From a bacterium (GTDB taxonomy: Bacteria > Bdellovibrionota_C > UBA2361 > CALJRW01): a DNA stretch of 64,000 nucleotides. A model generated the notes under the pieces. The model worked only from the letters and a program-made list of their open reading frames with translations. It ran no database searches and was not told where the DNA came from. Each line of letters starts with the position of its first letter. Position 1 is the stretch's first letter. This document shows, in pieces, positions 1 to 64,000 of the stretch. The position numbers and the translations under genes were made by a program. The stretch is taken from positions 270,150-334,149 of the forward strand of contig JANNBC010000024.1 of NCBI GenBank assembly GCA_031385045.1, given 5' to 3'.

Positions 1-1
1 A

Positions 2-586
2 GTAATTATAAAATACAATGCTGGTAATATCTTCTCTGTAAAAACAGCATTAGAACGTCTGACTATAGAACTTCCAGGTGCAGAGATCCAGCTCTCTGAT
101 CAAGCCTCTGACCTTTTATCAGCTGACAAGATCATTTTCCCCGGCGTTGGTGAAGCTAGCAGCGCAATGCAGGATCTCAAAAGAAATAATTTAGATTTAC
201 TTATTCCTAAATTAACTCAACCGTTTTTGGGTATCTGTCTAGGCCTACAATTAATGTGTGACTACTCTGAGGAGAATGAAACTAAGTGCCTAGGGATCAT
301 GCCAGTCAGAGTAAGAAAATTTACTGAGCTAAAAGTTCCTCAAATTGGTTGGAATAATATCTATAATTATCAAACAAGTTTATTTGCAGGTTTCAAAGAA
401 AATGAGTACGTCTACTTCGTTCACAGTTACTATGCAGAGATTTCACCTTATACCATTGCAACAACTGATTATGGTATTAAATACAGCGCTGGCTTAAAAA
501 AAGATAATTTTTACGCGGTACAATTTCATCCTGAAAAAAGTGCTGATATTGGATCCAAAATCCTGAATAATTTCCTAGTGGCTTAA
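2..586 (+). CDS. hisH: Imidazole glycerol phosphate synthase glutaminase subunit (5' truncated by window edge)
   Basis: Frame open from nt 2 (VIIKYNAGNIFSV...); GICLG, YFVHSY and QFHPEKS motifs. Confidence 0.95.
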   Translation, partial: VIIKYNAGNIFSVKTALERLTIELPGAEIQLSDQASDLLSADKIIFPGVGEASSAMQDLKRNNLDLLIPKLTQPFLGICLGLQLMCDYSEENETKCLGIMPVRVRKFTELKVPQIGWNNIYNYQTSLFAGFKENEYVYFVHSYYAEISPYTIATTDYGIKYSAGLKKDNFYAVQFHPEKSADIGSKILNNFLVA

Positions 587-999
587 TATGTATCTAAATA
601 ACGATCTTCTATTTTTAATTCTTCTAGAACATAGTTAATAACTTGCTTATCGTCAGTCATTCCGGAAGCAAAGGTATGATCACAAAAGGGATCATTTTCA
701 GAAGCTGCATAGCGCACAGCACCTGCAATTAATCGTTGTTCAGATTGGGTACGACTAGGATAAATATCAAGTAAAAACTTACAGACTATAAAAACTGCTT
801 GCGCCTCTTTAGCATTATATTTACTCTCTTCGTTATCGGCAGACTGCTCGGAATTAACAGCGAAATGAGACTTTAATGAATGAGACAGTTGCTTAAGAGC
901 TTCGGCATCAAGCTCCTCACATAACCGTTCAAATTCTGGTCTAACAAAAGGTGGGAACTTGGGTAATTTATGTTTTCGCTTTTTTCCAAAAAATATCAT
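583..999 (-). CDS. Hypothetical protein, possibly DUF1232/YkvA-like
   Basis: C-terminal AGAVRY...D...GMTDD..V resembles the YkvA pattern; stop overlaps the hisH stop (shared TTAA). Confidence 0.5.
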   Translation of the reverse strand: MIFFGKKRKHKLPKFPPFVRPEFERLCEELDAEALKQLSHSLKSHFAVNSEQSADNEESKYNAKEAQAVFIVCKFLLDIYPSRTQSEQRLIAGAVRYAASENDPFCDHTFASGMTDDKQVINYVLEELKIEDRYLDTY

Positions 1000-1013
1000 A
1001 ATACTTACTTACC

Positions 1014-2636
1014 ATGTCTAAAGAAATCCTAAAAGGTACTACACTTATCAGCATACTAACCTTGGTCAGCAGACTCTTAGGGTTCATCTGGAATTTAGTC
1101 TTTGCTCAACTCTTTGGAGCTGGTATCTTAGCTGACTGCTTTTTCGTTGCTTATAAAATTCCAAATCTCTTACGGAGTATCCTGGGAGAGGGAGCACTTT
1201 CTGCTGCCTTTATCCCTGTATTCTCGGCTGAGCTAGAAAAAGATCGGCAGTTGGCAGAAAGAACCTTACGCTCTGTCTCGGGACTACTCTTAATCGCTAG
1301 CATTATAATCACAATCCTTGGAATTATTTTTGCACCCTTGATTATTGAATTAATTGCCCCAGGATATTTAGATGATCCTGATCGTTACCAACTATGTCTA
1401 ACCTTAACTCAAATTACTCTACCCTATATAATTTTTGTTAGTTTAATTGCCTTGATTAGTGGCGCCCTTAACTCAGTTAAAAAGTATGGGGCGGCTCCCA
1501 TCTCACAAATTGTGATGAATGTTGTCATGATTATAGCCTGTTTTTTGGTTAGCTTTTGGGACACCGAAACTGGAATCAAATTACTAGCATTTTCCGTGAT
1601 TGTGGGAGGACTTTGCCAAATACTTATCCAATTACCTGCCCTTAAAGCCGCAGGCTTATCAATCTTCCCTAATGTTAAACTTTTAAATCCTAGTAGCAAA
1701 CGCGTACTGTTGTTAATGATTCCGGCAAGTTTTGGAGCAGCAATTTATCAAATATCGATTTTTATCAATACCATGCTCGCCACATTACTTCCGACAGGGA
1801 GTGTCTCTTGGCTTTTTTATGCCGACCGGCTTTCCCAATTACCAATTGGCGTATTAACAATTGCAATTATGTCTGTTCTATTACCAGAGCTATCTCGCTC
1901 CCAAGCAAATAATAATCAAGAAGCCTTCCAACATAATATGAATAACTCACTTCGTTATTTAAGCTTCTTAATTATTCCTTCCGCGGCTGGACTAATTATC
2001 TTAGCGGAGCCCTTAATCAAAGTATTTTTTGAACGTGGAGAATTCCTAGCTTTAGATACTTGGCAAACAGCACTGGCCCTTCAAGCTACCGCCTTTGGAC
2101 TCTGGGGTATTAGTTGTAATTCTATTATCAGCAGAGGATTCTTAGCTCAACAAGATACCCTAACTCCTAGTCTACTGGGGATCTTAACTTTGGTTATTAA
2201 TACTGCCTTAGCACTATTACTAATGGGCCAGATTAATTTTACTGGAGATAATTTCTTTCTCCACGCAATTGTCTATCTGCAAAAATTATTAACAGCATTT
2301 CTGCCTCATGCCGATTTTTTTCATGTTGGCTTAGCATTAGCCTCAGGGCTGGCCTTAACATTTACGCTAGTAATTAGCATGTTCATTTTAGATCGTCGTC
2401 TAGCGAATTGGAGCTTTAAACCATTTCTAAAAGCTAGCCTGATTTCCTTAGTTGCTTCTATCTTAATGATGGGAATAATTAAAATCCTTAAAGAATTAAT
2501 TCCCAACGATATCTTGTTAATTGCTATTGCCTGTCCCGTTGCTGTAATTAGTTACTTTGTATTTTATCAGCTACTTGGTGGCCAAGAAATTAAGGAATTA
2601 AGAAACCTATTTAGAAGAAAAATTAAACCTTCCTAG
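1014..2636 (+). CDS. murJ: Lipid II flippase MurJ (MviN)
   Basis: TLVSRLLGF, KIPNLLRSILGEGALSAAFIPVF and YADRLSQLPIG motifs; many TM helices. Confidence 0.95.
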   Translation: MSKEILKGTTLISILTLVSRLLGFIWNLVFAQLFGAGILADCFFVAYKIPNLLRSILGEGALSAAFIPVFSAELEKDRQLAERTLRSVSGLLLIASIIITILGIIFAPLIIELIAPGYLDDPDRYQLCLTLTQITLPYIIFVSLIALISGALNSVKKYGAAPISQIVMNVVMIIACFLVSFWDTETGIKLLAFSVIVGGLCQILIQLPALKAAGLSIFPNVKLLNPSSKRVLLLMIPASFGAAIYQISIFINTMLATLLPTGSVSWLFYADRLSQLPIGVLTIAIMSVLLPELSRSQANNNQEAFQHNMNNSLRYLSFLIIPSAAGLIILAEPLIKVFFERGEFLALDTWQTALALQATAFGLWGISCNSIISRGFLAQQDTLTPSLLGILTLVINTALALLLMGQINFTGDNFFLHAIVYLQKLLTAFLPHADFFHVGLALASGLALTFTLVISMFILDRRLANWSFKPFLKASLISLVASILMMGIIKILKELIPNDILLIAIACPVAVISYFVFYQLLGGQEIKELRNLFRRKIKPS

Positions 2637-2642
2637 GCAGTA

Positions 2643-3455
2643 CTATTTGGATAACTCATTACTACGCTTTAATGCTGCTTGAAATGCAAGCTGTAGTGAG
2701 TGATTAATTTTCTTTGCTTCAAAGACATTAAGTGCCGCTTCGGTAGTACCACCCTTGGACTTAACCTTAGCGATTAACTGACTAGGCGTGATTTTTTGAG
2801 ACTTAATAAATTCGATAGTCCCAGCAAAAGTTTGCCAGACAATTTGCTCAGAAATCTCTTTGGAGAAACCAAATTTTTTGGCAGCCTCTTCTAAGGCCAT
2901 CATTAAAAAAGCTACGTAGGCAGGACCACTACCAGCTAGAGCTGTAATCTGATTAATTTTCTTTTCTTCCGACAATTCTAGAAATAATCCCTGTTTAGAA
3001 AAAATTTTCTTAATTAATTTTTTTTCTTTTAGCGATACAGAGGAGTCATAAAAACAACCAAGGACAGCCTGTTTAAACTCAATTGCTAAGTTAGGCATTA
3101 ACCGAACTACTTTCTTAACACCAAGGATTTTTTTTATTTTAGCGATAGAGATACCAGCCATAACGGAAAGGACAACAGTCTCCCTAGAAACTTTCTTTTT
3201 TAACTCGACACTTAGTTCCACAAAGTCTTGAGGTTTAACTGCCAGAATTATAAAGTCAGATTGTGACATTCCAATCACACTAGAGAAAATTTGAATTTGT
3301 GGTGCTAACTTTTTAATTTTTTTAAGTTTACCTAGATCTCGATTAATCAAAGTTAAACTTTTTGGTGAAATCACTTGCTCGGCAATTATTGTTTTGGCAA
3401 TTGGCAGACCCATATTGCCTAAACCAATAATTGCTAAACTAACGGGCTTTGCCAC
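2643..3455 (-). CDS. proC: Pyrroline-5-carboxylate reductase (likely GTG start at 3455)
   Basis: IIGLGNMG, AVKPQ, RLMPN, GSGPAY and SKGGTT motifs. Confidence 0.93.
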   Translation of the reverse strand: MAKPVSLAIIGLGNMGLPIAKTIIAEQVISPKSLTLINRDLGKLKKIKKLAPQIQIFSSVIGMSQSDFIILAVKPQDFVELSVELKKKVSRETVVLSVMAGISIAKIKKILGVKKVVRLMPNLAIEFKQAVLGCFYDSSVSLKEKKLIKKIFSKQGLFLELSEEKKINQITALAGSGPAYVAFLMMALEEAAKKFGFSKEISEQIVWQTFAGTIEFIKSQKITPSQLIAKVKSKGGTTEAALNVFEAKKINHSLQLAFQAALKRSNELSK

Positions 3456-3729
3456 GGATTGGATCCTCAACAGTAAATGTTTCTCCAGATTTTAAATTAA
3501 GAAACAACATCATCTGTTCAACTAGCATGTTATAATCTTCCTTCTTTCCCATATTCAGACGATATTCATTAATAATCTTAATCTGCATATCATCTTTCCA
3601 CATGGCCCAAGCTTTTGCAGATATTTTTTCAAAAATTTCTTGCCCAACAGCTCCAGAAAATGGAGGTTTAGATAAGCCAGGGAGCTCCTGACTTAATTTA
3701 ATACAATTTACAATTCTTTCTTCAGTCAT
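3439..3729 (-). CDS. yggX: Fe(II)-trafficking / oxidative damage protection protein YggX
   Basis: VNCIKL...GL..PPF.G..G..I...ISAKAW..W...Q...INEYRLN. Confidence 0.88.
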   Translation of the reverse strand: MTEERIVNCIKLSQELPGLSKPPFSGAVGQEIFEKISAKAWAMWKDDMQIKIINEYRLNMGKKEDYNMLVEQMMLFLNLKSGETFTVEDPIRGKAR

Positions 3730-3933
3730 AGTATTTAGGGGTGTTTAGAACAGTGCGTAAGATAGATGAAACAATAAAAACTTTCAAACTATCGAAGCAA
3801 ATAATGCCACTAAATGAAAGTATTCAAGTTTTTTTATGTTTTTACAAAACTTTTACATTTAAATTACACAACCATGACACAAGGGGCTTCATAACGTGAG
3901 ATAAGGGTATAACAACTCAGCCTTTTAAGGAGA

Positions 3934-4572
3934 ATGCTCATGACTAAGAAACTTACGGATCTGGAATTGGTGATTGAACTACAAAATGGTGAAAAATCAG
4001 CCTTTGAAGAACTTTTTAAGCGTTATAGTGAAAAGGCCTACCACCTAGCTTATCGCATTACTCGAAAAGAGGAAGATGCTGAGGAAATTATCCAAGAAAC
4101 GTTTATTAATGTTTTTGCTAAAATTAACTCCTTCCAAGGAAAATCAGCATTTTCTAGCTGGTTATATAGAATTACCTTCAATACAGCCTTAATGAAGCTT
4201 AGAAAAAGAAAAAAACACTTAACTTTGCCTTTAGAAACAAATAATCAATCAGAAGAGTCATTCACTGTTGAATATTGCTCTGAAGAAGAGCACCACCGCT
4301 GTGAAGTTTTCCCAATTCGTCATGAATTACGTGGTCATATTGAAAAAGCAGTTAATTCTCTTCCAGAAGAATACCGTTCAATCTTCGTACTACGTGATAT
4401 TGATGGCTTAAGTAACCAGGAAGTAAGTGAAATGTTGGACTTAACAATTCCAGCAATCAAGTCTCGCTTACACCGAGCTCGTCTAATGTTACAAGCTAGA
4501 TTAGAAAATTATTACAATGATTTTTGTAATGAGACTCTAATCCTGGAAGGAAACCAAAAACTAGCTGCCTAG
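3934..4572 (+). CDS. ECF RNA polymerase sigma factor
   Basis: Region 2 (DAEEIIQETF, FSSWLYRI) and region 4 (LPEEYR...IKSRLHRAR); SD AAGGAG upstream. Confidence 0.92.
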   Translation: MLMTKKLTDLELVIELQNGEKSAFEELFKRYSEKAYHLAYRITRKEEDAEEIIQETFINVFAKINSFQGKSAFSSWLYRITFNTALMKLRKRKKHLTLPLETNNQSEESFTVEYCSEEEHHRCEVFPIRHELRGHIEKAVNSLPEEYRSIFVLRDIDGLSNQEVSEMLDLTIPAIKSRLHRARLMLQARLENYYNDFCNETLILEGNQKLAA

Positions 4573-4654
4573 GTGGGTGATGCTTCGTGAAAGTACACTA
4601 GGTTTATATCTTGCAGTCTTAATATCCTGATACTTGAGCCTTGTTTGTAAATTT

Positions 4655-4674
4655 AGCGACCCCCGCGGGTCGCT
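4655..4674. repeat. GC-rich hairpin module, second copy at 7557-7576
   Basis: AGCGACCCCCGCGGGTCGCT vs AGCGACCCCCAAGGGTCGCT (18/20 identical; only the loop differs). Confidence 0.75.
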
Positions 4675-4711
4675 CCGAAACTCACATTTATTAAGAAAAG
4701 CCTAAATTAAT

Positions 4712-4738
4712 TAAATTTCATATTAGAAATATCGATAT
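4712..4738 (+). promoter_or_regulatory. Possible sigma28 (FliA)-type promoter
   Basis: TAAA-N15-ATCGATAT versus consensus TAAA-N15-GCCGATAA. Confidence 0.35.
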
Positions 4739-4834
4739 AGCGTCAATTTGACTAAGAACTACCCATTTGAGATTATCGTTATACTTACCCTCCAAAAATC
4801 AACCGGAGATAATAATTTAATTAACAAATGAGAT

Positions 4835-5494
4835 ATGGCATCTTTTTCAATACAATCAGATAGTAACAAATTTGAATATCAGGCTGGTCAGTGGTCACTT
4901 ACGATAGACACAGCTAGTGGTATGATCAATGATCGCAACATACAAACTGCCATCACAGGACCTAAGGCTGGAGAACCGATAGAAGCATTTTTTACTTTTA
5001 CCAAAACCCCAGGTGCAAATTATGATGCTGGCAAAATTGTGCAAGAACCGGATCTTGCTTATCCGATAACCGTAAGAGAACCAATTATTAAAGATGGTTT
5101 CTTCCAATTTAGCGCACAGGGTGAAATGCTAACGACAATCGCAGCAAAACGCTTAGTAGGTTTTATCTTACTAGATTCAGATGGAGAAAAGATCTTAGGA
5201 CGAGGTTCGTGGAGTAATTTAGCTATTTTTAGCAAAAAAGATTATGAATTTGATACGGAAAGAAATGTACTTAGAATTGAACAGGACTATTATCGACTAA
5301 TACAAACCATCGAAGCTGATAAAAATAGACTAGACGGTGTCGCTGGAACTTTTGTCAAAATTGATCAAAAAAGTGCTCTAGATGCCACACCAGAATTAGT
5401 TGTAAATTTTGAACTAGGTCTAGTTGCTAGCATCTTAATTCCAACTAATGCTGATCAAATTCTAGCCTTGAGAAAATTAAAAAATCGCGATTAA
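4835..5494 (+). CDS. Hypothetical protein
   Basis: 219-aa ORF with normal composition; no family recognised. Confidence 0.75.
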   Translation: MASFSIQSDSNKFEYQAGQWSLTIDTASGMINDRNIQTAITGPKAGEPIEAFFTFTKTPGANYDAGKIVQEPDLAYPITVREPIIKDGFFQFSAQGEMLTTIAAKRLVGFILLDSDGEKILGRGSWSNLAIFSKKDYEFDTERNVLRIEQDYYRLIQTIEADKNRLDGVAGTFVKIDQKSALDATPELVVNFELGLVASILIPTNADQILALRKLKNRD

Positions 5495-5504
5495 TATAAT
5501 AATG

Positions 5505-5540
5505 AAAAAAGTAATTTCCATATGGAAATTAGATGGACTC
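5505..5540. repeat. Degenerate copy of palindromic module B
   Basis: AAAAAAGTAATTTCCATATGGAAATTAGATGGACTC resembles 45274-45328 and 36300-36348. Confidence 0.55.
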
Positions 5541-5775
5541 ATTACTGTAAATCAAAGATATAAACAATTATTACCTTAAGAAATTATTGAACAAACTTGG
5601 ACTTCTACCATACAATTCAGCTACTGAAATCTTTGATTTTGCCCCTAAAAAGCTAAGCTAAGCCAATTGAAATGTCATTTAAGATTATTATTGGCAATAA
5701 AGGGCCTAGAATACCCATTTTGACCATCTAGGATTACAGAATCAGCTAATGAAATTTCTTCGATATGCTTGAACT

Positions 5776-6513
5776 ATGCTGAAGTTAAGCTCTAATCAAA
5801 TTACCAAATCAAACGCACTACATTCCTATCCGATTAATTTAACAGCTTTAAATCGAGATTTACGCCTTGATGTGATTAATGGCTTTTTAATCTCCCAGGG
5901 GCTACTCCCCTTAAGTCGACTTGGTGATGCAAATAATGGAGAGTTAGAATTTACAGGGATAAATTCCTTTTGGGCCGATCCATTTGTTTCTAGAATTGAT
6001 TTTCAAACTAAATGTTTAAATCGTGAGTTTAATCATCTTTGCTTTTTAAGCCCAGCGAGTGATGGTTGTTCTGGGACAATCGTTGTACCCGTTGTAAATA
6101 ATCAGTATCTTTTACTTGTTGAACAATTTCGACCAACTGTAGGGGTGAGAACTCTGGAAGTACCTCGAGGATTTATAAATCCAGAAGAATCAAACAGAAT
6201 TAATAATTCCTTTGGAAATGCATTAAGGGAATTCTCTGAAGAAACTGGTTTAGACCAGACAAAAATTGCCTACTTTCCAAATTTAGTTGGAGAGGTTTTT
6301 GAAAACTCTGGAGTTTCCACAAATAAGAATAAGGTCTATCGGGTAGCAATCACTGTTCCTGAGGAACAATTAAATAACTTAATTAAAACAAATCATTTAG
6401 ATCAAGGAGAAGTTGATCAATTTGTTAGTACTCGGTTAGTAGAATTCAAAGACCTAAAACTTGTGATTAAAGACCAACATTCAGCTAGTGCAATTTGGCT
6501 AGCACTAAACTAA
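5776..6513 (+). CDS. NUDIX hydrolase (ADP-ribose pyrophosphatase-like)
   Basis: LLVEQFRP...LEVPRG...ALREFSEETG; Nudix box with a short insertion. Confidence 0.85.
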   Translation: MLKLSSNQITKSNALHSYPINLTALNRDLRLDVINGFLISQGLLPLSRLGDANNGELEFTGINSFWADPFVSRIDFQTKCLNREFNHLCFLSPASDGCSGTIVVPVVNNQYLLLVEQFRPTVGVRTLEVPRGFINPEESNRINNSFGNALREFSEETGLDQTKIAYFPNLVGEVFENSGVSTNKNKVYRVAITVPEEQLNNLIKTNHLDQGEVDQFVSTRLVEFKDLKLVIKDQHSASAIWLALN

Positions 6514-6516
6514 ATC

Positions 6517-7404
6517 CTACATAAGATTTTCTTGAGTCAAAATATTTAACAGGTACTGCCCATAGGAATTTTTTCTTAGGTTATTGGCATTTTCTAGAAG
6601 CTGATCTTTATTAATAAACTTCATAAAATAGGCAATCTCTTCCGGACATGAAATCATCGAACCTTGTCTTTCTTCTAATGTTTGGATGTAATTGCATGCC
6701 TGTAAATATGATTCAAATGTTCCTGTATCTAGCCAAGCAAATCCTCTGCCTAAGACTTCCAGGGAAAGTTCTCCGCGTTCCACATAAACTTTATTAAGAT
6801 CTGTAATTTCCAATTCCCCTCGTGGAGAAGGCTTTAAGCTTTTAGCATATTCGCAAACATTATTATCATAAAAATAAAGTCCAGTTATTGCAAAGCTGGA
6901 TGTCGGCTTACTAGGTTTTTCAACTAATTCCGTAACCTTGCCATCCTTACCAAAAGTTGCCACTCCATATCTTTCTGGATCTTTCACATGATATGCAAAA
7001 ATAGTTGCTCCTTTATTTCGGGCAGAAGCTCGACCCATGGTCTCGGGCAAGCCATGCCCATAAAAAAGGTTATCACCCAAGACCATCGCGACCGGTCGAC
7101 CAGCCATAAACTCTTCGCCAATAATGAAGGCTTGTGCCAGCCCGTCGGGAGACGGTTGAACTGCGTAGGAAATTTTTATACCAAACTGAGAACCATCGCT
7201 TAATAAATTCTGAAAGGCAGCTTGATCTTGAGGAGTTGTAATGATCAAAATATCTCGAATCCCTGCCAACATTAAAGTCGACAAGGGATAATATATCATT
7301 GGCTTATTATAAATTGGGAGAAGCTGTTTACTAACAGACTTAGTAACAGGGAAAAGACGTGTCCCAGAGCCTCCGGCTAAAATAATTCCACAGTAGTTAT
7401 TCAT
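6517..7404 (-). CDS. rfbA: Glucose-1-phosphate thymidylyltransferase
   Basis: [37 protein letters not shown] and WLDTGT motifs. Confidence 0.96.
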
Positions 7405-7429
7405 TATTTATACGCTAAATATTTGGTTC

Positions 7430-7646
7430 ATATACTAAAACCCATTGGGTATTTCCTAACAGCTTGGAAAAAATCTAATAGATTTTTCAGTGTTTTGGCT
7501 TTCAGTATATTTGTCTTCCCTAGTCCTCAGCCTTATAAAATAATGCTGAGGACCTCAGCGACCCCCAAGGGTCGCTTCAAGTGCTCCGCACTTGATATAC
7601 TAAGCGCCTTTGTATGTTCGGTAATTTTCAATGTCGCTTAGTATAT
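7430..7646. repeat. Composite array of five palindromic modules (MITE/REP-like)
   Basis: 7430-7510 (ATATACTAAAACCC...GGCTTTCAGTATAT), 7523-7553, 7557-7576, 7577-7595 and 7595-7646 (ATATACTAAGCG...CGCTTAGTATAT); parts recur at 4655, 49840 and 63860. Confidence 0.75.
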
Positions 7647-7708
7647 TTAGCATAAAAATTAAATTATTCAAAAATACTATTTTATTGGATAGTTATAATA
7701 CCAAAAGC

Positions 7709-8260
7709 CTAATCGAGCTTAAGTAATTGACTACGAACTCGCTGACTTAGCGGATACTCAGAAAGCCAGATGCCTAAATAATACTGGGCAAATTTGGAAT
7801 TATTAATTGTTGGAAAAGTCTGATTGGGGTTGCTCAGTGTTAATCCCTGATTGGTGATATAGGTTAAAAAATACTGATCATCTCGATCAACATCACTGTA
7901 ATAATTGCTAACCTGATCTATTTCTTTCTGGTACTCAGTAAATATAAAATTGGGGTTCTTTTTTAAAGTATCAACTGCACCATCAACAATTCTTTTTTTA
8001 TCAATTTTACGGTGATATTTAAAATGAAGAAATTTAGATATTTGTGGATCGAGTACATTTCCGGTTAAATTAGGCTGATCAACATAGAGCCCAATAGAAT
8101 AAATATCCATAAACAAATAAGTAAAATCTGATTTACCTACTAAATAAAACTGGACACCAGAGCGTTCAATAGTTTTAGGATAACAACTAACTTCGGAACA
8201 AAGCTCTTCAGCCTGAGTGTTAATTGCCATTAATAAAAATAAAAAAAATAATCGAATCAT
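7709..8260 (-). CDS. Chalcone-isomerase-like fold protein, secreted
   Basis: Signal peptide; G...YLFMDIYSIGLY, FAQYYLGIWL..P...VRSQLL; usual neighbour of cfa/DUF1365 clusters. Confidence 0.75.
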   Translation of the reverse strand: MIRLFFLFLLMAINTQAEELCSEVSCYPKTIERSGVQFYLVGKSDFTYLFMDIYSIGLYVDQPNLTGNVLDPQISKFLHFKYHRKIDKKRIVDGAVDTLKKNPNFIFTEYQKEIDQVSNYYSDVDRDDQYFLTYITNQGLTLSNPNQTFPTINNSKFAQYYLGIWLSEYPLSQRVRSQLLKLD

Positions 8261-8988
8261 TAATTTGTCTTTAAACTGCCTAAGCCTCCATCAACAGCAA
8301 TTATTTGCCCAGTAATCCATGTTGCTCGATCGGAGATTAAAAAATCTACTAAATTTACTAAATCATCGGTTGTTCCAAGACGTTTTAAGGCGTGCATTTT
8401 TTCAGAAACCTTAAGGCTATTTTCATTATTAAAAATAGATTCAGTCATTGGCGTGCGCGTAAGCCCCGGAGCAATAGCATTAAAGCGAATGTTTTTTCCT
8501 GCATATGTTGCCGAGGCGGAAAGTACTAAGCCATTAACAGCGCCCTTAGCAGCAGAGATTGCTTCGTGATTTGGGAGTCCAATTTGTGAGGCCGCAGAAG
8601 TAAATAAAATCACACTTCCACCATTTGGAGCTAAAAATCTTCCAGCAGCACGAACAGTCGCAAAGGCAGTTGTTATATTCTTACTAATTACTTGCTCATA
8701 TTCCAGTGACGACACTAAATGTGCCGGTTTAAGCAGAACAGATCCACAACAATTAACCACTGCATCAATCCTACCAAAAACATCAGTAGCATTTTGAAAA
8801 ACACGATTAACCTGCTCAAAATCACTACAATCTGCGACAGCATAATTTGCTAGCAGCTTATTGGCGAGACTAATTAGCTCCGCCTCATGTCGAGCTACTA
8901 AAAAACATTTCCAACCAGTAGCTGATAATCTTTGGCTTAAATCACTTCCAACTCCGCCAGTAGCACCAAGGATAATTACATTTTTCAT
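8260..8988 (-). CDS. SDR-family oxidoreductase (atypical catalytic motif)
   Basis: GATGGVG, NAIAPG and ITGQIIAVDGG; ISAAK in place of YxxxK. Confidence 0.9.
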   Translation of the reverse strand: MKNVIILGATGGVGSDLSQRLSATGWKCFLVARHEAELISLANKLLANYAVADCSDFEQVNRVFQNATDVFGRIDAVVNCCGSVLLKPAHLVSSLEYEQVISKNITTAFATVRAAGRFLAPNGGSVILFTSAASQIGLPNHEAISAAKGAVNGLVLSASATYAGKNIRFNAIAPGLTRTPMTESIFNNENSLKVSEKMHALKRLGTTDDLVNLVDFLISDRATWITGQIIAVDGGLGSLKTN

Positions 8989-8993
8989 TGGAG

Positions 8994-9446
8994 CTAATAT
9001 TTATTAAGTTTTGTTTTAATCCATTTGATAATTATGGACAGCACTGGGATTCTTTCATAAATAAAATCTCCAACATCATAGTAATCACGTTGATATTTTA
9101 CTAGTTGAGTTTGAGGATCAAAGACTAAATGAGAAATACCTGGAACACTAAAAAGCTTCCCATGATTAAGCTTAGGGGCCTGCAAATGCATTGTCCAAAA
9201 GGCAGAAATTTTTTGCCCCTCACAAATAAAATCAGTAAATTCAAATTTTATCTCCTCGACTGGCTGATAAATATGACTATAGTATGCTTTAATTTTGGAT
9301 CCCCCACTAAGATCTACTAGCGGATCAATAAAATGAGCCTCAGAATGATAAAAAGTATCTACTAAATTAATATTTGTGGCACTTAGATTTGCAAAAAAAT
9401 ACTTAATTTTTTCTATCAGTGGATTTTCAATTACGCCGTTAGACAT
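8994..9446 (-). CDS. SnoaL/NTF2-like protein
   Basis: FY...AHFIDP...G...I..YY, WTM, G.S and YQRDYYD pattern. Confidence 0.85.
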   Translation of the reverse strand: MSNGVIENPLIEKIKYFFANLSATNINLVDTFYHSEAHFIDPLVDLSGGSKIKAYYSHIYQPVEEIKFEFTDFICEGQKISAFWTMHLQAPKLNHGKLFSVPGISHLVFDPQTQLVKYQRDYYDVGDFIYERIPVLSIIIKWIKTKLNKY

Positions 9447-11514
9447 TTGCCGACCTTTGAGAAAAGTATTTTTGATTTAAAACCTGCCGATCTTCACTAC
9501 AAAGAACTTGATTGTTCGGCCTAGTCAATGTCAGGTGTAAAACATTAAGAGTTCTAGTTGCAAATGCAGATTCACAATATGCCAGGTAATAGTTCCAAGC
9601 TCGAATAAAACGTTCATCAAAACCTAACTTAAAAACCTGATTTAAATTTCGATTAAAGCGCTTACGCCATTCCGCCAAAGTTGGAGCATAATGGGGGCCA
9701 ATATTAGTAATCTCCTCAATTTCGAGTTCTGAATTTTTACGCAAGGCAATTTGTAATGCTTCTAATGAAGGGAGTAAAGAGCCTGGAAAGATATGTTTTT
9801 GAATCCAATCACAACGATTTTTTAGACGTTCAAAATATTGATCGTGAATGGTTATTACTTGCAATGCAATTAATCCATTGGGCTTAAGTAACTTTTCACA
9901 GGTTCTAAAAAAACTTTGATAATTTTTATGACCAATAGCCTCAAGCATCTCGATTGAAACTATCTTATCAAATTGACCGGTAACCTCCCGATAGTCACAG
10001 AATTTAATTTCAACTAAATGCTCTAGCTTTGCTTCCTTCACTCGCTCCTTTGCCAAATTAAATTGCTCCTGTGAAATAGTGATACTTGTCACATGGCAAC
10101 CAACTTGTTTCGCTAGAGTAATTGCGAAAGAGCCCCAGCCACTACCAATTTCTAAAACATGATCAGCCTTAGTAATCCTTGCTTTCCTAATTAAAGAATC
10201 AATCTTATTTGCTTGAGCCGCCTCTAGGATAGTGCATTCCGGACTATAAAGTGCAGAAGAATACATCATGCTAGAATCTAAGAAAGTTTTGAAGAGATCA
10301 TTACTTAAATCATAATGAGCCGAAATATTCTTCTTGGCACCAGCTAAGGAATTAAAACGAAAGAGATGTCTCAAAAATTCTACCTTATCAAAAAAATAGT
10401 TAATGATGCGGTTTCTCTTTTCAATTTTTTCTTTATTAGCAATAAAATAATCAACTACAGCAGTTATATCTCCAGTTTCCCAAAGTTTATCGGTATATGA
10501 CTCCCCTAAGCCAATTGCACCATCGCGAACTAGTCTCCAAAAAAACTCATAATGCTGAACTTGAATTTCCGCTTGAGGCAGTTGTTGTGCATCACCAAAA
10601 AATAAAATGCGATTATCTGGCAAAATAATTTTTAGAAACCCACGATCGAATCCCCGAAACAACTTGATAATCTTATTTTGTGCCAAACTGTGTAAATAAC
10701 TTGGAGGTCCAGTAAAAATAGTATGAGCACTGACTGGCTTAGGCTTTCTAAATACTGGTAATTTTTTAATATAATACATCTTGGCCGCCTGATAGACTAT
10801 CCTTGGATAAGTTAGACTTGCCGTCAGGGGAAACTTAACAAATATTTTTAATAAATTTATAGTATTAAACTCGGCTCCCTCTCCCCAAACTCTAGAATAA
10901 AAATCTACCTTAACTTGCCTATCCTTCTCTCGCAGAACATTAATCTTAATATCTAGTTGTTCCTCTGGCTCTGTTAACCAAAAATCATACATACCATCCA
11001 TTGGATAAAAGGGTGAAACATGAAAGGATTTGGGTACAGTATAATGTTTAGCATATTTAGACTTGTCATCTAAACTTAATTCTTGGTGTAATAAGTAGAG
11101 GTGGCGCTCCGAAAAAGTATTATTCACTTCGGAAACAACGTAGATCAGTTCATCTACCTTATTGTAACAGTAATAAAAACTTACCGGATTAAAAACATAA
11201 TTAAAGTACCTGGCACTTGTAATTAAAACGATGCGCTCAATCTGCTGATTTAAGTTATTTTTGGATAAGTAACTTAATACTTTTTCTTTAATTGTTAATC
11301 CAGAATTATCTAGATAATCTTGGTCGAAAATAGCGGCCACTCTTTTTTTATTATATCCAAAAATCCAAGAATTAAAGCTAGGTAATTCATCTAAGTCTAG
11401 CGCATAGAAGTAGACAGGATAGGCGAAAGTATGATCAACGGGACCAGTGCGACTGTGCATCACCCTACCAGCATAAATCTTTGATCGTGGCTTAGAAGCT
11501 AATAAACTAGCCAT
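9439..11514 (-). CDS. Fusion of DUF1365 (UfaO-like) and cyclopropane-fatty-acid-synthase-family methyltransferase
   Basis: N-half: V.H.R..P..H.F.Y, FNPVSFYYC, EVNNTFSE, KSFHVSPF. C-half: GLGESY, NISAHYDLSN, MMYSSA, VLEIGSGWG, SIEMLEAIG, IFPG, W.YYLAYCE. Confidence 0.9.
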   Translation of the reverse strand: MASLLASKPRSKIYAGRVMHSRTGPVDHTFAYPVYFYALDLDELPSFNSWIFGYNKKRVAAIFDQDYLDNSGLTIKEKVLSYLSKNNLNQQIERIVLITSARYFNYVFNPVSFYYCYNKVDELIYVVSEVNNTFSERHLYLLHQELSLDDKSKYAKHYTVPKSFHVSPFYPMDGMYDFWLTEPEEQLDIKINVLREKDRQVKVDFYSRVWGEGAEFNTINLLKIFVKFPLTASLTYPRIVYQAAKMYYIKKLPVFRKPKPVSAHTIFTGPPSYLHSLAQNKIIKLFRGFDRGFLKIILPDNRILFFGDAQQLPQAEIQVQHYEFFWRLVRDGAIGLGESYTDKLWETGDITAVVDYFIANKEKIEKRNRIINYFFDKVEFLRHLFRFNSLAGAKKNISAHYDLSNDLFKTFLDSSMMYSSALYSPECTILEAAQANKIDSLIRKARITKADHVLEIGSGWGSFAITLAKQVGCHVTSITISQEQFNLAKERVKEAKLEHLVEIKFCDYREVTGQFDKIVSIEMLEAIGHKNYQSFFRTCEKLLKPNGLIALQVITIHDQYFERLKNRCDWIQKHIFPGSLLPSLEALQIALRKNSELEIEEITNIGPHYAPTLAEWRKRFNRNLNQVFKLGFDERFIRAWNYYLAYCESAFATRTLNVLHLTLTRPNNQVLCSEDRQVLNQKYFSQRSANV

Positions 11515-12761
11515 TAGATAAGTGCCTTAACTTTAAAATGACTAGCTAAGTTATTGGCTGAGACAACTGCATCTTCATGGAACCCATAGCCCAAATAGCT
11601 TCCACAATAAAAAACATTGGAGCGACCATTAAGAGATTTAACTTGTCCCTGTGTAATTAAGTTTTCACTAGTAAATAAAGGATGATAATAATCAAATTCT
11701 TGAATAATTTTATCTGGTGCAATAGTATGGTTAGGACTTAGAGTTACTAAATATCGCTCTTTAGTTGTTAAGCCCTGCAAGCGATTCATATCATAAGTTA
11801 CTGAAAGGTTTTGCCCATCTTTAGTTTCTTCAGCATTATAATTCCAAGAGGCCCAAGCACGGGAGTTTTTTGGCAAGACAGAAATATCCGTATGGAGCAC
11901 AGTCCGGTTAAAGTTATATTGCCACTTTGAAAAACAGTATGACTCTTCTTTGGAAGGATTGCTAAAAATCGGGAGGACTTGATCAGCGTGAACTGCAAAA
12001 ATTAAATAATCAAATTTCTGTTCGCTGTCTTCAGTTTTAACAGTGACGCCAATATCTCCTCTAGTAACATTTTCTATCCGAGCATTTAAAATAATCTCCC
12101 CGGAGAATGTTTCTTTAAATTTTTTGACGTACTCTTGACTACCACCAACAACAGTTTGCCAGCGCGGTCGATCTTTTAGTGAAAGTAGGCCGTGATTCTT
12201 AAAGAAGTTCAAAAAAGTGAATGCTGGAAACTGCAACATGTCCTCGCTTGGTGTTGACCATATGGAGGCTCCAATTGGCAAAACATAATCATAAATTAAT
12301 TCGTAACTATATTTTTTTGATTTTAAATACTCACCGAGTGTTAACCCTAACAAGCCATTACCAATCAAATCTTGAGTGGAGTTTTTGCAAAAGGCTTTTA
12401 ATTCTAGTAAAAATCGATAAAATTTAGGATTAAAGAGATTAAGCCGATCGGCAAAAAAACCATTTAAGCCCGTTCCAGCATAGGCTAATTTTCGCGATTT
12501 AGAATGAAATGAAAAGGACATATCTGAATAGCGAATGGGGACGTCCAAGGCATTCAGAAATCTGGTAAATGTAGGGTAAGTCTGATCATTTAAAACAATA
12601 AAGCCTGTATCGACAGCTAGTCCAGGTTTAATTTCAATTGTATTAGTGTGACCCCCCAGATAGGCATTAGCCTCAAAAATTGTAACATTATAATCCTTCT
12701 GTAGCAGGTAAGCTGAAACAATCCCTGCTACACCTCCTCCGATGATTGCAACTTTTCTCAT
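11514..12761 (-). CDS. FAD-dependent oxidoreductase (UfaD/RSP1091-like)
   Basis: IIGGGVAG, LGGHTNT, VDTGFIV, AWASWNY, YYHP and YGFHED motifs. Confidence 0.9.
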   Translation of the reverse strand: MRKVAIIGGGVAGIVSAYLLQKDYNVTIFEANAYLGGHTNTIEIKPGLAVDTGFIVLNDQTYPTFTRFLNALDVPIRYSDMSFSFHSKSRKLAYAGTGLNGFFADRLNLFNPKFYRFLLELKAFCKNSTQDLIGNGLLGLTLGEYLKSKKYSYELIYDYVLPIGASIWSTPSEDMLQFPAFTFLNFFKNHGLLSLKDRPRWQTVVGGSQEYVKKFKETFSGEIILNARIENVTRGDIGVTVKTEDSEQKFDYLIFAVHADQVLPIFSNPSKEESYCFSKWQYNFNRTVLHTDISVLPKNSRAWASWNYNAEETKDGQNLSVTYDMNRLQGLTTKERYLVTLSPNHTIAPDKIIQEFDYYHPLFTSENLITQGQVKSLNGRSNVFYCGSYLGYGFHEDAVVSANNLASHFKVKALI

Positions 12762-13780
12762 GTCTGCTTTGGTTTAAATAAATAATGGCTAACTAGCCAC
12801 TCTTGACCATCACGATATCCAAACAATTCGGCGCAAGCCAAAAAGAAAATCAGCCAGCGACGATACCAAAGTTTAGCTGATTTTCTGCCATATGTCTGCT
12901 CTAAGATTGGCATTACTAAATGCTTATTCTGTTTAATATTATTCGCCCAGGCATTGGCAGTTTTTTGATAATTAGTCCCAGAGACATCCCATTGCTCTGT
13001 GATTTCTAAATCTTGATCATATTGATAAAATAACTTCTTACTTGGCATAGTTCCACCTGCAAAAAAATATTTAGCCATCCACTGATCTTCTCGATGCTCA
13101 TCAAAAAAATAGGTTAATTTTCGATGACAAAAAATATGAACAAAAAGTAAGCCTTGCGGGTCAAGCCACTTAGCAATTTTCTTAAATAGCATTGAGTAAT
13201 TACGCAGATGTTCAAACATTTCAACCGAGACAATTCGGTCAAAGGTCTCACTAAGCTCTAAATCATTAATATCCTTGGTAATCACTTGTAAATTACTAAG
13301 CCCTCTAGCCTCAGCAGTAGCCAAAATAAATTCTCTTTGAATTCTGGAATTAGACACAGCAGTAACAAGAGAATCAGGAAACTGCTTGGCTAAATAAAGA
13401 GAAAGTGAACCCCAACCACATCCTAGTTCCAAAATTCTGTGTCCATTTTGGATTTGGGCGCGGGTTGCAATTTCAGCCAAAGAATCCAACTCTGCCTCTG
13501 CCAAGGTCTGAACTCCAGGAAAAAAAGTTGACCCGCTGTACTTTAAATTTGGACCCAAAACATTGATGAAAAACTCATAGGGCAATTCATAGTGTTGCTG
13601 ATTTGCTTCCTTACTAGCTAAAGATATTTGTCCAGACTGTAAATTTGCCAAACTTTCGGCAATTTGATTCTGCTGTTGATTCTCCTTTGCAAGTCGTTTT
13701 TCCAATAAACTTCTAATCCCATAGCGAATAATGCTATCTGGTATAGGTAAATTTTCAACAATTTCAGTGCTTAAGCTCAT
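12758..13780 (-). CDS. SAM-dependent methyltransferase (CFA/coclaurine N-methyltransferase-like)
   Basis: ANQQHYELP, LKYS, ILELGCGWGS, SVEMFEH, FVHIFCH and WMAKYFF motifs. Confidence 0.9.
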   Translation of the reverse strand: MSLSTEIVENLPIPDSIIRYGIRSLLEKRLAKENQQQNQIAESLANLQSGQISLASKEANQQHYELPYEFFINVLGPNLKYSGSTFFPGVQTLAEAELDSLAEIATRAQIQNGHRILELGCGWGSLSLYLAKQFPDSLVTAVSNSRIQREFILATAEARGLSNLQVITKDINDLELSETFDRIVSVEMFEHLRNYSMLFKKIAKWLDPQGLLFVHIFCHRKLTYFFDEHREDQWMAKYFFAGGTMPSKKLFYQYDQDLEITEQWDVSGTNYQKTANAWANNIKQNKHLVMPILEQTYGRKSAKLWYRRWLIFFLACAELFGYRDGQEWLVSHYLFKPKQT

Positions 13781-13798
13781 GATAAATCTTTATATAGA

Positions 13799-14557
13799 CT
13801 AAAACCATGGGAAAAACTTACTAGTTTTTTGTTGATAATCTCGATATAAATCACCTTTACTAATCAAAGCCTGTTTTTCAGAAGGCGGGACACCTGTTAC
13901 ATAAAGTAATAAAATTAACATTAATATTGGAGATAAAAGTGAGACTAACTCTCCCGAGGTACCCAATGCAAATAATGGATAACTAAGCCAAATAATCCAT
14001 TCAAAAAAATAATTTGGATGACGAGAATATTTCCAAAGACCTAAGTCACATACTGCTCCCTGACGGTTACCAAGTGTTCGAAACTTTGCAAGCTGTGAGT
14101 CGGCAAGACTAACTCCTTGATAGCCAATAAAAAAAATAGCCAGTCCTAAATAATCTGAGTAAGCAAACTGACTTCGCTCGAAAATATAATGATATGGGAT
14201 AGCTAAAATCCCAGCCATTACAACCTGGGCTAAAAATAAGAAATAAAAGTTTTGTTTACCCTTTGTACCCCATTTCTTTCGAAGATTCTGATAACGACGA
14301 TCTTCCCCTACTTTTAAAATTCTACCAAATAAAATTAAATGTCCTAATCTTAATGCCCAAATAAAAATTAATACAAAAATTATTACATTTCGAGTCGATG
14401 CCGGATGTTGTAAAAAACCAAAGACACCCCAAGATAGAACTAACATCGTCCATCCAAAGTCTGCTAAATCCCCCTTAGCTTTTTTTTGAGCAATAAAATA
14501 CAAAATATTTAAAACTAGTACCTGAGCAGAGATTAAGATCATCAAAGAACTATTCAT
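13799..14557 (-). CDS. DUF1295 membrane protein (steroid 5-alpha reductase superfamily)
   Basis: WALRLG.., EDRRY, AD.QL..F, GLWKYSRHPNYFFE and Y..YQ..TS.F.PW. Confidence 0.9.
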   Translation of the reverse strand: MNSSLMILISAQVLVLNILYFIAQKKAKGDLADFGWTMLVLSWGVFGFLQHPASTRNVIIFVLIFIWALRLGHLILFGRILKVGEDRRYQNLRKKWGTKGKQNFYFLFLAQVVMAGILAIPYHYIFERSQFAYSDYLGLAIFFIGYQGVSLADSQLAKFRTLGNRQGAVCDLGLWKYSRHPNYFFEWIIWLSYPLFALGTSGELVSLLSPILMLILLLYVTGVPPSEKQALISKGDLYRDYQQKTSKFFPWF

Positions 14558-15815
14558 TTTTGAATCCATAAGCAAAATAAATTGCCACTAAATAGCAAGT
14601 TGCTGGTATTCCAGCATAAAGAATAATTAATCCATTATTAACAATACTACTTTGAACTATCCCAGCTTGATACCCAATTAATTCTAAAATCGGAAAAGCG
14701 CAACCGGCAGCGATTGCTGCCGAAAGTTTTTTTGCTAAGGACCAATAACCAATCATTTGAGCAGCAAGATTTTGCTGAGATTCCTTACTGCACTTTTCCG
14801 CAACATCTGCCTGAAGCGACGCTGGGACAATAATTGCACCACCAAGTCCAAAACTAGATAAAATAATAATTAGCAAATAATAATATTCGTCTCCCGAGCC
14901 TAAAAAAAGTACTGCCAAGAAAGACCCCGTCGATAAGCTTAAACTTTGCAACCATGCTTTTAATTTACCAACTTTCTTAGTCCAGTAAATCCAAAAGGGC
15001 ATAAAAATTAAGACTCCCAAGAAATACAAAAAAATAAACTGATTCCCTAACTTACTAGCAAGAACATGATCAATATAAAAAAGAATCATTGCTCCCGATA
15101 AAGTAGATCCAAAACTTGTTAAAGCATATGTGATTAAAAGATTCTTAAATCCTGAATATTGCCATAAGCTTTTTAAGCTCTGACTTTTAACTCGTTCTTT
15201 ATTTGATATTACGAACTTACTATCTGGTAAAAGATAGTAACAGATCAGGGCTCCTGTCAGCAAAATTATCGCATAAACCAAACCAGCCCAAAATAAATAA
15301 CTGAAATCATCACTAGGTTTTAAATTTATTTTTTGAAAAAGTACTGGGAATAAGGAAGCTATTACTGTTCCTAGTAGCAAAAATCCTTCACGTGTTCCTA
15401 GAATCTTAGTTCTTTGGTTCGTGTCTGAATCTAGACTTAGGCCCAATGTTTGATAGGGCACAGAGAAACAACTCCAAGAAATATAAAAGAAAATGGAAAA
15501 GAGCAGGAACCAAAGTAGTGGAGAAATTAACTGAGGAGGATTTGTAAGCGCGATAAAACTTACTCCTAAAGGAAGTGCAACAAGAACAATTAACTTTCTT
15601 TGAAAATCAGGAAAACGATCCACTAATCTGCCAATCAGAGGATCAAATATGGCATCAGCTATTCGAGTCAAAATAACAATAATACCAAACCAAAATGCGG
15701 ACACTCCTAAGGTATCAACATAATATTTAGGAAGAAAAACATAATAGGAAAAGGCCACTGCCGAAAGTCCCAGTGCTGAGAAAGAGTAGAGCAATGACGT
15801 TTTTAAGATATTCAT
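14550..15815 (-). CDS. MFS transporter (GPH/MFS_2 type)
   Basis: RIADAIFDPLIG...D, VPY..LG..L and ADV motifs; about 12 TM helices. Confidence 0.88.
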   Translation of the reverse strand: MNILKTSLLYSFSALGLSAVAFSYYVFLPKYYVDTLGVSAFWFGIIVILTRIADAIFDPLIGRLVDRFPDFQRKLIVLVALPLGVSFIALTNPPQLISPLLWFLLFSIFFYISWSCFSVPYQTLGLSLDSDTNQRTKILGTREGFLLLGTVIASLFPVLFQKINLKPSDDFSYLFWAGLVYAIILLTGALICYYLLPDSKFVISNKERVKSQSLKSLWQYSGFKNLLITYALTSFGSTLSGAMILFYIDHVLASKLGNQFIFLYFLGVLIFMPFWIYWTKKVGKLKAWLQSLSLSTGSFLAVLFLGSGDEYYYLLIIILSSFGLGGAIIVPASLQADVAEKCSKESQQNLAAQMIGYWSLAKKLSAAIAAGCAFPILELIGYQAGIVQSSIVNNGLIILYAGIPATCYLVAIYFAYGFKNE

Positions 15816-15833
15816 TGGTCATTGCATACCAAG

Positions 15834-16130
15834 CTAATCGATTTTAGTTACTTCTTCTTCTAACTTTGAAGCAATCTTCTTTCGACAGCAATCAGTCATC
15901 TTATGATTAGGAGAATGATTTTTAAAAGCTTCTGATTTTGCAACTGTGTCTAATGATTTAATTTGACGATAAAACCGACGACAGAAGGTACAATGAAAAT
16001 GATGAATATAAAAAGTTATTTTTTCCGCCAAAGAAAGTTTGCGGTCAAGATAGTGCGAGGAGAGCTCTGAGTATCTTTGACAGGAGACAATAAAAAACAA
16101 CCCTAGAAATTTGGACAATATTTTACTCAT
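15834..16130 (-). CDS. Zinc-binding anti-sigma factor (zf-HC2)
   Basis: C....L.S..LD..L...EK.....H...CxxC; overlaps the stop of the sigma gene. Confidence 0.85.
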   Translation of the reverse strand: MSKILSKFLGLFFIVSCQRYSELSSHYLDRKLSLAEKITFYIHHFHCTFCRRFYRQIKSLDTVAKSEAFKNHSPNHKMTDCCRKKIASKLEEEVTKID

Positions 16131-16690
16131 TTTTTATACCAATTTTTTTGCAGGCAATTCCTAAGTCTGGCTCTAATTCTATATAAGATAGTCCAGTAGT
16201 TTGACGGAGAGATATCTAATACTTGGCAAACTTCTTCAGCTTCTTTTCCTTCAAGGTATTTAAGAATAAAAACCCTTCTCATGTTTTCCGGAAGTTTTTC
16301 GACGCATTTTTGAAAAGCCTCAATAAACTCCTCATTTTCAATAACCATATCTGGGTGTTCTAACCAATTGGGTACATAGGTCTTCCAGATTCCCCAAGCA
16401 TTGAAATTATTATCATCGTCTGGGCCAGGCTCAAGGTTAAAATTATAACTAACAGTATCTTCCTTACTAGTCTTGCGGAAGTTATCGATGATTTTATTGC
16501 GAAGAATACTAGTTAACCAAGTCTTTTCAGTTGAACGTCCAGCAAAACCAGCCCTAGCCCGCCACCCAGCCATTAGCGTATCTTGGACCAAGTCTTCAGC
16601 TAATTCTGAGTTTTTTACCCTAGAAAGGGCGTAATTATAGAGATAATCACCGTAATTATCTAACCATGTTTTTGGATCAAAATCATTCAT
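16127..16690 (-). CDS. ECF RNA polymerase sigma factor
   Basis: LAEDLVQDT, KTWLTSILRNK, LPENMRRVF and RLRNCL motifs. Confidence 0.92.
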   Translation of the reverse strand: MNDFDPKTWLDNYGDYLYNYALSRVKNSELAEDLVQDTLMAGWRARAGFAGRSTEKTWLTSILRNKIIDNFRKTSKEDTVSYNFNLEPGPDDDNNFNAWGIWKTYVPNWLEHPDMVIENEEFIEAFQKCVEKLPENMRRVFILKYLEGKEAEEVCQVLDISPSNYWTILYRIRARLRNCLQKNWYKK

Positions 16691-16825
16691 TCTTGTGGGT
16701 TAGAGTATTCAATTCCAGCAATTAAGAAAAGAGCGAAACATGTAATTATCTAAACATGGAACACAATCTGCCCTTTAGAACCTAAAGAGACGTTAAAAAA
16801 GTTTCTTACTGACTTTTTATATAAA

Positions 16826-17473
16826 CTATCTACGAAAAAGCTTAGCACGCACCACTTCCGTTCCTAAAGTATTGATTGCCTGGTATCCGATCTGTTTTAA
16901 TTCTAGAGCAAAGCTTTTTAGTTCATCAAAAAATCCTTTAGCTGACCACTTATGTACTTGAAAATCATTAACATCACCAATTCCTACTTGTATATTACCT
17001 TCGAATTTAGCAGCAACATCAACAAGTAACTCTGCTGCTGATTGCCTAACAAAGAAAGCCTCCTTTAGATCTACTCCTCGCTCGTGTAAGACATGGTCAA
17101 TTATGCCAAGCAAAAAACTTTCTGGACATACCTTCGCAAAACAGCGTCCACTTAGTTCTAGAAGATTTTTAATAATAACAGCTGATTGAGAAGTTGAATA
17201 TTCATGATTTGAAGCTATAATTATAATAGCTGTAGCAGAAGTTAAAAAATGGCTGCATTCTTTAATTAATTGCCTTTGTTCCTCAGATAACCTTAGACTT
17301 CCTGCACGAACTGTTAAGCTTGCCTCATTTATAGTCCGATTTAGATCTGTTAAGGCAAGCACCAAAGGTTCATGATGACTAACAACCTCGCGGAGTTTTA
17401 ACTGTGTGAGATAAGAATCCACATTGACCGCGGTGTTGTCAGGTTGATGGTTTAGATTAGCAATATGCATCAA
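16826..17473 (-). CDS. Hypothetical protein
   Basis: 215-aa ORF; no family recognised. Confidence 0.65.
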   Translation of the reverse strand: MMHIANLNHQPDNTAVNVDSYLTQLKLREVVSHHEPLVLALTDLNRTINEASLTVRAGSLRLSEEQRQLIKECSHFLTSATAIIIIASNHEYSTSQSAVIIKNLLELSGRCFAKVCPESFLLGIIDHVLHERGVDLKEAFFVRQSAAELLVDVAAKFEGNIQVGIGDVNDFQVHKWSAKGFFDELKSFALELKQIGYQAINTLGTEVVRAKLFRR

Positions 17474-17574
17474 ACAATAAATCTTAAAATCTATAGATTA
17501 TGATTCGAGCTTATATTAAATCTTAACCTTAAGCTAAGTTTATTTATCTAGATAATTTTTCTGAACAATTTGAA

Positions 17575-17955
17575 TTAGGCTGCCTGCCGCCATTCCCACT
17601 GCATTCTTTCCACCGTTCCAGGAAGAGAACGATCTACAATTTCTAACATAGCAATCAAAGTATCTTGCTCCATCATGCTTAATTCGCTTGGATGTGGAAA
17701 TAATGAGAGTAGGGTATCAACCACACCCTCTGGGCTTAAACGAAACATTCCCGCTTCGCAAAATTTTTCGGCAATTTCTAGAATATCAAAGGCATATTCA
17801 AATTTTAAAGCCTCGATAAACATTGGCTCTAAATCTTTTATAAAAATGTAAATCAATTCATCATATACTTCTCCTGGATAAGATCTAATACCAGCAGCAT
17901 ATGCGGAGATTACTATCTGAAAATTTTCTTGGTAAAGCTTTAACTTGTTACTCAT
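17575..17955 (-). CDS. Hypothetical protein
   Basis: 126-aa acidic ORF, coupled (TAATG) to the upstream small ORF. Confidence 0.7.
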   Translation of the reverse strand: MSNKLKLYQENFQIVISAYAAGIRSYPGEVYDELIYIFIKDLEPMFIEALKFEYAFDILEIAEKFCEAGMFRLSPEGVVDTLLSLFPHPSELSMMEQDTLIAMLEIVDRSLPGTVERMQWEWRQAA

Positions 17956-18170
17956 TACAACCTTTCAGCTAAAGATTTAAAAACTGCATTCATTCCTGGA
18001 GTGACATCACTGGAAGAAATGTTACCAGATTTTAGACTATTAGCAGCTCCAAGCGCTAAGCCTTGCAGTTGTTTTTGAAGTAACTCAGGATTGTGCCTAA
18101 ATGATGCTGTTGCTAGTGGCGTCTCTTTACCACCTCTTCCACCCGTTCCTAATCCATTTCCCTTAACCAT
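17955..18170 (-). CDS. Small hypothetical protein
   Basis: 71 aa; 1-nt stop/start overlap with the next gene supports it. Confidence 0.6.
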   Translation of the reverse strand: MVKGNGLGTGGRGGKETPLATASFRHNPELLQKQLQGLALGAANSLKSGNISSSDVTPGMNAVFKSLAERL

Positions 18171-18266
18171 TTTTTGAGCTAAAAATAAAACTCTCTTAAG
18201 GGAATATCATCATTATAGAAACTTCTGCTCCCAACTCTATCACGAATGTAGTTTTTACCGAATGAC

Positions 18267-18293
18267 CCTTCGATCCTTTGCAATTAAGATTTA
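18267..18293 (-). promoter_or_regulatory. Possible sigma28-type promoter
   Basis: Minus strand reads TAAA-N15-ATCGAAGG. Confidence 0.25.
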
Positions 18294-18313
18294 TTCTGTT
18301 ATTTTAACTGCTT

Positions 18314-20053
18314 ATGAACGATCATCGCTTACAGCTCCTAAGCTCCTTAGAAATAGCCACTAAATTATCTCAAAATGACCTAGATAAACTAATTAGCCTA
18401 CCTAAGGAGATTAAAAATGGAGATTTTTCCTTTCCTTGCTTTTTATTAGCCAAACAAAATGCTGAAAATCCAGCAATTATGGCTCAAGCGCTTGTAGCTA
18501 AGATAAAACTACCCCAAGGATTTTTAAAAGTTATCGCAGTTGGTCCATATTTAAATTTTTTCATTAACCGCGAAGAAGAAACAAACCGAGTCATTCAAGA
18601 GGTACTAAGTCAAAAAACTAATTATGGACGAGCAAGTCATAACTCGGAAACTATTGTCATTGATTACTCCGCACCAAATATCGCTAAACCCTTTCATGTA
18701 GGTCACTTAAGAACAACTATTATTGGCTTCGCACTTTACAATATATTTAAACATCTCGGATATAACACTATCGGAATAAACCATATTGGAGATTGGGGTA
18801 CACAATTTGGCTTTGTTTATGCAGGCTGTAAAATTTGGGGTAAGCCCAGAGAGGATACAATTGAAAGCCTTGTGAAACTTTATATTGAAGCCAATGGTCT
18901 CCGTAAAGCCCAAGATGAAAACAAATTAACTGCCGAACAAGAAAAATATCCTGATGTAAATATTATGGCTCGAGACTATTTTATTAGTTTAGAGAATGGC
19001 GATAGTGATGCTATTACATTTTGGCAGTGGTGCTTAGATATCAGTTTAAAATATTTAAAAGCTACCTATGCTGAACTTGGTGTAGAATTTGATTACTACA
19101 CAGGAGAATCTTTTTATATTCCAATGTTTCCTGAAATCAAACAACGCCTAGAAGCCAGTGGCCTGCTTAGCGAATCACGTGGAGCTATTGGGATAGAGTT
19201 AGATGAGAAGTTAGGATTTGCTAGACTACTAACCCCTGATGGTAGATCGCTTTATTTAACAAGAGATGTGATCACGGCTGATTATCGTGAAAAAACTTTC
19301 CATCCTAAAAAAGTTATTTATGTTGTTGGAGCTCCACAAATATTGCACTTCCAGCAATTAGTGGCTGTAATGAAAAAAATGGATCACCCAATTGCAAATA
19401 AGCTAATTCATATCCCTTACGGTCATGTACCAGGAATTAGTACACGCTCCCTAAAAAACAATGATGGAAGTTTATCACTAACAGCATTAATTGAGGAAGG
19501 AAGTTCTCGCGCTCTGGAAGCATATCAGCAAAGTGTTAGTATTAGACCCGAAAACCCAGATGTTCAAGCTATTTCCAAGTCTGTCTCCTTAGGAGCAATT
19601 TACTTTAACTATCTTTCAAGAACTAATAATAAAGATTTTCATTTTAGTTGGGAAGAAGCACTAAATTTCCAAGGAGATACTGGCCCCTACTTACTCTATG
19701 CTTTAGCCCGCATTAACAGCATGATTGATAAGGCTAACAGGAATAATATCCATAGCACCAAAGAAACAAACTTTAATGTCCTAAATTCAGATGAAACTTA
19801 CGAAATCATCAAACACCTAGCTGGACTTCAAAACATTCTCTACAAAATAACCGAAGACTATGAGCCAAATCATTTAGTGCAATACGCCCTAAACTTGGCT
19901 AAATTAGTTTCACGTAATTATAATCAATTACGAGTAGTCGGAGAAGATAATAAGGAACTTGCAGAAGCAAGATTAGGACTTTTTACAGCTTGTAAATATG
20001 TGCTAGAAATCTCTATTAAACTAATGGGAATTCCAACATTAGAGAGAATGTAG
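18314..20053 (+). CDS. argS: Arginine--tRNA ligase
   Basis: DYSAPNIAKPFHVGHLR, NHIGDWGTQFG and GDTGPYLLY motifs; C-terminal ERM. Confidence 0.97.
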   Translation: MNDHRLQLLSSLEIATKLSQNDLDKLISLPKEIKNGDFSFPCFLLAKQNAENPAIMAQALVAKIKLPQGFLKVIAVGPYLNFFINREEETNRVIQEVLSQKTNYGRASHNSETIVIDYSAPNIAKPFHVGHLRTTIIGFALYNIFKHLGYNTIGINHIGDWGTQFGFVYAGCKIWGKPREDTIESLVKLYIEANGLRKAQDENKLTAEQEKYPDVNIMARDYFISLENGDSDAITFWQWCLDISLKYLKATYAELGVEFDYYTGESFYIPMFPEIKQRLEASGLLSESRGAIGIELDEKLGFARLLTPDGRSLYLTRDVITADYREKTFHPKKVIYVVGAPQILHFQQLVAVMKKMDHPIANKLIHIPYGHVPGISTRSLKNNDGSLSLTALIEEGSSRALEAYQQSVSIRPENPDVQAISKSVSLGAIYFNYLSRTNNKDFHFSWEEALNFQGDTGPYLLYALARINSMIDKANRNNIHSTKETNFNVLNSDETYEIIKHLAGLQNILYKITEDYEPNHLVQYALNLAKLVSRNYNQLRVVGEDNKELAEARLGLFTACKYVLEISIKLMGIPTLERM

Positions 20054-20074
20054 CGTCGCAGGTGCGACGCTACA
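20049..20074. repeat. Perfect GC-rich palindrome overlapping the argS stop codon
   Basis: TGTAGCGTCGCA-GG-TGCGACGCTACA. Confidence 0.6.
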
Positions 20075-20196
20075 CGCCAAAGCTCAGGTACTTGTCTAAA
20101 CAAAGGACAACACCTAGCGACGGTGGGTTGCTATGCATTAATTACAATGCATAGCAGCAATTCCCTCTAACAATATTTAAATAACCAACACCCTAA

Positions 20197-22638
20197 ATGC
20201 AAATAATAAAATTCGGAGGTTCTTCAGTTCGGGATGCCAATCGCATGCTAGCCGTCAAAGACATTATCCAGACTAAGTTAATCCAAGATCCATTATGCTT
20301 AGTGGTTGTATCCGCCATGTCGGGCACTACAGATTTATTAAAAATGTCTGCTGAGTTCGCTGTTGAAAAAAAAGACTTTTCCCAGTTTATAAATCAAATT
20401 AAAAAAAATCACTTAGAATGTATTGCCAATCTAGAACTAAATAACCCAGAATTAATTTACAAACTCAATCAACAAATTAAGTCGCTGGAAGAAAAACTTG
20501 ATAGTATTAGCTTACTTCAAGACTTAACCCCAAAAACCATGGATCAGATTTTGAGCCTAGGGGAAATATTTTCTTCTGAAATCCTAGCAAATGCTTTACA
20601 AAAATTTTCGATCAAAGCTGAGGCAATTAATGCTAGATCAATTATTAAAACTGATAATAACTATTCCTGTGGAGCCGTCGATTTTCAACTTAGTAATAAA
20701 TTAATTGTGGAATCTTTCCAGAAAGAAGTTGGAGTCAAAGTAATTACTGGTTTTATTGCAGAAAGTGCCGAAGGAAATTTAATAACTCTCGGGCGCGGAG
20801 GATCAGACTACACCGCCTCAATAATTGGAGCTGCTCTTGATGCCAAGGTAATTGAAATCTGGACAGATGTCGATGGGATGTACACAGCGAATCCAGCTAA
20901 AGTAAATAAAGCCTTTCCTCAGGTTCAACTAACATTTGCTGAAGCTATGGAGTTGTCACACTTTGGAGCTAAGGTAATCTATCCTCCTTCCATTCAACCG
21001 GCAATGATTAAGAATATTCCGATCTTAATTAAAAATAGCTTTAATCCAAATTCTATTGGAACAGAGATTAGTAATATCAAAAAAGAAAGTCGGCAAGCAA
21101 TTTGTGGGATTAGCTCGATTGAACAAATTGCCCTTTTAAGACTAGAGGGCTCTGGACTTGTTGGTGTTAGTGGAACTGCCAGCAGACTATTTGCAACGCT
21201 GGCAACGAGCAAAATAAATGTAATCTTAATTACTCAAGCATCATCTGAACATACAATTTGCTTTGCTGTTCAACCAGACCAAGCCTTTCGCGCCAAAGAA
21301 ACTGTTGATCAAGAATTTGCCTTAGAAATCAAAAGTAACTTAATCAATCCTTTAGTGATCGACCGAAACCTAAGTATTATCTCAATTGTTGGAGAAAACA
21401 TGAGGACAGTTCCTGGTACTGCAGGTAAAATGTTCAATGCTCTAGGTAACAACGGAATCAATATTAATGCTATCGCTCAAGGTTCCTCAGAGATTAATAT
21501 CTCTGCTGTAATCTCACAACTAGACGAAGATAAAGCCTTAAAGGTTCTGCATGAAGAGTTCTTTTTCCCTGATCATAAAACAGTAAATGCTTTTTTAATT
21601 GGAACTGGACTAATTGGTGAAGAACTTATTAAACAAATTAAAAGCCATAGCGAAGAGCTAGCAACAAATCATGCTCACCAAATTCGCGTCATTGGCTTGG
21701 CCAATAGCCGTAAAATGATTTTGCAAGAAACTGGGATCAATCCAGCAGAATTATCTTTAGATTTATTAAATAAAGGAAATGACTCTAACCTAGAAGAAAT
21801 TCGTAAATTCATTGCTGATTCTAACTTACCAAATAGCTTAATTGTTGACTGTACCGCGAGTGATGAGATTGCTGGACATTATCAAAGTTTTCTAGAGTCA
21901 AAAATTTCGGTAGTAACTCCTAATAAAAAAGCACAAAGTGCCGATTTTCCTAAATACCAAGAGCTGCAAAGAACTGCTGCCAAAAGAGGGGCGAACTTTC
22001 TTTATGAAACAAGTGTTGGAGCTGGGCTTCCTGTGATCAGTACACTGAAAGACTTAATTAAAAGTGGTGATCGAATAACTAAGATTGAAGCAGTACTGTC
22101 TGGCACGCTAAGCTTTATCTTTAACTCCTTTGATGGCCAGAAAAGTTTTTCCGATGTAGTCCTTGATGCGCAGCGTGCTGGATTTACTGAGCCAGATCCA
22201 CGTGATGATCTAAATGGAATTGACGTTGCTCGCAAAATCCTAATCCTAGCAAGAGAATGTGGTGCAACTCTTAACTTAGCTAATATTGAAGTAGAAAACT
22301 TAGTTCCAGAAGATTGTCGAACGACTTCTTCTGTGACAGAATTTTTTAAATTACTTAAGGATTCTGATAACTATTTCTTGGAAAAACTTTCTACTGCTCA
22401 GAAAAAAAACTGTAAACTTTGCTATATTGCTAGTTTTAGCGATGGTCAGGCTAAGGTTGAATTAAAAGAGGTTGATGCCAATCATCCTTTCTATAACCTA
22501 TCTGGTAGTGATAATATTATTTCTTTTAGTAGTGATCGCTATAAAGTAAGGCCACTAGTTGTCAAAGGTCCGGGAGCAGGAGCTGCCGTCACTGCGGCAG
22601 GAGTTTTTGCTGATATTATTCGTTTAGCAGGTCATTAA
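20197..22638 (+). CDS. thrA: Bifunctional aspartate kinase / homoserine dehydrogenase
   Basis: KFGGSSV, LGRGGSDY, two ACT domains, GTGLIG, YETSVGAGLP, EPDPRDDL and GPGAG. Confidence 0.96.
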   Translation: MQIIKFGGSSVRDANRMLAVKDIIQTKLIQDPLCLVVVSAMSGTTDLLKMSAEFAVEKKDFSQFINQIKKNHLECIANLELNNPELIYKLNQQIKSLEEKLDSISLLQDLTPKTMDQILSLGEIFSSEILANALQKFSIKAEAINARSIIKTDNNYSCGAVDFQLSNKLIVESFQKEVGVKVITGFIAESAEGNLITLGRGGSDYTASIIGAALDAKVIEIWTDVDGMYTANPAKVNKAFPQVQLTFAEAMELSHFGAKVIYPPSIQPAMIKNIPILIKNSFNPNSIGTEISNIKKESRQAICGISSIEQIALLRLEGSGLVGVSGTASRLFATLATSKINVILITQASSEHTICFAVQPDQAFRAKETVDQEFALEIKSNLINPLVIDRNLSIISIVGENMRTVPGTAGKMFNALGNNGININAIAQGSSEINISAVISQLDEDKALKVLHEEFFFPDHKTVNAFLIGTGLIGEELIKQIKSHSEELATNHAHQIRVIGLANSRKMILQETGINPAELSLDLLNKGNDSNLEEIRKFIADSNLPNSLIVDCTASDEIAGHYQSFLESKISVVTPNKKAQSADFPKYQELQRTAAKRGANFLYETSVGAGLPVISTLKDLIKSGDRITKIEAVLSGTLSFIFNSFDGQKSFSDVVLDAQRAGFTEPDPRDDLNGIDVARKILILARECGATLNLANIEVENLVPEDCRTTSSVTEFFKLLKDSDNYFLEKLSTAQKKNCKLCYIASFSDGQAKVELKEVDANHPFYNLSGSDNIISFSSDRYKVRPLVVKGPGAGAAVTAAGVFADIIRLAGH

Positions 22639-22641
22639 TCA

Positions 22642-23928
22642 ATGAAAACCTACAGCACAACTTCTCCATCACTTAGCTTTGAAATGTCTGAGGCTGTAAT
22701 GCATGGGCAAGCACCTGATGGTGGCTTATTTATGCCAATAAGCATCCCCCAATTATCTGCTGATCAAATTCAAAGTTTTCGCAGAAGCTCATTTAATGAA
22801 ATTGCCTTTCAAATTAGCAAAGAATTTTTTAGTCCAGAATTGCCAGAAAAGGATCTAAGACAACTAATCGATCAAGCCTATAATTTTGATGCACCAATCA
22901 AAACTGTTGCTGAGAACCTGCACTTTCTAGAACTTTTCCATGGTCCAACACTTGCTTTCAAAGACTTCGGCGCCCGCTTCATGGCTCAGGTAATGTCCTA
23001 CTACCTAAGACAAACTAATAAAAAATTAAATATCTTAGTAGCAACATCTGGTGATACCGGCGGTGCCGTGGCCTCGGCCTTTCATCAGCTTCCAAATATT
23101 AATGTCGTTATCCTGTACCCTAGTGGCAAGGTTAGCAAAATCCAAGAACTACAACTCACAACGTGGGGTGATAATATTAAAGCCCTAGAAATTGAAGGGA
23201 CATTTGATGATTGCCAAAAATTTGTAAAATCAGCATTTCTTGATTTAGAATTTAAAAATTCTCATCAGCTGACTTCCGCTAATTCAATTAACATCTCCCG
23301 TCTCATCCCTCAAAGCTTTTATTACTTCTATACTTGGTCGCGTTTAGAACAGAAAAAAAATTGTTTTATAGTACCTAGTGGTAACCTAGGTAATATCTCT
23401 GCTGGTGTAATTGCCAAGAAAATGGGCCTACCAATTGATCAATTAATCATTGCATCTAATGCCAATCGTGTAGTTCCAGATTACTTTGAAACTGGAATCT
23501 TCCAACCTCAACCATCAATTGCCACAATCTCCAATGCCATGGATGTTGGTAATCCGAGCAATTTGATTCGTCTAAAAAATATTTTTAGTGATAACCTTGC
23601 AACCTTAAAAGAATCTATCTCCGCGGTAAGCTTTAATGATCAAGAAACGGCAGAAGCAATTAAAAAAGTTTATCAAGAATTTCATTATCTGATATGCCCC
23701 CATACGGCAGTTGGGTATCTTGCCGCCCAACAAATCGATCCAAAAATTCAAAAAGTAGTCCTAGCAACTGCACATCCTAATAAATTTGCCGATGTTCTTG
23801 AAAATATTCTAGGCTTTAAATTGCCAAGTGTGACACAACTTGAACAATTGACTAAACGACCAGCAAAAGCGCAATTTGTGCCCAATGATTATCAAAAGAT
23901 CAAAAGCCAAATTATTGCTGTTCTTTAA
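22642..23928 (+). CDS. thrC: Threonine synthase
   Basis: APDGGL, ELFHGPTLAFKDFG, ATSGDTG, SANSIN and VPSGN motifs. Confidence 0.96.
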   Translation: MKTYSTTSPSLSFEMSEAVMHGQAPDGGLFMPISIPQLSADQIQSFRRSSFNEIAFQISKEFFSPELPEKDLRQLIDQAYNFDAPIKTVAENLHFLELFHGPTLAFKDFGARFMAQVMSYYLRQTNKKLNILVATSGDTGGAVASAFHQLPNINVVILYPSGKVSKIQELQLTTWGDNIKALEIEGTFDDCQKFVKSAFLDLEFKNSHQLTSANSINISRLIPQSFYYFYTWSRLEQKKNCFIVPSGNLGNISAGVIAKKMGLPIDQLIIASNANRVVPDYFETGIFQPQPSIATISNAMDVGNPSNLIRLKNIFSDNLATLKESISAVSFNDQETAEAIKKVYQEFHYLICPHTAVGYLAAQQIDPKIQKVVLATAHPNKFADVLENILGFKLPSVTQLEQLTKRPAKAQFVPNDYQKIKSQIIAVL

Positions 23929-23987
23929 AGTTGAAGTTCTGTAGAATCAGTCTCAAGTTCACCTAAATTTATCTTAATTTCTTCACT

Positions 23988-24557
23988 ATGAAAATTCTTG
24001 CTTTCGCTGGTAGCACTCGCAAAAAATCTTTTAATTCTATGTTAATTAACGCAGCCGCCAAGCTTGGGAGCACAACTGGAGCGGAGTTCACTGTTCTGAA
24101 TCTTGGAGAATATCCATTGCCACTATACGATCAAGATTTAGAATCCGAAGTAGGGTTTCCTGAAAACTGCCTGAAATTAAAACGTATCTTTAATGAGCAT
24201 CAAGGCCTACTAATCTCCTCGCCAGAATATAACTCGGCCATCACCCCGCTTTTACTAAATACCTTTGCTTGGATTTCTAGGAGTTCAGGAGAAAACGATC
24301 CTTCGCTTGCGGCTTTTAAAAATAAGTATGCCAGTCTGCTTTCAGCCTCTCCGGGACAATTAGGCGGAATGCGCAGCCTGGTATTCCTAAAAATGTTTTT
24401 AGGAAATATTGGAATTACTGTTCTTCCAAATCAATTTGCCCTGGGAGGAGCTCATGAGGCTTTCGATCAAACTGGAAAAATAATTAGCCCTGCTACAGAA
24501 AAGAAAGTCAGCAGCGTCGTTACAGATTTAGTAACGGCACTTAGCAGAAAAGCATAA
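23988..24557 (+). CDS. NADPH-dependent FMN reductase family protein
   Basis: GSTRKKSFN, SPEYNS and SASPGQLGG motifs. Confidence 0.9.
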   Translation: MKILAFAGSTRKKSFNSMLINAAAKLGSTTGAEFTVLNLGEYPLPLYDQDLESEVGFPENCLKLKRIFNEHQGLLISSPEYNSAITPLLLNTFAWISRSSGENDPSLAAFKNKYASLLSASPGQLGGMRSLVFLKMFLGNIGITVLPNQFALGGAHEAFDQTGKIISPATEKKVSSVVTDLVTALSRKA

Positions 24558-24567
24558 TTAATACTTA

Positions 24568-25149
24568 CTACTCACAACGATCTACATCTCTAAAGACTAA
24601 AGCAATCTTACCGACAGTTTTAACTCGCTGACCTGAGGCACTGCGCCCATTTAAAATAAATTTTACATTTGTAGCACCAGCTTCAAAAGGTAAGGGGCCA
24701 CGACTCGGATAAAGATATTTTCCACCATCTTTGGTATGTAATAACAAAGCTAGCAATCGAGTAGTTGCGCCACTTTCCACATCGCCAATGTTTGCTAAAG
24801 ACAGTTTTTTAGATTTATAAGAATTATTACCTAGCTTATCAATAAAAAATCGAACAGTTTCAAAACGGATTGGAACAGCAGTTTTATTATAAACATAGAT
24901 CCCAGCAAGTGTATCAAAAAATGGCTCTAATTCTGGCTCAACATTCTCCTCTGTTTCGCATAAACCTTGCTGAGTATCAATTGCTAAATCATGAGCTCCT
25001 TCGGTCACACTACCTTGATCATAAAGTTCAATCTTCATCACCCGAATCGGACGCACTTGCTCAAAGAGGCCATCCTTTCTTTGTTCTGCGGATAAAGTGA
25101 AACTTAAGCAAAGAGTTAGTGGTATAATTAATAGATAGTTTTTATTCAT
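24568..25149 (-). CDS. Secreted hypothetical protein
   Basis: N-terminal signal peptide; no family recognised. Confidence 0.7.
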   Translation of the reverse strand: MNKNYLLIIPLTLCLSFTLSAEQRKDGLFEQVRPIRVMKIELYDQGSVTEGAHDLAIDTQQGLCETEENVEPELEPFFDTLAGIYVYNKTAVPIRFETVRFFIDKLGNNSYKSKKLSLANIGDVESGATTRLLALLLHTKDGGKYLYPSRGPLPFEAGATNVKFILNGRSASGQRVKTVGKIALVFRDVDRCE

Positions 25150-25220
25150 GACTTTACTATCGTCATGGTAATCTAAAAACTTAAGCTGCTAAAAAGCCTT
25201 TAATTTCTCTATTTTAATGA

Positions 25221-25799
25221 TTAATTTCCTAGAAAATACTGATGGAGGCGATAATCTCCAGTTAGTTCTGGATGAAAAGCAGTGACAAAGATATTAGCTT
25301 TTTTTGCAATAATAATTCTCTGCGGGGCAAGCTTTGCCAAAACCTCAATACCATTAGCTACTTCTCTAATAACTGGAGCCCGAATAAAAACTGCAGGAAA
25401 TGGAATCTCAGGTTGTGCCAGAAATGGTAAGCTTAAATCCTTAATAAAACTATCACTCTGTCGGCCAAAGGCATTCCGCGCAACAGTTACATCTAAAACA
25501 CCCAGGGTTGTTTGTTTAGTACCAACATTATTAGCTAGAAAAATTAATCCCGCACATGTTCCCCAGACTTTTTCTTTAGTACAGAAATCTTTTAATGGTT
25601 CAATTAGTTGATACTCTTCAGCGATGCGAGCAATCGTAGTGCTTTCACCTCCTGGAATAATTAAGGCGTCGATTGAATCTAAATGTTTTGGTAACTTTAC
25701 TTCTTGATAATTATGCCCAAGCTCAGAAATAACTTTTCCATGCTCCTTAAAAGCTCCTTGTAGAGCTAAGACTCCAACTTTTAAGTTTTTACCAACCAC
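25221..25799 (-). CDS. pdxT: PLP synthase glutaminase subunit
   Basis: [37 protein letters not shown] and FHPELT motifs. Confidence 0.96.
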
Positions 25800-26676
25800 G
25801 ATGACTTAATTGCTGAGATTCAATTAGATGATCACAATTTATTCCAACCATTGCTTCGCCTAAGTTGGCACTGACCTCGGCAAGTATTTCAGGATCGTTA
25901 AAGTGTGTAGTTGCTTTAACAATTGCTTTCGCGCGAGCTTCAGGATTGCCGCTTTTAAAAATTCCAGAACCAACAAAAACTCCATCCATTCCTAACTGCA
26001 TCATTAGAGCAGCGTCGGCTGGAGTTGCAATTCCACCTGCCGCGAAATTCACCACAGGTAAGCGTCCTAATTTCTTAGTGAGCAGTAAAAGTTCATAAGG
26101 AGCGCCAAGGTTTTTGGCATAAGTCATCACTTCTTCATCACGCATTTGAATCAAGGCATTGATTTCAGTCTGAACGGTACGAGCATGTTTAACAGCTTGT
26201 ACCACATCTCCAGTACCAGCCTCACCTTTAGTTCTAATCATCGCAGCACCTTCTCCAATCCGACGAAGAGCCTCAGCCAGTCCAGTACATCCACAAACAA
26301 ATGGCACTTTGAATTTGTTTTTCAAGATATGATATTGATCATCGGCTGGAGTTAAAACTTCACTTTCATCAATATAATCGACACCTAAGGCTTCCAAGAT
26401 TTGTGCTTCCACAAAATGACCGATGCGACATTTAGCCATAACTGGGATGCTAACTGCATTAATAATATCTTTAATCATGTCAGGATCTGACATTCTAGCA
26501 ACTCCACCATTGGCACGAATATCTGCTGGGACTCTTTCTAAGGCCATCACTGCAACAGCACCAGCTTTCTCGGCAATACGCGCTTGATCAGCATTAACAA
26601 CATCCATAATCACTCCACCCTTTAACATTTGGGCTAGGCCACGATTTAGAATTATTTGATTATCTTGATTGTTCAT
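25789..26676 (-). CDS. pdxS: PLP synthase lyase subunit
   Basis: [38 protein letters not shown] and [12 protein letters not shown] motifs. Confidence 0.98.
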
Positions 26677-27848
26677 AAAAATTTCTGTGTTTCGTAAATT
26701 CTTTTATGTTTTTTAATGCCAGCAAGTCGGTAACGTGCAGTTGAAGTTCTTGGACATTGGAAATCTTGTCCGTCTTGCGGCAAAGAAAAATTATAGATTT
26801 TTTTATACTCTTCGTAATTAAGTTCCTTACGATTTTTAAATAAATTTTGGTGAAATTCTTTAGATAGATAATTCTGATATCCACTAACAACTGTACCAAC
26901 AAAGAATTCCCCAATACTGCCGGAACCATAGCTAAACAAGCCAACATCCTGGCCTCCAAGATCTGATTGTTGATGATCTAATAGACTACAAATACCTTGA
27001 TACAAAGATGCCGTGTAGCAATTCCCTGTTTGACGATTATACATTAAACTTGGGTGAATTTTTTTTACAATATCAGCATCGCCAACTTCCACTTCAGACT
27101 TTTTCGCCAGTCGCACAAAGGCCTTTTCGGCAATTGTAGAAAAAGGTAAGTGAAAACAAAATGCAGCAAATTGATTAAACTCAGTTGGAACTTTGGCACA
27201 ATAATCATCCCAGGCATGAAGGAAAGATTTCAAATACAAACGTACAGAGTATTGACCATCAACAAAAGCTTCTGTCCGATAATTTGGTCTCCAAAAATCC
27301 ATAGCATCTTCTGTATAGACACCACTTTGCAAACCAAGCTTCATAATCTGAGGATTAGTGGAGATTAGCATGGCACAAGCACCAGCACCTTGAGTTGGTT
27401 CCCCTGGATTTCCAAGACCATAACGAGCAATATCTGAAGCAACGATTAAGGATTTATTATTAGGATTTAGTTCGGCATCTTGCAAGGCACTACGCAGTGC
27501 AAACGTTGCTGAATAACAAGCTTGTTTTAACTCAACTACTCGACAATCTGATCCCAAGCCTAATAATCGATGCAAGTACATACCAGCAGACTTTGATTGA
27601 TCAATGCCACTTTCCGTAGCAAAGTATAAAGTTTTGATCGTAGATTTATCAAGATCTTGCAGGATCTGCCAAGCAGCATTGGCTCCTAAGGTTACAGGAT
27701 CTTCGTCAGGCTCAGTCACCGCCATTTTTTCCTGGCCTAGCACATCATAATATCCTGCTGGATCTTTCTCGTATAAACTAGCTAAAGTTTTTAGATCGAG
27801 AAAATAACTCGGACAGTAACATGCGATGCGATCAATTCCTACAGACAT
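26673..27848 (-). CDS. mvaS: Hydroxymethylglutaryl-CoA synthase
   Basis: TESGID (Glu), KQACY (Cys), FHLPF (His), [15 protein letters not shown] and SYGSG motifs. Confidence 0.93.
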
Positions 27849-28052
27849 TAAATTTCATTAAAAGTTATGAGCCAAGTCTTTCTCCTCAAACAATCTTAGC
27901 TTCCGAACTCAGCAAAGATTAAGAGGCGAATAAGAGATCCAAGTTAGAGACAACATTTGGACAGTAAATCTGCTAGATCATTTTTCTGCATATAGTTACT
28001 GAACTCGGGATAAGTCTATTAAAATCAGGCTACTAAATCAAGCTAACCACAG

Positions 28053-28105
28053 AATAAACCCTCCGCTCATCATTTTTGAAAAAAATGATTGCCGCTGGGT
28101 TTATT
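28053..28105. terminator. Long imperfect hairpin just downstream of hisIE
   Basis: AATAAACCC...ATCATTTTT-GA-AAAAAATGAT...GGGTTTATT. Confidence 0.45.
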
Positions 28106-28122
28106 AAAATCTCTAGTAATTA

Positions 28123-28722
28123 CTAGTCCGCCTGATGTCTGGCCTTTAAGACTTGAACAATATCAGCAAACTTCAAATCTTGTTTGGCAGTAAGAACAAG
28201 TAGATGGAAAAGCAAATCTGCAGATTCTTCTAAAAACTTGGGCTTATTACCAATAACTGCTTCAATCACAGACTCCACTGCCTCTTCACCAACTTTTTGG
28301 GCAATAGCCGGAATCCCTTGATCCATTAATTTCTTAGTGTATGAGCTTTTAGCAGTAGCTAATTTCCTTTGGTTAATAAGGTCTTCTAAATAGAAAAAAA
28401 ACTGTGGTCCAAAATTATTTATTTCGTTAAAACAAGTATCTTGTCCAGTGTGGCATGCTGGCCCTACTGGCTTAGCACTAATTAAGATGGAATCTTGATC
28501 ACAATCAAGTTTAGCTTCCACAAAGTTCAAAAAGTTTCCGCTCGTCTCACCCTTAACCCATAGCCGATTCTTACTACGAGAAAAAAAAGTCACTTGTTTA
28601 GTTTTTAAAGTCTGTTCCCATGCTTCTTGGTTCATATAACCTAGCATCAAGACAACTTTGGTATCGACATCTTGAATAATTGCTGGAATCAAATCATCCG
28701 CTGATTTAAAATCTGGTTTCAT
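28123..28722 (-). CDS. hisIE: Phosphoribosyl-AMP cyclohydrolase / phosphoribosyl-ATP pyrophosphatase
   Basis: [22 protein letters not shown] and KVGEEAVE motifs. Confidence 0.96.
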
Positions 28723-29474
28723 ATTCGGACCTCTATATTATTGTTTTTAAGGATCTGTTTTAGATCGGGAATTTTAATTTCACCAAAATGAAAAACACTA
28801 GCTGCCAGTGCCGCATCTGCTAAGCCGATTTTAAAGACATCAACAAAATCTTGAGGCGAACCTGCACCGCCAGAAGCAATCACAGGAATTCTAACAGCTT
28901 GAGAAACTTCTTTGGTAATATCTAAATCAAAGCCGGCCTTGGTTCCATCACTATTCATAGAAGTTAGTAGGATCTCTCCCGCCCCACGTGCCTCAACTTC
29001 TTTAATCCAAGTAAGAGTATCAAGACCTGTATCAACTGTCCCACTCTTAACAAAGACATTCCAACTTTGACCATTAAACTTAGTATCAACTGCAACAACT
29101 ACACATTGACTACCAACTTCACTTGCTAACTCGGAGATAAGCCCTGGATTACTAACGGCAGAAGAGTTAATACTAATCTTATCAGCTCCAGCTTGTAAAA
29201 GCTCACGGACATCAGCTAAGGAGCTAATACCTCCGCCAACAGTAAATGGTATATTAATTTCCTGAGCAATTTTACTAACCAACTCTTTAAAGGTTTTGCG
29301 CCGGTCTAAGGTAGCAGTAATATCCAAAAAAACTAACTCATCTGCACCTTGAGTAACATAATATTTAGCTAATTCAATCGGATCTCCTGCCTGGCGGAGA
29401 TTTTCAAAGTTAATCCCTTTAACAGTTTGGCCATCTTTAATATCTAAACAAGGAATGATTCTTTTAGCTAACAT
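28719..29474 (-). CDS. hisF: Imidazole glycerol phosphate synthase cyclase subunit
   Basis: [31 protein letters not shown] and ALAASVFH motifs. Confidence 0.97.
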
Positions 29475-29511
29475 GGAAGGACTATAGACTATTCCAGCAA
29501 CTTCTTAAAGC

Positions 29512-30231
29512 TTAAAGAGCTGCTGAGATCTCTTCTAAAGAAATCCGACCCTCTAAAATAGCTTTACCTACTACTACAGCTGGTACCTTAACCTGATCCA
29601 ATAAAACTAAGTCAGCATAATTAGCAACACCACCACTGGCGATCAGATAAATCTGAGGAAAATCTGTCATTATTTCTTGATATAAATCTAATGCCGGGCC
29701 AGCTAAAGTGCCATCTTTACTAACATCAGTACACAAATATTGAGTCACTCCTAAGGCTAAATATTGCTCAATAAATTGATTAAGTTCTAATGTTGATTGC
29801 TCTTGCCAGGCGTTAATCGCAATAAAACGATCCTTCACATCAGCAGCAATAATAATTTTAGCAGGGCCAAGATCGGCAATAATCTCTGCAGTTAACTCAG
29901 GGTCTTTAACGGCAATACTCCCAAGATTAATTTTTTCAGCGCCAGCATTAATTACTTGATGAGCGGCAGCAAGAGTTTTAATGCCACCACCAAAATCAAT
30001 TTCTAAGTTAGTTAATCTTTTAATATCCTCTAGCAGTTGAAGGTTTTTTACCTCGCCGGCTTTAGCCCCATCCAAATCAACTAGGTGTAATTTTTTAATT
30101 CCACAGTCAGCAATCTTCTTGGCAAAATCTAGCGGATTCTTATAGTAAACTATCTTTTCCTGATAATCACCTTGATGAAGCCGAACACATTCTCCATTAA
30201 TTAAATCAATTGCTGGTATAATTTCAATCAT
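29512..30231 (-). CDS. hisA: ProFAR isomerase
   Basis: IIPAIDL..G.CVRL..G, HLVDLDGA, TDVSKDGTL.G and IASGGV motifs. Confidence 0.96.
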   Translation of the reverse strand: MIEIIPAIDLINGECVRLHQGDYQEKIVYYKNPLDFAKKIADCGIKKLHLVDLDGAKAGEVKNLQLLEDIKRLTNLEIDFGGGIKTLAAAHQVINAGAEKINLGSIAVKDPELTAEIIADLGPAKIIIAADVKDRFIAINAWQEQSTLELNQFIEQYLALGVTQYLCTDVSKDGTLAGPALDLYQEIMTDFPQIYLIASGGVANYADLVLLDQVKVPAVVVGKAILEGRISLEEISAAL

Positions 30232-30306
30232 TTCTTATTGTATTTAATCCACTTAGTTAAATTTAATGCCAAGGATTTAGCAGCTAAATTGCCTTGCCAG
30301 CAATAG

Positions 30307-30879
30307 TTATTTCTGATCTAGTTCATGAACTAGCGATAAGGAGTTAATACAAAATCTGTTTCCAGACTCCGAAGGGCCATCATTAAAGACATGTCCTAAA
30401 TGAGCTCCGCATCTAGCACAAACAACTTCCGTGCGTTGCATGCCATGGGAGTTATCTGTTATTAAACGAACATTCTGAGTATTCACTGGATCTGTAAAAC
30501 TTGGCCATCCAGAACCAGAGTCATACTTAGTATCACTAGAAAATAAAACTTGTCCACAACTTGAACAACGATAGTCTCCTTTCCGTTTATCTTTATAGTA
30601 CTTACCAGAAAAAGGCATTTCAGTAACTGCCTTACGACTAACCTGGAACTGTTCAGGAGTCATTTTCTCCTTCCAATAGTCCTCACCTTTACTTTTCCAA
30701 TCGATATCCTGAGCCTCTTCCAGAACGGAAGGCTCCTTGGTTAAAGCAATTTTACTTTGAGCATCACTATCCTCGGATGATTCTGCATTCATTGGTTGAT
30801 TCTCGATCATTTGAAAACCTACTACTAAAATTAGCAAAATTAAGATTAATTTAATAGCAAGATAAATTTGTTTAGACAT
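30307..30879 (-). CDS. msrB: Methionine-R-sulfoxide reductase with N-terminal membrane anchor
   Basis: CSSC, KYDSGSGWPSF, CARC.AHLGHVF.DG and RFCINS; hydrophobic N-terminus. Confidence 0.93.
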   Translation of the reverse strand: MSKQIYLAIKLILILLILVVGFQMIENQPMNAESSEDSDAQSKIALTKEPSVLEEAQDIDWKSKGEDYWKEKMTPEQFQVSRKAVTEMPFSGKYYKDKRKGDYRCSSCGQVLFSSDTKYDSGSGWPSFTDPVNTQNVRLITDNSHGMQRTEVVCARCGAHLGHVFNDGPSESGNRFCINSLSLVHELDQK

Positions 30880-31035
30880 TAGTAGTACTAAAATTAAAAT
30901 AATAATGAGACTAACAGTATTTAGGTTTCACTATAAGCCTTAATCGTACTTAATATTTAGACTGTTCTTTTAATGAAAACCTTCAAAATTCTTGATCTGG
31001 AGACTAAAATTGTGATTATCAATCGGATGTAAGTT

Positions 31036-31647
31036 TTATTGTTCTAATACAAATTGCTCCTGCAGTAACTTCACGTAATTAAAAAAGCTGTGTGCCTCTG
31101 CTTTTGGCCCATCAAATTTTTGAATCTGAGGAGAGACTAAACGATACTGATCACCAATAAATTTTTGATAAAGCCTTAGGGCTGGTAAAGTAATTTTGCT
31201 AACAATATCACCCTCTAAGGCCAAGGAACGAATTTTTGTAATCTCTTTCGGCCAAATGTGCATAGCCGCCCCAATCGCGGTAATAGAGATTCTATCCGCT
31301 AAACTGGCCCACTCAGCTTCTTTTCCATTTTCAATTAAGCGCTCCTTAATCTTGACCAAGGTATTACAAGTAATAATACTACCCTGACTATAAACTAATA
31401 ACTTAACTTCGCCGTCAGCCTGAAGCCCTTTGATAATCTGGCGATATAGATGACACGAAGTGTCTGACTCGGCTTGAAAACCTAAACTGCTACTTAGCAT
31501 ACCAGCAATAGCAAAGCTGATATCCAACGCCGTGCCAGAGGTATTATTAATAACTAATTTTGCTGCGACCCCAAAGGTTTCGTTTAAATGAGACTGATAC
31601 TGTTCTTGCTGCTTAATATCCGCTCTAATCCCAGTTACCATTAACAT
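31036..31647 (-). CDS. Putative alpha/beta-hydrolase-like protein
   Basis: LLVYSQG nucleophile-elbow-like motif, followed by GDIV and C-terminal AHSF. Confidence 0.5.
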   Translation of the reverse strand: MLMVTGIRADIKQQEQYQSHLNETFGVAAKLVINNTSGTALDISFAIAGMLSSSLGFQAESDTSCHLYRQIIKGLQADGEVKLLVYSQGSIITCNTLVKIKERLIENGKEAEWASLADRISITAIGAAMHIWPKEITKIRSLALEGDIVSKITLPALRLYQKFIGDQYRLVSPQIQKFDGPKAEAHSFFNYVKLLQEQFVLEQ

Positions 31648-31741
31648 CTAATTAAGATATTCCTGGAGACAAAAAGTTTCTTCCAATTCTAAAAAAAGAA
31701 ATAAGTATTTTAATCTTTACTTAAATAAAGACTGCTAATTT

Positions 31742-32077
31742 TTAGGATTGTGGTTGGGATCTTCCTGGCTCGACACGAAATTTAATTGCTGTGATTTTTT
31801 GTCCGTCATTTAAATACTTTTGAAGCCTACCCAAAATAATCCGAGATTGAAAACTGAGTTCCTGAGCCCAAGCAGAACTTGGGACTGCGATGAATAAGGT
31901 CTCTCCACTAATCCCTTGAGGCTGACAAAGATCCGCCAATTCTGGGCCAACAATATCTTTCCAATTAAGAACAAAATTATATTGTAAAATTTTCTTATCA
32001 ATTCTGTAGGCTCGAAGTGTTGCTTGCAACACATTTGAAATTTTAGACGGCTTAGATGAGTTACGATAATTATTCAA
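31742..32077 (-). CDS. DUF721 / DciA-family protein
   Basis: W.DIVG..LA....P...G..L.I.V.SSAWAQEL; start codon is non-ATG or uncertain. Confidence 0.85.
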   Translation of the reverse strand: MNNYRNSSKPSKISNVLQATLRAYRIDKKILQYNFVLNWKDIVGPELADLCQPQGISGETLFIAVPSSAWAQELSFQSRIILGRLQKYLNDGQKITAIKFRVEPGRSQPQS

Positions 32078-32112
32078 ATTGGATCTGCTTTTTAATGAAA
32101 CAAGCTTTGCAA

Positions 32113-32412
32113 CTAATTTATTAATTTGGTTTTTGGAGTACCATTTTCAAAAAATACAATTTGCTCGTCAGGTCTAGCTAGTGCATAATTATCCCTAGCA
32201 TATTGTTCAATAATAACTGGATTGCTGTTTAAATCATACACCAGTTTCTTTAAATCCTTAACTTCCTGATTTAAACGATCAAATTCCTGCTTTTCACTTA
32301 AAAGATCAGTCTGCAGGGTTTTTAGATGCTGATAGCTTTGATCATGAAAATAAGTTACTCCGCTAATAATAATTACAAAAAAGAGGATTATATATGGAGA
32401 ATAGTTTTTCAT
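32113..32412 (-). CDS. ftsB: Septum formation initiator FtsB/DivIC
   Basis: TM helix, coiled coil and IEQYARD...L.RPDE motif. Confidence 0.8.
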   Translation of the reverse strand: MKNYSPYIILFFVIIISGVTYFHDQSYQHLKTLQTDLLSEKQEFDRLNQEVKDLKKLVYDLNSNPVIIEQYARDNYALARPDEQIVFFENGTPKTKLIN

Positions 32413-32583
32413 GAAGGTAGCGATAGATTAACTTAGAGGATAATAACAAGATTATTCTATTTTAAAAAGCCAGATTCTTTACAATCTTTAGAAAAACTAA
32501 TGACAAATAACTAACTTTTTGGTTTTGCCGTTAACTTCAACATACGCTATAAAGAGCTCAAGTTTTACAATACATATACAATT

Positions 32584-33870
32584 ATGAGTTCAAAAATTAA
32601 AAATATTTCAGCTTACGAATGTCTTGATTCTCGTGGCTTTCCAACAATTTCAGCAACTGTAGAGTTAGAAAATGGCGCATTAGGCACCGCCTTAGTGCCA
32701 TCTGGAGCTTCTACGGGAGAGCATGAAGCTCATGAACTAAGAGATGAAGATGCTAAACGCTATAAAGGTAAAGGTGTATTAAAAGCCATCACAAACCTAG
32801 AGAAGACATTAGCACCAGCAGTAATTGGCCTAGATGCCACGGATCAACAAGCCATTGATCAAAAATTAATTTCAACTGATGGTTCCGAGAATAAACAAAA
32901 TCTTGGAGCTAATGCAATTTTAGCAATTAGCCTTGCTACATCTCATGCGGCAGCAGCCTCTCAAAGATTACCATTATTTCGTTATGTTGGTGGCGAGCAA
33001 GCTAGTTACAAAATGCCGGTTCCATTAGTGAATGTAATTAATGGTGGAGCGCATGCTACAAACTCACTTGATTTTCAGGAATTCATGTTAGTTCCACATT
33101 CTGGAAAAACATTTGCTGATAATATTCAAGCGGCAAGTGAAGTATTCCATACACTTAAGAAAAACTTACAAAAGAAAGGAATGAGTACTGGAATTGGTGA
33201 TGAAGGTGGCTTTGCACCAAACTTAAAAGATGCCGAAACCACAATTCAAACTCTATTAGAAGCAATCAGTGATGCTGGATATGAGCCAGGTAAAGATATC
33301 GCTCTAGCTCTGGATGTAGCTGCTAGCGAAATGTATAACCGCGACACTGGGAAATATGTTTTCAAGAAAAGTAGTGGCGAGAGTGTTTCCTCAGATGATC
33401 TAATAAAACTTTATGCTGGATGGGCCAAGAAATATCCCCTAGTAAGCATTGAAGATGGTCTTGATGAAAACGATTGGGCTGGTTGGTCTAAACTAACGGC
33501 AACAATTGGAAGCACGGTACAATTAGTTGGCGATGATCTATTTGTAACAAATGCTAAACGTTTACAAGATGGGATCAACTCCAAAGCTGCTAACTCAATC
33601 CTAATCAAAGTTAACCAAATTGGAACTCTTAGCGAAACGCTACAAACAATTGCACTAGCTCATGAGCATAAAATGACTTCAGTAATGTCTCACCGCTCAG
33701 GTGAAACAGAAGACACAACGATTGCGGACTTAGCTGTGGCAACTGCTTGTGGACAAATTAAAACTGGTTCTGTTTGTCGTGGAGAAAGAACTGCTAAATA
33801 CAACCGTTTGCTTTGGATTGAAAAATTCCTTGGAAGCAAGGCAGTTATGGCTAGACCATTTAAAGTTTAG
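32584..33870 (+). CDS. eno: Enolase
   Basis: DSRG.PT, VPSGASTG, GDEGGFAP, VGDDLFVTN and SHRSGETED motifs. Confidence 0.98.
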   Translation: MSSKIKNISAYECLDSRGFPTISATVELENGALGTALVPSGASTGEHEAHELRDEDAKRYKGKGVLKAITNLEKTLAPAVIGLDATDQQAIDQKLISTDGSENKQNLGANAILAISLATSHAAAASQRLPLFRYVGGEQASYKMPVPLVNVINGGAHATNSLDFQEFMLVPHSGKTFADNIQAASEVFHTLKKNLQKKGMSTGIGDEGGFAPNLKDAETTIQTLLEAISDAGYEPGKDIALALDVAASEMYNRDTGKYVFKKSSGESVSSDDLIKLYAGWAKKYPLVSIEDGLDENDWAGWSKLTATIGSTVQLVGDDLFVTNAKRLQDGINSKAANSILIKVNQIGTLSETLQTIALAHEHKMTSVMSHRSGETEDTTIADLAVATACGQIKTGSVCRGERTAKYNRLLWIEKFLGSKAVMARPFKV

Positions 33871-33878
33871 TACCAAAT

Positions 33879-35378
33879 GTGAGCAAGACATTATCCCCAG
33901 CAACATCACTAATTATTTCGATCTTTGGTGGTGTTGCATTGGGGCTTGCTTGGATTCTACCCAATACTCTCTACTCAGCACTACTAGGTTTAAGCGCACT
34001 TTTCGCACTTATTTTTCCATTAGTTCAAAACTCAAGTTGCTATCTGCAGTACTTCCTTTACGGAGTAACAGCTAACCTAATTGCCTTCTACTGGCTAATT
34101 CCCACTATTTCTAACTTTGGAGGATATCCTCTTTCTATTAGTATTGGCCTTTACTTACTTTTTGCAGTTTACCACGCCGGTCTTTATCTTTTATTTCTAC
34201 TAATCTTTAGAAGAATAAATTCCCGCTTTGCAAACTGGACTATCCTAAAAGCATTCTTCGCCTGGGGCGCTATTAAGTATATTTATCCAGAGATCTTTCC
34301 CTGGGACTTTGCTCATACAATAATAAGTCTTCGCCCTTTGATTCAAGTCGCAGATCTTGGCGGCTCAATGTTTGTGACGGCAGTAATGTTTGCCATCATC
34401 GCACTTCTTAACCAGCTACTTAAATTCGATTTAAAGAAACCAATATTTTTAATCAACCTAGCCTGCCTAACTCTAATTATAGGTTATGGACTAAAAAGAA
34501 TTAATTACTTTGATCAACTGATTGCCCCAGAGAAAAAAATTAGTATCATCCAATCCGAAGTTTCAATTCAAAAAAGCCAAGGCGTCTCATTTTTAGCCGC
34601 TGATCCAAATCGCTATCTGCAGCTCAGCGAAGAGATCCTCCTATCTTTCCAGCCAGATTTAATTATTTGGCCAGAGACCGTAATTGTTCAACCCGTTTCA
34701 ACAAGTATTCGTTCCATCTCAGAAACGGCTAATTTACCATATCTCCCCGATACAAATTTAATCACCGGGGCTTTAAGTTACGAAAATAATGCTACTCACA
34801 ACTCCGCATTTGCAATTTTAAATTCTGGTGAAATCTTACCCCCCTATCATAAACAAATCCTGATGCCTTTTGGAGAGTTTATGCCCTTTGCCGAAACCTT
34901 TCCATTTTTAGCAGAACTAAATCCTAACTTTGCGCCAATTACTCCTGGCACTAAAATCAGTATTTTTAATCTGGACAATGGACTTAAGATTGCCCCATTA
35001 ATTTGCTATGAAGATCTTACTCCAAAGATTAGTCGCCAAGCTACCTTAAATGGTGGTAACTTATTAGTTAATCTGACCAATGATGCTTGGTTCGGATACT
35101 CTGTTGCCCCATTACAGCATAATTTAATTGCTAGCTTTCGGGCTATTGAAAATCGCCGTTACTTAGCACGCTCAACAAATTCTGGACTTACCTCAGTAAT
35201 TGATCCAACAGGCCTGACCCTGAATCAAATCCCCCTTTTTACAGAAGGACTGATTAATACTAAAATTAAGCTTATTGAAGAAAGAACATTATATACGAAT
35301 TTTTATGGTTCTTATTTCTGGTTAATGATAGTAATTATATCATTGTTAATAATTGTTTTCCCAAAACGAAAGAAATGA
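33879..35378 (+). CDS. lnt: Apolipoprotein N-acyltransferase
   Basis: TM N-half; WPE, YHKQILMPFGE, PLICYE, NDAWFG and RAIEN motifs. Confidence 0.93.
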   Translation: MSKTLSPATSLIISIFGGVALGLAWILPNTLYSALLGLSALFALIFPLVQNSSCYLQYFLYGVTANLIAFYWLIPTISNFGGYPLSISIGLYLLFAVYHAGLYLLFLLIFRRINSRFANWTILKAFFAWGAIKYIYPEIFPWDFAHTIISLRPLIQVADLGGSMFVTAVMFAIIALLNQLLKFDLKKPIFLINLACLTLIIGYGLKRINYFDQLIAPEKKISIIQSEVSIQKSQGVSFLAADPNRYLQLSEEILLSFQPDLIIWPETVIVQPVSTSIRSISETANLPYLPDTNLITGALSYENNATHNSAFAILNSGEILPPYHKQILMPFGEFMPFAETFPFLAELNPNFAPITPGTKISIFNLDNGLKIAPLICYEDLTPKISRQATLNGGNLLVNLTNDAWFGYSVAPLQHNLIASFRAIENRRYLARSTNSGLTSVIDPTGLTLNQIPLFTEGLINTKIKLIEERTLYTNFYGSYFWLMIVIISLLIIVFPKRKK

Positions 35379-36088
35379 ATAGATTTACTTCCCCTGTCTT
35401 TAAAACCTTAGCAATATCATTCCTGCTATTAGGTGCTTGCTCTTCTCCGAAAAAAGGACCTGATAAAACTATTGGTGGCGCAGTGCTTGGAGCTGCTTGG
35501 GGAGCTGGTGCTGGCGCAATAGTTGGTCATCAACTTACTCCGGGTAGAACTGGGGAAGGCCTTGCTGTTGGTGCTGGTGTTGGTTTAGTTAGTGGAGCCC
35601 TCCAAGGAGCTGGATACGATCAATTAGAAGATAGTCTAATTGAATACGAAGATCAGATCGAAAATTTGCGAATTCAAAACCTTGCTAATGGTCAACAAAT
35701 TGCCAACCTGCAAGCCAGATTAGATAATGATCAAGCCTTAGAACTTGCCGCCAATGTCTATCAAGTATTTTTTGAGTCCGATGCCACTAATTTAAAATCA
35801 GGCTCGATTAGTAATCTAGAAAAAATTGCCGATCAAATTATTAACAATTCTAGGATTTCTAAGATTAATGTTGTTGGGCATACCGATGAGACGGGTGATG
35901 ACAAGTATAACATTAAACTTTCCAAGGAACGTGCTGAATCAGTCGCTGCTTACCTGAAGGGACGTGGAATAAGCAATGATCAAATTTTGGTTGCATTTGA
36001 AGGAGCCAATCAACCGATCGCTACTAATGCTACACCTGAAGGCAAACAATTAAATCGTCGAGTGGATGTTACAGTAAACCTTAACTGA
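35375..36088 (+). CDS. Glycine-zipper + OmpA C-terminal domain lipoprotein
   Basis: Lipobox LGAC, Gly zipper, coiled coil, GHTD...LS..RA and NRRVD. Confidence 0.9.
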   Translation: MNRFTSPVFKTLAISFLLLGACSSPKKGPDKTIGGAVLGAAWGAGAGAIVGHQLTPGRTGEGLAVGAGVGLVSGALQGAGYDQLEDSLIEYEDQIENLRIQNLANGQQIANLQARLDNDQALELAANVYQVFFESDATNLKSGSISNLEKIADQIINNSRISKINVVGHTDETGDDKYNIKLSKERAESVAAYLKGRGISNDQILVAFEGANQPIATNATPEGKQLNRRVDVTVNLN

Positions 36089-36180
36089 AATCAGATATCT
36101 AATAACTTCTATTCTTATCTTTTGACAGATGTCATAGGGCAAGCTTGGAAAGACTTCTAAGTCGCTGGAATTAGAATGAA

Positions 36181-36348
36181 AATATAGTACACCCAAGAAT
36201 GAATTTCCGAAAAACTTTTTCGGAAATTCATGTTCGTTTTACTATATTTGTTGTTTTTAGGCACTCAAACTTGGCTTTAGCCAGGTTTTGAAAAGCCCGA
36301 GTCCAAAAAATAATTTCCTTAACAGAAATCCTTTTTGGGACTCTCTAT
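36181..36348 (+). repeat. 168-bp composite palindromic element (MITE-like), copy 1
   Basis: Reverse complement of 49912-50079 with 8 mismatches by my count; three hairpin modules. Confidence 0.9.
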
Positions 36349-36513
36349 ATCCTCGTGCCAATCAAGGTTCCCTGCTAAAGGCTAACTTTCCACAAGCTAT
36401 TATCAAAAACTAACAAACTTTACTATAATCCTTAAAATTGATATAAAAAATCTTCTTTTTTTGTGATGTTATCCAAAAAAACTGTCTAAGACTGCAATTT
36501 TAATTTGCTAATA

Positions 36514-37827
36514 ATGAATATGAAGAACACCTCCTTTACTGACTATAAAGTTAAAAATATTGAGCTTGCTGAAGTTGGTCGCAAGATGATTGAAATGGCT
36601 GAAAAAGAAATGCCCGGACTAATGTCACTTCGTCAAGAATTTGCTAAAGAGCAACCTTTAAAAGGTGCAAGAATTGCAGGTTGCTTACATATGACTATTG
36701 AGACTGCTGTTTTAATTGAAACATTAATACAGCTTGGAGCTGAAGTCCGTTGGTCAAGTTGCAATATTTTCTCAACTCAAGATGAAGCTGCGGCAGCAAT
36801 TGCTGCTGCTGGGATTCCAGTTTTTGCTTGGAAGGGTGAAACTGAAGCAGAATATGAGTGGTGCATTGATCAAACTATTATGTTCGGCGAACAAGGTCCA
36901 AATATGATCTTAGACGATGGTGGTGACTTAACTAAAATCATTCATGATAAATTCTCCCACTTACTTAAAGACATTCGTGGTGTTTCTGAAGAAACAACGA
37001 CTGGTGTTCTCCGTCTAAACCAAATGTTACAAAAAGGTGAATTAAAAATCCCAGCATTTAATGTTAACGACTCTGTTACTAAATCTAAGTTTGATAACCT
37101 TTATGGTTGCCAAGAATCACTTGCCGATGGAATCAAAAGAGCCACAGATGTGATGATCGCTGGTAAGGTTGTTGTTGTTGCTGGATACGGTGACGTAGGT
37201 AAAGGTTGCGCTCGCTCGATGAAAGCTTTTGGTGCTAGAGTATTAGTAACTGAAATTGACCCGATCTGTGCGCTACAAGCCGCAATGGAAGGATTTGAAG
37301 TTGTTACTATGGAAACTGCAGCTCCAAAGGGTGATATCTTTGTAACTGCTACTGGAAATTTCAACGTAATTAATTCTAAGCATTTCCCAGCAATGAAGGA
37401 TCATGCCATTCTTTGTAACATTGGTCACTTTGACAATGAAATTGATATGGCTTGGTTGGAGAAACAAGAAGGGATTAAAGAGATTAACATCAAGCCTCAA
37501 GTTGATCGTTTCATTATGCCAAACAGCAAATCTTTAATTATTTTAGCTCGTGGACGATTGGTTAACTTAGGCTGTGGTACAGGTCACCCAAGCTTTGTAA
37601 TGTCTAGCTCATTTACAAATCAAGTCTTAGCTCAGATTGAACTGTATAAGAATGCTGAAAGCTATAAGGTTGGTGTTTACACATTGCCAAAATACTTAGA
37701 TGAAAAAGTTGCCCGCTTACACCTAGGTAAATTAGGTGTAGAACTTACAACTCTAACGCCGGAACAAGCTGCTTATATTGGAGCAACTGTTGATGGCCCG
37801 TTTAAACCAGAACATTATCGCTACTAA
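36514..37827 (+). CDS. ahcY: S-adenosylhomocysteine hydrolase
   Basis: [34 protein letters not shown] and GHPSFVMS motifs. Confidence 0.98.
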
Positions 37828-37838
37828 CAAGTAAAACT

Positions 37839-37872
37839 TGTGGCTTTGGAATTAATATAATCCAAAGCCACA
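37839..37872 (+). terminator. Stem-loop after ahcY
   Basis: 12-bp stem TGTGGCTTTGGA/TCCAAAGCCACA; the U-tract is offset by 6 nt. Confidence 0.6.
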
Positions 37873-37901
37873 TAAAAATTTTTTAAAATTGGAATATAAT
37901 C

Positions 37902-38015
37902 ATGGGAAAAGGTGATCCTAAAACAAAACGCGGGAAAATTTTTAAGGGTTCAAATGGCAATAGTCGTAAGAAAAAAACGACTAAAGTTGTGATCCCAACA
38001 AAAACTAAGAAATAG
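37902..38015 (+). CDS. 30S ribosomal protein THX (bS31); not in the ORF track
   Basis: MGKGDPKTKRGKIFKGSNGNSRKKK... matches the Thx pattern GKGD..T.RGKI..G..G..R. Confidence 0.88.
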   Translation: MGKGDPKTKRGKIFKGSNGNSRKKKTTKVVIPTKTKK

Positions 38016-38024
38016 TGTTCCACA

Positions 38025-38888
38025 ATGTTTCGACTGTTCGCCATAATTACAACGCTTGTTGTATTTTCTAGCGAACTATTTGCTTGTCCCAGAATTAGAC
38101 CTAGGCTTGTAGATTACAACTGTGATCAGGCATACAAGGTTGCTGTTATTGGAGATAGCATTGTCGAAGGCGTTGATGGCGATCGAGAAAATCGTTACAC
38201 GGATGGAGATGGAGGATATGTCTCCCGCCTCTCCAATCAAACTGGACTAAACTTCACAAACATTGGTGTTAAAGGGACTACCACCGACGAACTACTCCGT
38301 GGTTTTCGCCGGAATATTGATAAGCGTCTAACTACTAGACTACTTCAACAAGCAGATATTATTCTGATTGATGTTGGTCGCAATGATTTTTGGAACTCGC
38401 CACTAGAACCAGAAACTCTCCCGGCCATTCGAAATATACAAAGAATTATTAAATTCCTAAAAAAGACATACCAGGAAAGAGATTCTCACATTGTTCCCTA
38501 CTTTATAGTTGCCACACTAATTCCAACGACTCGAACAAACATAAGACCCCATGACTTACAGCTTTATGTCGAAGAATTAAATAGCAATTTACGACGTTTC
38601 AAATCTAGAGGTCTCCCTGTTGACATCTACTTTGATCAAGAATTTGATAGTAGCATTTTAGGGGCAGACGGGCTCCACCCCAATCTAGCTGGCTACCAAA
38701 GAATTGCCGACTTTCTAGAGATTGAGTTTAAAGATAGGATTAATGAGATTTTAAAACTGAAAAGGAAAGACCGCGACAAAGATGGAATTTATGATATCTT
38801 CGAATCTTGGTTTGGTATGAACCCGAGGAATCCAGACACTAACAGTGATGGAATCTTAGATGGTAAAGAAGTATTTCAAAAAAATTAA
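38025..38888 (+). CDS. Secreted SGNH/GDSL hydrolase with C-terminal Asp-rich Ca-binding repeat
   Basis: Signal peptide, GDSI, G.ND, DGLHPN..GY and DRDKDG...NPDTNSDGILDG.E. Confidence 0.85.
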   Translation: MFRLFAIITTLVVFSSELFACPRIRPRLVDYNCDQAYKVAVIGDSIVEGVDGDRENRYTDGDGGYVSRLSNQTGLNFTNIGVKGTTTDELLRGFRRNIDKRLTTRLLQQADIILIDVGRNDFWNSPLEPETLPAIRNIQRIIKFLKKTYQERDSHIVPYFIVATLIPTTRTNIRPHDLQLYVEELNSNLRRFKSRGLPVDIYFDQEFDSSILGADGLHPNLAGYQRIADFLEIEFKDRINEILKLKRKDRDKDGIYDIFESWFGMNPRNPDTNSDGILDGKEVFQKN

Positions 38889-38906
38889 TTTACACGAAGG
38901 AAGATT

Positions 38907-39296
38907 ATGTCAATTATTAAAGAATTTAAAGAATTTGCCATCAAAGGCAACATGGTTGATATGGCAGTTGGTATTATTATTGGAGCTGCTTTTGGTAAAA
39001 TTGTATCATCACTTGTTAATGATATTATCATGCCACCAGTTGGCCTAATAATGGGTGGCACAGATTTTACAAACTTAAAGCTTACCTTAAAAGAGGCCAT
39101 TGAAAAAAGTCCTGCTGTAACATTTAATTACGGCAACTTTATCCAAACATCAATCGACTTCCTCATCTTGGCTTTCTGTATTTTCTTAATGATTAAAGCA
39201 ATTAATAAAATTAAAAGAAATGAGCCTGTAGTTCCGGCTGGTCCAACAAACGAAGAAAAACTTTTGATAGAAATTAGAGATCTCCTAAAAAAGTAA
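38907..39296 (+). CDS. mscL: Large-conductance mechanosensitive channel
   Basis: [24 protein letters not shown] and LLIEIRDLL motifs. Confidence 0.97.
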
Positions 39297-39346
39297 CCCT
39301 GATAGAGCCTCAAAAAGCACTGCAGCTATCAAATCTTTCGCTACCT

Positions 39347-40060
39347 CTATTTCAATAGTCCGCGCAGGAAGTAACCCGCATGCTTCGGACTAAGCTTAGA
39401 TTTCCCTGATGTGCGGAAAGAAAACTGGTACTGCACCTCGTGATAGCTAGTCTCGCGAGGTGCAACTTTAAGCAAATCAAAAAACACTTTATAACCTTTG
39501 GGCTCAAAGCGTTTAGCGAATTGCTTAATCATTGCCTGACAATCTTTGGTAGTAGCTAAGAAAAATCCAGACATTGGGTCACTAACATGTCTCTGCTTCA
39601 AGATCTTCAAGTAAATCTTAGCTAAAAGTGTGGCAGTTTTGGTTACACAAATACGATGCCAACCTTGATTCTCCTGATAAGGTTTACGAACTCCAGCAAC
39701 AATTCTAATTCCAGACTTTGCTAAGTCATATAAATCCTTAATCAGCAGAGGTGGATGTTGTAGATCAGCATCAATAACTAAAAAATATTCAGTCTGCACT
39801 AACAAGATGGCATCGAGCACACTGGCAGTTAAACCTTTAATCGGATTATCCCGACGATCTAATAATTGGATTCGAACATTCTCACTACTCCATTCTTTAA
39901 CAATCTCGGCAGTGCGATCCCTACTGCCATCATCAGCAATAATAATTGAAACACCAGTGTAGATTTCTGTTAAAACACGTAATAACTCGGCGATATTCTG
40001 CTCCTCATTAAGTGTTGGAGAGATAATCGTTAAGTCAGTGAAATCAATTATCTCAGTCAT
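39347..40060 (-). CDS. GT2 glycosyltransferase (polyprenol-phosphate mannosyltransferase-like)
   Basis: PTLNE..N, DDGSRD.T, DADLQHPP, DPMSGFF and R..GKSK motifs. Confidence 0.88.
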   Translation of the reverse strand: MTEIIDFTDLTIISPTLNEEQNIAELLRVLTEIYTGVSIIIADDGSRDRTAEIVKEWSSENVRIQLLDRRDNPIKGLTASVLDAILLVQTEYFLVIDADLQHPPLLIKDLYDLAKSGIRIVAGVRKPYQENQGWHRICVTKTATLLAKIYLKILKQRHVSDPMSGFFLATTKDCQAMIKQFAKRFEPKGYKVFFDLLKVAPRETSYHEVQYQFSFRTSGKSKLSPKHAGYFLRGLLK

Positions 40061-41004
40061 AATGTAAGCTTTAAATTTCTTTCAATTCTAGGAATTATCG
40101 GTTGGGAATTGATAGCTAAATCTCGCCCCATTAATCTAGCAAAAGAACTTAAGTATAATTCGGCAACAGAACTACGATAATCATCAGTAATTGTTGGGAT
40201 TGGCCCATCACCCTTAAAGCCCTGATCTAATAACCACTTACGAACATTCTGCTTATCTAACATTTTAGGACTGACTTCTGATTGATATGCTGTTAGATAA
40301 GAGTCGGCTTCCCAGTAACGTGAAGAATCTAAAGTATGGATTTCATCTGCCAAAATTAACTTTCCGGCAGATAAACCAAATTCATATTTTGTATCTACTA
40401 AAATTAATCCCTTTTTTTGAGCAAGCTCCTGACCACGAAGAAATAAAGCAATCGCCTTTTCACGCAACTCCTGCCAAATACTGACTGGCACTAAACCTGA
40501 TCGTAGGATCTCAGCTTCCGATATTGGCAAATCATGATCGCCCTGAGGGGCTTTCGTGGAAGGTGTTATTAGCGGTTCAGCAAATTGCGAGTAAGGCATC
40601 AGACCATTTGGGAGCTTAACTCCGGAAGTATCTCTGCCTGATTGATAATCAACTAGCGCACTACCAGTTAAATATCCACGCACGACTACCTCGACTGGCA
40701 ACATTGCTGCCTGCTTCACAACCATGACATTTGGATCAGGATAATCTACGACATGATTTTGAATAATATCAGCAGTCAATTTAAAATTATCCATGGCAAG
40801 TTCTGTAACTACCTGCCCCTTAAACGGAATTGTGGTTAAAATACGATCAAACGCGCTTAAGCGATCAGTTGTAATTAGATAGCTTAGATCTTTACCAAAA
40901 TAACAATCTCGAACCTTACCAATATAACGATCTCCTAGTCCCAAAAAATTTGTCTCCCCTAGAACATTATTCAAATTATCGTGGATTACTTTTTTATAGT
41001 TCAT
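40057..41004 (-). CDS. purC: SAICAR synthetase
   Basis: GKVRD, TDRLSAFD, EVVVRGYLTGS, DTKYEFG and DEIHT.DSSRYW motifs. Confidence 0.95.
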   Translation of the reverse strand: MNYKKVIHDNLNNVLGETNFLGLGDRYIGKVRDCYFGKDLSYLITTDRLSAFDRILTTIPFKGQVVTELAMDNFKLTADIIQNHVVDYPDPNVMVVKQAAMLPVEVVVRGYLTGSALVDYQSGRDTSGVKLPNGLMPYSQFAEPLITPSTKAPQGDHDLPISEAEILRSGLVPVSIWQELREKAIALFLRGQELAQKKGLILVDTKYEFGLSAGKLILADEIHTLDSSRYWEADSYLTAYQSEVSPKMLDKQNVRKWLLDQGFKGDGPIPTITDDYRSSVAELYLSSFARLMGRDLAINSQPIIPRIERNLKLTL

Positions 41005-42064
41005 TTTTATTCTTAATTTTTTTAGTTCGGTGTAATTGTCTAATAACCTTTAAATTCCATTGAGCTACGGCGGCGGCTTGGGCTGGAAAGTCTAAGGGGT
41101 TGGCAATTGTTTTTAAAGCCTTAGTAGATTTAAACTTTTGTAATAATTTTTTATTCTTCCGAGTAGACTTAAAAATAACTTTTAAATATTTTAGCACCCC
41201 AACATTGTTATTAATAGCTACAGCTAGCTCTGAATGCTTGATATTCTTTAAATAATACGCAGCTCGATGATACTCTTGAAATATACATTTGAAATTAGCA
41301 TCCTGCCAAGTGTCAGAATTATTGAGCATTTTTAAAAAAAGGTAATTTGCTAGTTTAAATCTGAGATAAGCCAGATGAAGCGAAGAGTGCCAAACCTGAT
41401 AGAAGTTACCTGTTGTCCTAAAACTGATTTCCGATGGTTGCTTAAGTGTTGCTAATAAACCTGCAGTAAAAGCAACTGTTTGGTCATAGGGATTACGTAG
41501 GATTCTAACCATCGTAATATCTGTAATTAACTTCAAACCTAAGTTGAGATCTTTTGTTAATCTTAATTGATCCAGATTTAGATTATAGGGTGGCGGAAAC
41601 AGCAGATTTATATATTGATCATTCCCCCAAAGAATAACTTTAGCCTGCTTTTTTTTGGCAAGTAGCGCCTTTGCTTCGGCATAACTACCTACCGAATAAT
41701 TTAGTTTATAGATTTTTGCATTAGAGTCAGCAGGTAAAAATTGATCAATATCCTCTAAAAACTTGCGGCTTTCCTTGCCATAGAGATCCTCTTCAAAATT
41801 AGCCAAATAATACTGGGCATCAAAGAAATCAGGCTTTTTACTAACAATAATAAACCATGAGCTAGAAATTAAAATCGATACAATTACAAGAATTGCAGGC
41901 ATTCGACTGCCATTGATTCTAAGCTTAAAAAGAAATAATGATATCAAAACTAGAAAAACTAGCTGGGCATAGCCGGGTGCTAAAAGCTGATTCCGAACTA
42001 TTAACTGATAACTAAGCCCCAGCAGTAGAAAGATCATTATTATAGAAAATAGTTTAGACTTCAT
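40994..42064 (-). CDS. Hypothetical membrane protein
   Basis: Three N-terminal TM helices, then a soluble helical domain; overlaps the purC start. Confidence 0.75.
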   Translation of the reverse strand: MKSKLFSIIMIFLLLGLSYQLIVRNQLLAPGYAQLVFLVLISLFLFKLRINGSRMPAILVIVSILISSSWFIIVSKKPDFFDAQYYLANFEEDLYGKESRKFLEDIDQFLPADSNAKIYKLNYSVGSYAEAKALLAKKKQAKVILWGNDQYINLLFPPPYNLNLDQLRLTKDLNLGLKLITDITMVRILRNPYDQTVAFTAGLLATLKQPSEISFRTTGNFYQVWHSSLHLAYLRFKLANYLFLKMLNNSDTWQDANFKCIFQEYHRAAYYLKNIKHSELAVAINNNVGVLKYLKVIFKSTRKNKKLLQKFKSTKALKTIANPLDFPAQAAAVAQWNLKVIRQLHRTKKIKNKNEL

Positions 42065-42394
42065 TGACTAGATAATAATATTTTTAAATTCAATAAGGTT
42101 TTTAAAAGGCTTTAGAACAAGAGTCCTGTGGCACTCAAGCGATATTGGACAAAGTCGCTTAAGATAGCTCCATGGAGAATACCTTTTTTCGGCATAATTG
42201 TCACAGCAACAATCCAAAGATACAGTAAGGACAGATTAAAATAAATCTGTTATAAATTGTTGGCAGAAATTACTTAGATGTTTTTGCTTAAAGGCAAAAA
42301 ACTATCCGGGCTCAGGAATTTGCGATGACTTAAAATCAGTAAATCCTAGGCTGTTAACTTTAGTCCCTTTTGAATAAATTTTTTGATCTTCATC

Positions 42395-42910
42395 ATGAGT
42401 GTTCTTAAATTAGAAATATATCCATCAAATATCCTACGAGTGGAGAACCAAGAGATTACTAAAATCACTCCGCAGATCAAAAAATTAATTGCCGACATGA
42501 TTGAAACAATGTACCACGAACAAGGCATTGGACTTGCTGCGCCACAAATTGGCCATAATCTGCAAATCGCCGTTATTGATGTTTCTGAAAAGCAGAAATC
42601 ACCGACGGTCTTAATTAATCCCCAAATTATTAAAACAGAAAATAAAATTAAATCTGAAGAAGGTTGCTTAAGTATTCCTGGATATCGAGAAGTCATTCCA
42701 CGATTTGAAAAAGTTAAGATCACAGCCTTAGATCAAGATTTAAAACGAATCGAAATTGAGGCTGAGGGATTACTGGCTCGTTGTCTGCAACACGAAATTG
42801 ATCATCTCCAAGGAATTCTGTTTATTGATCATCTGGGGCGATTAAAGAAGAGAATGTTCGAAAAATGGTTTCAAAATTATTTAGAACATGGCGATGAGGA
42901 AGATGAGTGA
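42395..42910 (+). CDS. def: Peptide deformylase
   Basis: GIGLAAPQIG, EGCLSIPG and QHEIDHL motifs. Confidence 0.97.
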   Translation: MSVLKLEIYPSNILRVENQEITKITPQIKKLIADMIETMYHEQGIGLAAPQIGHNLQIAVIDVSEKQKSPTVLINPQIIKTENKIKSEEGCLSIPGYREVIPRFEKVKITALDQDLKRIEIEAEGLLARCLQHEIDHLQGILFIDHLGRLKKRMFEKWFQNYLEHGDEEDE

Positions 42911-43856
42911 TCGACCAAGGATAATTTTTTACGGAACACCGGCATTCTCTGTTCCTACCTTAATTCAGCTAATTAATAATCCTGCTTGGGAGATTGTGGG
43001 AGTAGTAACTCAACCCGATCGACCTAGTGGTCGAGGGAAAAAAATGCAATTCTCAGCAATTAAAGAACTGGCCCTTCTTCATAATCTGCCGGTGTTACAA
43101 CCAGAAAATATTAAATGTGAGCTTCCAAATTTCCTCTCTCAGCTAGAACAATTAGCCCCACTGGACTGCGCTGTAGTATTAGCTTTTGGACAAATTATCC
43201 CTTTAACAGTTCTTAATTTTCCATTACAAGGATCGGTCAATGTACATGCCTCGTTGCTTCCAAGGTGGCGTGGAGCAGCTCCTATCCACCGAGCTATTGA
43301 AGCTGGAGATTTAGAAACTGGTGTTTGCTTAATGAAAATGGAAGCTGGATTAGATACTGGGGCAGTATATACTTCACAAAAGATAAAAATAGATCGGAAT
43401 GAATCTACAGGAGAACTTCACGATCGCTTAGCAAAACTTTCTGCTGAAATTATTGCTTCTGATCTACTAAAAATTATTAATCAAGAATTAAAACTAACAC
43501 CTCAAAATCCGGAACAAGTAACCTATGCTAAAAAAATCTCCCGTGCAGAAGAATTAATTAATTGGGAAGACACGGCGAGTAATATTCACAATAAAATTCG
43601 CGCCTTTTCACCTTCTCCTGGAGCCTATACAAACTATCAACAAAAGAACTTAAAAATACTTTCTTCTGAAGTGCGCTCCGAGCCACATAGTTTCTTACCA
43701 GGAACTGTTATTTATACTGATAAAACTACCTTAGAAATTGCTTGCCTTAGTGACCGATTACAGATTAAAAGTGTTAAGGCTGAAGGTAAGCGAGAAATGT
43801 CGATTCAAGACTATTTACAAGGCAATAGTTTCACAGTAGGAGAACAATTAATATGA
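42903..43856 (+). CDS. fmt: Methionyl-tRNA formyltransferase
   Basis: GTPAF, TQPDRP.GRG, NVHASLLPRWRGAAPI and GLDTG motifs. Confidence 0.97.
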   Translation: MSDRPRIIFYGTPAFSVPTLIQLINNPAWEIVGVVTQPDRPSGRGKKMQFSAIKELALLHNLPVLQPENIKCELPNFLSQLEQLAPLDCAVVLAFGQIIPLTVLNFPLQGSVNVHASLLPRWRGAAPIHRAIEAGDLETGVCLMKMEAGLDTGAVYTSQKIKIDRNESTGELHDRLAKLSAEIIASDLLKIINQELKLTPQNPEQVTYAKKISRAEELINWEDTASNIHNKIRAFSPSPGAYTNYQQKNLKILSSEVRSEPHSFLPGTVIYTDKTTLEIACLSDRLQIKSVKAEGKREMSIQDYLQGNSFTVGEQLI

Positions 43857-44506
43857 TTAATCCCATAATTGCACCCTCAATTTTAGCAGCGAACCTAGGA
43901 GATCTCAAACAAGATTTAGAATTAATCAATCAATCCTCAGCTAGCTGGATTCATATTGATGTCATGGATGGATCCTTTGTTCCACCAATTACTTTTGGCG
44001 ACAATGTTGTCAGTATTTGCCGAAAACATTCTAAGAAATTTCTAGATGTCCACTTAATGACTAATCATCCGGAAAAACATTTCCAAAGTTTTATTAACGC
44101 TGGTGCTCAGAGCATTACCTTTCACCTCGAAGCAACAGATTCACCCCTAAAACTGCTAGATTTTCTTAAAAAAAATAAAGTTCAAGCTGGGCTTGCAATT
44201 AAACCAAATACTCCTTGGGAGTCATTTCATGACCTAATAAACTCTGTAGATTTGTTACTAATTATGACTGTTGAGCCGGGATACGGTGGTCAAAAATTCA
44301 TGCCTGAAATGCTAGATAAAATTAAATTAAGCAGTGATCTAATTTGCAAAAATCAATTCTCCGCTAAAATTCAAGTTGATGGAGGAATTAACCAAGAGAC
44401 TGGAAAACTTTGCTACCAAGCAGGTGCTGAAATATTTGTTGCTGGGTCTTATATTTTTAATCATCCAGATCCAAAATCCCAAATTAACAATTTATCATTT
44501 AAATAG
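43853..44506 (+). CDS. rpe: Ribulose-phosphate 3-epimerase
   Basis: APSIL, HIDVMDG, DVHLM, MTVEPGYGGQ and VDGGI motifs. Confidence 0.96.
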   Translation: MINPIIAPSILAANLGDLKQDLELINQSSASWIHIDVMDGSFVPPITFGDNVVSICRKHSKKFLDVHLMTNHPEKHFQSFINAGAQSITFHLEATDSPLKLLDFLKKNKVQAGLAIKPNTPWESFHDLINSVDLLLIMTVEPGYGGQKFMPEMLDKIKLSSDLICKNQFSAKIQVDGGINQETGKLCYQAGAEIFVAGSYIFNHPDPKSQINNLSFK

Positions 44507-45094
44507 ATGACAACTCTAATTATCTTAATTATTGCCTATCTAATTGGTTCATTTCCCACTGGACTACTAATTGCTAAATCGCAGGGAATCGATATCACCA
44601 AAATTGGTAGTGGTAATGTTGGCGCGACTAATATTGCTCGAAGCATTAGTAAAAAAGCCGGAATAATCACTCTACTAATTGACCTAGCTAAAGGACTTCT
44701 GCCGGTACTCCTTGTTTCTAATATTAATTCAATAAACTACTTAAGTAGTTTAGTTGCGATCATGACAGTCCTCGGACATTGTTTCTCTATTCCTAAATTT
44801 CTAAAGGGTGGCAAAGGAGTGGCCACAGGTTTAGGGGCGGTTTTAGGATTATCACCAACTATTGGTATTTTAGCACTTTTGATTTTTGCCTTAGTATTTA
44901 AGTTAAGAAAGATCGTCTCGCTGGCATCCTTAATTGCCGTTAGCCTGGTCCCCTTTCTCGGCCTAATCCTAACCTCCAACTGGAATTTTAGTACGCACCT
45001 CTTAATTATCAGCTTGGTTATTTGCTATAAACATCGTGAGAATATTCATCGATTATTAAATGGCGAAGAGCAAGAATTTACTACAAAAGAGTAA
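44507..45094 (+). CDS. plsY: Glycerol-3-phosphate acyltransferase
   Basis: YLIGS, GSGNVGATN, GH...KGGKGVAT and HRENI.RL..G.E motifs. Confidence 0.95.
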   Translation: MTTLIILIIAYLIGSFPTGLLIAKSQGIDITKIGSGNVGATNIARSISKKAGIITLLIDLAKGLLPVLLVSNINSINYLSSLVAIMTVLGHCFSIPKFLKGGKGVATGLGAVLGLSPTIGILALLIFALVFKLRKIVSLASLIAVSLVPFLGLILTSNWNFSTHLLIISLVICYKHRENIHRLLNGEEQEFTTKE

Positions 45095-45273
45095 TCTTTA
45101 TTCCACCTTACATAAGAAGCTAAGTAGTTGAATTAACTAAGTAAATATCCTTAAGGGTTTTACTTATTAATCTGTGGCAGTTTATAGTGATGACAAAAAA
45201 TAAATTACGTAAAAGTTAAATAGAACAATTTGTTTTTTGTCATAACTATATGATTTTATTATCCCTCCGGGGG

Positions 45274-45328
45274 ATAGAAAGCCCCAAAAAGTAATTTACT
45301 TATGTAAATTACTTTTTGGACTCTCTAT
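45274..45328. repeat. Stand-alone palindromic module B
   Basis: ATAGAAAGCCCCAAAAAGTAATTTAC-TTAT-GTAAATTACTTTTTGGACTCTCTAT; same ends as the module at 36300-36348 and 49912-49961. Confidence 0.75.
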
Positions 45329-45433
45329 AATATTAATTCCCAACTAAATTAACTAGGTGGCTCCGCTTGAATTTGACTAATTCAGCTAGATAACTTATTA
45401 CTAACGACCTAAAATTACTTTACATTTTTTATT

Positions 45434-46033
45434 ATGAGTTACAGAGGCCCAAAAGTTAAATTATCCCGCAAACTTGGAATTGCACTGACAGATAAAGCTG
45501 CTGCAGTTATGAACAAACGTCCTAATCCTCCTGGACAGCACGGTGCTAAAAGAAGAAAAGCACAGTCTGAGTTTGGTAAACAGTTACTGGAAAAGCAACG
45601 TTTAAAGTTTCAATACAATATTAGCGAAAGACAGCTAAGAAAGTATTGCGATGATGCGATTAAAAGCAAAGGTAATAGTTCTGAAGTTTTAATTAACACT
45701 TTAGAATCACGCCTAGATGCTATCATTTGCCGTGCTGGATATGCTCCAACTATTTTCGCTGCTCGTCAGTTTGTTGTACATGGACACGTTATGGTTAATG
45801 GTAAGAAAGTTGACATCCCTTCTTTCTTAGTAAAAAGCACTGACGTTGTTGCTGTTAAAGAAAAAAGCCAACAGCTTCCACTTGTTCAAGTTGCAATTCA
45901 TAAGACTATTGTCCCGCCGTATATCGAGCAAGACAAAAGTACTTATTCTTGTAAGTTGATTCGCAATGCCGAAAGACAAGAGATTCCTGTTATCTGTGAA
46001 TTACAACGTGTAGTTGAATTCTATTCTAGATAA
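45434..46033 (+). CDS. rpsD: 30S ribosomal protein S4 (stand-alone, no Zn-binding cysteines)
   Basis: PPGQHG, QLLEKQ, LESRLD, ARQFVVHGH and VVEFYSR motifs. Confidence 0.96.
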   Translation: MSYRGPKVKLSRKLGIALTDKAAAVMNKRPNPPGQHGAKRRKAQSEFGKQLLEKQRLKFQYNISERQLRKYCDDAIKSKGNSSEVLINTLESRLDAIICRAGYAPTIFAARQFVVHGHVMVNGKKVDIPSFLVKSTDVVAVKEKSQQLPLVQVAIHKTIVPPYIEQDKSTYSCKLIRNAERQEIPVICELQRVVEFYSR

Positions 46034-46051
46034 TTTCTTAGGATAGGAAAC

Positions 46052-46096
46052 AAAAAGCCCCAAGGACAAGAGTTATCTTATCCTTGGGGCTTTTTT
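46052..46096. terminator. Bidirectional intrinsic terminator between rpsD and ilvE
   Basis: AAAAAGCCCCAAGGA...TCCTTGGGGCTTTTTT. Confidence 0.85.
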
Positions 46097-46116
46097 ATTG
46101 TCAAAAGAATTAAATC

Positions 46117-47163
46117 CTAGCTTTTCATCCAATCAAAACGGTCAGGGATTTTGCCATAGCGAATATCACTAAACTCCTTAGCCACTTTTGCAGAAAAACT
46201 TTCTATTGTTGCCTCTGGAAGCTGGAAGTCTTGGCCCTGGAATCCAATAGTTTTAATTGGCGCAACCACGGCAGCAGTACCTACACCAAAAGCCTCCTGC
46301 AACTTACCATCCTGAATTGCAGTGATTACCTCTTGAATTGCAACAGGACGCTCTTCGACAATCATTCCCCAACCCTTGGCCATCTGAATGATTGAATCTC
46401 TAATAACGCCCGCTAAAATAGTATCTCCCAGCTCTGGTGTAACTAACTTACCATCAAGTAAAAACATTAGATTCATAGTGCCTGATTCCTCTACAAACTG
46501 ATGAGTACTAGCGTCTGTCCAAATTAACTGATCATAGCCATCTTTCTGAGCGGCAAACATTGGATTAAGCGAGGCGGCATAATTACCGGCAGTTTTTGCA
46601 AACCCAGTACCACCTTTTGAGGCTCGACAATATTTCTCCTCAACTCGCACTTTTAATGGCTGTGAGTAATACTTACCAACAGGACAAGAGAAGATGATAA
46701 ATTTGTATCTACTAGATGGTCTGATTCCAATATACTCATCAGCCGCAAACATAAAAGGGCGAATATACAATGACATGCCTTCACCAGCAGGAACCCAAGC
46801 TTGGTCTAATTTTAATAAAGCGCTTAGCCCTTCAAAAAAAATCTCTCTTGGCAGAACAGGCATTTGCATTCGCTCTGCTGAACGATTCAATCTCTCCCAA
46901 TTTTTTTCAGGTCTAAATAATTTAATCTCATCAGCAATAGTTCGATAAGCCTTCATCCCTTCAAAGATTGACTGCCCATAATGAAGAGTGGCGTTACCTG
47001 GGGTTAGACTTAGAGGGCCATAAGGATCAATTCGCAGATCCTTCCAGCCATTATCATAATCAGCGACAAACATATGATCGGCATATACACGACCAAAGAC
47101 TAAGTTTTGGAAATCAACTTCAGAAATTGAAGAAACCTTTTTTTGATTAATCTTAATCAGCAT
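46117..47163 (-). CDS. ilvE: Branched-chain amino acid aminotransferase
   Basis: LHYGQSIFEGMKAY, LYIRPF, AKTAGNY, EESGTMN, ILAGVIR and GTAAVV motifs. Confidence 0.95.
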   Translation of the reverse strand: MLIKINQKKVSSISEVDFQNLVFGRVYADHMFVADYDNGWKDLRIDPYGPLSLTPGNATLHYGQSIFEGMKAYRTIADEIKLFRPEKNWERLNRSAERMQMPVLPREIFFEGLSALLKLDQAWVPAGEGMSLYIRPFMFAADEYIGIRPSSRYKFIIFSCPVGKYYSQPLKVRVEEKYCRASKGGTGFAKTAGNYAASLNPMFAAQKDGYDQLIWTDASTHQFVEESGTMNLMFLLDGKLVTPELGDTILAGVIRDSIIQMAKGWGMIVEERPVAIQEVITAIQDGKLQEAFGVGTAAVVAPIKTIGFQGQDFQLPEATIESFSAKVAKEFSDIRYGKIPDRFDWMKS

Positions 47164-47268
47164 GTAATGGCTATTTATAAAAATGACTTACTATATACTA
47201 GGCGACTCAAGGTGGGCCACTCGGGTATTTAGCCTTACAAAATAAGGTAAATACTGGAAAACATAAAG

Positions 47269-47375
47269 ATACTAAAATCCCAATGAACTAAAAATGCGCT
47301 TCTTGTCCTCCTTAGCTTTAGCAAAGGGGAAAGTATTTTGCCATGTCCCAAAAAAACTAATGGATGTTAGTATAT
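47269..47375. repeat. TIR-bounded palindromic element of the ATATACTAAAACCCA family
   Basis: ATACTAAAATCCCAAT ... CTAATGGATGTTAGTATAT, with internal hairpin CCTTAGCTTTAGCAAAGG. Confidence 0.6.
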
Positions 47376-47416
47376 CAAGAAGCAGAAATCGTGGAAAGTA
47401 TAGCAGTGGAAAATAT

Positions 47417-48193
47417 CTAATAAAGTGAATAGCGATTAATCCGCTCCGCCTCTGCTAGTAGCGAGGCAGAGAATAGATGGCGGGCTAAAGACTGATTATG
47501 ATGAGTAGGTCGGCAATCAATTAAATTCGCAACAGTTCTTAATAACAAGCCCTCTGATTCGTGTCTTATAAGATCGCTTAAGCTCTGTTTAGAGTCTCTA
47601 TGACCTACGTGCTGAAAAAGTTTTATAAGAGCAGCATCTATAGTCTCATCCCCGGAGTCCAACACTAGTCCTTCAAAATCTTGGTCCGCACATCCCGCGA
47701 TTAATAATTTTTTTAGCGTTTCGCCAACAATTTCCTGATATGCCCTAACAAAGAATTTACCATCTCCAGTCGCAGAGAATGAAATCTTTGTTGCCGTTAA
47801 TAGGTAATCATGAAAATCTATTCCGTTCGCTTCCTTAAAACTCGCTAAGAAAGTTGCTTTTAGATCATTAGAATTGATCTTATGCACTTCCTGTTCTCGA
47901 GCAATGATCTGTACAGCAAATTCACTTTTTACCCCGGTGCTTAAATCTACAAAAGTAACAATTGGTTGGTGATTATTTTCTTTAATAGAAAAGCTAAGTG
48001 AAAGACTAACTGCTGAGGTTAAAATCAGTAATGTTTTTACATCAACATTAAACTTGGAATTTGCAATAATACTAGACTTACAATCGCTTAATGCCTGGCA
48101 TACTTCAGGCTTGCTTGGATCACGCTGCGCACTCCTAGCATCTTCAAAATTAAAAGTTCCTTGAACAACTTTTTTAGGTTGAGTAGGATACAT
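47417..48193 (-). CDS. Hypothetical protein
   Basis: 258-aa ORF; no family recognised. Confidence 0.7.
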   Translation of the reverse strand: MYPTQPKKVVQGTFNFEDARSAQRDPSKPEVCQALSDCKSSIIANSKFNVDVKTLLILTSAVSLSLSFSIKENNHQPIVTFVDLSTGVKSEFAVQIIAREQEVHKINSNDLKATFLASFKEANGIDFHDYLLTATKISFSATGDGKFFVRAYQEIVGETLKKLLIAGCADQDFEGLVLDSGDETIDAALIKLFQHVGHRDSKQSLSDLIRHESEGLLLRTVANLIDCRPTHHNQSLARHLFSASLLAEAERINRYSLY

Positions 48194-48366
48194 AAAAGAA
48201 ACTATTAATCACCTTTTAATAACGTGAATAGATCTAGATAACAGCTTACTGTCCTAATACGCTTCTAGCAATAAAAATCTTTATAATCTTGTATCAAGAA
48301 AAAGATACTATTTGCTTCCCTGGCTAGAATAAGCACTCAAAGGCATTTGAAAATATACTTTTGGGA

Positions 48367-49617
48367 TTAACCTACCGCCCGCTCCTGCCTAGCAACTAAT
48401 AATGGGGTAGCCTTACCGTGAATAACTTCGGCAGTAACAACAACCTCACTGATATTATCCATACTTGGGAGGTCAAACATTACATCAAGTAATGACTTTT
48501 CAATAATACCTCTAAGCCCCCTTGCCCCCGTTTGTTTAGAAATTGCTAACTCCGCGATAGCTTTTAGTGCCTCATCTGTAAAAGTTAGAGCAACATCATT
48601 AACATCTAGTAGCTCTTGAAATTGTTTAACTAAAGCATTCTTAGGTTCCGTTAATATCCGAATTAAGTCAGCTGCTTCTAAGTTTCTAAGTGGTGCAACA
48701 ATTGGTAATCTACCTAAAAACTCGGGAATCATCCCAAATTTCATTAAGTCATCAGTTTCCACTTCTAAAATAGCAGTTTCTGGTACAAAACTAGTTTTTC
48801 GCTCTGCTCCAAAACCTAAAGACTTAGAACCATTGCGATGAGCAATTATCTTTTCCAAACCTTCAAAGGCTCCACCAAAAATAAATAAAATATCACTAGT
48901 ATCTACTTGGATAAATTCTTGTTGGGGATGCTTTCTCCCACCCTTTGGAGGGATATTGGCAATGGTTCCTTCCATCATCTTAAGCAAGGCTTGCTGCACA
49001 CCTTCACCAGAAACATCTCTGGTAATTGATGGGCTATCTGATTTACGAGAAAGTTTATCAATCTCATCAACAAAGACAATTCCTTGCTGGGCTTTAGCGA
49101 CATCATAGTTAGCAGACTGTAGAAGGCCAGCAACAATATTTTCAACATCTTCACCAACATAACCAGCTTCGGTCAAAGTTGTAGCATCAACAATTGCAAA
49201 CGGCACATCAATAATCTTGGCAATTGTTTGTGCTAATAAAGTTTTTCCAGAACCTGTGGGGCCAAGAATTAACACGTTTGACTTACTTAGCTCGATATCA
49301 GAATTTAGATCAAAGCTATTATTAATTCTTTTGTAGTGGTTATGAACAGCGACAGCCAGAATCTTTTTCGCCTCCTCTTGACCAATTACATGTTGATCAA
49401 GTTTTTCTTTAATAAGTTTAGGGGAAGGGATAGAAAGTTTTTGATGCTGACTAGCCCTTCTTTTAGTATCTTTTTTTAAAACCTGATTGCAATTTTCAAC
49501 GCAAGAATTACAGATATATACCCCAGGACCAGCAATTAACTTCTTAGTAACTTCCTGACCAGAGCCACAAAAGGAACATGTTAAATTTCCTCGGAGTGTT
49601 TTGCGATCAATTGCCAT
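48367..49617 (-). CDS. clpX: ATP-dependent Clp protease ATPase subunit
   Basis: CSFC...YIC..C zinc finger, [31 protein letters not shown] and LGF loop. Confidence 0.97.
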
Positions 49618-49839
49618 AAGCTAAACCTTTCAAAAACCATTTTTTACTGATTCAACAATTCCCAACATTAAAGGGATAACTTTGTGAATAGTAATATTAG
49701 GATGCTTTTGATTCCTAAATAGTAGCGAATAAATGATCAATAATAGAAAAGAATGATTTAAATCATTTACCTACTGACTCAAGGAGCTAAACGTGCTAGC
49801 CTAATGTATTAAAACTAATTGGTTTTTTCTAAAGAGCGG

Positions 49840-49910
49840 CGCTTCTAGTGCTTTGCACTTGAGATACTAAAGGACTCTGTCACTTTAGTAATTTTCAATG
49901 TCGTTTAGTA
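49840..49910 (+). repeat. Diverged copy of the 7573-7643 modules, abutting the 168-bp element
   Basis: CGCTTCTAGTGCTTTGCACTTGAGATACTAA...GTAATTTTCAATGTCGTTTAGTA vs CGCTTCAAGTGCTCCGCACTTGATATACTAA...GTAATTTTCAATGTCGCTTAGTA. Confidence 0.75.
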
Positions 49911-49911
49911 A

Positions 49912-50079
49912 ATAGAGAGTCCAAAAAAGAATTTCCGTTAAGGAAATTATTTTTTGGACTCGGGCTTTTCAAATCCTGGCTAAAGCCAGGTTTGAATGCC
50001 TAAAAACAACAAATATAGTAAAACCAACATGAATTTCCGAAAAAGTTTTTCGGAAATTCATTCTTGGGTTTACTATATT
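49912..50079 (-). repeat. 168-bp composite palindromic element, copy 2 (inverted)
   Basis: About 95% identical to the reverse complement of 36181-36348. Confidence 0.9.
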
Positions 50080-50101
50080 AATTAATATTTTAAGGATTTA
50101 A

Positions 50102-50293
50102 ATGGAATTTAAAGAGAAAGATCGCGTAAAGAGCCTACGCTCTAAAGGTAGCCTAGGTACGGTTGTACAGGTAAGAAAGGAAGCAATTACTAACAGTGCT
50201 TCAAAAAAAGCTATCCCGGAATTAATTAAAGTTCAGTGGGACAATGGGACAAGATCATATTTTGATCCATCAAGCTTAGAAAAAGTTAGCTAG
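50102..50293 (+). CDS. Small SH3-like/KOW-type beta-barrel hypothetical protein
   Basis: FKEKDRV.......GTVV.V ... VQWDNG....F....LEKV; SD TAAGGA upstream and hairpin downstream. Confidence 0.75.
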   Translation: MEFKEKDRVKSLRSKGSLGTVVQVRKEAITNSASKKAIPELIKVQWDNGTRSYFDPSSLEKVS

Positions 50294-50301
50294 TCAAAAA
50301 C

Positions 50302-50329
50302 AATGTGAGTGTAATCTAGCACTCACATT
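50302..50329. terminator. Hairpin between convergent genes
   Basis: AATGTGAGTG/CACTCACATT; U-tract on the minus strand. Confidence 0.65.
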
Positions 50330-50337
50330 AGCTAAGA

Positions 50338-51021
50338 TTAATTTTGAATGACAACCTCAACTCGACGATTTTTCGTTCGACCAGAATTAGTAGTATTACT
50401 GTCGATGGGGTGAGACTCGCCATAACCTTTCACAGAAAGTCGACTTCTAGAAACACCCTGCGCAACCATTTCATCTGCTACAGAATAAGCTCGGTCCTCT
50501 GATAAACGAGTATTGTAAGTCATTGTCCCGACAGAATCAGTATGACCTTCAACTAAGACATTGCGGTCTGGATACTGTCTAACAACATCAGTAATCTCTC
50601 TAATCTTACTCATCGAATCAGATCTTAAACTATGACTATTAAAATCAAATAAAACATCAGGAAGATTTACCAAGATTCCTCGTTCGGTCTGACGAACATC
50701 TAAGCCACCTCGCTTTAACTCCTCAATCATTCGCTGATTTTCTTGAATAATCTGATCTTGAGTAGAGAGTCGCTGATCGATACTATCAAGTTGAGCATCT
50801 TGCTGATCCATAGAATTACCAACGAGTCCTCCGCTAATCGCCCCCAAACCAGCTCCGATTGCAACACCAGCTCCGGCAGAACCTGTCTTATGCCCGATGA
50901 TTGCTCCTAACCCTGCACCCAAAAGACCGCCAGTAGCAGCGCCCTTATCTCGACTATTCATTTCATAGCCACTACAAGAAGTTAGTACTAAAATTAAAAC
51001 TAAAGGAAAATATTTTTGCAT
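50338..51021 (-). CDS. Glycine-zipper + OmpA C-terminal domain lipoprotein
   Basis: Lipobox LTSC, Gly zipper, VLFDF, EGHTD, LSEDRA and NRRVE. Confidence 0.92.
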   Translation of the reverse strand: MQKYFPLVLILVLTSCSGYEMNSRDKGAATGGLLGAGLGAIIGHKTGSAGAGVAIGAGLGAISGGLVGNSMDQQDAQLDSIDQRLSTQDQIIQENQRMIEELKRGGLDVRQTERGILVNLPDVLFDFNSHSLRSDSMSKIREITDVVRQYPDRNVLVEGHTDSVGTMTYNTRLSEDRAYSVADEMVAQGVSRSRLSVKGYGESHPIDSNTTNSGRTKNRRVEVVIQN

Positions 51022-51069
51022 GGTGATTTTAATTAAGATTAATATTTACAAACTAGTAAACGTAACAAA

Positions 51070-51948
51070 CTACAACTTATTCATTAAATCTTTCACTTCT
51101 TGATTTCCAGGCTCTCGTTTTAAAGCTTCTTGAAATTCATGTCGCGCATCATCTTTGCGATCTAATTCTAAGTAAACTTTTCCTAGGCCAGCATGCACGG
51201 AGACATCTTCTGGACAAAGTCGCTGAGCACGACGGAAATGATATAATTTTTCGGCAGTAATTTGAGCTTGCCCGGCCGAAGTAATCTCTTTTTTTGCTTC
51301 CTGACATTCAGGAGAAGTAGTGGTAGATGTTTCTTCCTGGTTCCAATTATAAGCAGCCCGACTATCCATCTCTTGGATTGGTTGCACAGCAGGTAATTCT
51401 TGTGGAGCAGGAGGAGTTAAATCCTTGGCAATTACTGGAGCTACCTCTTCAGTAACAAACTGATCTACTGGCTCGGAAGGTTCGGCCGGTGGTGAAGAGT
51501 GGAAGCTAGAATCTGTGATTTTGGATGCTGCCAGATGATTAACTGTTGGTGTTGTAGGAAAAGATGCTTTCAAATCTCGCTCAGCAACCATTGGAACAAC
51601 TTGTCGTTGTCCGCTAAAAGCAACCTGATCTTGAGTAGAACGACGCAATTGATCAACTTCATTCCGATGCATTTGCAGTTGTCGCTGTTGTTGCTGAATT
51701 GTCTCTGCTTGAGTATCAATCACATCGTCTTTTTCCTGAAAACGATGGCCAATCATCGCGCCAACTCCAGCACCAGTAATTGAGCCGAGCGCCAAACCAC
51801 CAACAGCACTACCAGCTTGACTACCAAGTGCGGCGCCAACACCACCTCCTACTACTGCACCAGCTAAAGCGCCTCGGTCAGCATCATTTGGTTCATAGCT
51901 AGAACAGCCCACACATAATACTAATATTAACGATATGATTAACTTCAT
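51070..51948 (-). CDS. Glycine-zipper lipoprotein with Pro-rich linker and C-terminal TPR
   Basis: VGC lipobox, Gly zipper, Gln-rich coil, HAGLGKVYLEL....DARHEFQEAL...P TPR pattern. Confidence 0.8.
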   Translation of the reverse strand: MKLIISLILVLCVGCSSYEPNDADRGALAGAVVGGGVGAALGSQAGSAVGGLALGSITGAGVGAMIGHRFQEKDDVIDTQAETIQQQQRQLQMHRNEVDQLRRSTQDQVAFSGQRQVVPMVAERDLKASFPTTPTVNHLAASKITDSSFHSSPPAEPSEPVDQFVTEEVAPVIAKDLTPPAPQELPAVQPIQEMDSRAAYNWNQEETSTTTSPECQEAKKEITSAGQAQITAEKLYHFRRAQRLCPEDVSVHAGLGKVYLELDRKDDARHEFQEALKREPGNQEVKDLMNKL

Positions 51949-51955
51949 AATTTAC

Positions 51956-52207
51956 CTATTGATTTTTAAATCTCTCTGCTCGACGATTGTAATACTCCTG
52001 CTTTTTTAATTCCAGGTGCTCGCTCTCTTGTTTAAGCTTTTGCTTTTCCTGCATGTGAATTATCTCTTGTTGCATTTCAAGTTTTTGTTCATGATCATAT
52101 TTTTCAATATCAGGAACTAATGGTTGGTTATTTTCAGGGTTAACTGGGATGGCATTACAGGCAGAGAACAAACAACAAAGCAAACAAACTTGGATCAATC
52201 TTTTCAT
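51956..52207 (-). CDS. Small coiled-coil lipoprotein (ATG at 52207)
   Basis: MKRLIQVCLLCCLFSAC lipoprotein signal; Gln/Glu/Lys-rich coil. Confidence 0.7.
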   Translation of the reverse strand: MKRLIQVCLLCCLFSACNAIPVNPENNQPLVPDIEKYDHEQKLEMQQEIIHMQEKQKLKQESEHLELKKQEYYNRRAERFKNQ

Positions 52208-52299
52208 ATTAGGCGAAACTTTGGCAAAAGAACTTGGCTTCCTCACGCTACTGGCAAGGTAACAGCAGGGTAGATTGTAACATCGTTTGAATGAAAGCA

Positions 52300-52324
52300 A
52301 AATATACTAAAACCCAGTATATTT
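52300..52324. repeat. Minimal remnant of the TIR family
   Basis: AAATATACT-AAAACCC-AGTATATTT; ATATACTAAAACCCA is identical to 7430 and 63860. Confidence 0.6.
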
Positions 52325-52352
52325 GTGTAACTAAGCCCTCAGAAATTTAGAA

Positions 52353-53045
52353 CTATAAGGGCTTTGCTAAATTAGCTCTAGTTACTGGCAATCCAGTTTC
52401 ATTCAAAAAATACTCTAAGCGCTCTAGATAGGCCTCAATTAAAGCAATGGAACGTGGCAAACGCTTAGCTAAGTAGTCCTGATTAGTCTCACTTAGTCTC
52501 AGCCCACGCTGCTTAGCTAAATTAAAAATCATCAAATTAAGATCTTTGTCCTGCAATGCATCTAAAGTAAAAATCTGCATATTAGCTAAACGACTTGTTA
52601 AGTGATCAATTAGGTCATAATTTTTAAAATGTTGATCAGCTAAAATTATCAACTTTGCTGAGTTCCGCTTAAGAGATTCATAAAGATCAATAAACTTACT
52701 AATGAGATCATCTGAAGCCAGGTTCGAATCTAAAAAAATCTTTTGAAAGTCATCAATTATCAAAAGATCCTGCGAGGTATAATCAGCCTTAGGAATAAAC
52801 TTCTGGAAATCATCGCCAGAAATATGAGTTGGATAGTAGTTTTTTTCTACAAATAATTGATTAAGTACAATTGACAGATGAGTCTTGCCTGAGCGAGCTG
52901 AGCCATATAGATAGGTAGCACTAAAATTGGTACTACTCACTTCATGTTTAAAATAAGTTTGAATTCGACTAAGACCTAGATGCCAATAAAAATTATCTGC
53001 TTGATAAGTGATTACCTTACGTAACTTAAGCGGAATTTGGTTCAT
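52353..53045 (-). CDS. hda: DnaA regulatory inactivator Hda-like protein
   Basis: N-terminal QIPL.L clamp-binding-like motif, YLYG...SGKTHL, LIIDD, L.SRL and RGL.L......YL..R..RS. Confidence 0.8.
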   Translation of the reverse strand: MNQIPLKLRKVITYQADNFYWHLGLSRIQTYFKHEVSSTNFSATYLYGSARSGKTHLSIVLNQLFVEKNYYPTHISGDDFQKFIPKADYTSQDLLIIDDFQKIFLDSNLASDDLISKFIDLYESLKRNSAKLIILADQHFKNYDLIDHLTSRLANMQIFTLDALQDKDLNLMIFNLAKQRGLRLSETNQDYLAKRLPRSIALIEAYLERLEYFLNETGLPVTRANLAKPL

Positions 53046-53051
53046 TATTAA

Positions 53052-54344
53052 TTAACAACCCACATAGGATTCCAAACTTTGCGCCTCTTGATCAAGGCTA
53101 ACCTGACAATCCAAAGATAATAATTTTTCTAATAGCTTGCTATACCCTCTCATTAGATGTTCCGCATCTTGAATCACAGTCTGGCCTTCCGCAACTAAAC
53201 CAGCAATTAAAATAGCAGCAGCAGCTCGAATATCATGGCCTTTAACTGAAGCAGCAACCAAATGTGGGACTCCCGTAATTTTTGCAACTGGGCCCTCAAC
53301 AGTGATCCTTGCCCCCATTTTATTTAATTCTGCTACATGAGCAAATCGGGATTCGTAAATTTTTTCAGAAATAACACTCTGGCCTTCGGCGATAGAAAGA
53401 CAAGCCATTAGCTGTGCTTGAATATCTGTTGCTAATCCTGGGAAAGGAGCAGTCTCAACGCTTACAGGCAGAATTTTTTGAGGGGCTTTAACTACCATAG
53501 AATGATTATTACAAGTATAATTCACACCCATTGCTGTTAAGATATCTAAAAACTTTCCTAGATGCTTGGGATCAAATCCATTAATTAATAACTCACCCTT
53601 AGTTGCAACTGTTGCTAGAATGTAAGTAGCAGCTTCAATCCGATCGCCAATTAATTTTGTTTCAGCATGATGTAAAACTTTCTTACCAATGACCTCAATC
53701 CGATCAGTGCCAGCACCTGTAATTTGAGCTCCCATTGAATTAAGTAAATTCGCTAAGGCAACAACCTCGGGCTCACGAGCAACATTTGTAAAAACACTTT
53801 TACCGGGAGTTAGGGCCGAAGCTAAAAGCAACTGATGAGTTGCACCAACTGAAGGGAATGCTAAATTAAAATTTGTAGGTTGCAATCCTTGGACTGGTGC
53901 TTCGGCAATAACTACAGAATTTTCTAAGCTAATCTTAGCCCCCATCGAAGCTAGCCCTTCCAGATGAATATCCACTGGTCGCTTACCAATGATATCACCG
54001 CCTGGTAAAAAAACTTTTGCTTTTCCAAAACGAGCTAGTAAAGGAGCCAAAATCCAAAAAGAGGCCCTAAATGATTTAATCAGCGCTACAGGTGGCTCAC
54101 AGTTAGTGATTAATGGTGTTGAGATCTTCATTGAATCGCCCTGGCGTTCCACATAGCATCCAATACTCTCTAATAAACTTTGTGAAAGAATAACATCAGA
54201 TATTTCGGGAACATTTGTATACGTGACTGATTCACCTGTCAGTACAGAGGCCATCAACATTGGCAATACTGCATTCTTTGCACCACCAACCGTGACTTCC
54301 CCAGATAAACGATGGGGGCCTTGAATATACATCTTTTGTGACAT
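53052..54344 (-). CDS. murA: UDP-GlcNAc 1-carboxyvinyltransferase (Asp variant)
   Basis: GAKNA, RAS, PGGDIIGKRPVD.H, SVGAT, AREPE, DRIEAAT, PG.ATD.Q and DIRA motifs. Confidence 0.96.
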   Translation of the reverse strand: MSQKMYIQGPHRLSGEVTVGGAKNAVLPMLMASVLTGESVTYTNVPEISDVILSQSLLESIGCYVERQGDSMKISTPLITNCEPPVALIKSFRASFWILAPLLARFGKAKVFLPGGDIIGKRPVDIHLEGLASMGAKISLENSVVIAEAPVQGLQPTNFNLAFPSVGATHQLLLASALTPGKSVFTNVAREPEVVALANLLNSMGAQITGAGTDRIEVIGKKVLHHAETKLIGDRIEAATYILATVATKGELLINGFDPKHLGKFLDILTAMGVNYTCNNHSMVVKAPQKILPVSVETAPFPGLATDIQAQLMACLSIAEGQSVISEKIYESRFAHVAELNKMGARITVEGPVAKITGVPHLVAASVKGHDIRAAAAILIAGLVAEGQTVIQDAEHLMRGYSKLLEKLLSLDCQVSLDQEAQSLESYVGC

Positions 54345-54484
54345 GTGGGGGTTATGAGTGAATAAACAAATACGTGTGGCGGAATTTACCCGGGACAGTT
54401 ACATTATATAGCGTGAATTTGATCTTTGATCAAAGAGGAATCTGCATTTTTGCCTTTTAAATTAAATCAGTTAAAGTCTTAATC

Positions 54485-55471
54485 ATGCCTAAATTAAACC
54501 TTAAAGCCATCCTTGGAATCCTAGTCAGCCTGGCTCTAATAATTTGGTTAGTCTTTGCAATAAACTGGCAAGAGGTCTGGGGACACCTACAAAAAATTCA
54601 CTATTGGCTTCTGATCCCCTACACTTTGGTGATTTTATTTCAATTTGTATTACGCGCCTGGCGTTGGCAGTTTTTAGTCCCAGATCGAACAAGCATGAGC
54701 TTTAAGTTAAGCCTTGATGGCTTAATTATTGGCAATTTCATTAACTACATTTTACCACTTCGTGCTGGGGAAATCGCTCGCCCTTTTTTTCTAAGTAGAT
54801 TTAGCAAAAATTCCTTTCCAGCTAATTTTGCTGCCGTCATTATTGAACGGTTTTTTGATCTGAGCTTAGTCTTAATCTTATTTTACATTTCAATTAGTGG
54901 ACTTACCCAAATTCCTTCTTGGGTTACTCAAGGGGCCAGTGTTTTACTGCTACTAGCATCTGGAATTCTAATTTTTATTATTACAGCTTGTATTTCTAGA
55001 AAATATACCCAAAAAATTATTAGCCTTACCTGTAAGGTCTTACCAAGTTTTGCCATAAAACCTGTTAATAGCTTATTAAATGGAATTCTTGAAGGCACCA
55101 CTGTTATCAAATCAAAAAAGAATCTACTGATAGTAATCCTACTTTCAATCTTAATTTGGCTTGAGACAATCTTTGGGTACTATGCACTATTACTAATTTT
55201 TGAAATCCCAGCTAGTTTTACTGATGCCATAGTTATTACTGTAGTTATTGCCTTAGCCGTTGCTGCACCCAGCGCCCCAGGATTTATTGGAGTTCTACAG
55301 ACAGGCTGTATCGTTGGCTTTGCACTTGTGGGACTTGATAAAGATTTGGCAACCGCTTTCTCTTTAATCAGTCATTTTCACATGTATTTGTTGATTATTG
55401 TTTATGGTATGATTGTTTTATATCAATACGGACTAAACATAAAAGATCTACAACAAAGCAAAAATGACTGA
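54485..55471 (+). CDS. Lysylphosphatidylglycerol-synthase-TM (flippase-like) membrane protein
   Basis: RAWRW, N.ILPLRAGE..R, ERFFD and PSAPGFIG motifs. Confidence 0.85.
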   Translation: MPKLNLKAILGILVSLALIIWLVFAINWQEVWGHLQKIHYWLLIPYTLVILFQFVLRAWRWQFLVPDRTSMSFKLSLDGLIIGNFINYILPLRAGEIARPFFLSRFSKNSFPANFAAVIIERFFDLSLVLILFYISISGLTQIPSWVTQGASVLLLLASGILIFIITACISRKYTQKIISLTCKVLPSFAIKPVNSLLNGILEGTTVIKSKKNLLIVILLSILIWLETIFGYYALLLIFEIPASFTDAIVITVVIALAVAAPSAPGFIGVLQTGCIVGFALVGLDKDLATAFSLISHFHMYLLIIVYGMIVLYQYGLNIKDLQQSKND

Positions 55472-56612
55472 AGCCTATATCATTGATACTGTTCGCACTC
55501 CACGTGCTAGACGCAAAGGAAAATTTTCTGGTATTCATGCCGTTGATCTTTTAACTCTCCCCTTAATTGAGCTTGTAAAACGTAACGGCCTTGACCCAGC
55601 AAATATTGAGGATGTAGCCATCGGATGTGTAACTCAAGTGCAAGAACAAGCTTGGTGTATTGCACGCTCTGCAATCCTTGCTTCTGGTTGGCCGGTAAGC
55701 ATTCCCGGTGTAACAATTAATCGTCTTTGTGGATCTGGTCAGCAAGCTTGTAATTTCTTAGCTGAAAATTTAAAGACCACTAATTACAATCTGGCAATTG
55801 CTGGAGGTGTTGAGCATATGACTCGAGTGCCCATGTTTAGTGATTGTGGTGGAGAAGCTAGTCCAGCACTTAAGGCTCATCATCCTAATCTTACTGACCA
55901 AGGCCTATCGGCCGAGAAGCTGGCGGACTTTTTTAAAATTAACCGCGAAGATATCAATGCTTTCGCTCTACACTCCCAACAACGAGCAGCAATTGCCAAA
56001 AATGAAAATCGCTTTAAAAAAAGTATTCTTCCAGTAAACTACTTAGATTCTGACGGTAACGTCCAAACTCTAAGCCAAGATGATAATCCTCGACCCGAGA
56101 CGACATTAGAAACTTTACATAACCTAAAACCAGCTTTTTTAGCAGATGGTAAACTAACAGCAGGTAACTCTTCAGCTATTGTTGACGGCGCTGGAACATT
56201 ACTCTTAGCGAATGATTCTAGTATCAAAAAATATCATCTGAAGCCACGTGCCAGAATAGTTGCCTCTGCTGTCGTTGGGTCGGATCCAATAATCATGCTA
56301 TCAGGTCCAATCCCAGCATCACAAGCAGTCTTAAAAAAAGCAAATCTTAAAATCTCCGATATTGACCTCTGGGAAGTTAATGAAGCCTTTGCCCCAGTTG
56401 TAATTGCAACCTATCGTGAGCTAGGAATTAATCCGGAACTTGTTAATGTTAACGGCGGAGCTATTGCTTTAGGCCACCCACTTGGAGCAACTGGTGCAAT
56501 GCTAATTGGAACTGCCCTGGATGAATTAGAAAGACAGTCAAAAAAATATGCTTTAGTCACAATGTGTATTGGCTTAGGGATGGGAATTGCCACAATTATT
56601 GAAAGAGTTTGA
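55464..56612 (+). CDS. Thiolase (acetyl-CoA acyltransferase)
   Basis: NRLCGSG, EVNEAFA, GAIALGHPLGATG and MCIGLGMG motifs. Confidence 0.95.
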   Translation: MTEAYIIDTVRTPRARRKGKFSGIHAVDLLTLPLIELVKRNGLDPANIEDVAIGCVTQVQEQAWCIARSAILASGWPVSIPGVTINRLCGSGQQACNFLAENLKTTNYNLAIAGGVEHMTRVPMFSDCGGEASPALKAHHPNLTDQGLSAEKLADFFKINREDINAFALHSQQRAAIAKNENRFKKSILPVNYLDSDGNVQTLSQDDNPRPETTLETLHNLKPAFLADGKLTAGNSSAIVDGAGTLLLANDSSIKKYHLKPRARIVASAVVGSDPIIMLSGPIPASQAVLKKANLKISDIDLWEVNEAFAPVVIATYRELGINPELVNVNGGAIALGHPLGATGAMLIGTALDELERQSKKYALVTMCIGLGMGIATIIERV

Positions 56613-57448
56613 TGACAATTATTAACGGTCTTTCAATCGATTTAGAAGAGTACTTCCATGCTGAAAATGTTAAGGCTTATTTTTCTACTAACTCACCGTC
56701 AAGGGTTCAAGAATCAACAATAAAAATTTTAAATTTATTAGAATCAAAAAATATTAAGGCAACCTTCTTTATTTTAGGACAAGTAGCCGAAAGTCATCCA
56801 GGACTAATTAAGACAATTGCCGCCAGTAACCATGAGATTGCTTCTCATGGATTTAATCACCAACTAGTTTACCAACAATCTCCCAATGAATTCCTAGAAG
56901 ACATCAGCCACAGTAAAAAACTCTTAGAAGATTTAACAAGTAAAAAAGTTATTGGCTATCGAGCTCCTAGTTTCTCAATCACTGAAAAAGTACCTTGGGC
57001 CTTAGGCTTAATCGCGGAAGCAGGATATCAGTATGACTCCAGCATCTATCCTATTTATCATCCGCGCTATGCGAATCTAGGGAAACCACGTTTCCCTTAT
57101 AAGCATAAAGATTTGAATTTACTAGAAGTGCCTCTTGCGACTACACAAATTAACTTCAGTCAGAAACAATTTAATTTACCGATTGCGGGCGGAGCCTATT
57201 GGCGACTTCTGCCAATCAGTTATGCTAAGTGGGGACTCGCTCGACTAAATGAAAAAGAGAAACGAAGCGCCTTTACCTATTTTCATCCTTGGGAATTAGA
57301 TCCTCAGCAACCACCAGCAATTGGTTTAAAATACCTAACGAAAGTTCGACATTATGGCGGACAGAATAATTTTTTAAAAAAGCTGGAGATACTAACTACG
57401 CAATTTAAATTTGATACTTACTCCTCACTCATACAGAGCTTACTCTAG
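56612..57448 (+). CDS. Polysaccharide deacetylase (DUF3473-type)
   Basis: DLEEYFH, ATFFILG, HEIASHG, GYRAPSFSI, YDSS and YFHPWELD motifs. Confidence 0.9.
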   Translation: MTIINGLSIDLEEYFHAENVKAYFSTNSPSRVQESTIKILNLLESKNIKATFFILGQVAESHPGLIKTIAASNHEIASHGFNHQLVYQQSPNEFLEDISHSKKLLEDLTSKKVIGYRAPSFSITEKVPWALGLIAEAGYQYDSSIYPIYHPRYANLGKPRFPYKHKDLNLLEVPLATTQINFSQKQFNLPIAGGAYWRLLPISYAKWGLARLNEKEKRSAFTYFHPWELDPQQPPAIGLKYLTKVRHYGGQNNFLKKLEILTTQFKFDTYSSLIQSLL

Positions 57449-57451
57449 CCA

Positions 57452-59173
57452 TTAGTTGCTACGAAATACTCCACTACCTTGGTTAGCATAAAGCGGTGTC
57501 TGAAATTGTTGCTGTCCCCAATAATTATCTCCCGCTGGCTGGTAAATATAATCCGGACAAAGACTGAGGTTGCAAGAACTACTTGGGAGCCGCTTCTGCA
57601 TAGATTCACGCGCCTGATAATCTACCCCATGACTCCATAGCGTTCCTAAAAATCCCAGATAAAGTTTGCGGCCAGTTAAAGTTATTGTCGAGTTGTGCAG
57701 AGGATTTGCCGCAACGATTGCTTTAACGGGAATTAATTCACGCAAGGCCTGACTTTCTACCAATTGGGACTCAGTGTAAGGTGTAGAATAATTAGCATGA
57801 AAAGTAAGGTAGCCTAAGCGAACAACACCAGGGATTATTAATAAGATTAGACAATAATTTAATTTGCTGGAGTGCTTAATATAAGACTGCCAACAAAGTA
57901 AAATAAATAAATAAATCGGAATAAAGATTTTTATCTGATCGTAATTCCAAAAAGATAGTTTAACAAAATTACCAAAAAGAAATGAGAAAACAATAAATAG
58001 AATTAAGCTTCGAGATTCTACTTTCCAAATTAAAATGATAAAAATCAAAATAATATTCCAGGTATTTTGAAGCCAAAAGCTAGCTTGCTCTAATATCCAA
58101 GGACTATTTTGGGAAGTGACACTAATCCAACCCCAAGTAAGACTTACGGCACTAGTCTTTTCACTTAAATAGATTAAAAAAACTAGAGACGAACATAAGA
58201 TTAAAATGACTTCAAAATTATTCTTTAAAAACAAAAGCCTCTCCGACCTTTGAAAAATCATTAATAAAAAAAGTAAACAACTTGCCGCAAAGGCAATCAT
58301 CCAACAATGCGTATGAATCAAGGGCATCAGTGCTACTACTAGTGCGCCAAAGACTAACAGTTGCTGATTAATAAACTTCTTTTTGTACATATTAAGCCAA
58401 GTGCTTAAAGTAGCAATCAAACAAACTGCTCCAAATAAAGTAGACCGCTGAGGAACCCAAATTGTCTCTAAAAAACTAGTCCAAGGTAATCCCTGTTCAA
58501 TCAATTTACTTGAAGCAACTGTAAACTGACCATAAACACCTCCCCCTAAAAGAACTAACCAAGGGAATATTTTATGCTTACCACCACGTAAAAATCCATA
58601 AAGTAGGGTAGTTAAGAAGCACCATTGATAAAGAAAAATATACTCTAAAGACCGCCATTCTGGACTAATCCACCAAAAGGATGCAGTCCAAAAATTAATC
58701 ATGAAAGGATAAGTTAAGCGAGTTCCAGCATAAAGATGATATTCAGGAGGAAAGTTGTCTCCAAAAACAAATGAAGTAATCATTCCAAAATGATAGGCTA
58801 GATCACCATAATTACTAATCCAATAGGTACGAATTCCATGGTCAAGATCAAAAAGTGAAATTCCAATAATTAAATTAAAGATTGCATAATAAAGAAAGGA
58901 ATTTTTAAAACTTACCTTCCAAGTAATTACCTTCCAAAATTTAACGGCTAAGTAGATACCAGGAATTACCCAAACTATAAGAGTAGCAATTAGCCAACTA
59001 ACTCCTAAATTTTTCAATGCTAAGAGGATAAAATTATTGAGTAACAAACCAATTAGAATTGGAAATCTAGCAGGCAATTTATGTCGACTGCGAATCCAGG
59101 CAAGATTAAGAACGGAACTACCAAAGGCCCAGCAATAGAAAGGATAAATTATTAAAGCAAGCAATAGAAACAT
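57452..59173 (-). CDS. Polytopic membrane protein, possibly a GT-C glycosyltransferase
   Basis: More than 12 TM helices; YGDLAYH...SF...NFPP.....G..L.YPF loop; C-terminal GRK.YLG..G.LWSHG. Confidence 0.65.
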   Translation of the reverse strand: MFLLLALIIYPFYCWAFGSSVLNLAWIRSRHKLPARFPILIGLLLNNFILLALKNLGVSWLIATLIVWVIPGIYLAVKFWKVITWKVSFKNSFLYYAIFNLIIGISLFDLDHGIRTYWISNYGDLAYHFGMITSFVFGDNFPPEYHLYAGTRLTYPFMINFWTASFWWISPEWRSLEYIFLYQWCFLTTLLYGFLRGGKHKIFPWLVLLGGGVYGQFTVASSKLIEQGLPWTSFLETIWVPQRSTLFGAVCLIATLSTWLNMYKKKFINQQLLVFGALVVALMPLIHTHCWMIAFAASCLLFLLMIFQRSERLLFLKNNFEVILILCSSLVFLIYLSEKTSAVSLTWGWISVTSQNSPWILEQASFWLQNTWNIILIFIILIWKVESRSLILFIVFSFLFGNFVKLSFWNYDQIKIFIPIYLFILLCWQSYIKHSSKLNYCLILLIIPGVVRLGYLTFHANYSTPYTESQLVESQALRELIPVKAIVAANPLHNSTITLTGRKLYLGFLGTLWSHGVDYQARESMQKRLPSSSCNLSLCPDYIYQPAGDNYWGQQQFQTPLYANQGSGVFRSN

Positions 59174-59251
59174 ATCGAGGGCTACTATATCACAGGAATA
59201 TGCTCTTTAACGACCTCTAAAGTAAGCAAATCTTCAAGCTAAAAATCTGCT

Positions 59252-59278
59252 TAAGCTTTTAAGCTAACTAGTCGAATA
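59252..59278 (+). promoter_or_regulatory. Possible sigma28-type promoter
   Basis: TAAG-N15-GTCGAATA, ending 28 nt before the ATG. Confidence 0.4.
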
Positions 59279-59305
59279 CTAACAACCAGGAACTTTTTTA
59301 AAGAA

Positions 59306-60742
59306 ATGAATATGGTTGCATTTGCCGATCCCAAACAGAAACCCAATGGAAATCAAGCAGTAGATCAAAAATCGCAAGATAGTTCAGTGACACAACAAGA
59401 TGCTACAATCTCAACTAGTAGCAATCGCTCGCAACTAATAGCACCAGAATCAGGCCTTTTTCGTAATCGACTGAATCAAGCACAGACTGAATCTAGAAAT
59501 ATTGAGGATACCTCAGCAACAGTTGGAAAGATCATTGGTGGGGATGGGCTAATTGGCCGAGGAATTGCCGATGCTGGCAAAACAGTGGCCGATCTAAATA
59601 TTGGCGCAGCTGACTTAACTCTAAAAACTGATCAGTTTGTCCGAGGTAAAATTAATGCCGGAGCTGACGCCATCCAAGAAACTGGCGAAAAGATTGTAAC
59701 GGGAGTTACTGAAGCGAAAGATAAAGTTGTAGATACTGTCGTCGCTACTAAAGATGCCATTGTTGATGGAGCAATTCAAGCGAAAGATGATCTTGTGAAC
59801 TTAGCAGTAGATACTAAAAATCAAGTTGTGAATACGGTAGTTGAGGCTAAAAATAATACCGTAGATTTAGTAGTGGATACAAAAAATCTAATCGTTGATG
59901 GCGCAGTTCAGGTTAAGAATGACGCCGTTGAAATGGTAGTTAGTACGAAAGATGCCGTTGTCGACACTGCTGTCGAACTTAAAGATAATGTTGTAGCAAC
60001 AGCCAAAGAAGTTAAGGAAAATGTTCTTGTAGCAGTTGATGCAACAATTAACTCTGTTCAAGCAGCTACTAATTATGTTTCAGAAGCGCCATCAAAAATC
60101 GCTGGTTGGTTTGCCAGTAAAATTAAAAATTTGGGATCAAGTCTAGGAGATCAGATGACTGAAGTTGCCAAAGATCTTGGTGGCGACGGATTAATTGGCA
60201 AAGCTGGAGCCTCTTTAGCCCAGTCTGTGGAAAGTGGTTTTAATGGCACCGCTAATGTTGTAGATAAAACGGATGATGCCATGGCTTATATGCTTACAGG
60301 TGGTATTCAACGCGACATAAGCAAACAAATAGTCAGTTCACTTGCTACAACTCATTCCAAATCAGCTGAAGTACTTGCTAACTTAACAGCTAATATTGCC
60401 AATATTAGCGATACAATTACAGATAAAACTTTATTAGAACTTGCTAGCACTGTTAGAACAACCACCAAAGACCTGGCTAGAACCGCTAGTGAAACAGGGC
60501 GCTACTTGGCCGGAGATGGATTAGTCAGTAAACCTTTTGAACTTGCTTCTTCGCTTTATTTAGGACTAGGTGAACAGGTAGCTGGATCGCTAGATTCATT
60601 TGGAAAAGTTATTGATGGTGAGGTTCAAGATGCCGCTAAGATGGCTCAAAAATGGAAAGTTTGGTCAGAAATGACTCAGAAAAAAACTGCTGAATTTAAC
60701 TATGAATATCAAAAGCTAACTAATAAACCTGAGGCTACTTAA
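59306..60742 (+). CDS. Hypothetical protein with ten 11-residue amphipathic repeats
   Basis: Residues 130-239 carry repeats such as VVDTVVATKDA / IVDGAIQAKDD; GDGL motif occurs three times. Confidence 0.8.
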   Translation: MNMVAFADPKQKPNGNQAVDQKSQDSSVTQQDATISTSSNRSQLIAPESGLFRNRLNQAQTESRNIEDTSATVGKIIGGDGLIGRGIADAGKTVADLNIGAADLTLKTDQFVRGKINAGADAIQETGEKIVTGVTEAKDKVVDTVVATKDAIVDGAIQAKDDLVNLAVDTKNQVVNTVVEAKNNTVDLVVDTKNLIVDGAVQVKNDAVEMVVSTKDAVVDTAVELKDNVVATAKEVKENVLVAVDATINSVQAATNYVSEAPSKIAGWFASKIKNLGSSLGDQMTEVAKDLGGDGLIGKAGASLAQSVESGFNGTANVVDKTDDAMAYMLTGGIQRDISKQIVSSLATTHSKSAEVLANLTANIANISDTITDKTLLELASTVRTTTKDLARTASETGRYLAGDGLVSKPFELASSLYLGLGEQVAGSLDSFGKVIDGEVQDAAKMAQKWKVWSEMTQKKTAEFNYEYQKLTNKPEAT

Positions 60743-60811
60743 AACTAGGGAGTAGAAGGTTAAAAAATTTACCTGTTGAGCATACTTCAAATATGACACT
60801 ATTCTGGTCAT

Positions 60812-62281
60812 ATGTTGATCATTACAAATAAACCCTACTTATCTTTAATTCTAATCCATTTTTTCTTTCTATCCTTTTCAACTGATGCAGATGTTAGGTC
60901 TCAAATTAGTCAACTTACAGCAAAACACCCTGGGCAAACTGGTGCCTATATTTTAGATAAAGGTCAAGATGCTCTGGTCGCTAGAGCTTGGCTAACCGAA
61001 CAGGCAAGTAAGTCTATTGATGTGCAATATTTTATTTGGAGCATCGACCCTGTTGGCATTCTAGCAACTGAGGCCTTATTAACAGCTGCCGAGCGCGGAG
61101 TACAAGTTCGTGTAATTGTCGATGATTTTCTGTTGAACGTTGATCAAAAAAATATTCTAGCCTTAGATGCCCATCCTAATATTGAAATTAAGATTTATAA
61201 TCCTGTAGTTCGAAACGGCGTTAGCACATTTAAGAAATATTTTAATCTCCTGACAAATTTCAAAAAATTTAATCAACGGATGCATGATAAAACTTTTATT
61301 GTCGATCAAAGTGCTGGCATTACCGGTGGTAGAAATATGGCGGATGAATATTTTGATTATGATCAGAAATATACATTTCGCGATCGAGACGTTCTCTTAG
61401 TAGGAAAAATTGTAAAAAAAATGACTCAAAGTTTTGAACTTTACTGGAACTCCGAACAGGCAATCAGCGTCAGCCAAATATATCCTTTATCATTATCAAA
61501 AGCAGAAGTTCTGTTAACTTACCGCAATCTTCAAGAGTTCGCCCATAATCCTGATAATTACCCCCTTACTATTAAAGAAATTATTAAAAACCAAGAGCAA
61601 AGCTTCTGGCGCTTAATTCCCGAATTACAATTTGTTAATGCTAAGTGGTTATTTGATTTACCTGGGAAAAGTAAGCTAAAAACTTTTTCTGGCCTGGGAC
61701 ATTCCACAAGTCAGCTAATGGAAATTCTGGCCTCAGCCAAAGAAACAATCTTAATCCAATCCCCATATTTAGTTTTTGATAATGCAACTCTTTTATTCTT
61801 TAAAAAAATAATCGACAGAGGTGTCAGCATTAAGCTAGTAACAAACTCTTTAGAATCGACTGATAACCTAGCCGCTTTTTCTGGATATCATAAAAAAAGA
61901 AAACAGTTATTAAAATTAGGCATTAAGATTTTTGAATTCAAAGCTAGCCCAAAAATTGAAGAAAAATTAATGCAAAGGTTTGCCACATTAAAAGAGAAAC
62001 CAATTTTTGCGATCCATGCTAAAAGCCTAGTAGTTGATCAACAGACTTCCTATATCGGTACTTTTAATTTAGATCCGAGGTCCATTAATTTAAATACAGA
62101 GGTTGGAGTTTTAATTAATAATCAAGAATTCGCCAAAAGTCTGGCATCAGCAATCGAAGAAGATATGCAGCCTGAAAATAGCTATGATTTAAGTACTGAG
62201 TACCCCGATGGTCAAGTAACTTGGACTAAAAGGCTAAAACTTTGGTTTTACGAGCTATTACCAATTCAAAAGTTGTTATAA
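60812..62281 (+). CDS. Phospholipase D family protein (ClsC/YmdC-like)
   Basis: Two HKD motifs (RMHDKTFIVD, IHAKSLVVD), GGRN and FNLDPRS..LNTE; N-terminal signal. Confidence 0.92.
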   Translation: MLIITNKPYLSLILIHFFFLSFSTDADVRSQISQLTAKHPGQTGAYILDKGQDALVARAWLTEQASKSIDVQYFIWSIDPVGILATEALLTAAERGVQVRVIVDDFLLNVDQKNILALDAHPNIEIKIYNPVVRNGVSTFKKYFNLLTNFKKFNQRMHDKTFIVDQSAGITGGRNMADEYFDYDQKYTFRDRDVLLVGKIVKKMTQSFELYWNSEQAISVSQIYPLSLSKAEVLLTYRNLQEFAHNPDNYPLTIKEIIKNQEQSFWRLIPELQFVNAKWLFDLPGKSKLKTFSGLGHSTSQLMEILASAKETILIQSPYLVFDNATLLFFKKIIDRGVSIKLVTNSLESTDNLAAFSGYHKKRKQLLKLGIKIFEFKASPKIEEKLMQRFATLKEKPIFAIHAKSLVVDQQTSYIGTFNLDPRSINLNTEVGVLINNQEFAKSLASAIEEDMQPENSYDLSTEYPDGQVTWTKRLKLWFYELLPIQKLL

Positions 62282-62329
62282 ATATTCTTTAAACTGGTAC
62301 TTTCCCTAAAAAATAACATCAAAATAGAA

Positions 62330-63847
62330 ATGCTTAGTATCAAAAAAATCTCCAACGTGCTCCTGATTATTGGCATCATGCTTTTAGGTGCTAATTGCGT
62401 AATCGCCGAAACTGATAATTTACGGGTACGTTCCAACAATGTACTCCCACCAAATTTTATTAGTAAAATCTCTGCTCATCAAGAAATACCGATTAAATAT
62501 AAAACTCAGCTTTATATTCCTGGCCTTGGAAATATTAAAATTAGATTGACCCATGAGCGTTTCTTATTGGCAGCCCCAACAATTAACTCCAAGCTAGATC
62601 TAGGTCAAATACCAACTGCTTCACTTTATCAAGGTCAGGCAAGTAGCAAAAATGGGAACTTCCCAATAGCCGCACAAGCTGAAAAAAAAGCCAATCAACA
62701 CTATTTAAATTTAAGCTTTCTAACTCCCAAGCAAAATTCTAAATTTTACAATATTAAAATTAACTTCGATCGCCGAATCGCCAGAATTCACCAAAAAATC
62801 TCCGAACAGCCAATCAACTGCGCTCAGCATCATAAAAATAATTTGATTACAAGCGGAGAAAAGATTTTAAATCAAACGATAATAAAAAAATATCAACTGA
62901 TTGACTTAAGTCTAGATGCGGATCAAGCCTGGTATCAAAAATTTGGATCAAATTCCAATAATAAAATGCTCGCCTTAATCAATGCAACTGATGTAATTTA
63001 TGCTAATGAGCTTGGTCTAAAGTTTAATATTAAGAGATCCAATGTAAGTACTAACCAGAGTTTTGGCTCATTAAACGCCAGCTCTAAATTAAATAGCTTT
63101 TTAAATTTCACTGCTAACCAAAGCTATTTTGGAAAGTCTGATATTTACTATTTATTTACTGGTGAATCGCTACAACTTGGAGTTGCCGGAATTGGAACAG
63201 TTGGGACGGTCTGCACATCCTTCGCTGTTCCGGCTGCCCTTTCTTCCTATCTTAACGATCAAATTACTCCTTTGGTAATCGCGCATGAGATTGGTCATGT
63301 AATGGGTGCCGATCATGATCAAACTGGCAATTGTGGGAGCAGCAATTCTATTATGCAAGCAGTAATTGCCCCGCCATACCCCAATACCTTTTCTAGCTGT
63401 AGCAAAACAGCCTTTGCCGAGCAATTACTTAAATATGGGAATTGTTTTGATGAAGAAGAAAGCTCTGCACCAGAGGATTCAAAAATAATTTCACTTACTG
63501 GTTCTGTTTCTAAGCTTGGCGTGATCCGATTTAATCTTGACCTTAAAGAAGATTTACTAAATTGTGCAATCACTCTGCGAGCAGCGAAAACTAGGACTAA
63601 ACTAAATTCGGCTCTTAGTATTGGAACATTTCCACTGGGCATCGGAACTTTATTAATCAAACGAAACCTGTCAGCCTCAAGTATCAATCCGAAAGCAATT
63701 GTCTATCTGCGAGCTAATTTAGAATGTTCTGGGACTTCAGCATCTAGTAACATTATTAAACTTTCCCCATATAAAATTATTTCATCAAAAAAAGTTTCTA
63801 CCAGTTCTTGGATTAAACTTTTAAAAAATAAATTAAAAAGCTTTTAA
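62330..63847 (+). CDS. Secreted reprolysin-like (M12B) zinc metalloprotease
   Basis: Signal peptide, AHEIGHVMGADHD, Met-turn SIM, FSSCS; prodomain Cys in INCAQH. Confidence 0.88.
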   Translation: MLSIKKISNVLLIIGIMLLGANCVIAETDNLRVRSNNVLPPNFISKISAHQEIPIKYKTQLYIPGLGNIKIRLTHERFLLAAPTINSKLDLGQIPTASLYQGQASSKNGNFPIAAQAEKKANQHYLNLSFLTPKQNSKFYNIKINFDRRIARIHQKISEQPINCAQHHKNNLITSGEKILNQTIIKKYQLIDLSLDADQAWYQKFGSNSNNKMLALINATDVIYANELGLKFNIKRSNVSTNQSFGSLNASSKLNSFLNFTANQSYFGKSDIYYLFTGESLQLGVAGIGTVGTVCTSFAVPAALSSYLNDQITPLVIAHEIGHVMGADHDQTGNCGSSNSIMQAVIAPPYPNTFSSCSKTAFAEQLLKYGNCFDEEESSAPEDSKIISLTGSVSKLGVIRFNLDLKEDLLNCAITLRAAKTRTKLNSALSIGTFPLGIGTLLIKRNLSASSINPKAIVYLRANLECSGTSASSNIIKLSPYKIISSKKVSTSSWIKLLKNKLKSF

Positions 63848-63859
63848 TCTTAAACTCTA

Positions 63860-63878
63860 ATATACTAAAACCCATTAG
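63860..63878. repeat. Terminal repeat of the palindromic family, forming the IS flank
   Basis: ATATACTAAAACCCATT is identical to 7430-7446, followed by AG (CT on the minus strand). Confidence 0.7.
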
Positions 63879-64000
63879 AGACTCTGTTAATAGTCAATAA
63901 AAAACAATTAAATGTTTTAAATATGTTGAGTTAAATATCGGTCACTAGACCATTGTTTTCCGTCCCGCACCATCGCATTTAAAGTAATTAGTAGCTTTCT
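63877..64000 (-). mobile_element. Right end of an IS110-family insertion sequence (truncated by window edge)
   Basis: Recombinase C-terminus, then an outward-facing TTGACT (63897-63892) 13 nt before a CT at 63878-63877. Confidence 0.7.
63917..64000 (-). CDS. IS110-family transposase/recombinase, C-terminal 27 aa only
   Basis: Reads RKLLITLNAMVRDGKQWSSDRYLTQHI*; RKLL..LNAM.RDG..W is a typical IS110 C-terminus. Confidence 0.75.
   Translation of the reverse strand, partial: RKLLITLNAMVRDGKQWSSDRYLTQHI

Follow-up and report, generated by a model that had tools for sequence, protein, structure and literature searches.

The DNA at the very end of the analysed stretch belongs, with a probability of about 0.93, to an intact IS621-like element of the IS110 group, which is present in about ten copies in its genome and which is aimed by its bridge RNA at a CT site within a repeat of the genus. 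The window, i.e. the whole stretch of DNA that was analysed, comprises 64,000 nt of assembly GCA_031385045.1 (contig JANNBC010000024.1, here called C54, positions 270,150-334,149 of the forward strand). By analogy with IS621, the element would form a circle, in which the -35 box of the right end and the -10 box of the left end come together across the CT core and drive the expression of the bridge RNA. This RNA, with a length of approximately 190 nt, would be composed, in this order, of a 5' stem-loop, a target loop and a donor loop, the latter reading the circle junction and the former a 14-bp site that lies 17 bases inside one end of the repeat of approximately 215 bp. The DEDD/serine recombinase would then join donor and target by strand exchange at CT, with the result that copies collect between genes.

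Element boundaries and recombinase

The window ends together with contig C54, and 124 bp of the element are visible at its edge. The left end and the far flank of this particular copy are absent from the assembly; other copies within this genome served to read them. The edge of the window holds the following features:

63917..64000, minus strand: last 27 codons and stop codon of a gene for a bridge recombinase of the IS110 group, truncated where the contig ends (translation; identity to the copy on contig C10)
63877..63916, minus strand: right end of the element, short at 40 nt with the core counted (as measured on the identical C10 copy)
63892..63897, minus strand: putative -35-like hexamer TTGACT (consensus match; brought to a distance of 17 nt from the left-end TATGTT by circularisation only)
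63879..63885, minus strand: left half of the donor site (together with the core, 9/9 match to the left donor guide)
63877..63878, minus strand: CT core at the right junction (CT at 10/10 right and 5/5 left junctions)
63872..63876, minus strand: right half of the target, AATGG (together with the core, complementary to the 7-nt right target guide)
63860..63876, plus strand: outer tip of the repeat copy into which the element inserted, thereby splitting it (12 nt downstream of the stop codon of the adjacent gene)
62330..63847, plus strand: neighbouring gene for an M12B (reprolysin-like) metallopeptidase, intact despite the insertion (Pfam scan)

The original prediction had read a coding tail on the minus strand at this edge, and 63917-64000 indeed translates to RKLLITLNAMVRDGKQWSSDRYLTQHI followed by a stop. 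Likewise, the succession of TTGACT (63897-63892), 13 nt, the CT core (63878-63877) and the repeat tip was found on this strand as described. An outward promoter of the right end was considered as well and rejected, because the window contains one consensus site compared to 1.6 expected.

The last 125 bases of the contig have ten matches in the genome, eight of them identical and two with one extra base. Nine of the matches are situated at contig ends and one is internal, on contig C10; the nine contig breaks in the assembly are explained by the element copies sitting there. Further sets of 5-12 contig ends, at least five in number, likewise have sequence in common within the set and point to other multicopy mobile elements. 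The complete copy on C10 (4540-5777, minus strand) is 1,238 bp long and bounded by CT cores at both ends, with 241 nt upstream of the probable start codon and 40 nt downstream of the stop codon. Its ORF carries PF01548 (E 7e-21) and PF02371 (E 3e-18), both above the cut-off, which establishes the protein family and bears out the IS110 recombinase that had been postulated upstream of the visible end. A search of solved structures gave only two matches, IS621 and ISCro4, with the D/E/D/D/S residues aligned. In the numbering of the 323-aa protein, D15, E58, D100, D103 and S240 align with D11, E60, D102, D105 and S241 as named for IS621 (PMC11208158), and these catalytic residues are invariant in 8/8 of the closest proteins. 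An affiliation with the IS1111 group was rejected, because that group demands a long right end bearing the guide RNA, whereas here the right end measures 40 nt and the guides lie in the longer left end, whose 241 nt hold the bridge RNA fold. As far as sequence permits testing, every feature of the IS110 group was found and the assignment of the element as an IS110-group insertion sequence is confirmed (for the handshake bases, see below).

When the two ends are joined in silico at the core, TTGACT is followed after 17 nt by TATGTT, so that the predicted -10-like hexamer is present at the expected spacing as a sequence match. A promoter formed across the circle junction has been described for IS621 (PMC11208160), and the hexamers may form such a promoter here. 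In a public sequencing run, which may be the source run of the assembly, a contig of 1,256 nt covers the element at a depth of 112.6 versus 13-15 for the flanks, i.e. approximately 8-fold. The circle junction was not among the assembled contigs of four DNA runs, a kind of data that cannot show the absence of a circle.

A close copy of the insertion sequence was not found in 40 genomes of relatives, in which the best matches reached 44-46% identity in four genomes of the same order; in the same-genus genome the identity was 28-31%. A pattern search of the genome contigs based on a single protein gave 114 pattern hits, none of them a relative, and an alignment query was then used. The comparison with Rfam gave 0 matches on the element locus.

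Bridge RNA and its guides

The predicted fold of the left end comprises a 5' hairpin plus two stem-loop modules that contain internal loops, as in the IS621-type bridge RNA (z = -3.27 and 0/200 shuffles for the two-loop fold; z = -3.79 and 1/200 with the 5' hairpin included). The first loop contains the left target guide GAAAAACCT, which matches the left flank of the C10 copy at 9/9 positions and the other four left flanks at 8/9, as well as the right target guide CCATTAG, a 7/7 complement of the core and the right target. The second loop contains the donor guide AGAGTCTCT, matching the donor at 9/9 positions, while the right donor guide was placed by analogy from a match of only 4-5 nt that is not independently significant. 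Among 20,000 dinucleotide shuffles, matches to left target, right target and donor arose singly 1,092, 267 and 34 times, respectively, left and right target together 19 times and all three 0 times. Hence, the proposal that unpaired loops of the left end match the repeat around CT-AATGG was substantiated. The same is true for the programming of the RNA against a lineage-specific repeat, since the guides spell the repeat tip and the repeat occurs in only one of the 40 relatives, namely the same-genus genome, in which no close copy of the insertion sequence was found.

The register of the guides was compared with that of related elements. Altogether 165 related loci were used (160 from an alignment-based search and five from the search for the insertion sequence in relatives), 73 of which had both junctions by fixed patterns; 50 distinct RNAs were left after requiring single junction candidates and a match to the donor guide. 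In the same register, the right target matched 5/5 in 36/50 RNAs (mean 2.2, maximum 8 in 1,000 shuffled pairings) and the left target at least 5/7 in 38/50 (shuffled mean 12.0, maximum 21). Because these RNAs are kin and were filtered for the donor-guide match, the shuffle test overstates the significance; it validates the register and provides no probability. None of the other 49 RNAs has a target within five mismatches of the target of this element. The closest relative for which DNA is available, L038, whose protein is 58% identical, shares the donor but differs in its target guides, which match its different target, and its guide offsets are 68, 91 and 135 compared to 68, 92 and 135 in this element. 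The stem of the target loop differs from that of L038 by compensatory changes in 4 of 14 pairs, a value that stems from two sequences only and was reached in 30/500 shuffles. Among the related loci, ten copies of an IS110 element in two genomes (L128-L137) showed very loose left-target matches to one guide, with a better right guide.

The target repeat and the sites of insertion

Besides the copy that was split at the window edge, the window contains three further copies of the repeat:

7430..7646, plus strand: full-length empty copy with CC at the core position (folds as DNA, z = -9.16, 0/200 shuffles as stable)
47190..47375, minus strand: degenerate empty copy with intact CT core and 12/14 guide-spelled bases (inner boundary approximate)
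52302..52330, plus strand: repeat stub, tip only, without target core (17-mer match)

The 17-mer of the repeat tip is exact at 7430 and 63860, has one mismatch at 52302, where 15/17 had been reported and 16/17 is correct, and has two mismatches at 47359-47375 on the minus strand. CC in place of CT in the copy at 7430 was seen as reported, and the apparently empty CT site at 47357 has kept its core. Allowing up to three mismatches, there are four matches in the window compared to 0.59 expected, a number which was reached in 2/100 shuffles; thus, the window alone gives modest evidence and the case is carried by the genome-wide data.

Throughout the genome, the target repeat is a palindromic and intergenic sequence of about 215 bp. 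BLAST searches with five seeds resulted in 61 merged loci, fragments included, and full units span approximately 210-250 bp. Most of the 24 listed unit entries, at least one of which is an artefact of a tandem pair, begin with TATACTA and end with TAGTATA, i.e. they possess terminal inverted repeats, and among them an A precedes the unit in 21 and a T follows it in 16 entries. The unit folds into successive hairpins (z = -9.16) and is built from two modules, which are each bounded by TATACTA and TAGTATA and are also found alone. Out of 37 chosen repeat sites 36 were intergenic, according to a crude ORF map covering 88% of the contigs concerned. Three repeat loci gave one chance-level match in Rfam, far below the gathering score, and matched no family.

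The repeat had been called MITE-like, and the terminal inverted repeats agree with this designation; the MITE identity itself is not established, as neither an empty paralogous site nor a partner transposase of the IS630 or RAYT kind was found in the genome. Duplication of TA at insertion is a trait of IS630-type MITEs, and tandem copies of the repeat share one TA, which is compatible with TA duplication. The genome gave no match to PF13358 (IS630-type), and the matches in two other genomes, G001 and the same-family G002, were without repeat-like ends in the DNA examined. On the other hand, the repeat is multicopy, intergenic, palindromic and lineage-restricted as REP-type sequences are. A flanking of Y1 (RAYT-like) genes by the repeat was not observed, no listed repeat copy standing beside either of the two such genes of the genome. 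The repeat may be either a MITE or a REP. The two Y1 genes correspond to about 310-320 aa (L036:357-1322 and L037:898-1824, both minus strand), the first with a short direct repeat and the end of another element downstream. Head-to-tail tandem units or a divergent variant of the first module were observed at C7:108311-108738, C2:33919-34278, C2:72687-73011 and C27:8-258, three of them joined via a shared TA. A related type of palindrome, which has TATAGTA termini and shows a comparable succession of hairpins, is present at the left ends of C60 and C43 and also in G002 (L200:770-830), there about 600 bp from an IS630-type fragment.

The repeat adjoins 9/10 right and 5/5 left ends of the element in the genome, and at all five left ends there was, as anticipated, a second CT beyond which the repeat carries on. 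AATGG follows each of the ten right ends; nine go on as repeat tip and then run into different unique sequence in every case, while the right end on C10 continues into the 5' part of an ORF for an Stf0-type sulfotransferase. The assumption of intergenic safe sites thus does not hold in every case, one of the ten right ends lying in this ORF. The bias for the repeat is also evident from the CTAATGG sites, of which 9/10 occupied versus 9/486 unoccupied ones are repeat tips. No empty site in the genome matches all 14 guide-spelled bases. Six empty CT sites have a single mismatch, five of them in the repeat, and one repeat variant fits the left guide but mostly carries CC at the core, as at 7430.

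In view of this bias, it is possible, though rather doubtful, that the same system chooses its target not by sequence alone and additionally needs the hairpin of the repeat, as reported for ISPpu10, for which a preprint names a target stem-loop as second determinant (10.64898/2026.03.19.712850). Bases immediately past the right target are able to pair with the left target, which places the target in a small hairpin of the repeat's fold with the core at its neck, and 26 off-repeat CT sites with at most two mismatches are empty. However, one right end lies in a gene without the repeat tip, and the empty single-mismatch sites, one off-repeat compared to five in the repeat, indicate in a test of low power that sequence alone can explain the bias.

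It is very improbable that a single insertion into one repeat copy took place and that the element was moved passively from then on as a composite of repeat and insertion sequence, a reading that is largely refuted already. The nearly identical 16-bp tip at the nine repeat-flanked right ends and the MITE-like ends of the repeat would fit such a history. In contrast, the five left flanks represent different repeat variants next to a near-identical element (core-proximal and loop sequence set the C10 flank apart from those on C25, C26 and C28), the site is spelled by the RNA of the element itself, and one copy is located elsewhere than in the repeat. Finally, an assembly artefact of two collapsed repeats is hardly credible: the assembly breaks at the element in 9/10 right ends and the join on C10 is probably chimeric, but nine right ends lead, via the repeat tip, into unique sequence that is different each time, and the position of the junction agrees with the CT that the RNA predicts.

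RNA-guided insertion into the repeat has to be reconciled with the C10 copy, the sole complete one, which has the repeat on its left and a gene on its right. No copy with the repeat on both of its own flanks was seen, nine copies being cut by contig ends. Contigs C12, C53, C58 and C59 each have an end that lies within the repeat, about 50 nt before the site is reached; these ends show the repeat variant also present on C25 and C26 and probably represent additional left flanks, in which case there would be nine left and nine right repeat flanks. Judging from this count, the join on C10 is most likely chimeric and combines flanks that belong to two different copies. A 4,177-nt run contig supports the junction on the gene side, and no contig of the four runs spans the element or the whole C10 stretch. 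Alternatively, the succession of repeat, element and gene may be a real rearrangement or a half-match event of the kind treated in 10.64898/2026.08.31.748434. The 5' part of the sulfotransferase gene is located at C10:4331-4597 (L002:2332-2598, plus strand) beside ABC-transporter-like genes, and its truncated frame reads into the element; its 3' half was not found by the Pfam scan, by a query in the genome G001 or by tblastn with seven weak homologues.

Known systems and the handshake bases

The targeting of repeats by IS110 elements has already been published for IS621, ISPpu9 and ISPpu10. The mechanism is thus known, and the present element is a clean new example of it. A paper on this element or its repeat was not found in the literature covered, which consisted of main texts with few subscription journals; the supplements of PMC11208160 may list the clade. 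The element adds one more natural pair of guide and target to those known for bridge recombinases; its target is AT-rich, its right guide comprises 7 nt and its fresh copies are many.

IS621 of Escherichia coli placed 144/173 experimental insertions in REP elements (PMC11208160; PMC11208158; PMC13626964). According to these reports, it shares with our element the DEDD and serine recombinase, the CT core, the long left end that encodes a bridge RNA of three parts, the promoter at the circle junction (here a sequence match) and the insertion into a palindromic intergenic repeat. Nevertheless, the two proteins are only distantly related (127 bits), the left half of the donor and the target are different, the right target guide comprises 7 nt compared to 4 nt in IS621, and a genus-restricted repeat of about 215 bp takes the place of the E. 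coli REP. ISPpu9 and ISPpu10 of Pseudomonas putida are IS110 elements that, like the present one, insert at one position of a palindromic host repeat (PMC1525189; PMC12288879), and a duplicated CT was reported for ISPpu10 homologues (10.64898/2026.03.19.712850). The partner sequence of the hairpin lies 5' of the left target in the preprint on ISPpu10, whereas the possible arm lies 3' of the right target here. IS4321 and IS5075 of the IS1111 group reportedly insert into the terminal repeat of a different mobile element and would be the nearest parallel, should the repeat described here be a MITE. Characteristic of the IS1111 group are inverted repeats in subterminal position and a right end that is long, compared to the 241-nt left and 40-nt right end of this element.

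A further difference concerns the handshake bases, which in IS621 form one Watson-Crick pair before and three after strand exchange, thereby driving insertion, and which are called highly conserved (PMC13626964). We scored them in 38 of the 50 RNAs, leaving out seven with two candidate right donor guides and five with a weak right target guide. The base in the target loop pairs with donor position 7 in 37/38 RNAs, which confirms the register. The base in the donor loop pairs with target position 7 in 30/38, with nothing in six and with its own donor in two, i.e. in this element and in L038. Regarding the change in pairs on insertion, 33 of the 38 RNAs gain, four score 0 and this element alone is negative, going from two pairs to one compared to one to three in IS621; it lacks the gain of handshake pairs after strand exchange that is described as highly conserved, though it does not formally define the IS110 family. 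In IS621, the exchange G166A pairs with donor position 7 and strongly lowers recombination in E. coli (PMC11208158), and it is part of an excision-favouring design (PMC13626964). The donor-loop base of the small clade of this element and L038, which pairs with its own donor, is a natural equivalent of G166A. It seems unlikely, though conceivable, that the element is therefore a bridge recombinase tuned toward excision or copy-out, offset by the 7-nt right target guide, as a natural exception to the rule that wild bridge RNAs favour insertion. Since one target was scored per element and the insertion rule was derived from one enzyme, drift of the handshake base is at least as likely as tuning. 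No natural element with such an own-donor arrangement was found in the literature, again main texts with few subscription journals, including 10.1101/2025.05.14.653916. If functional, the arrangement would allow the factors that determine in which direction bridge recombination runs to be tested on a natural case, a question of importance for genome editing of the excision type. The element has reached about ten copies despite a handshake arrangement that is unfavourable for insertion by the rules of IS621.
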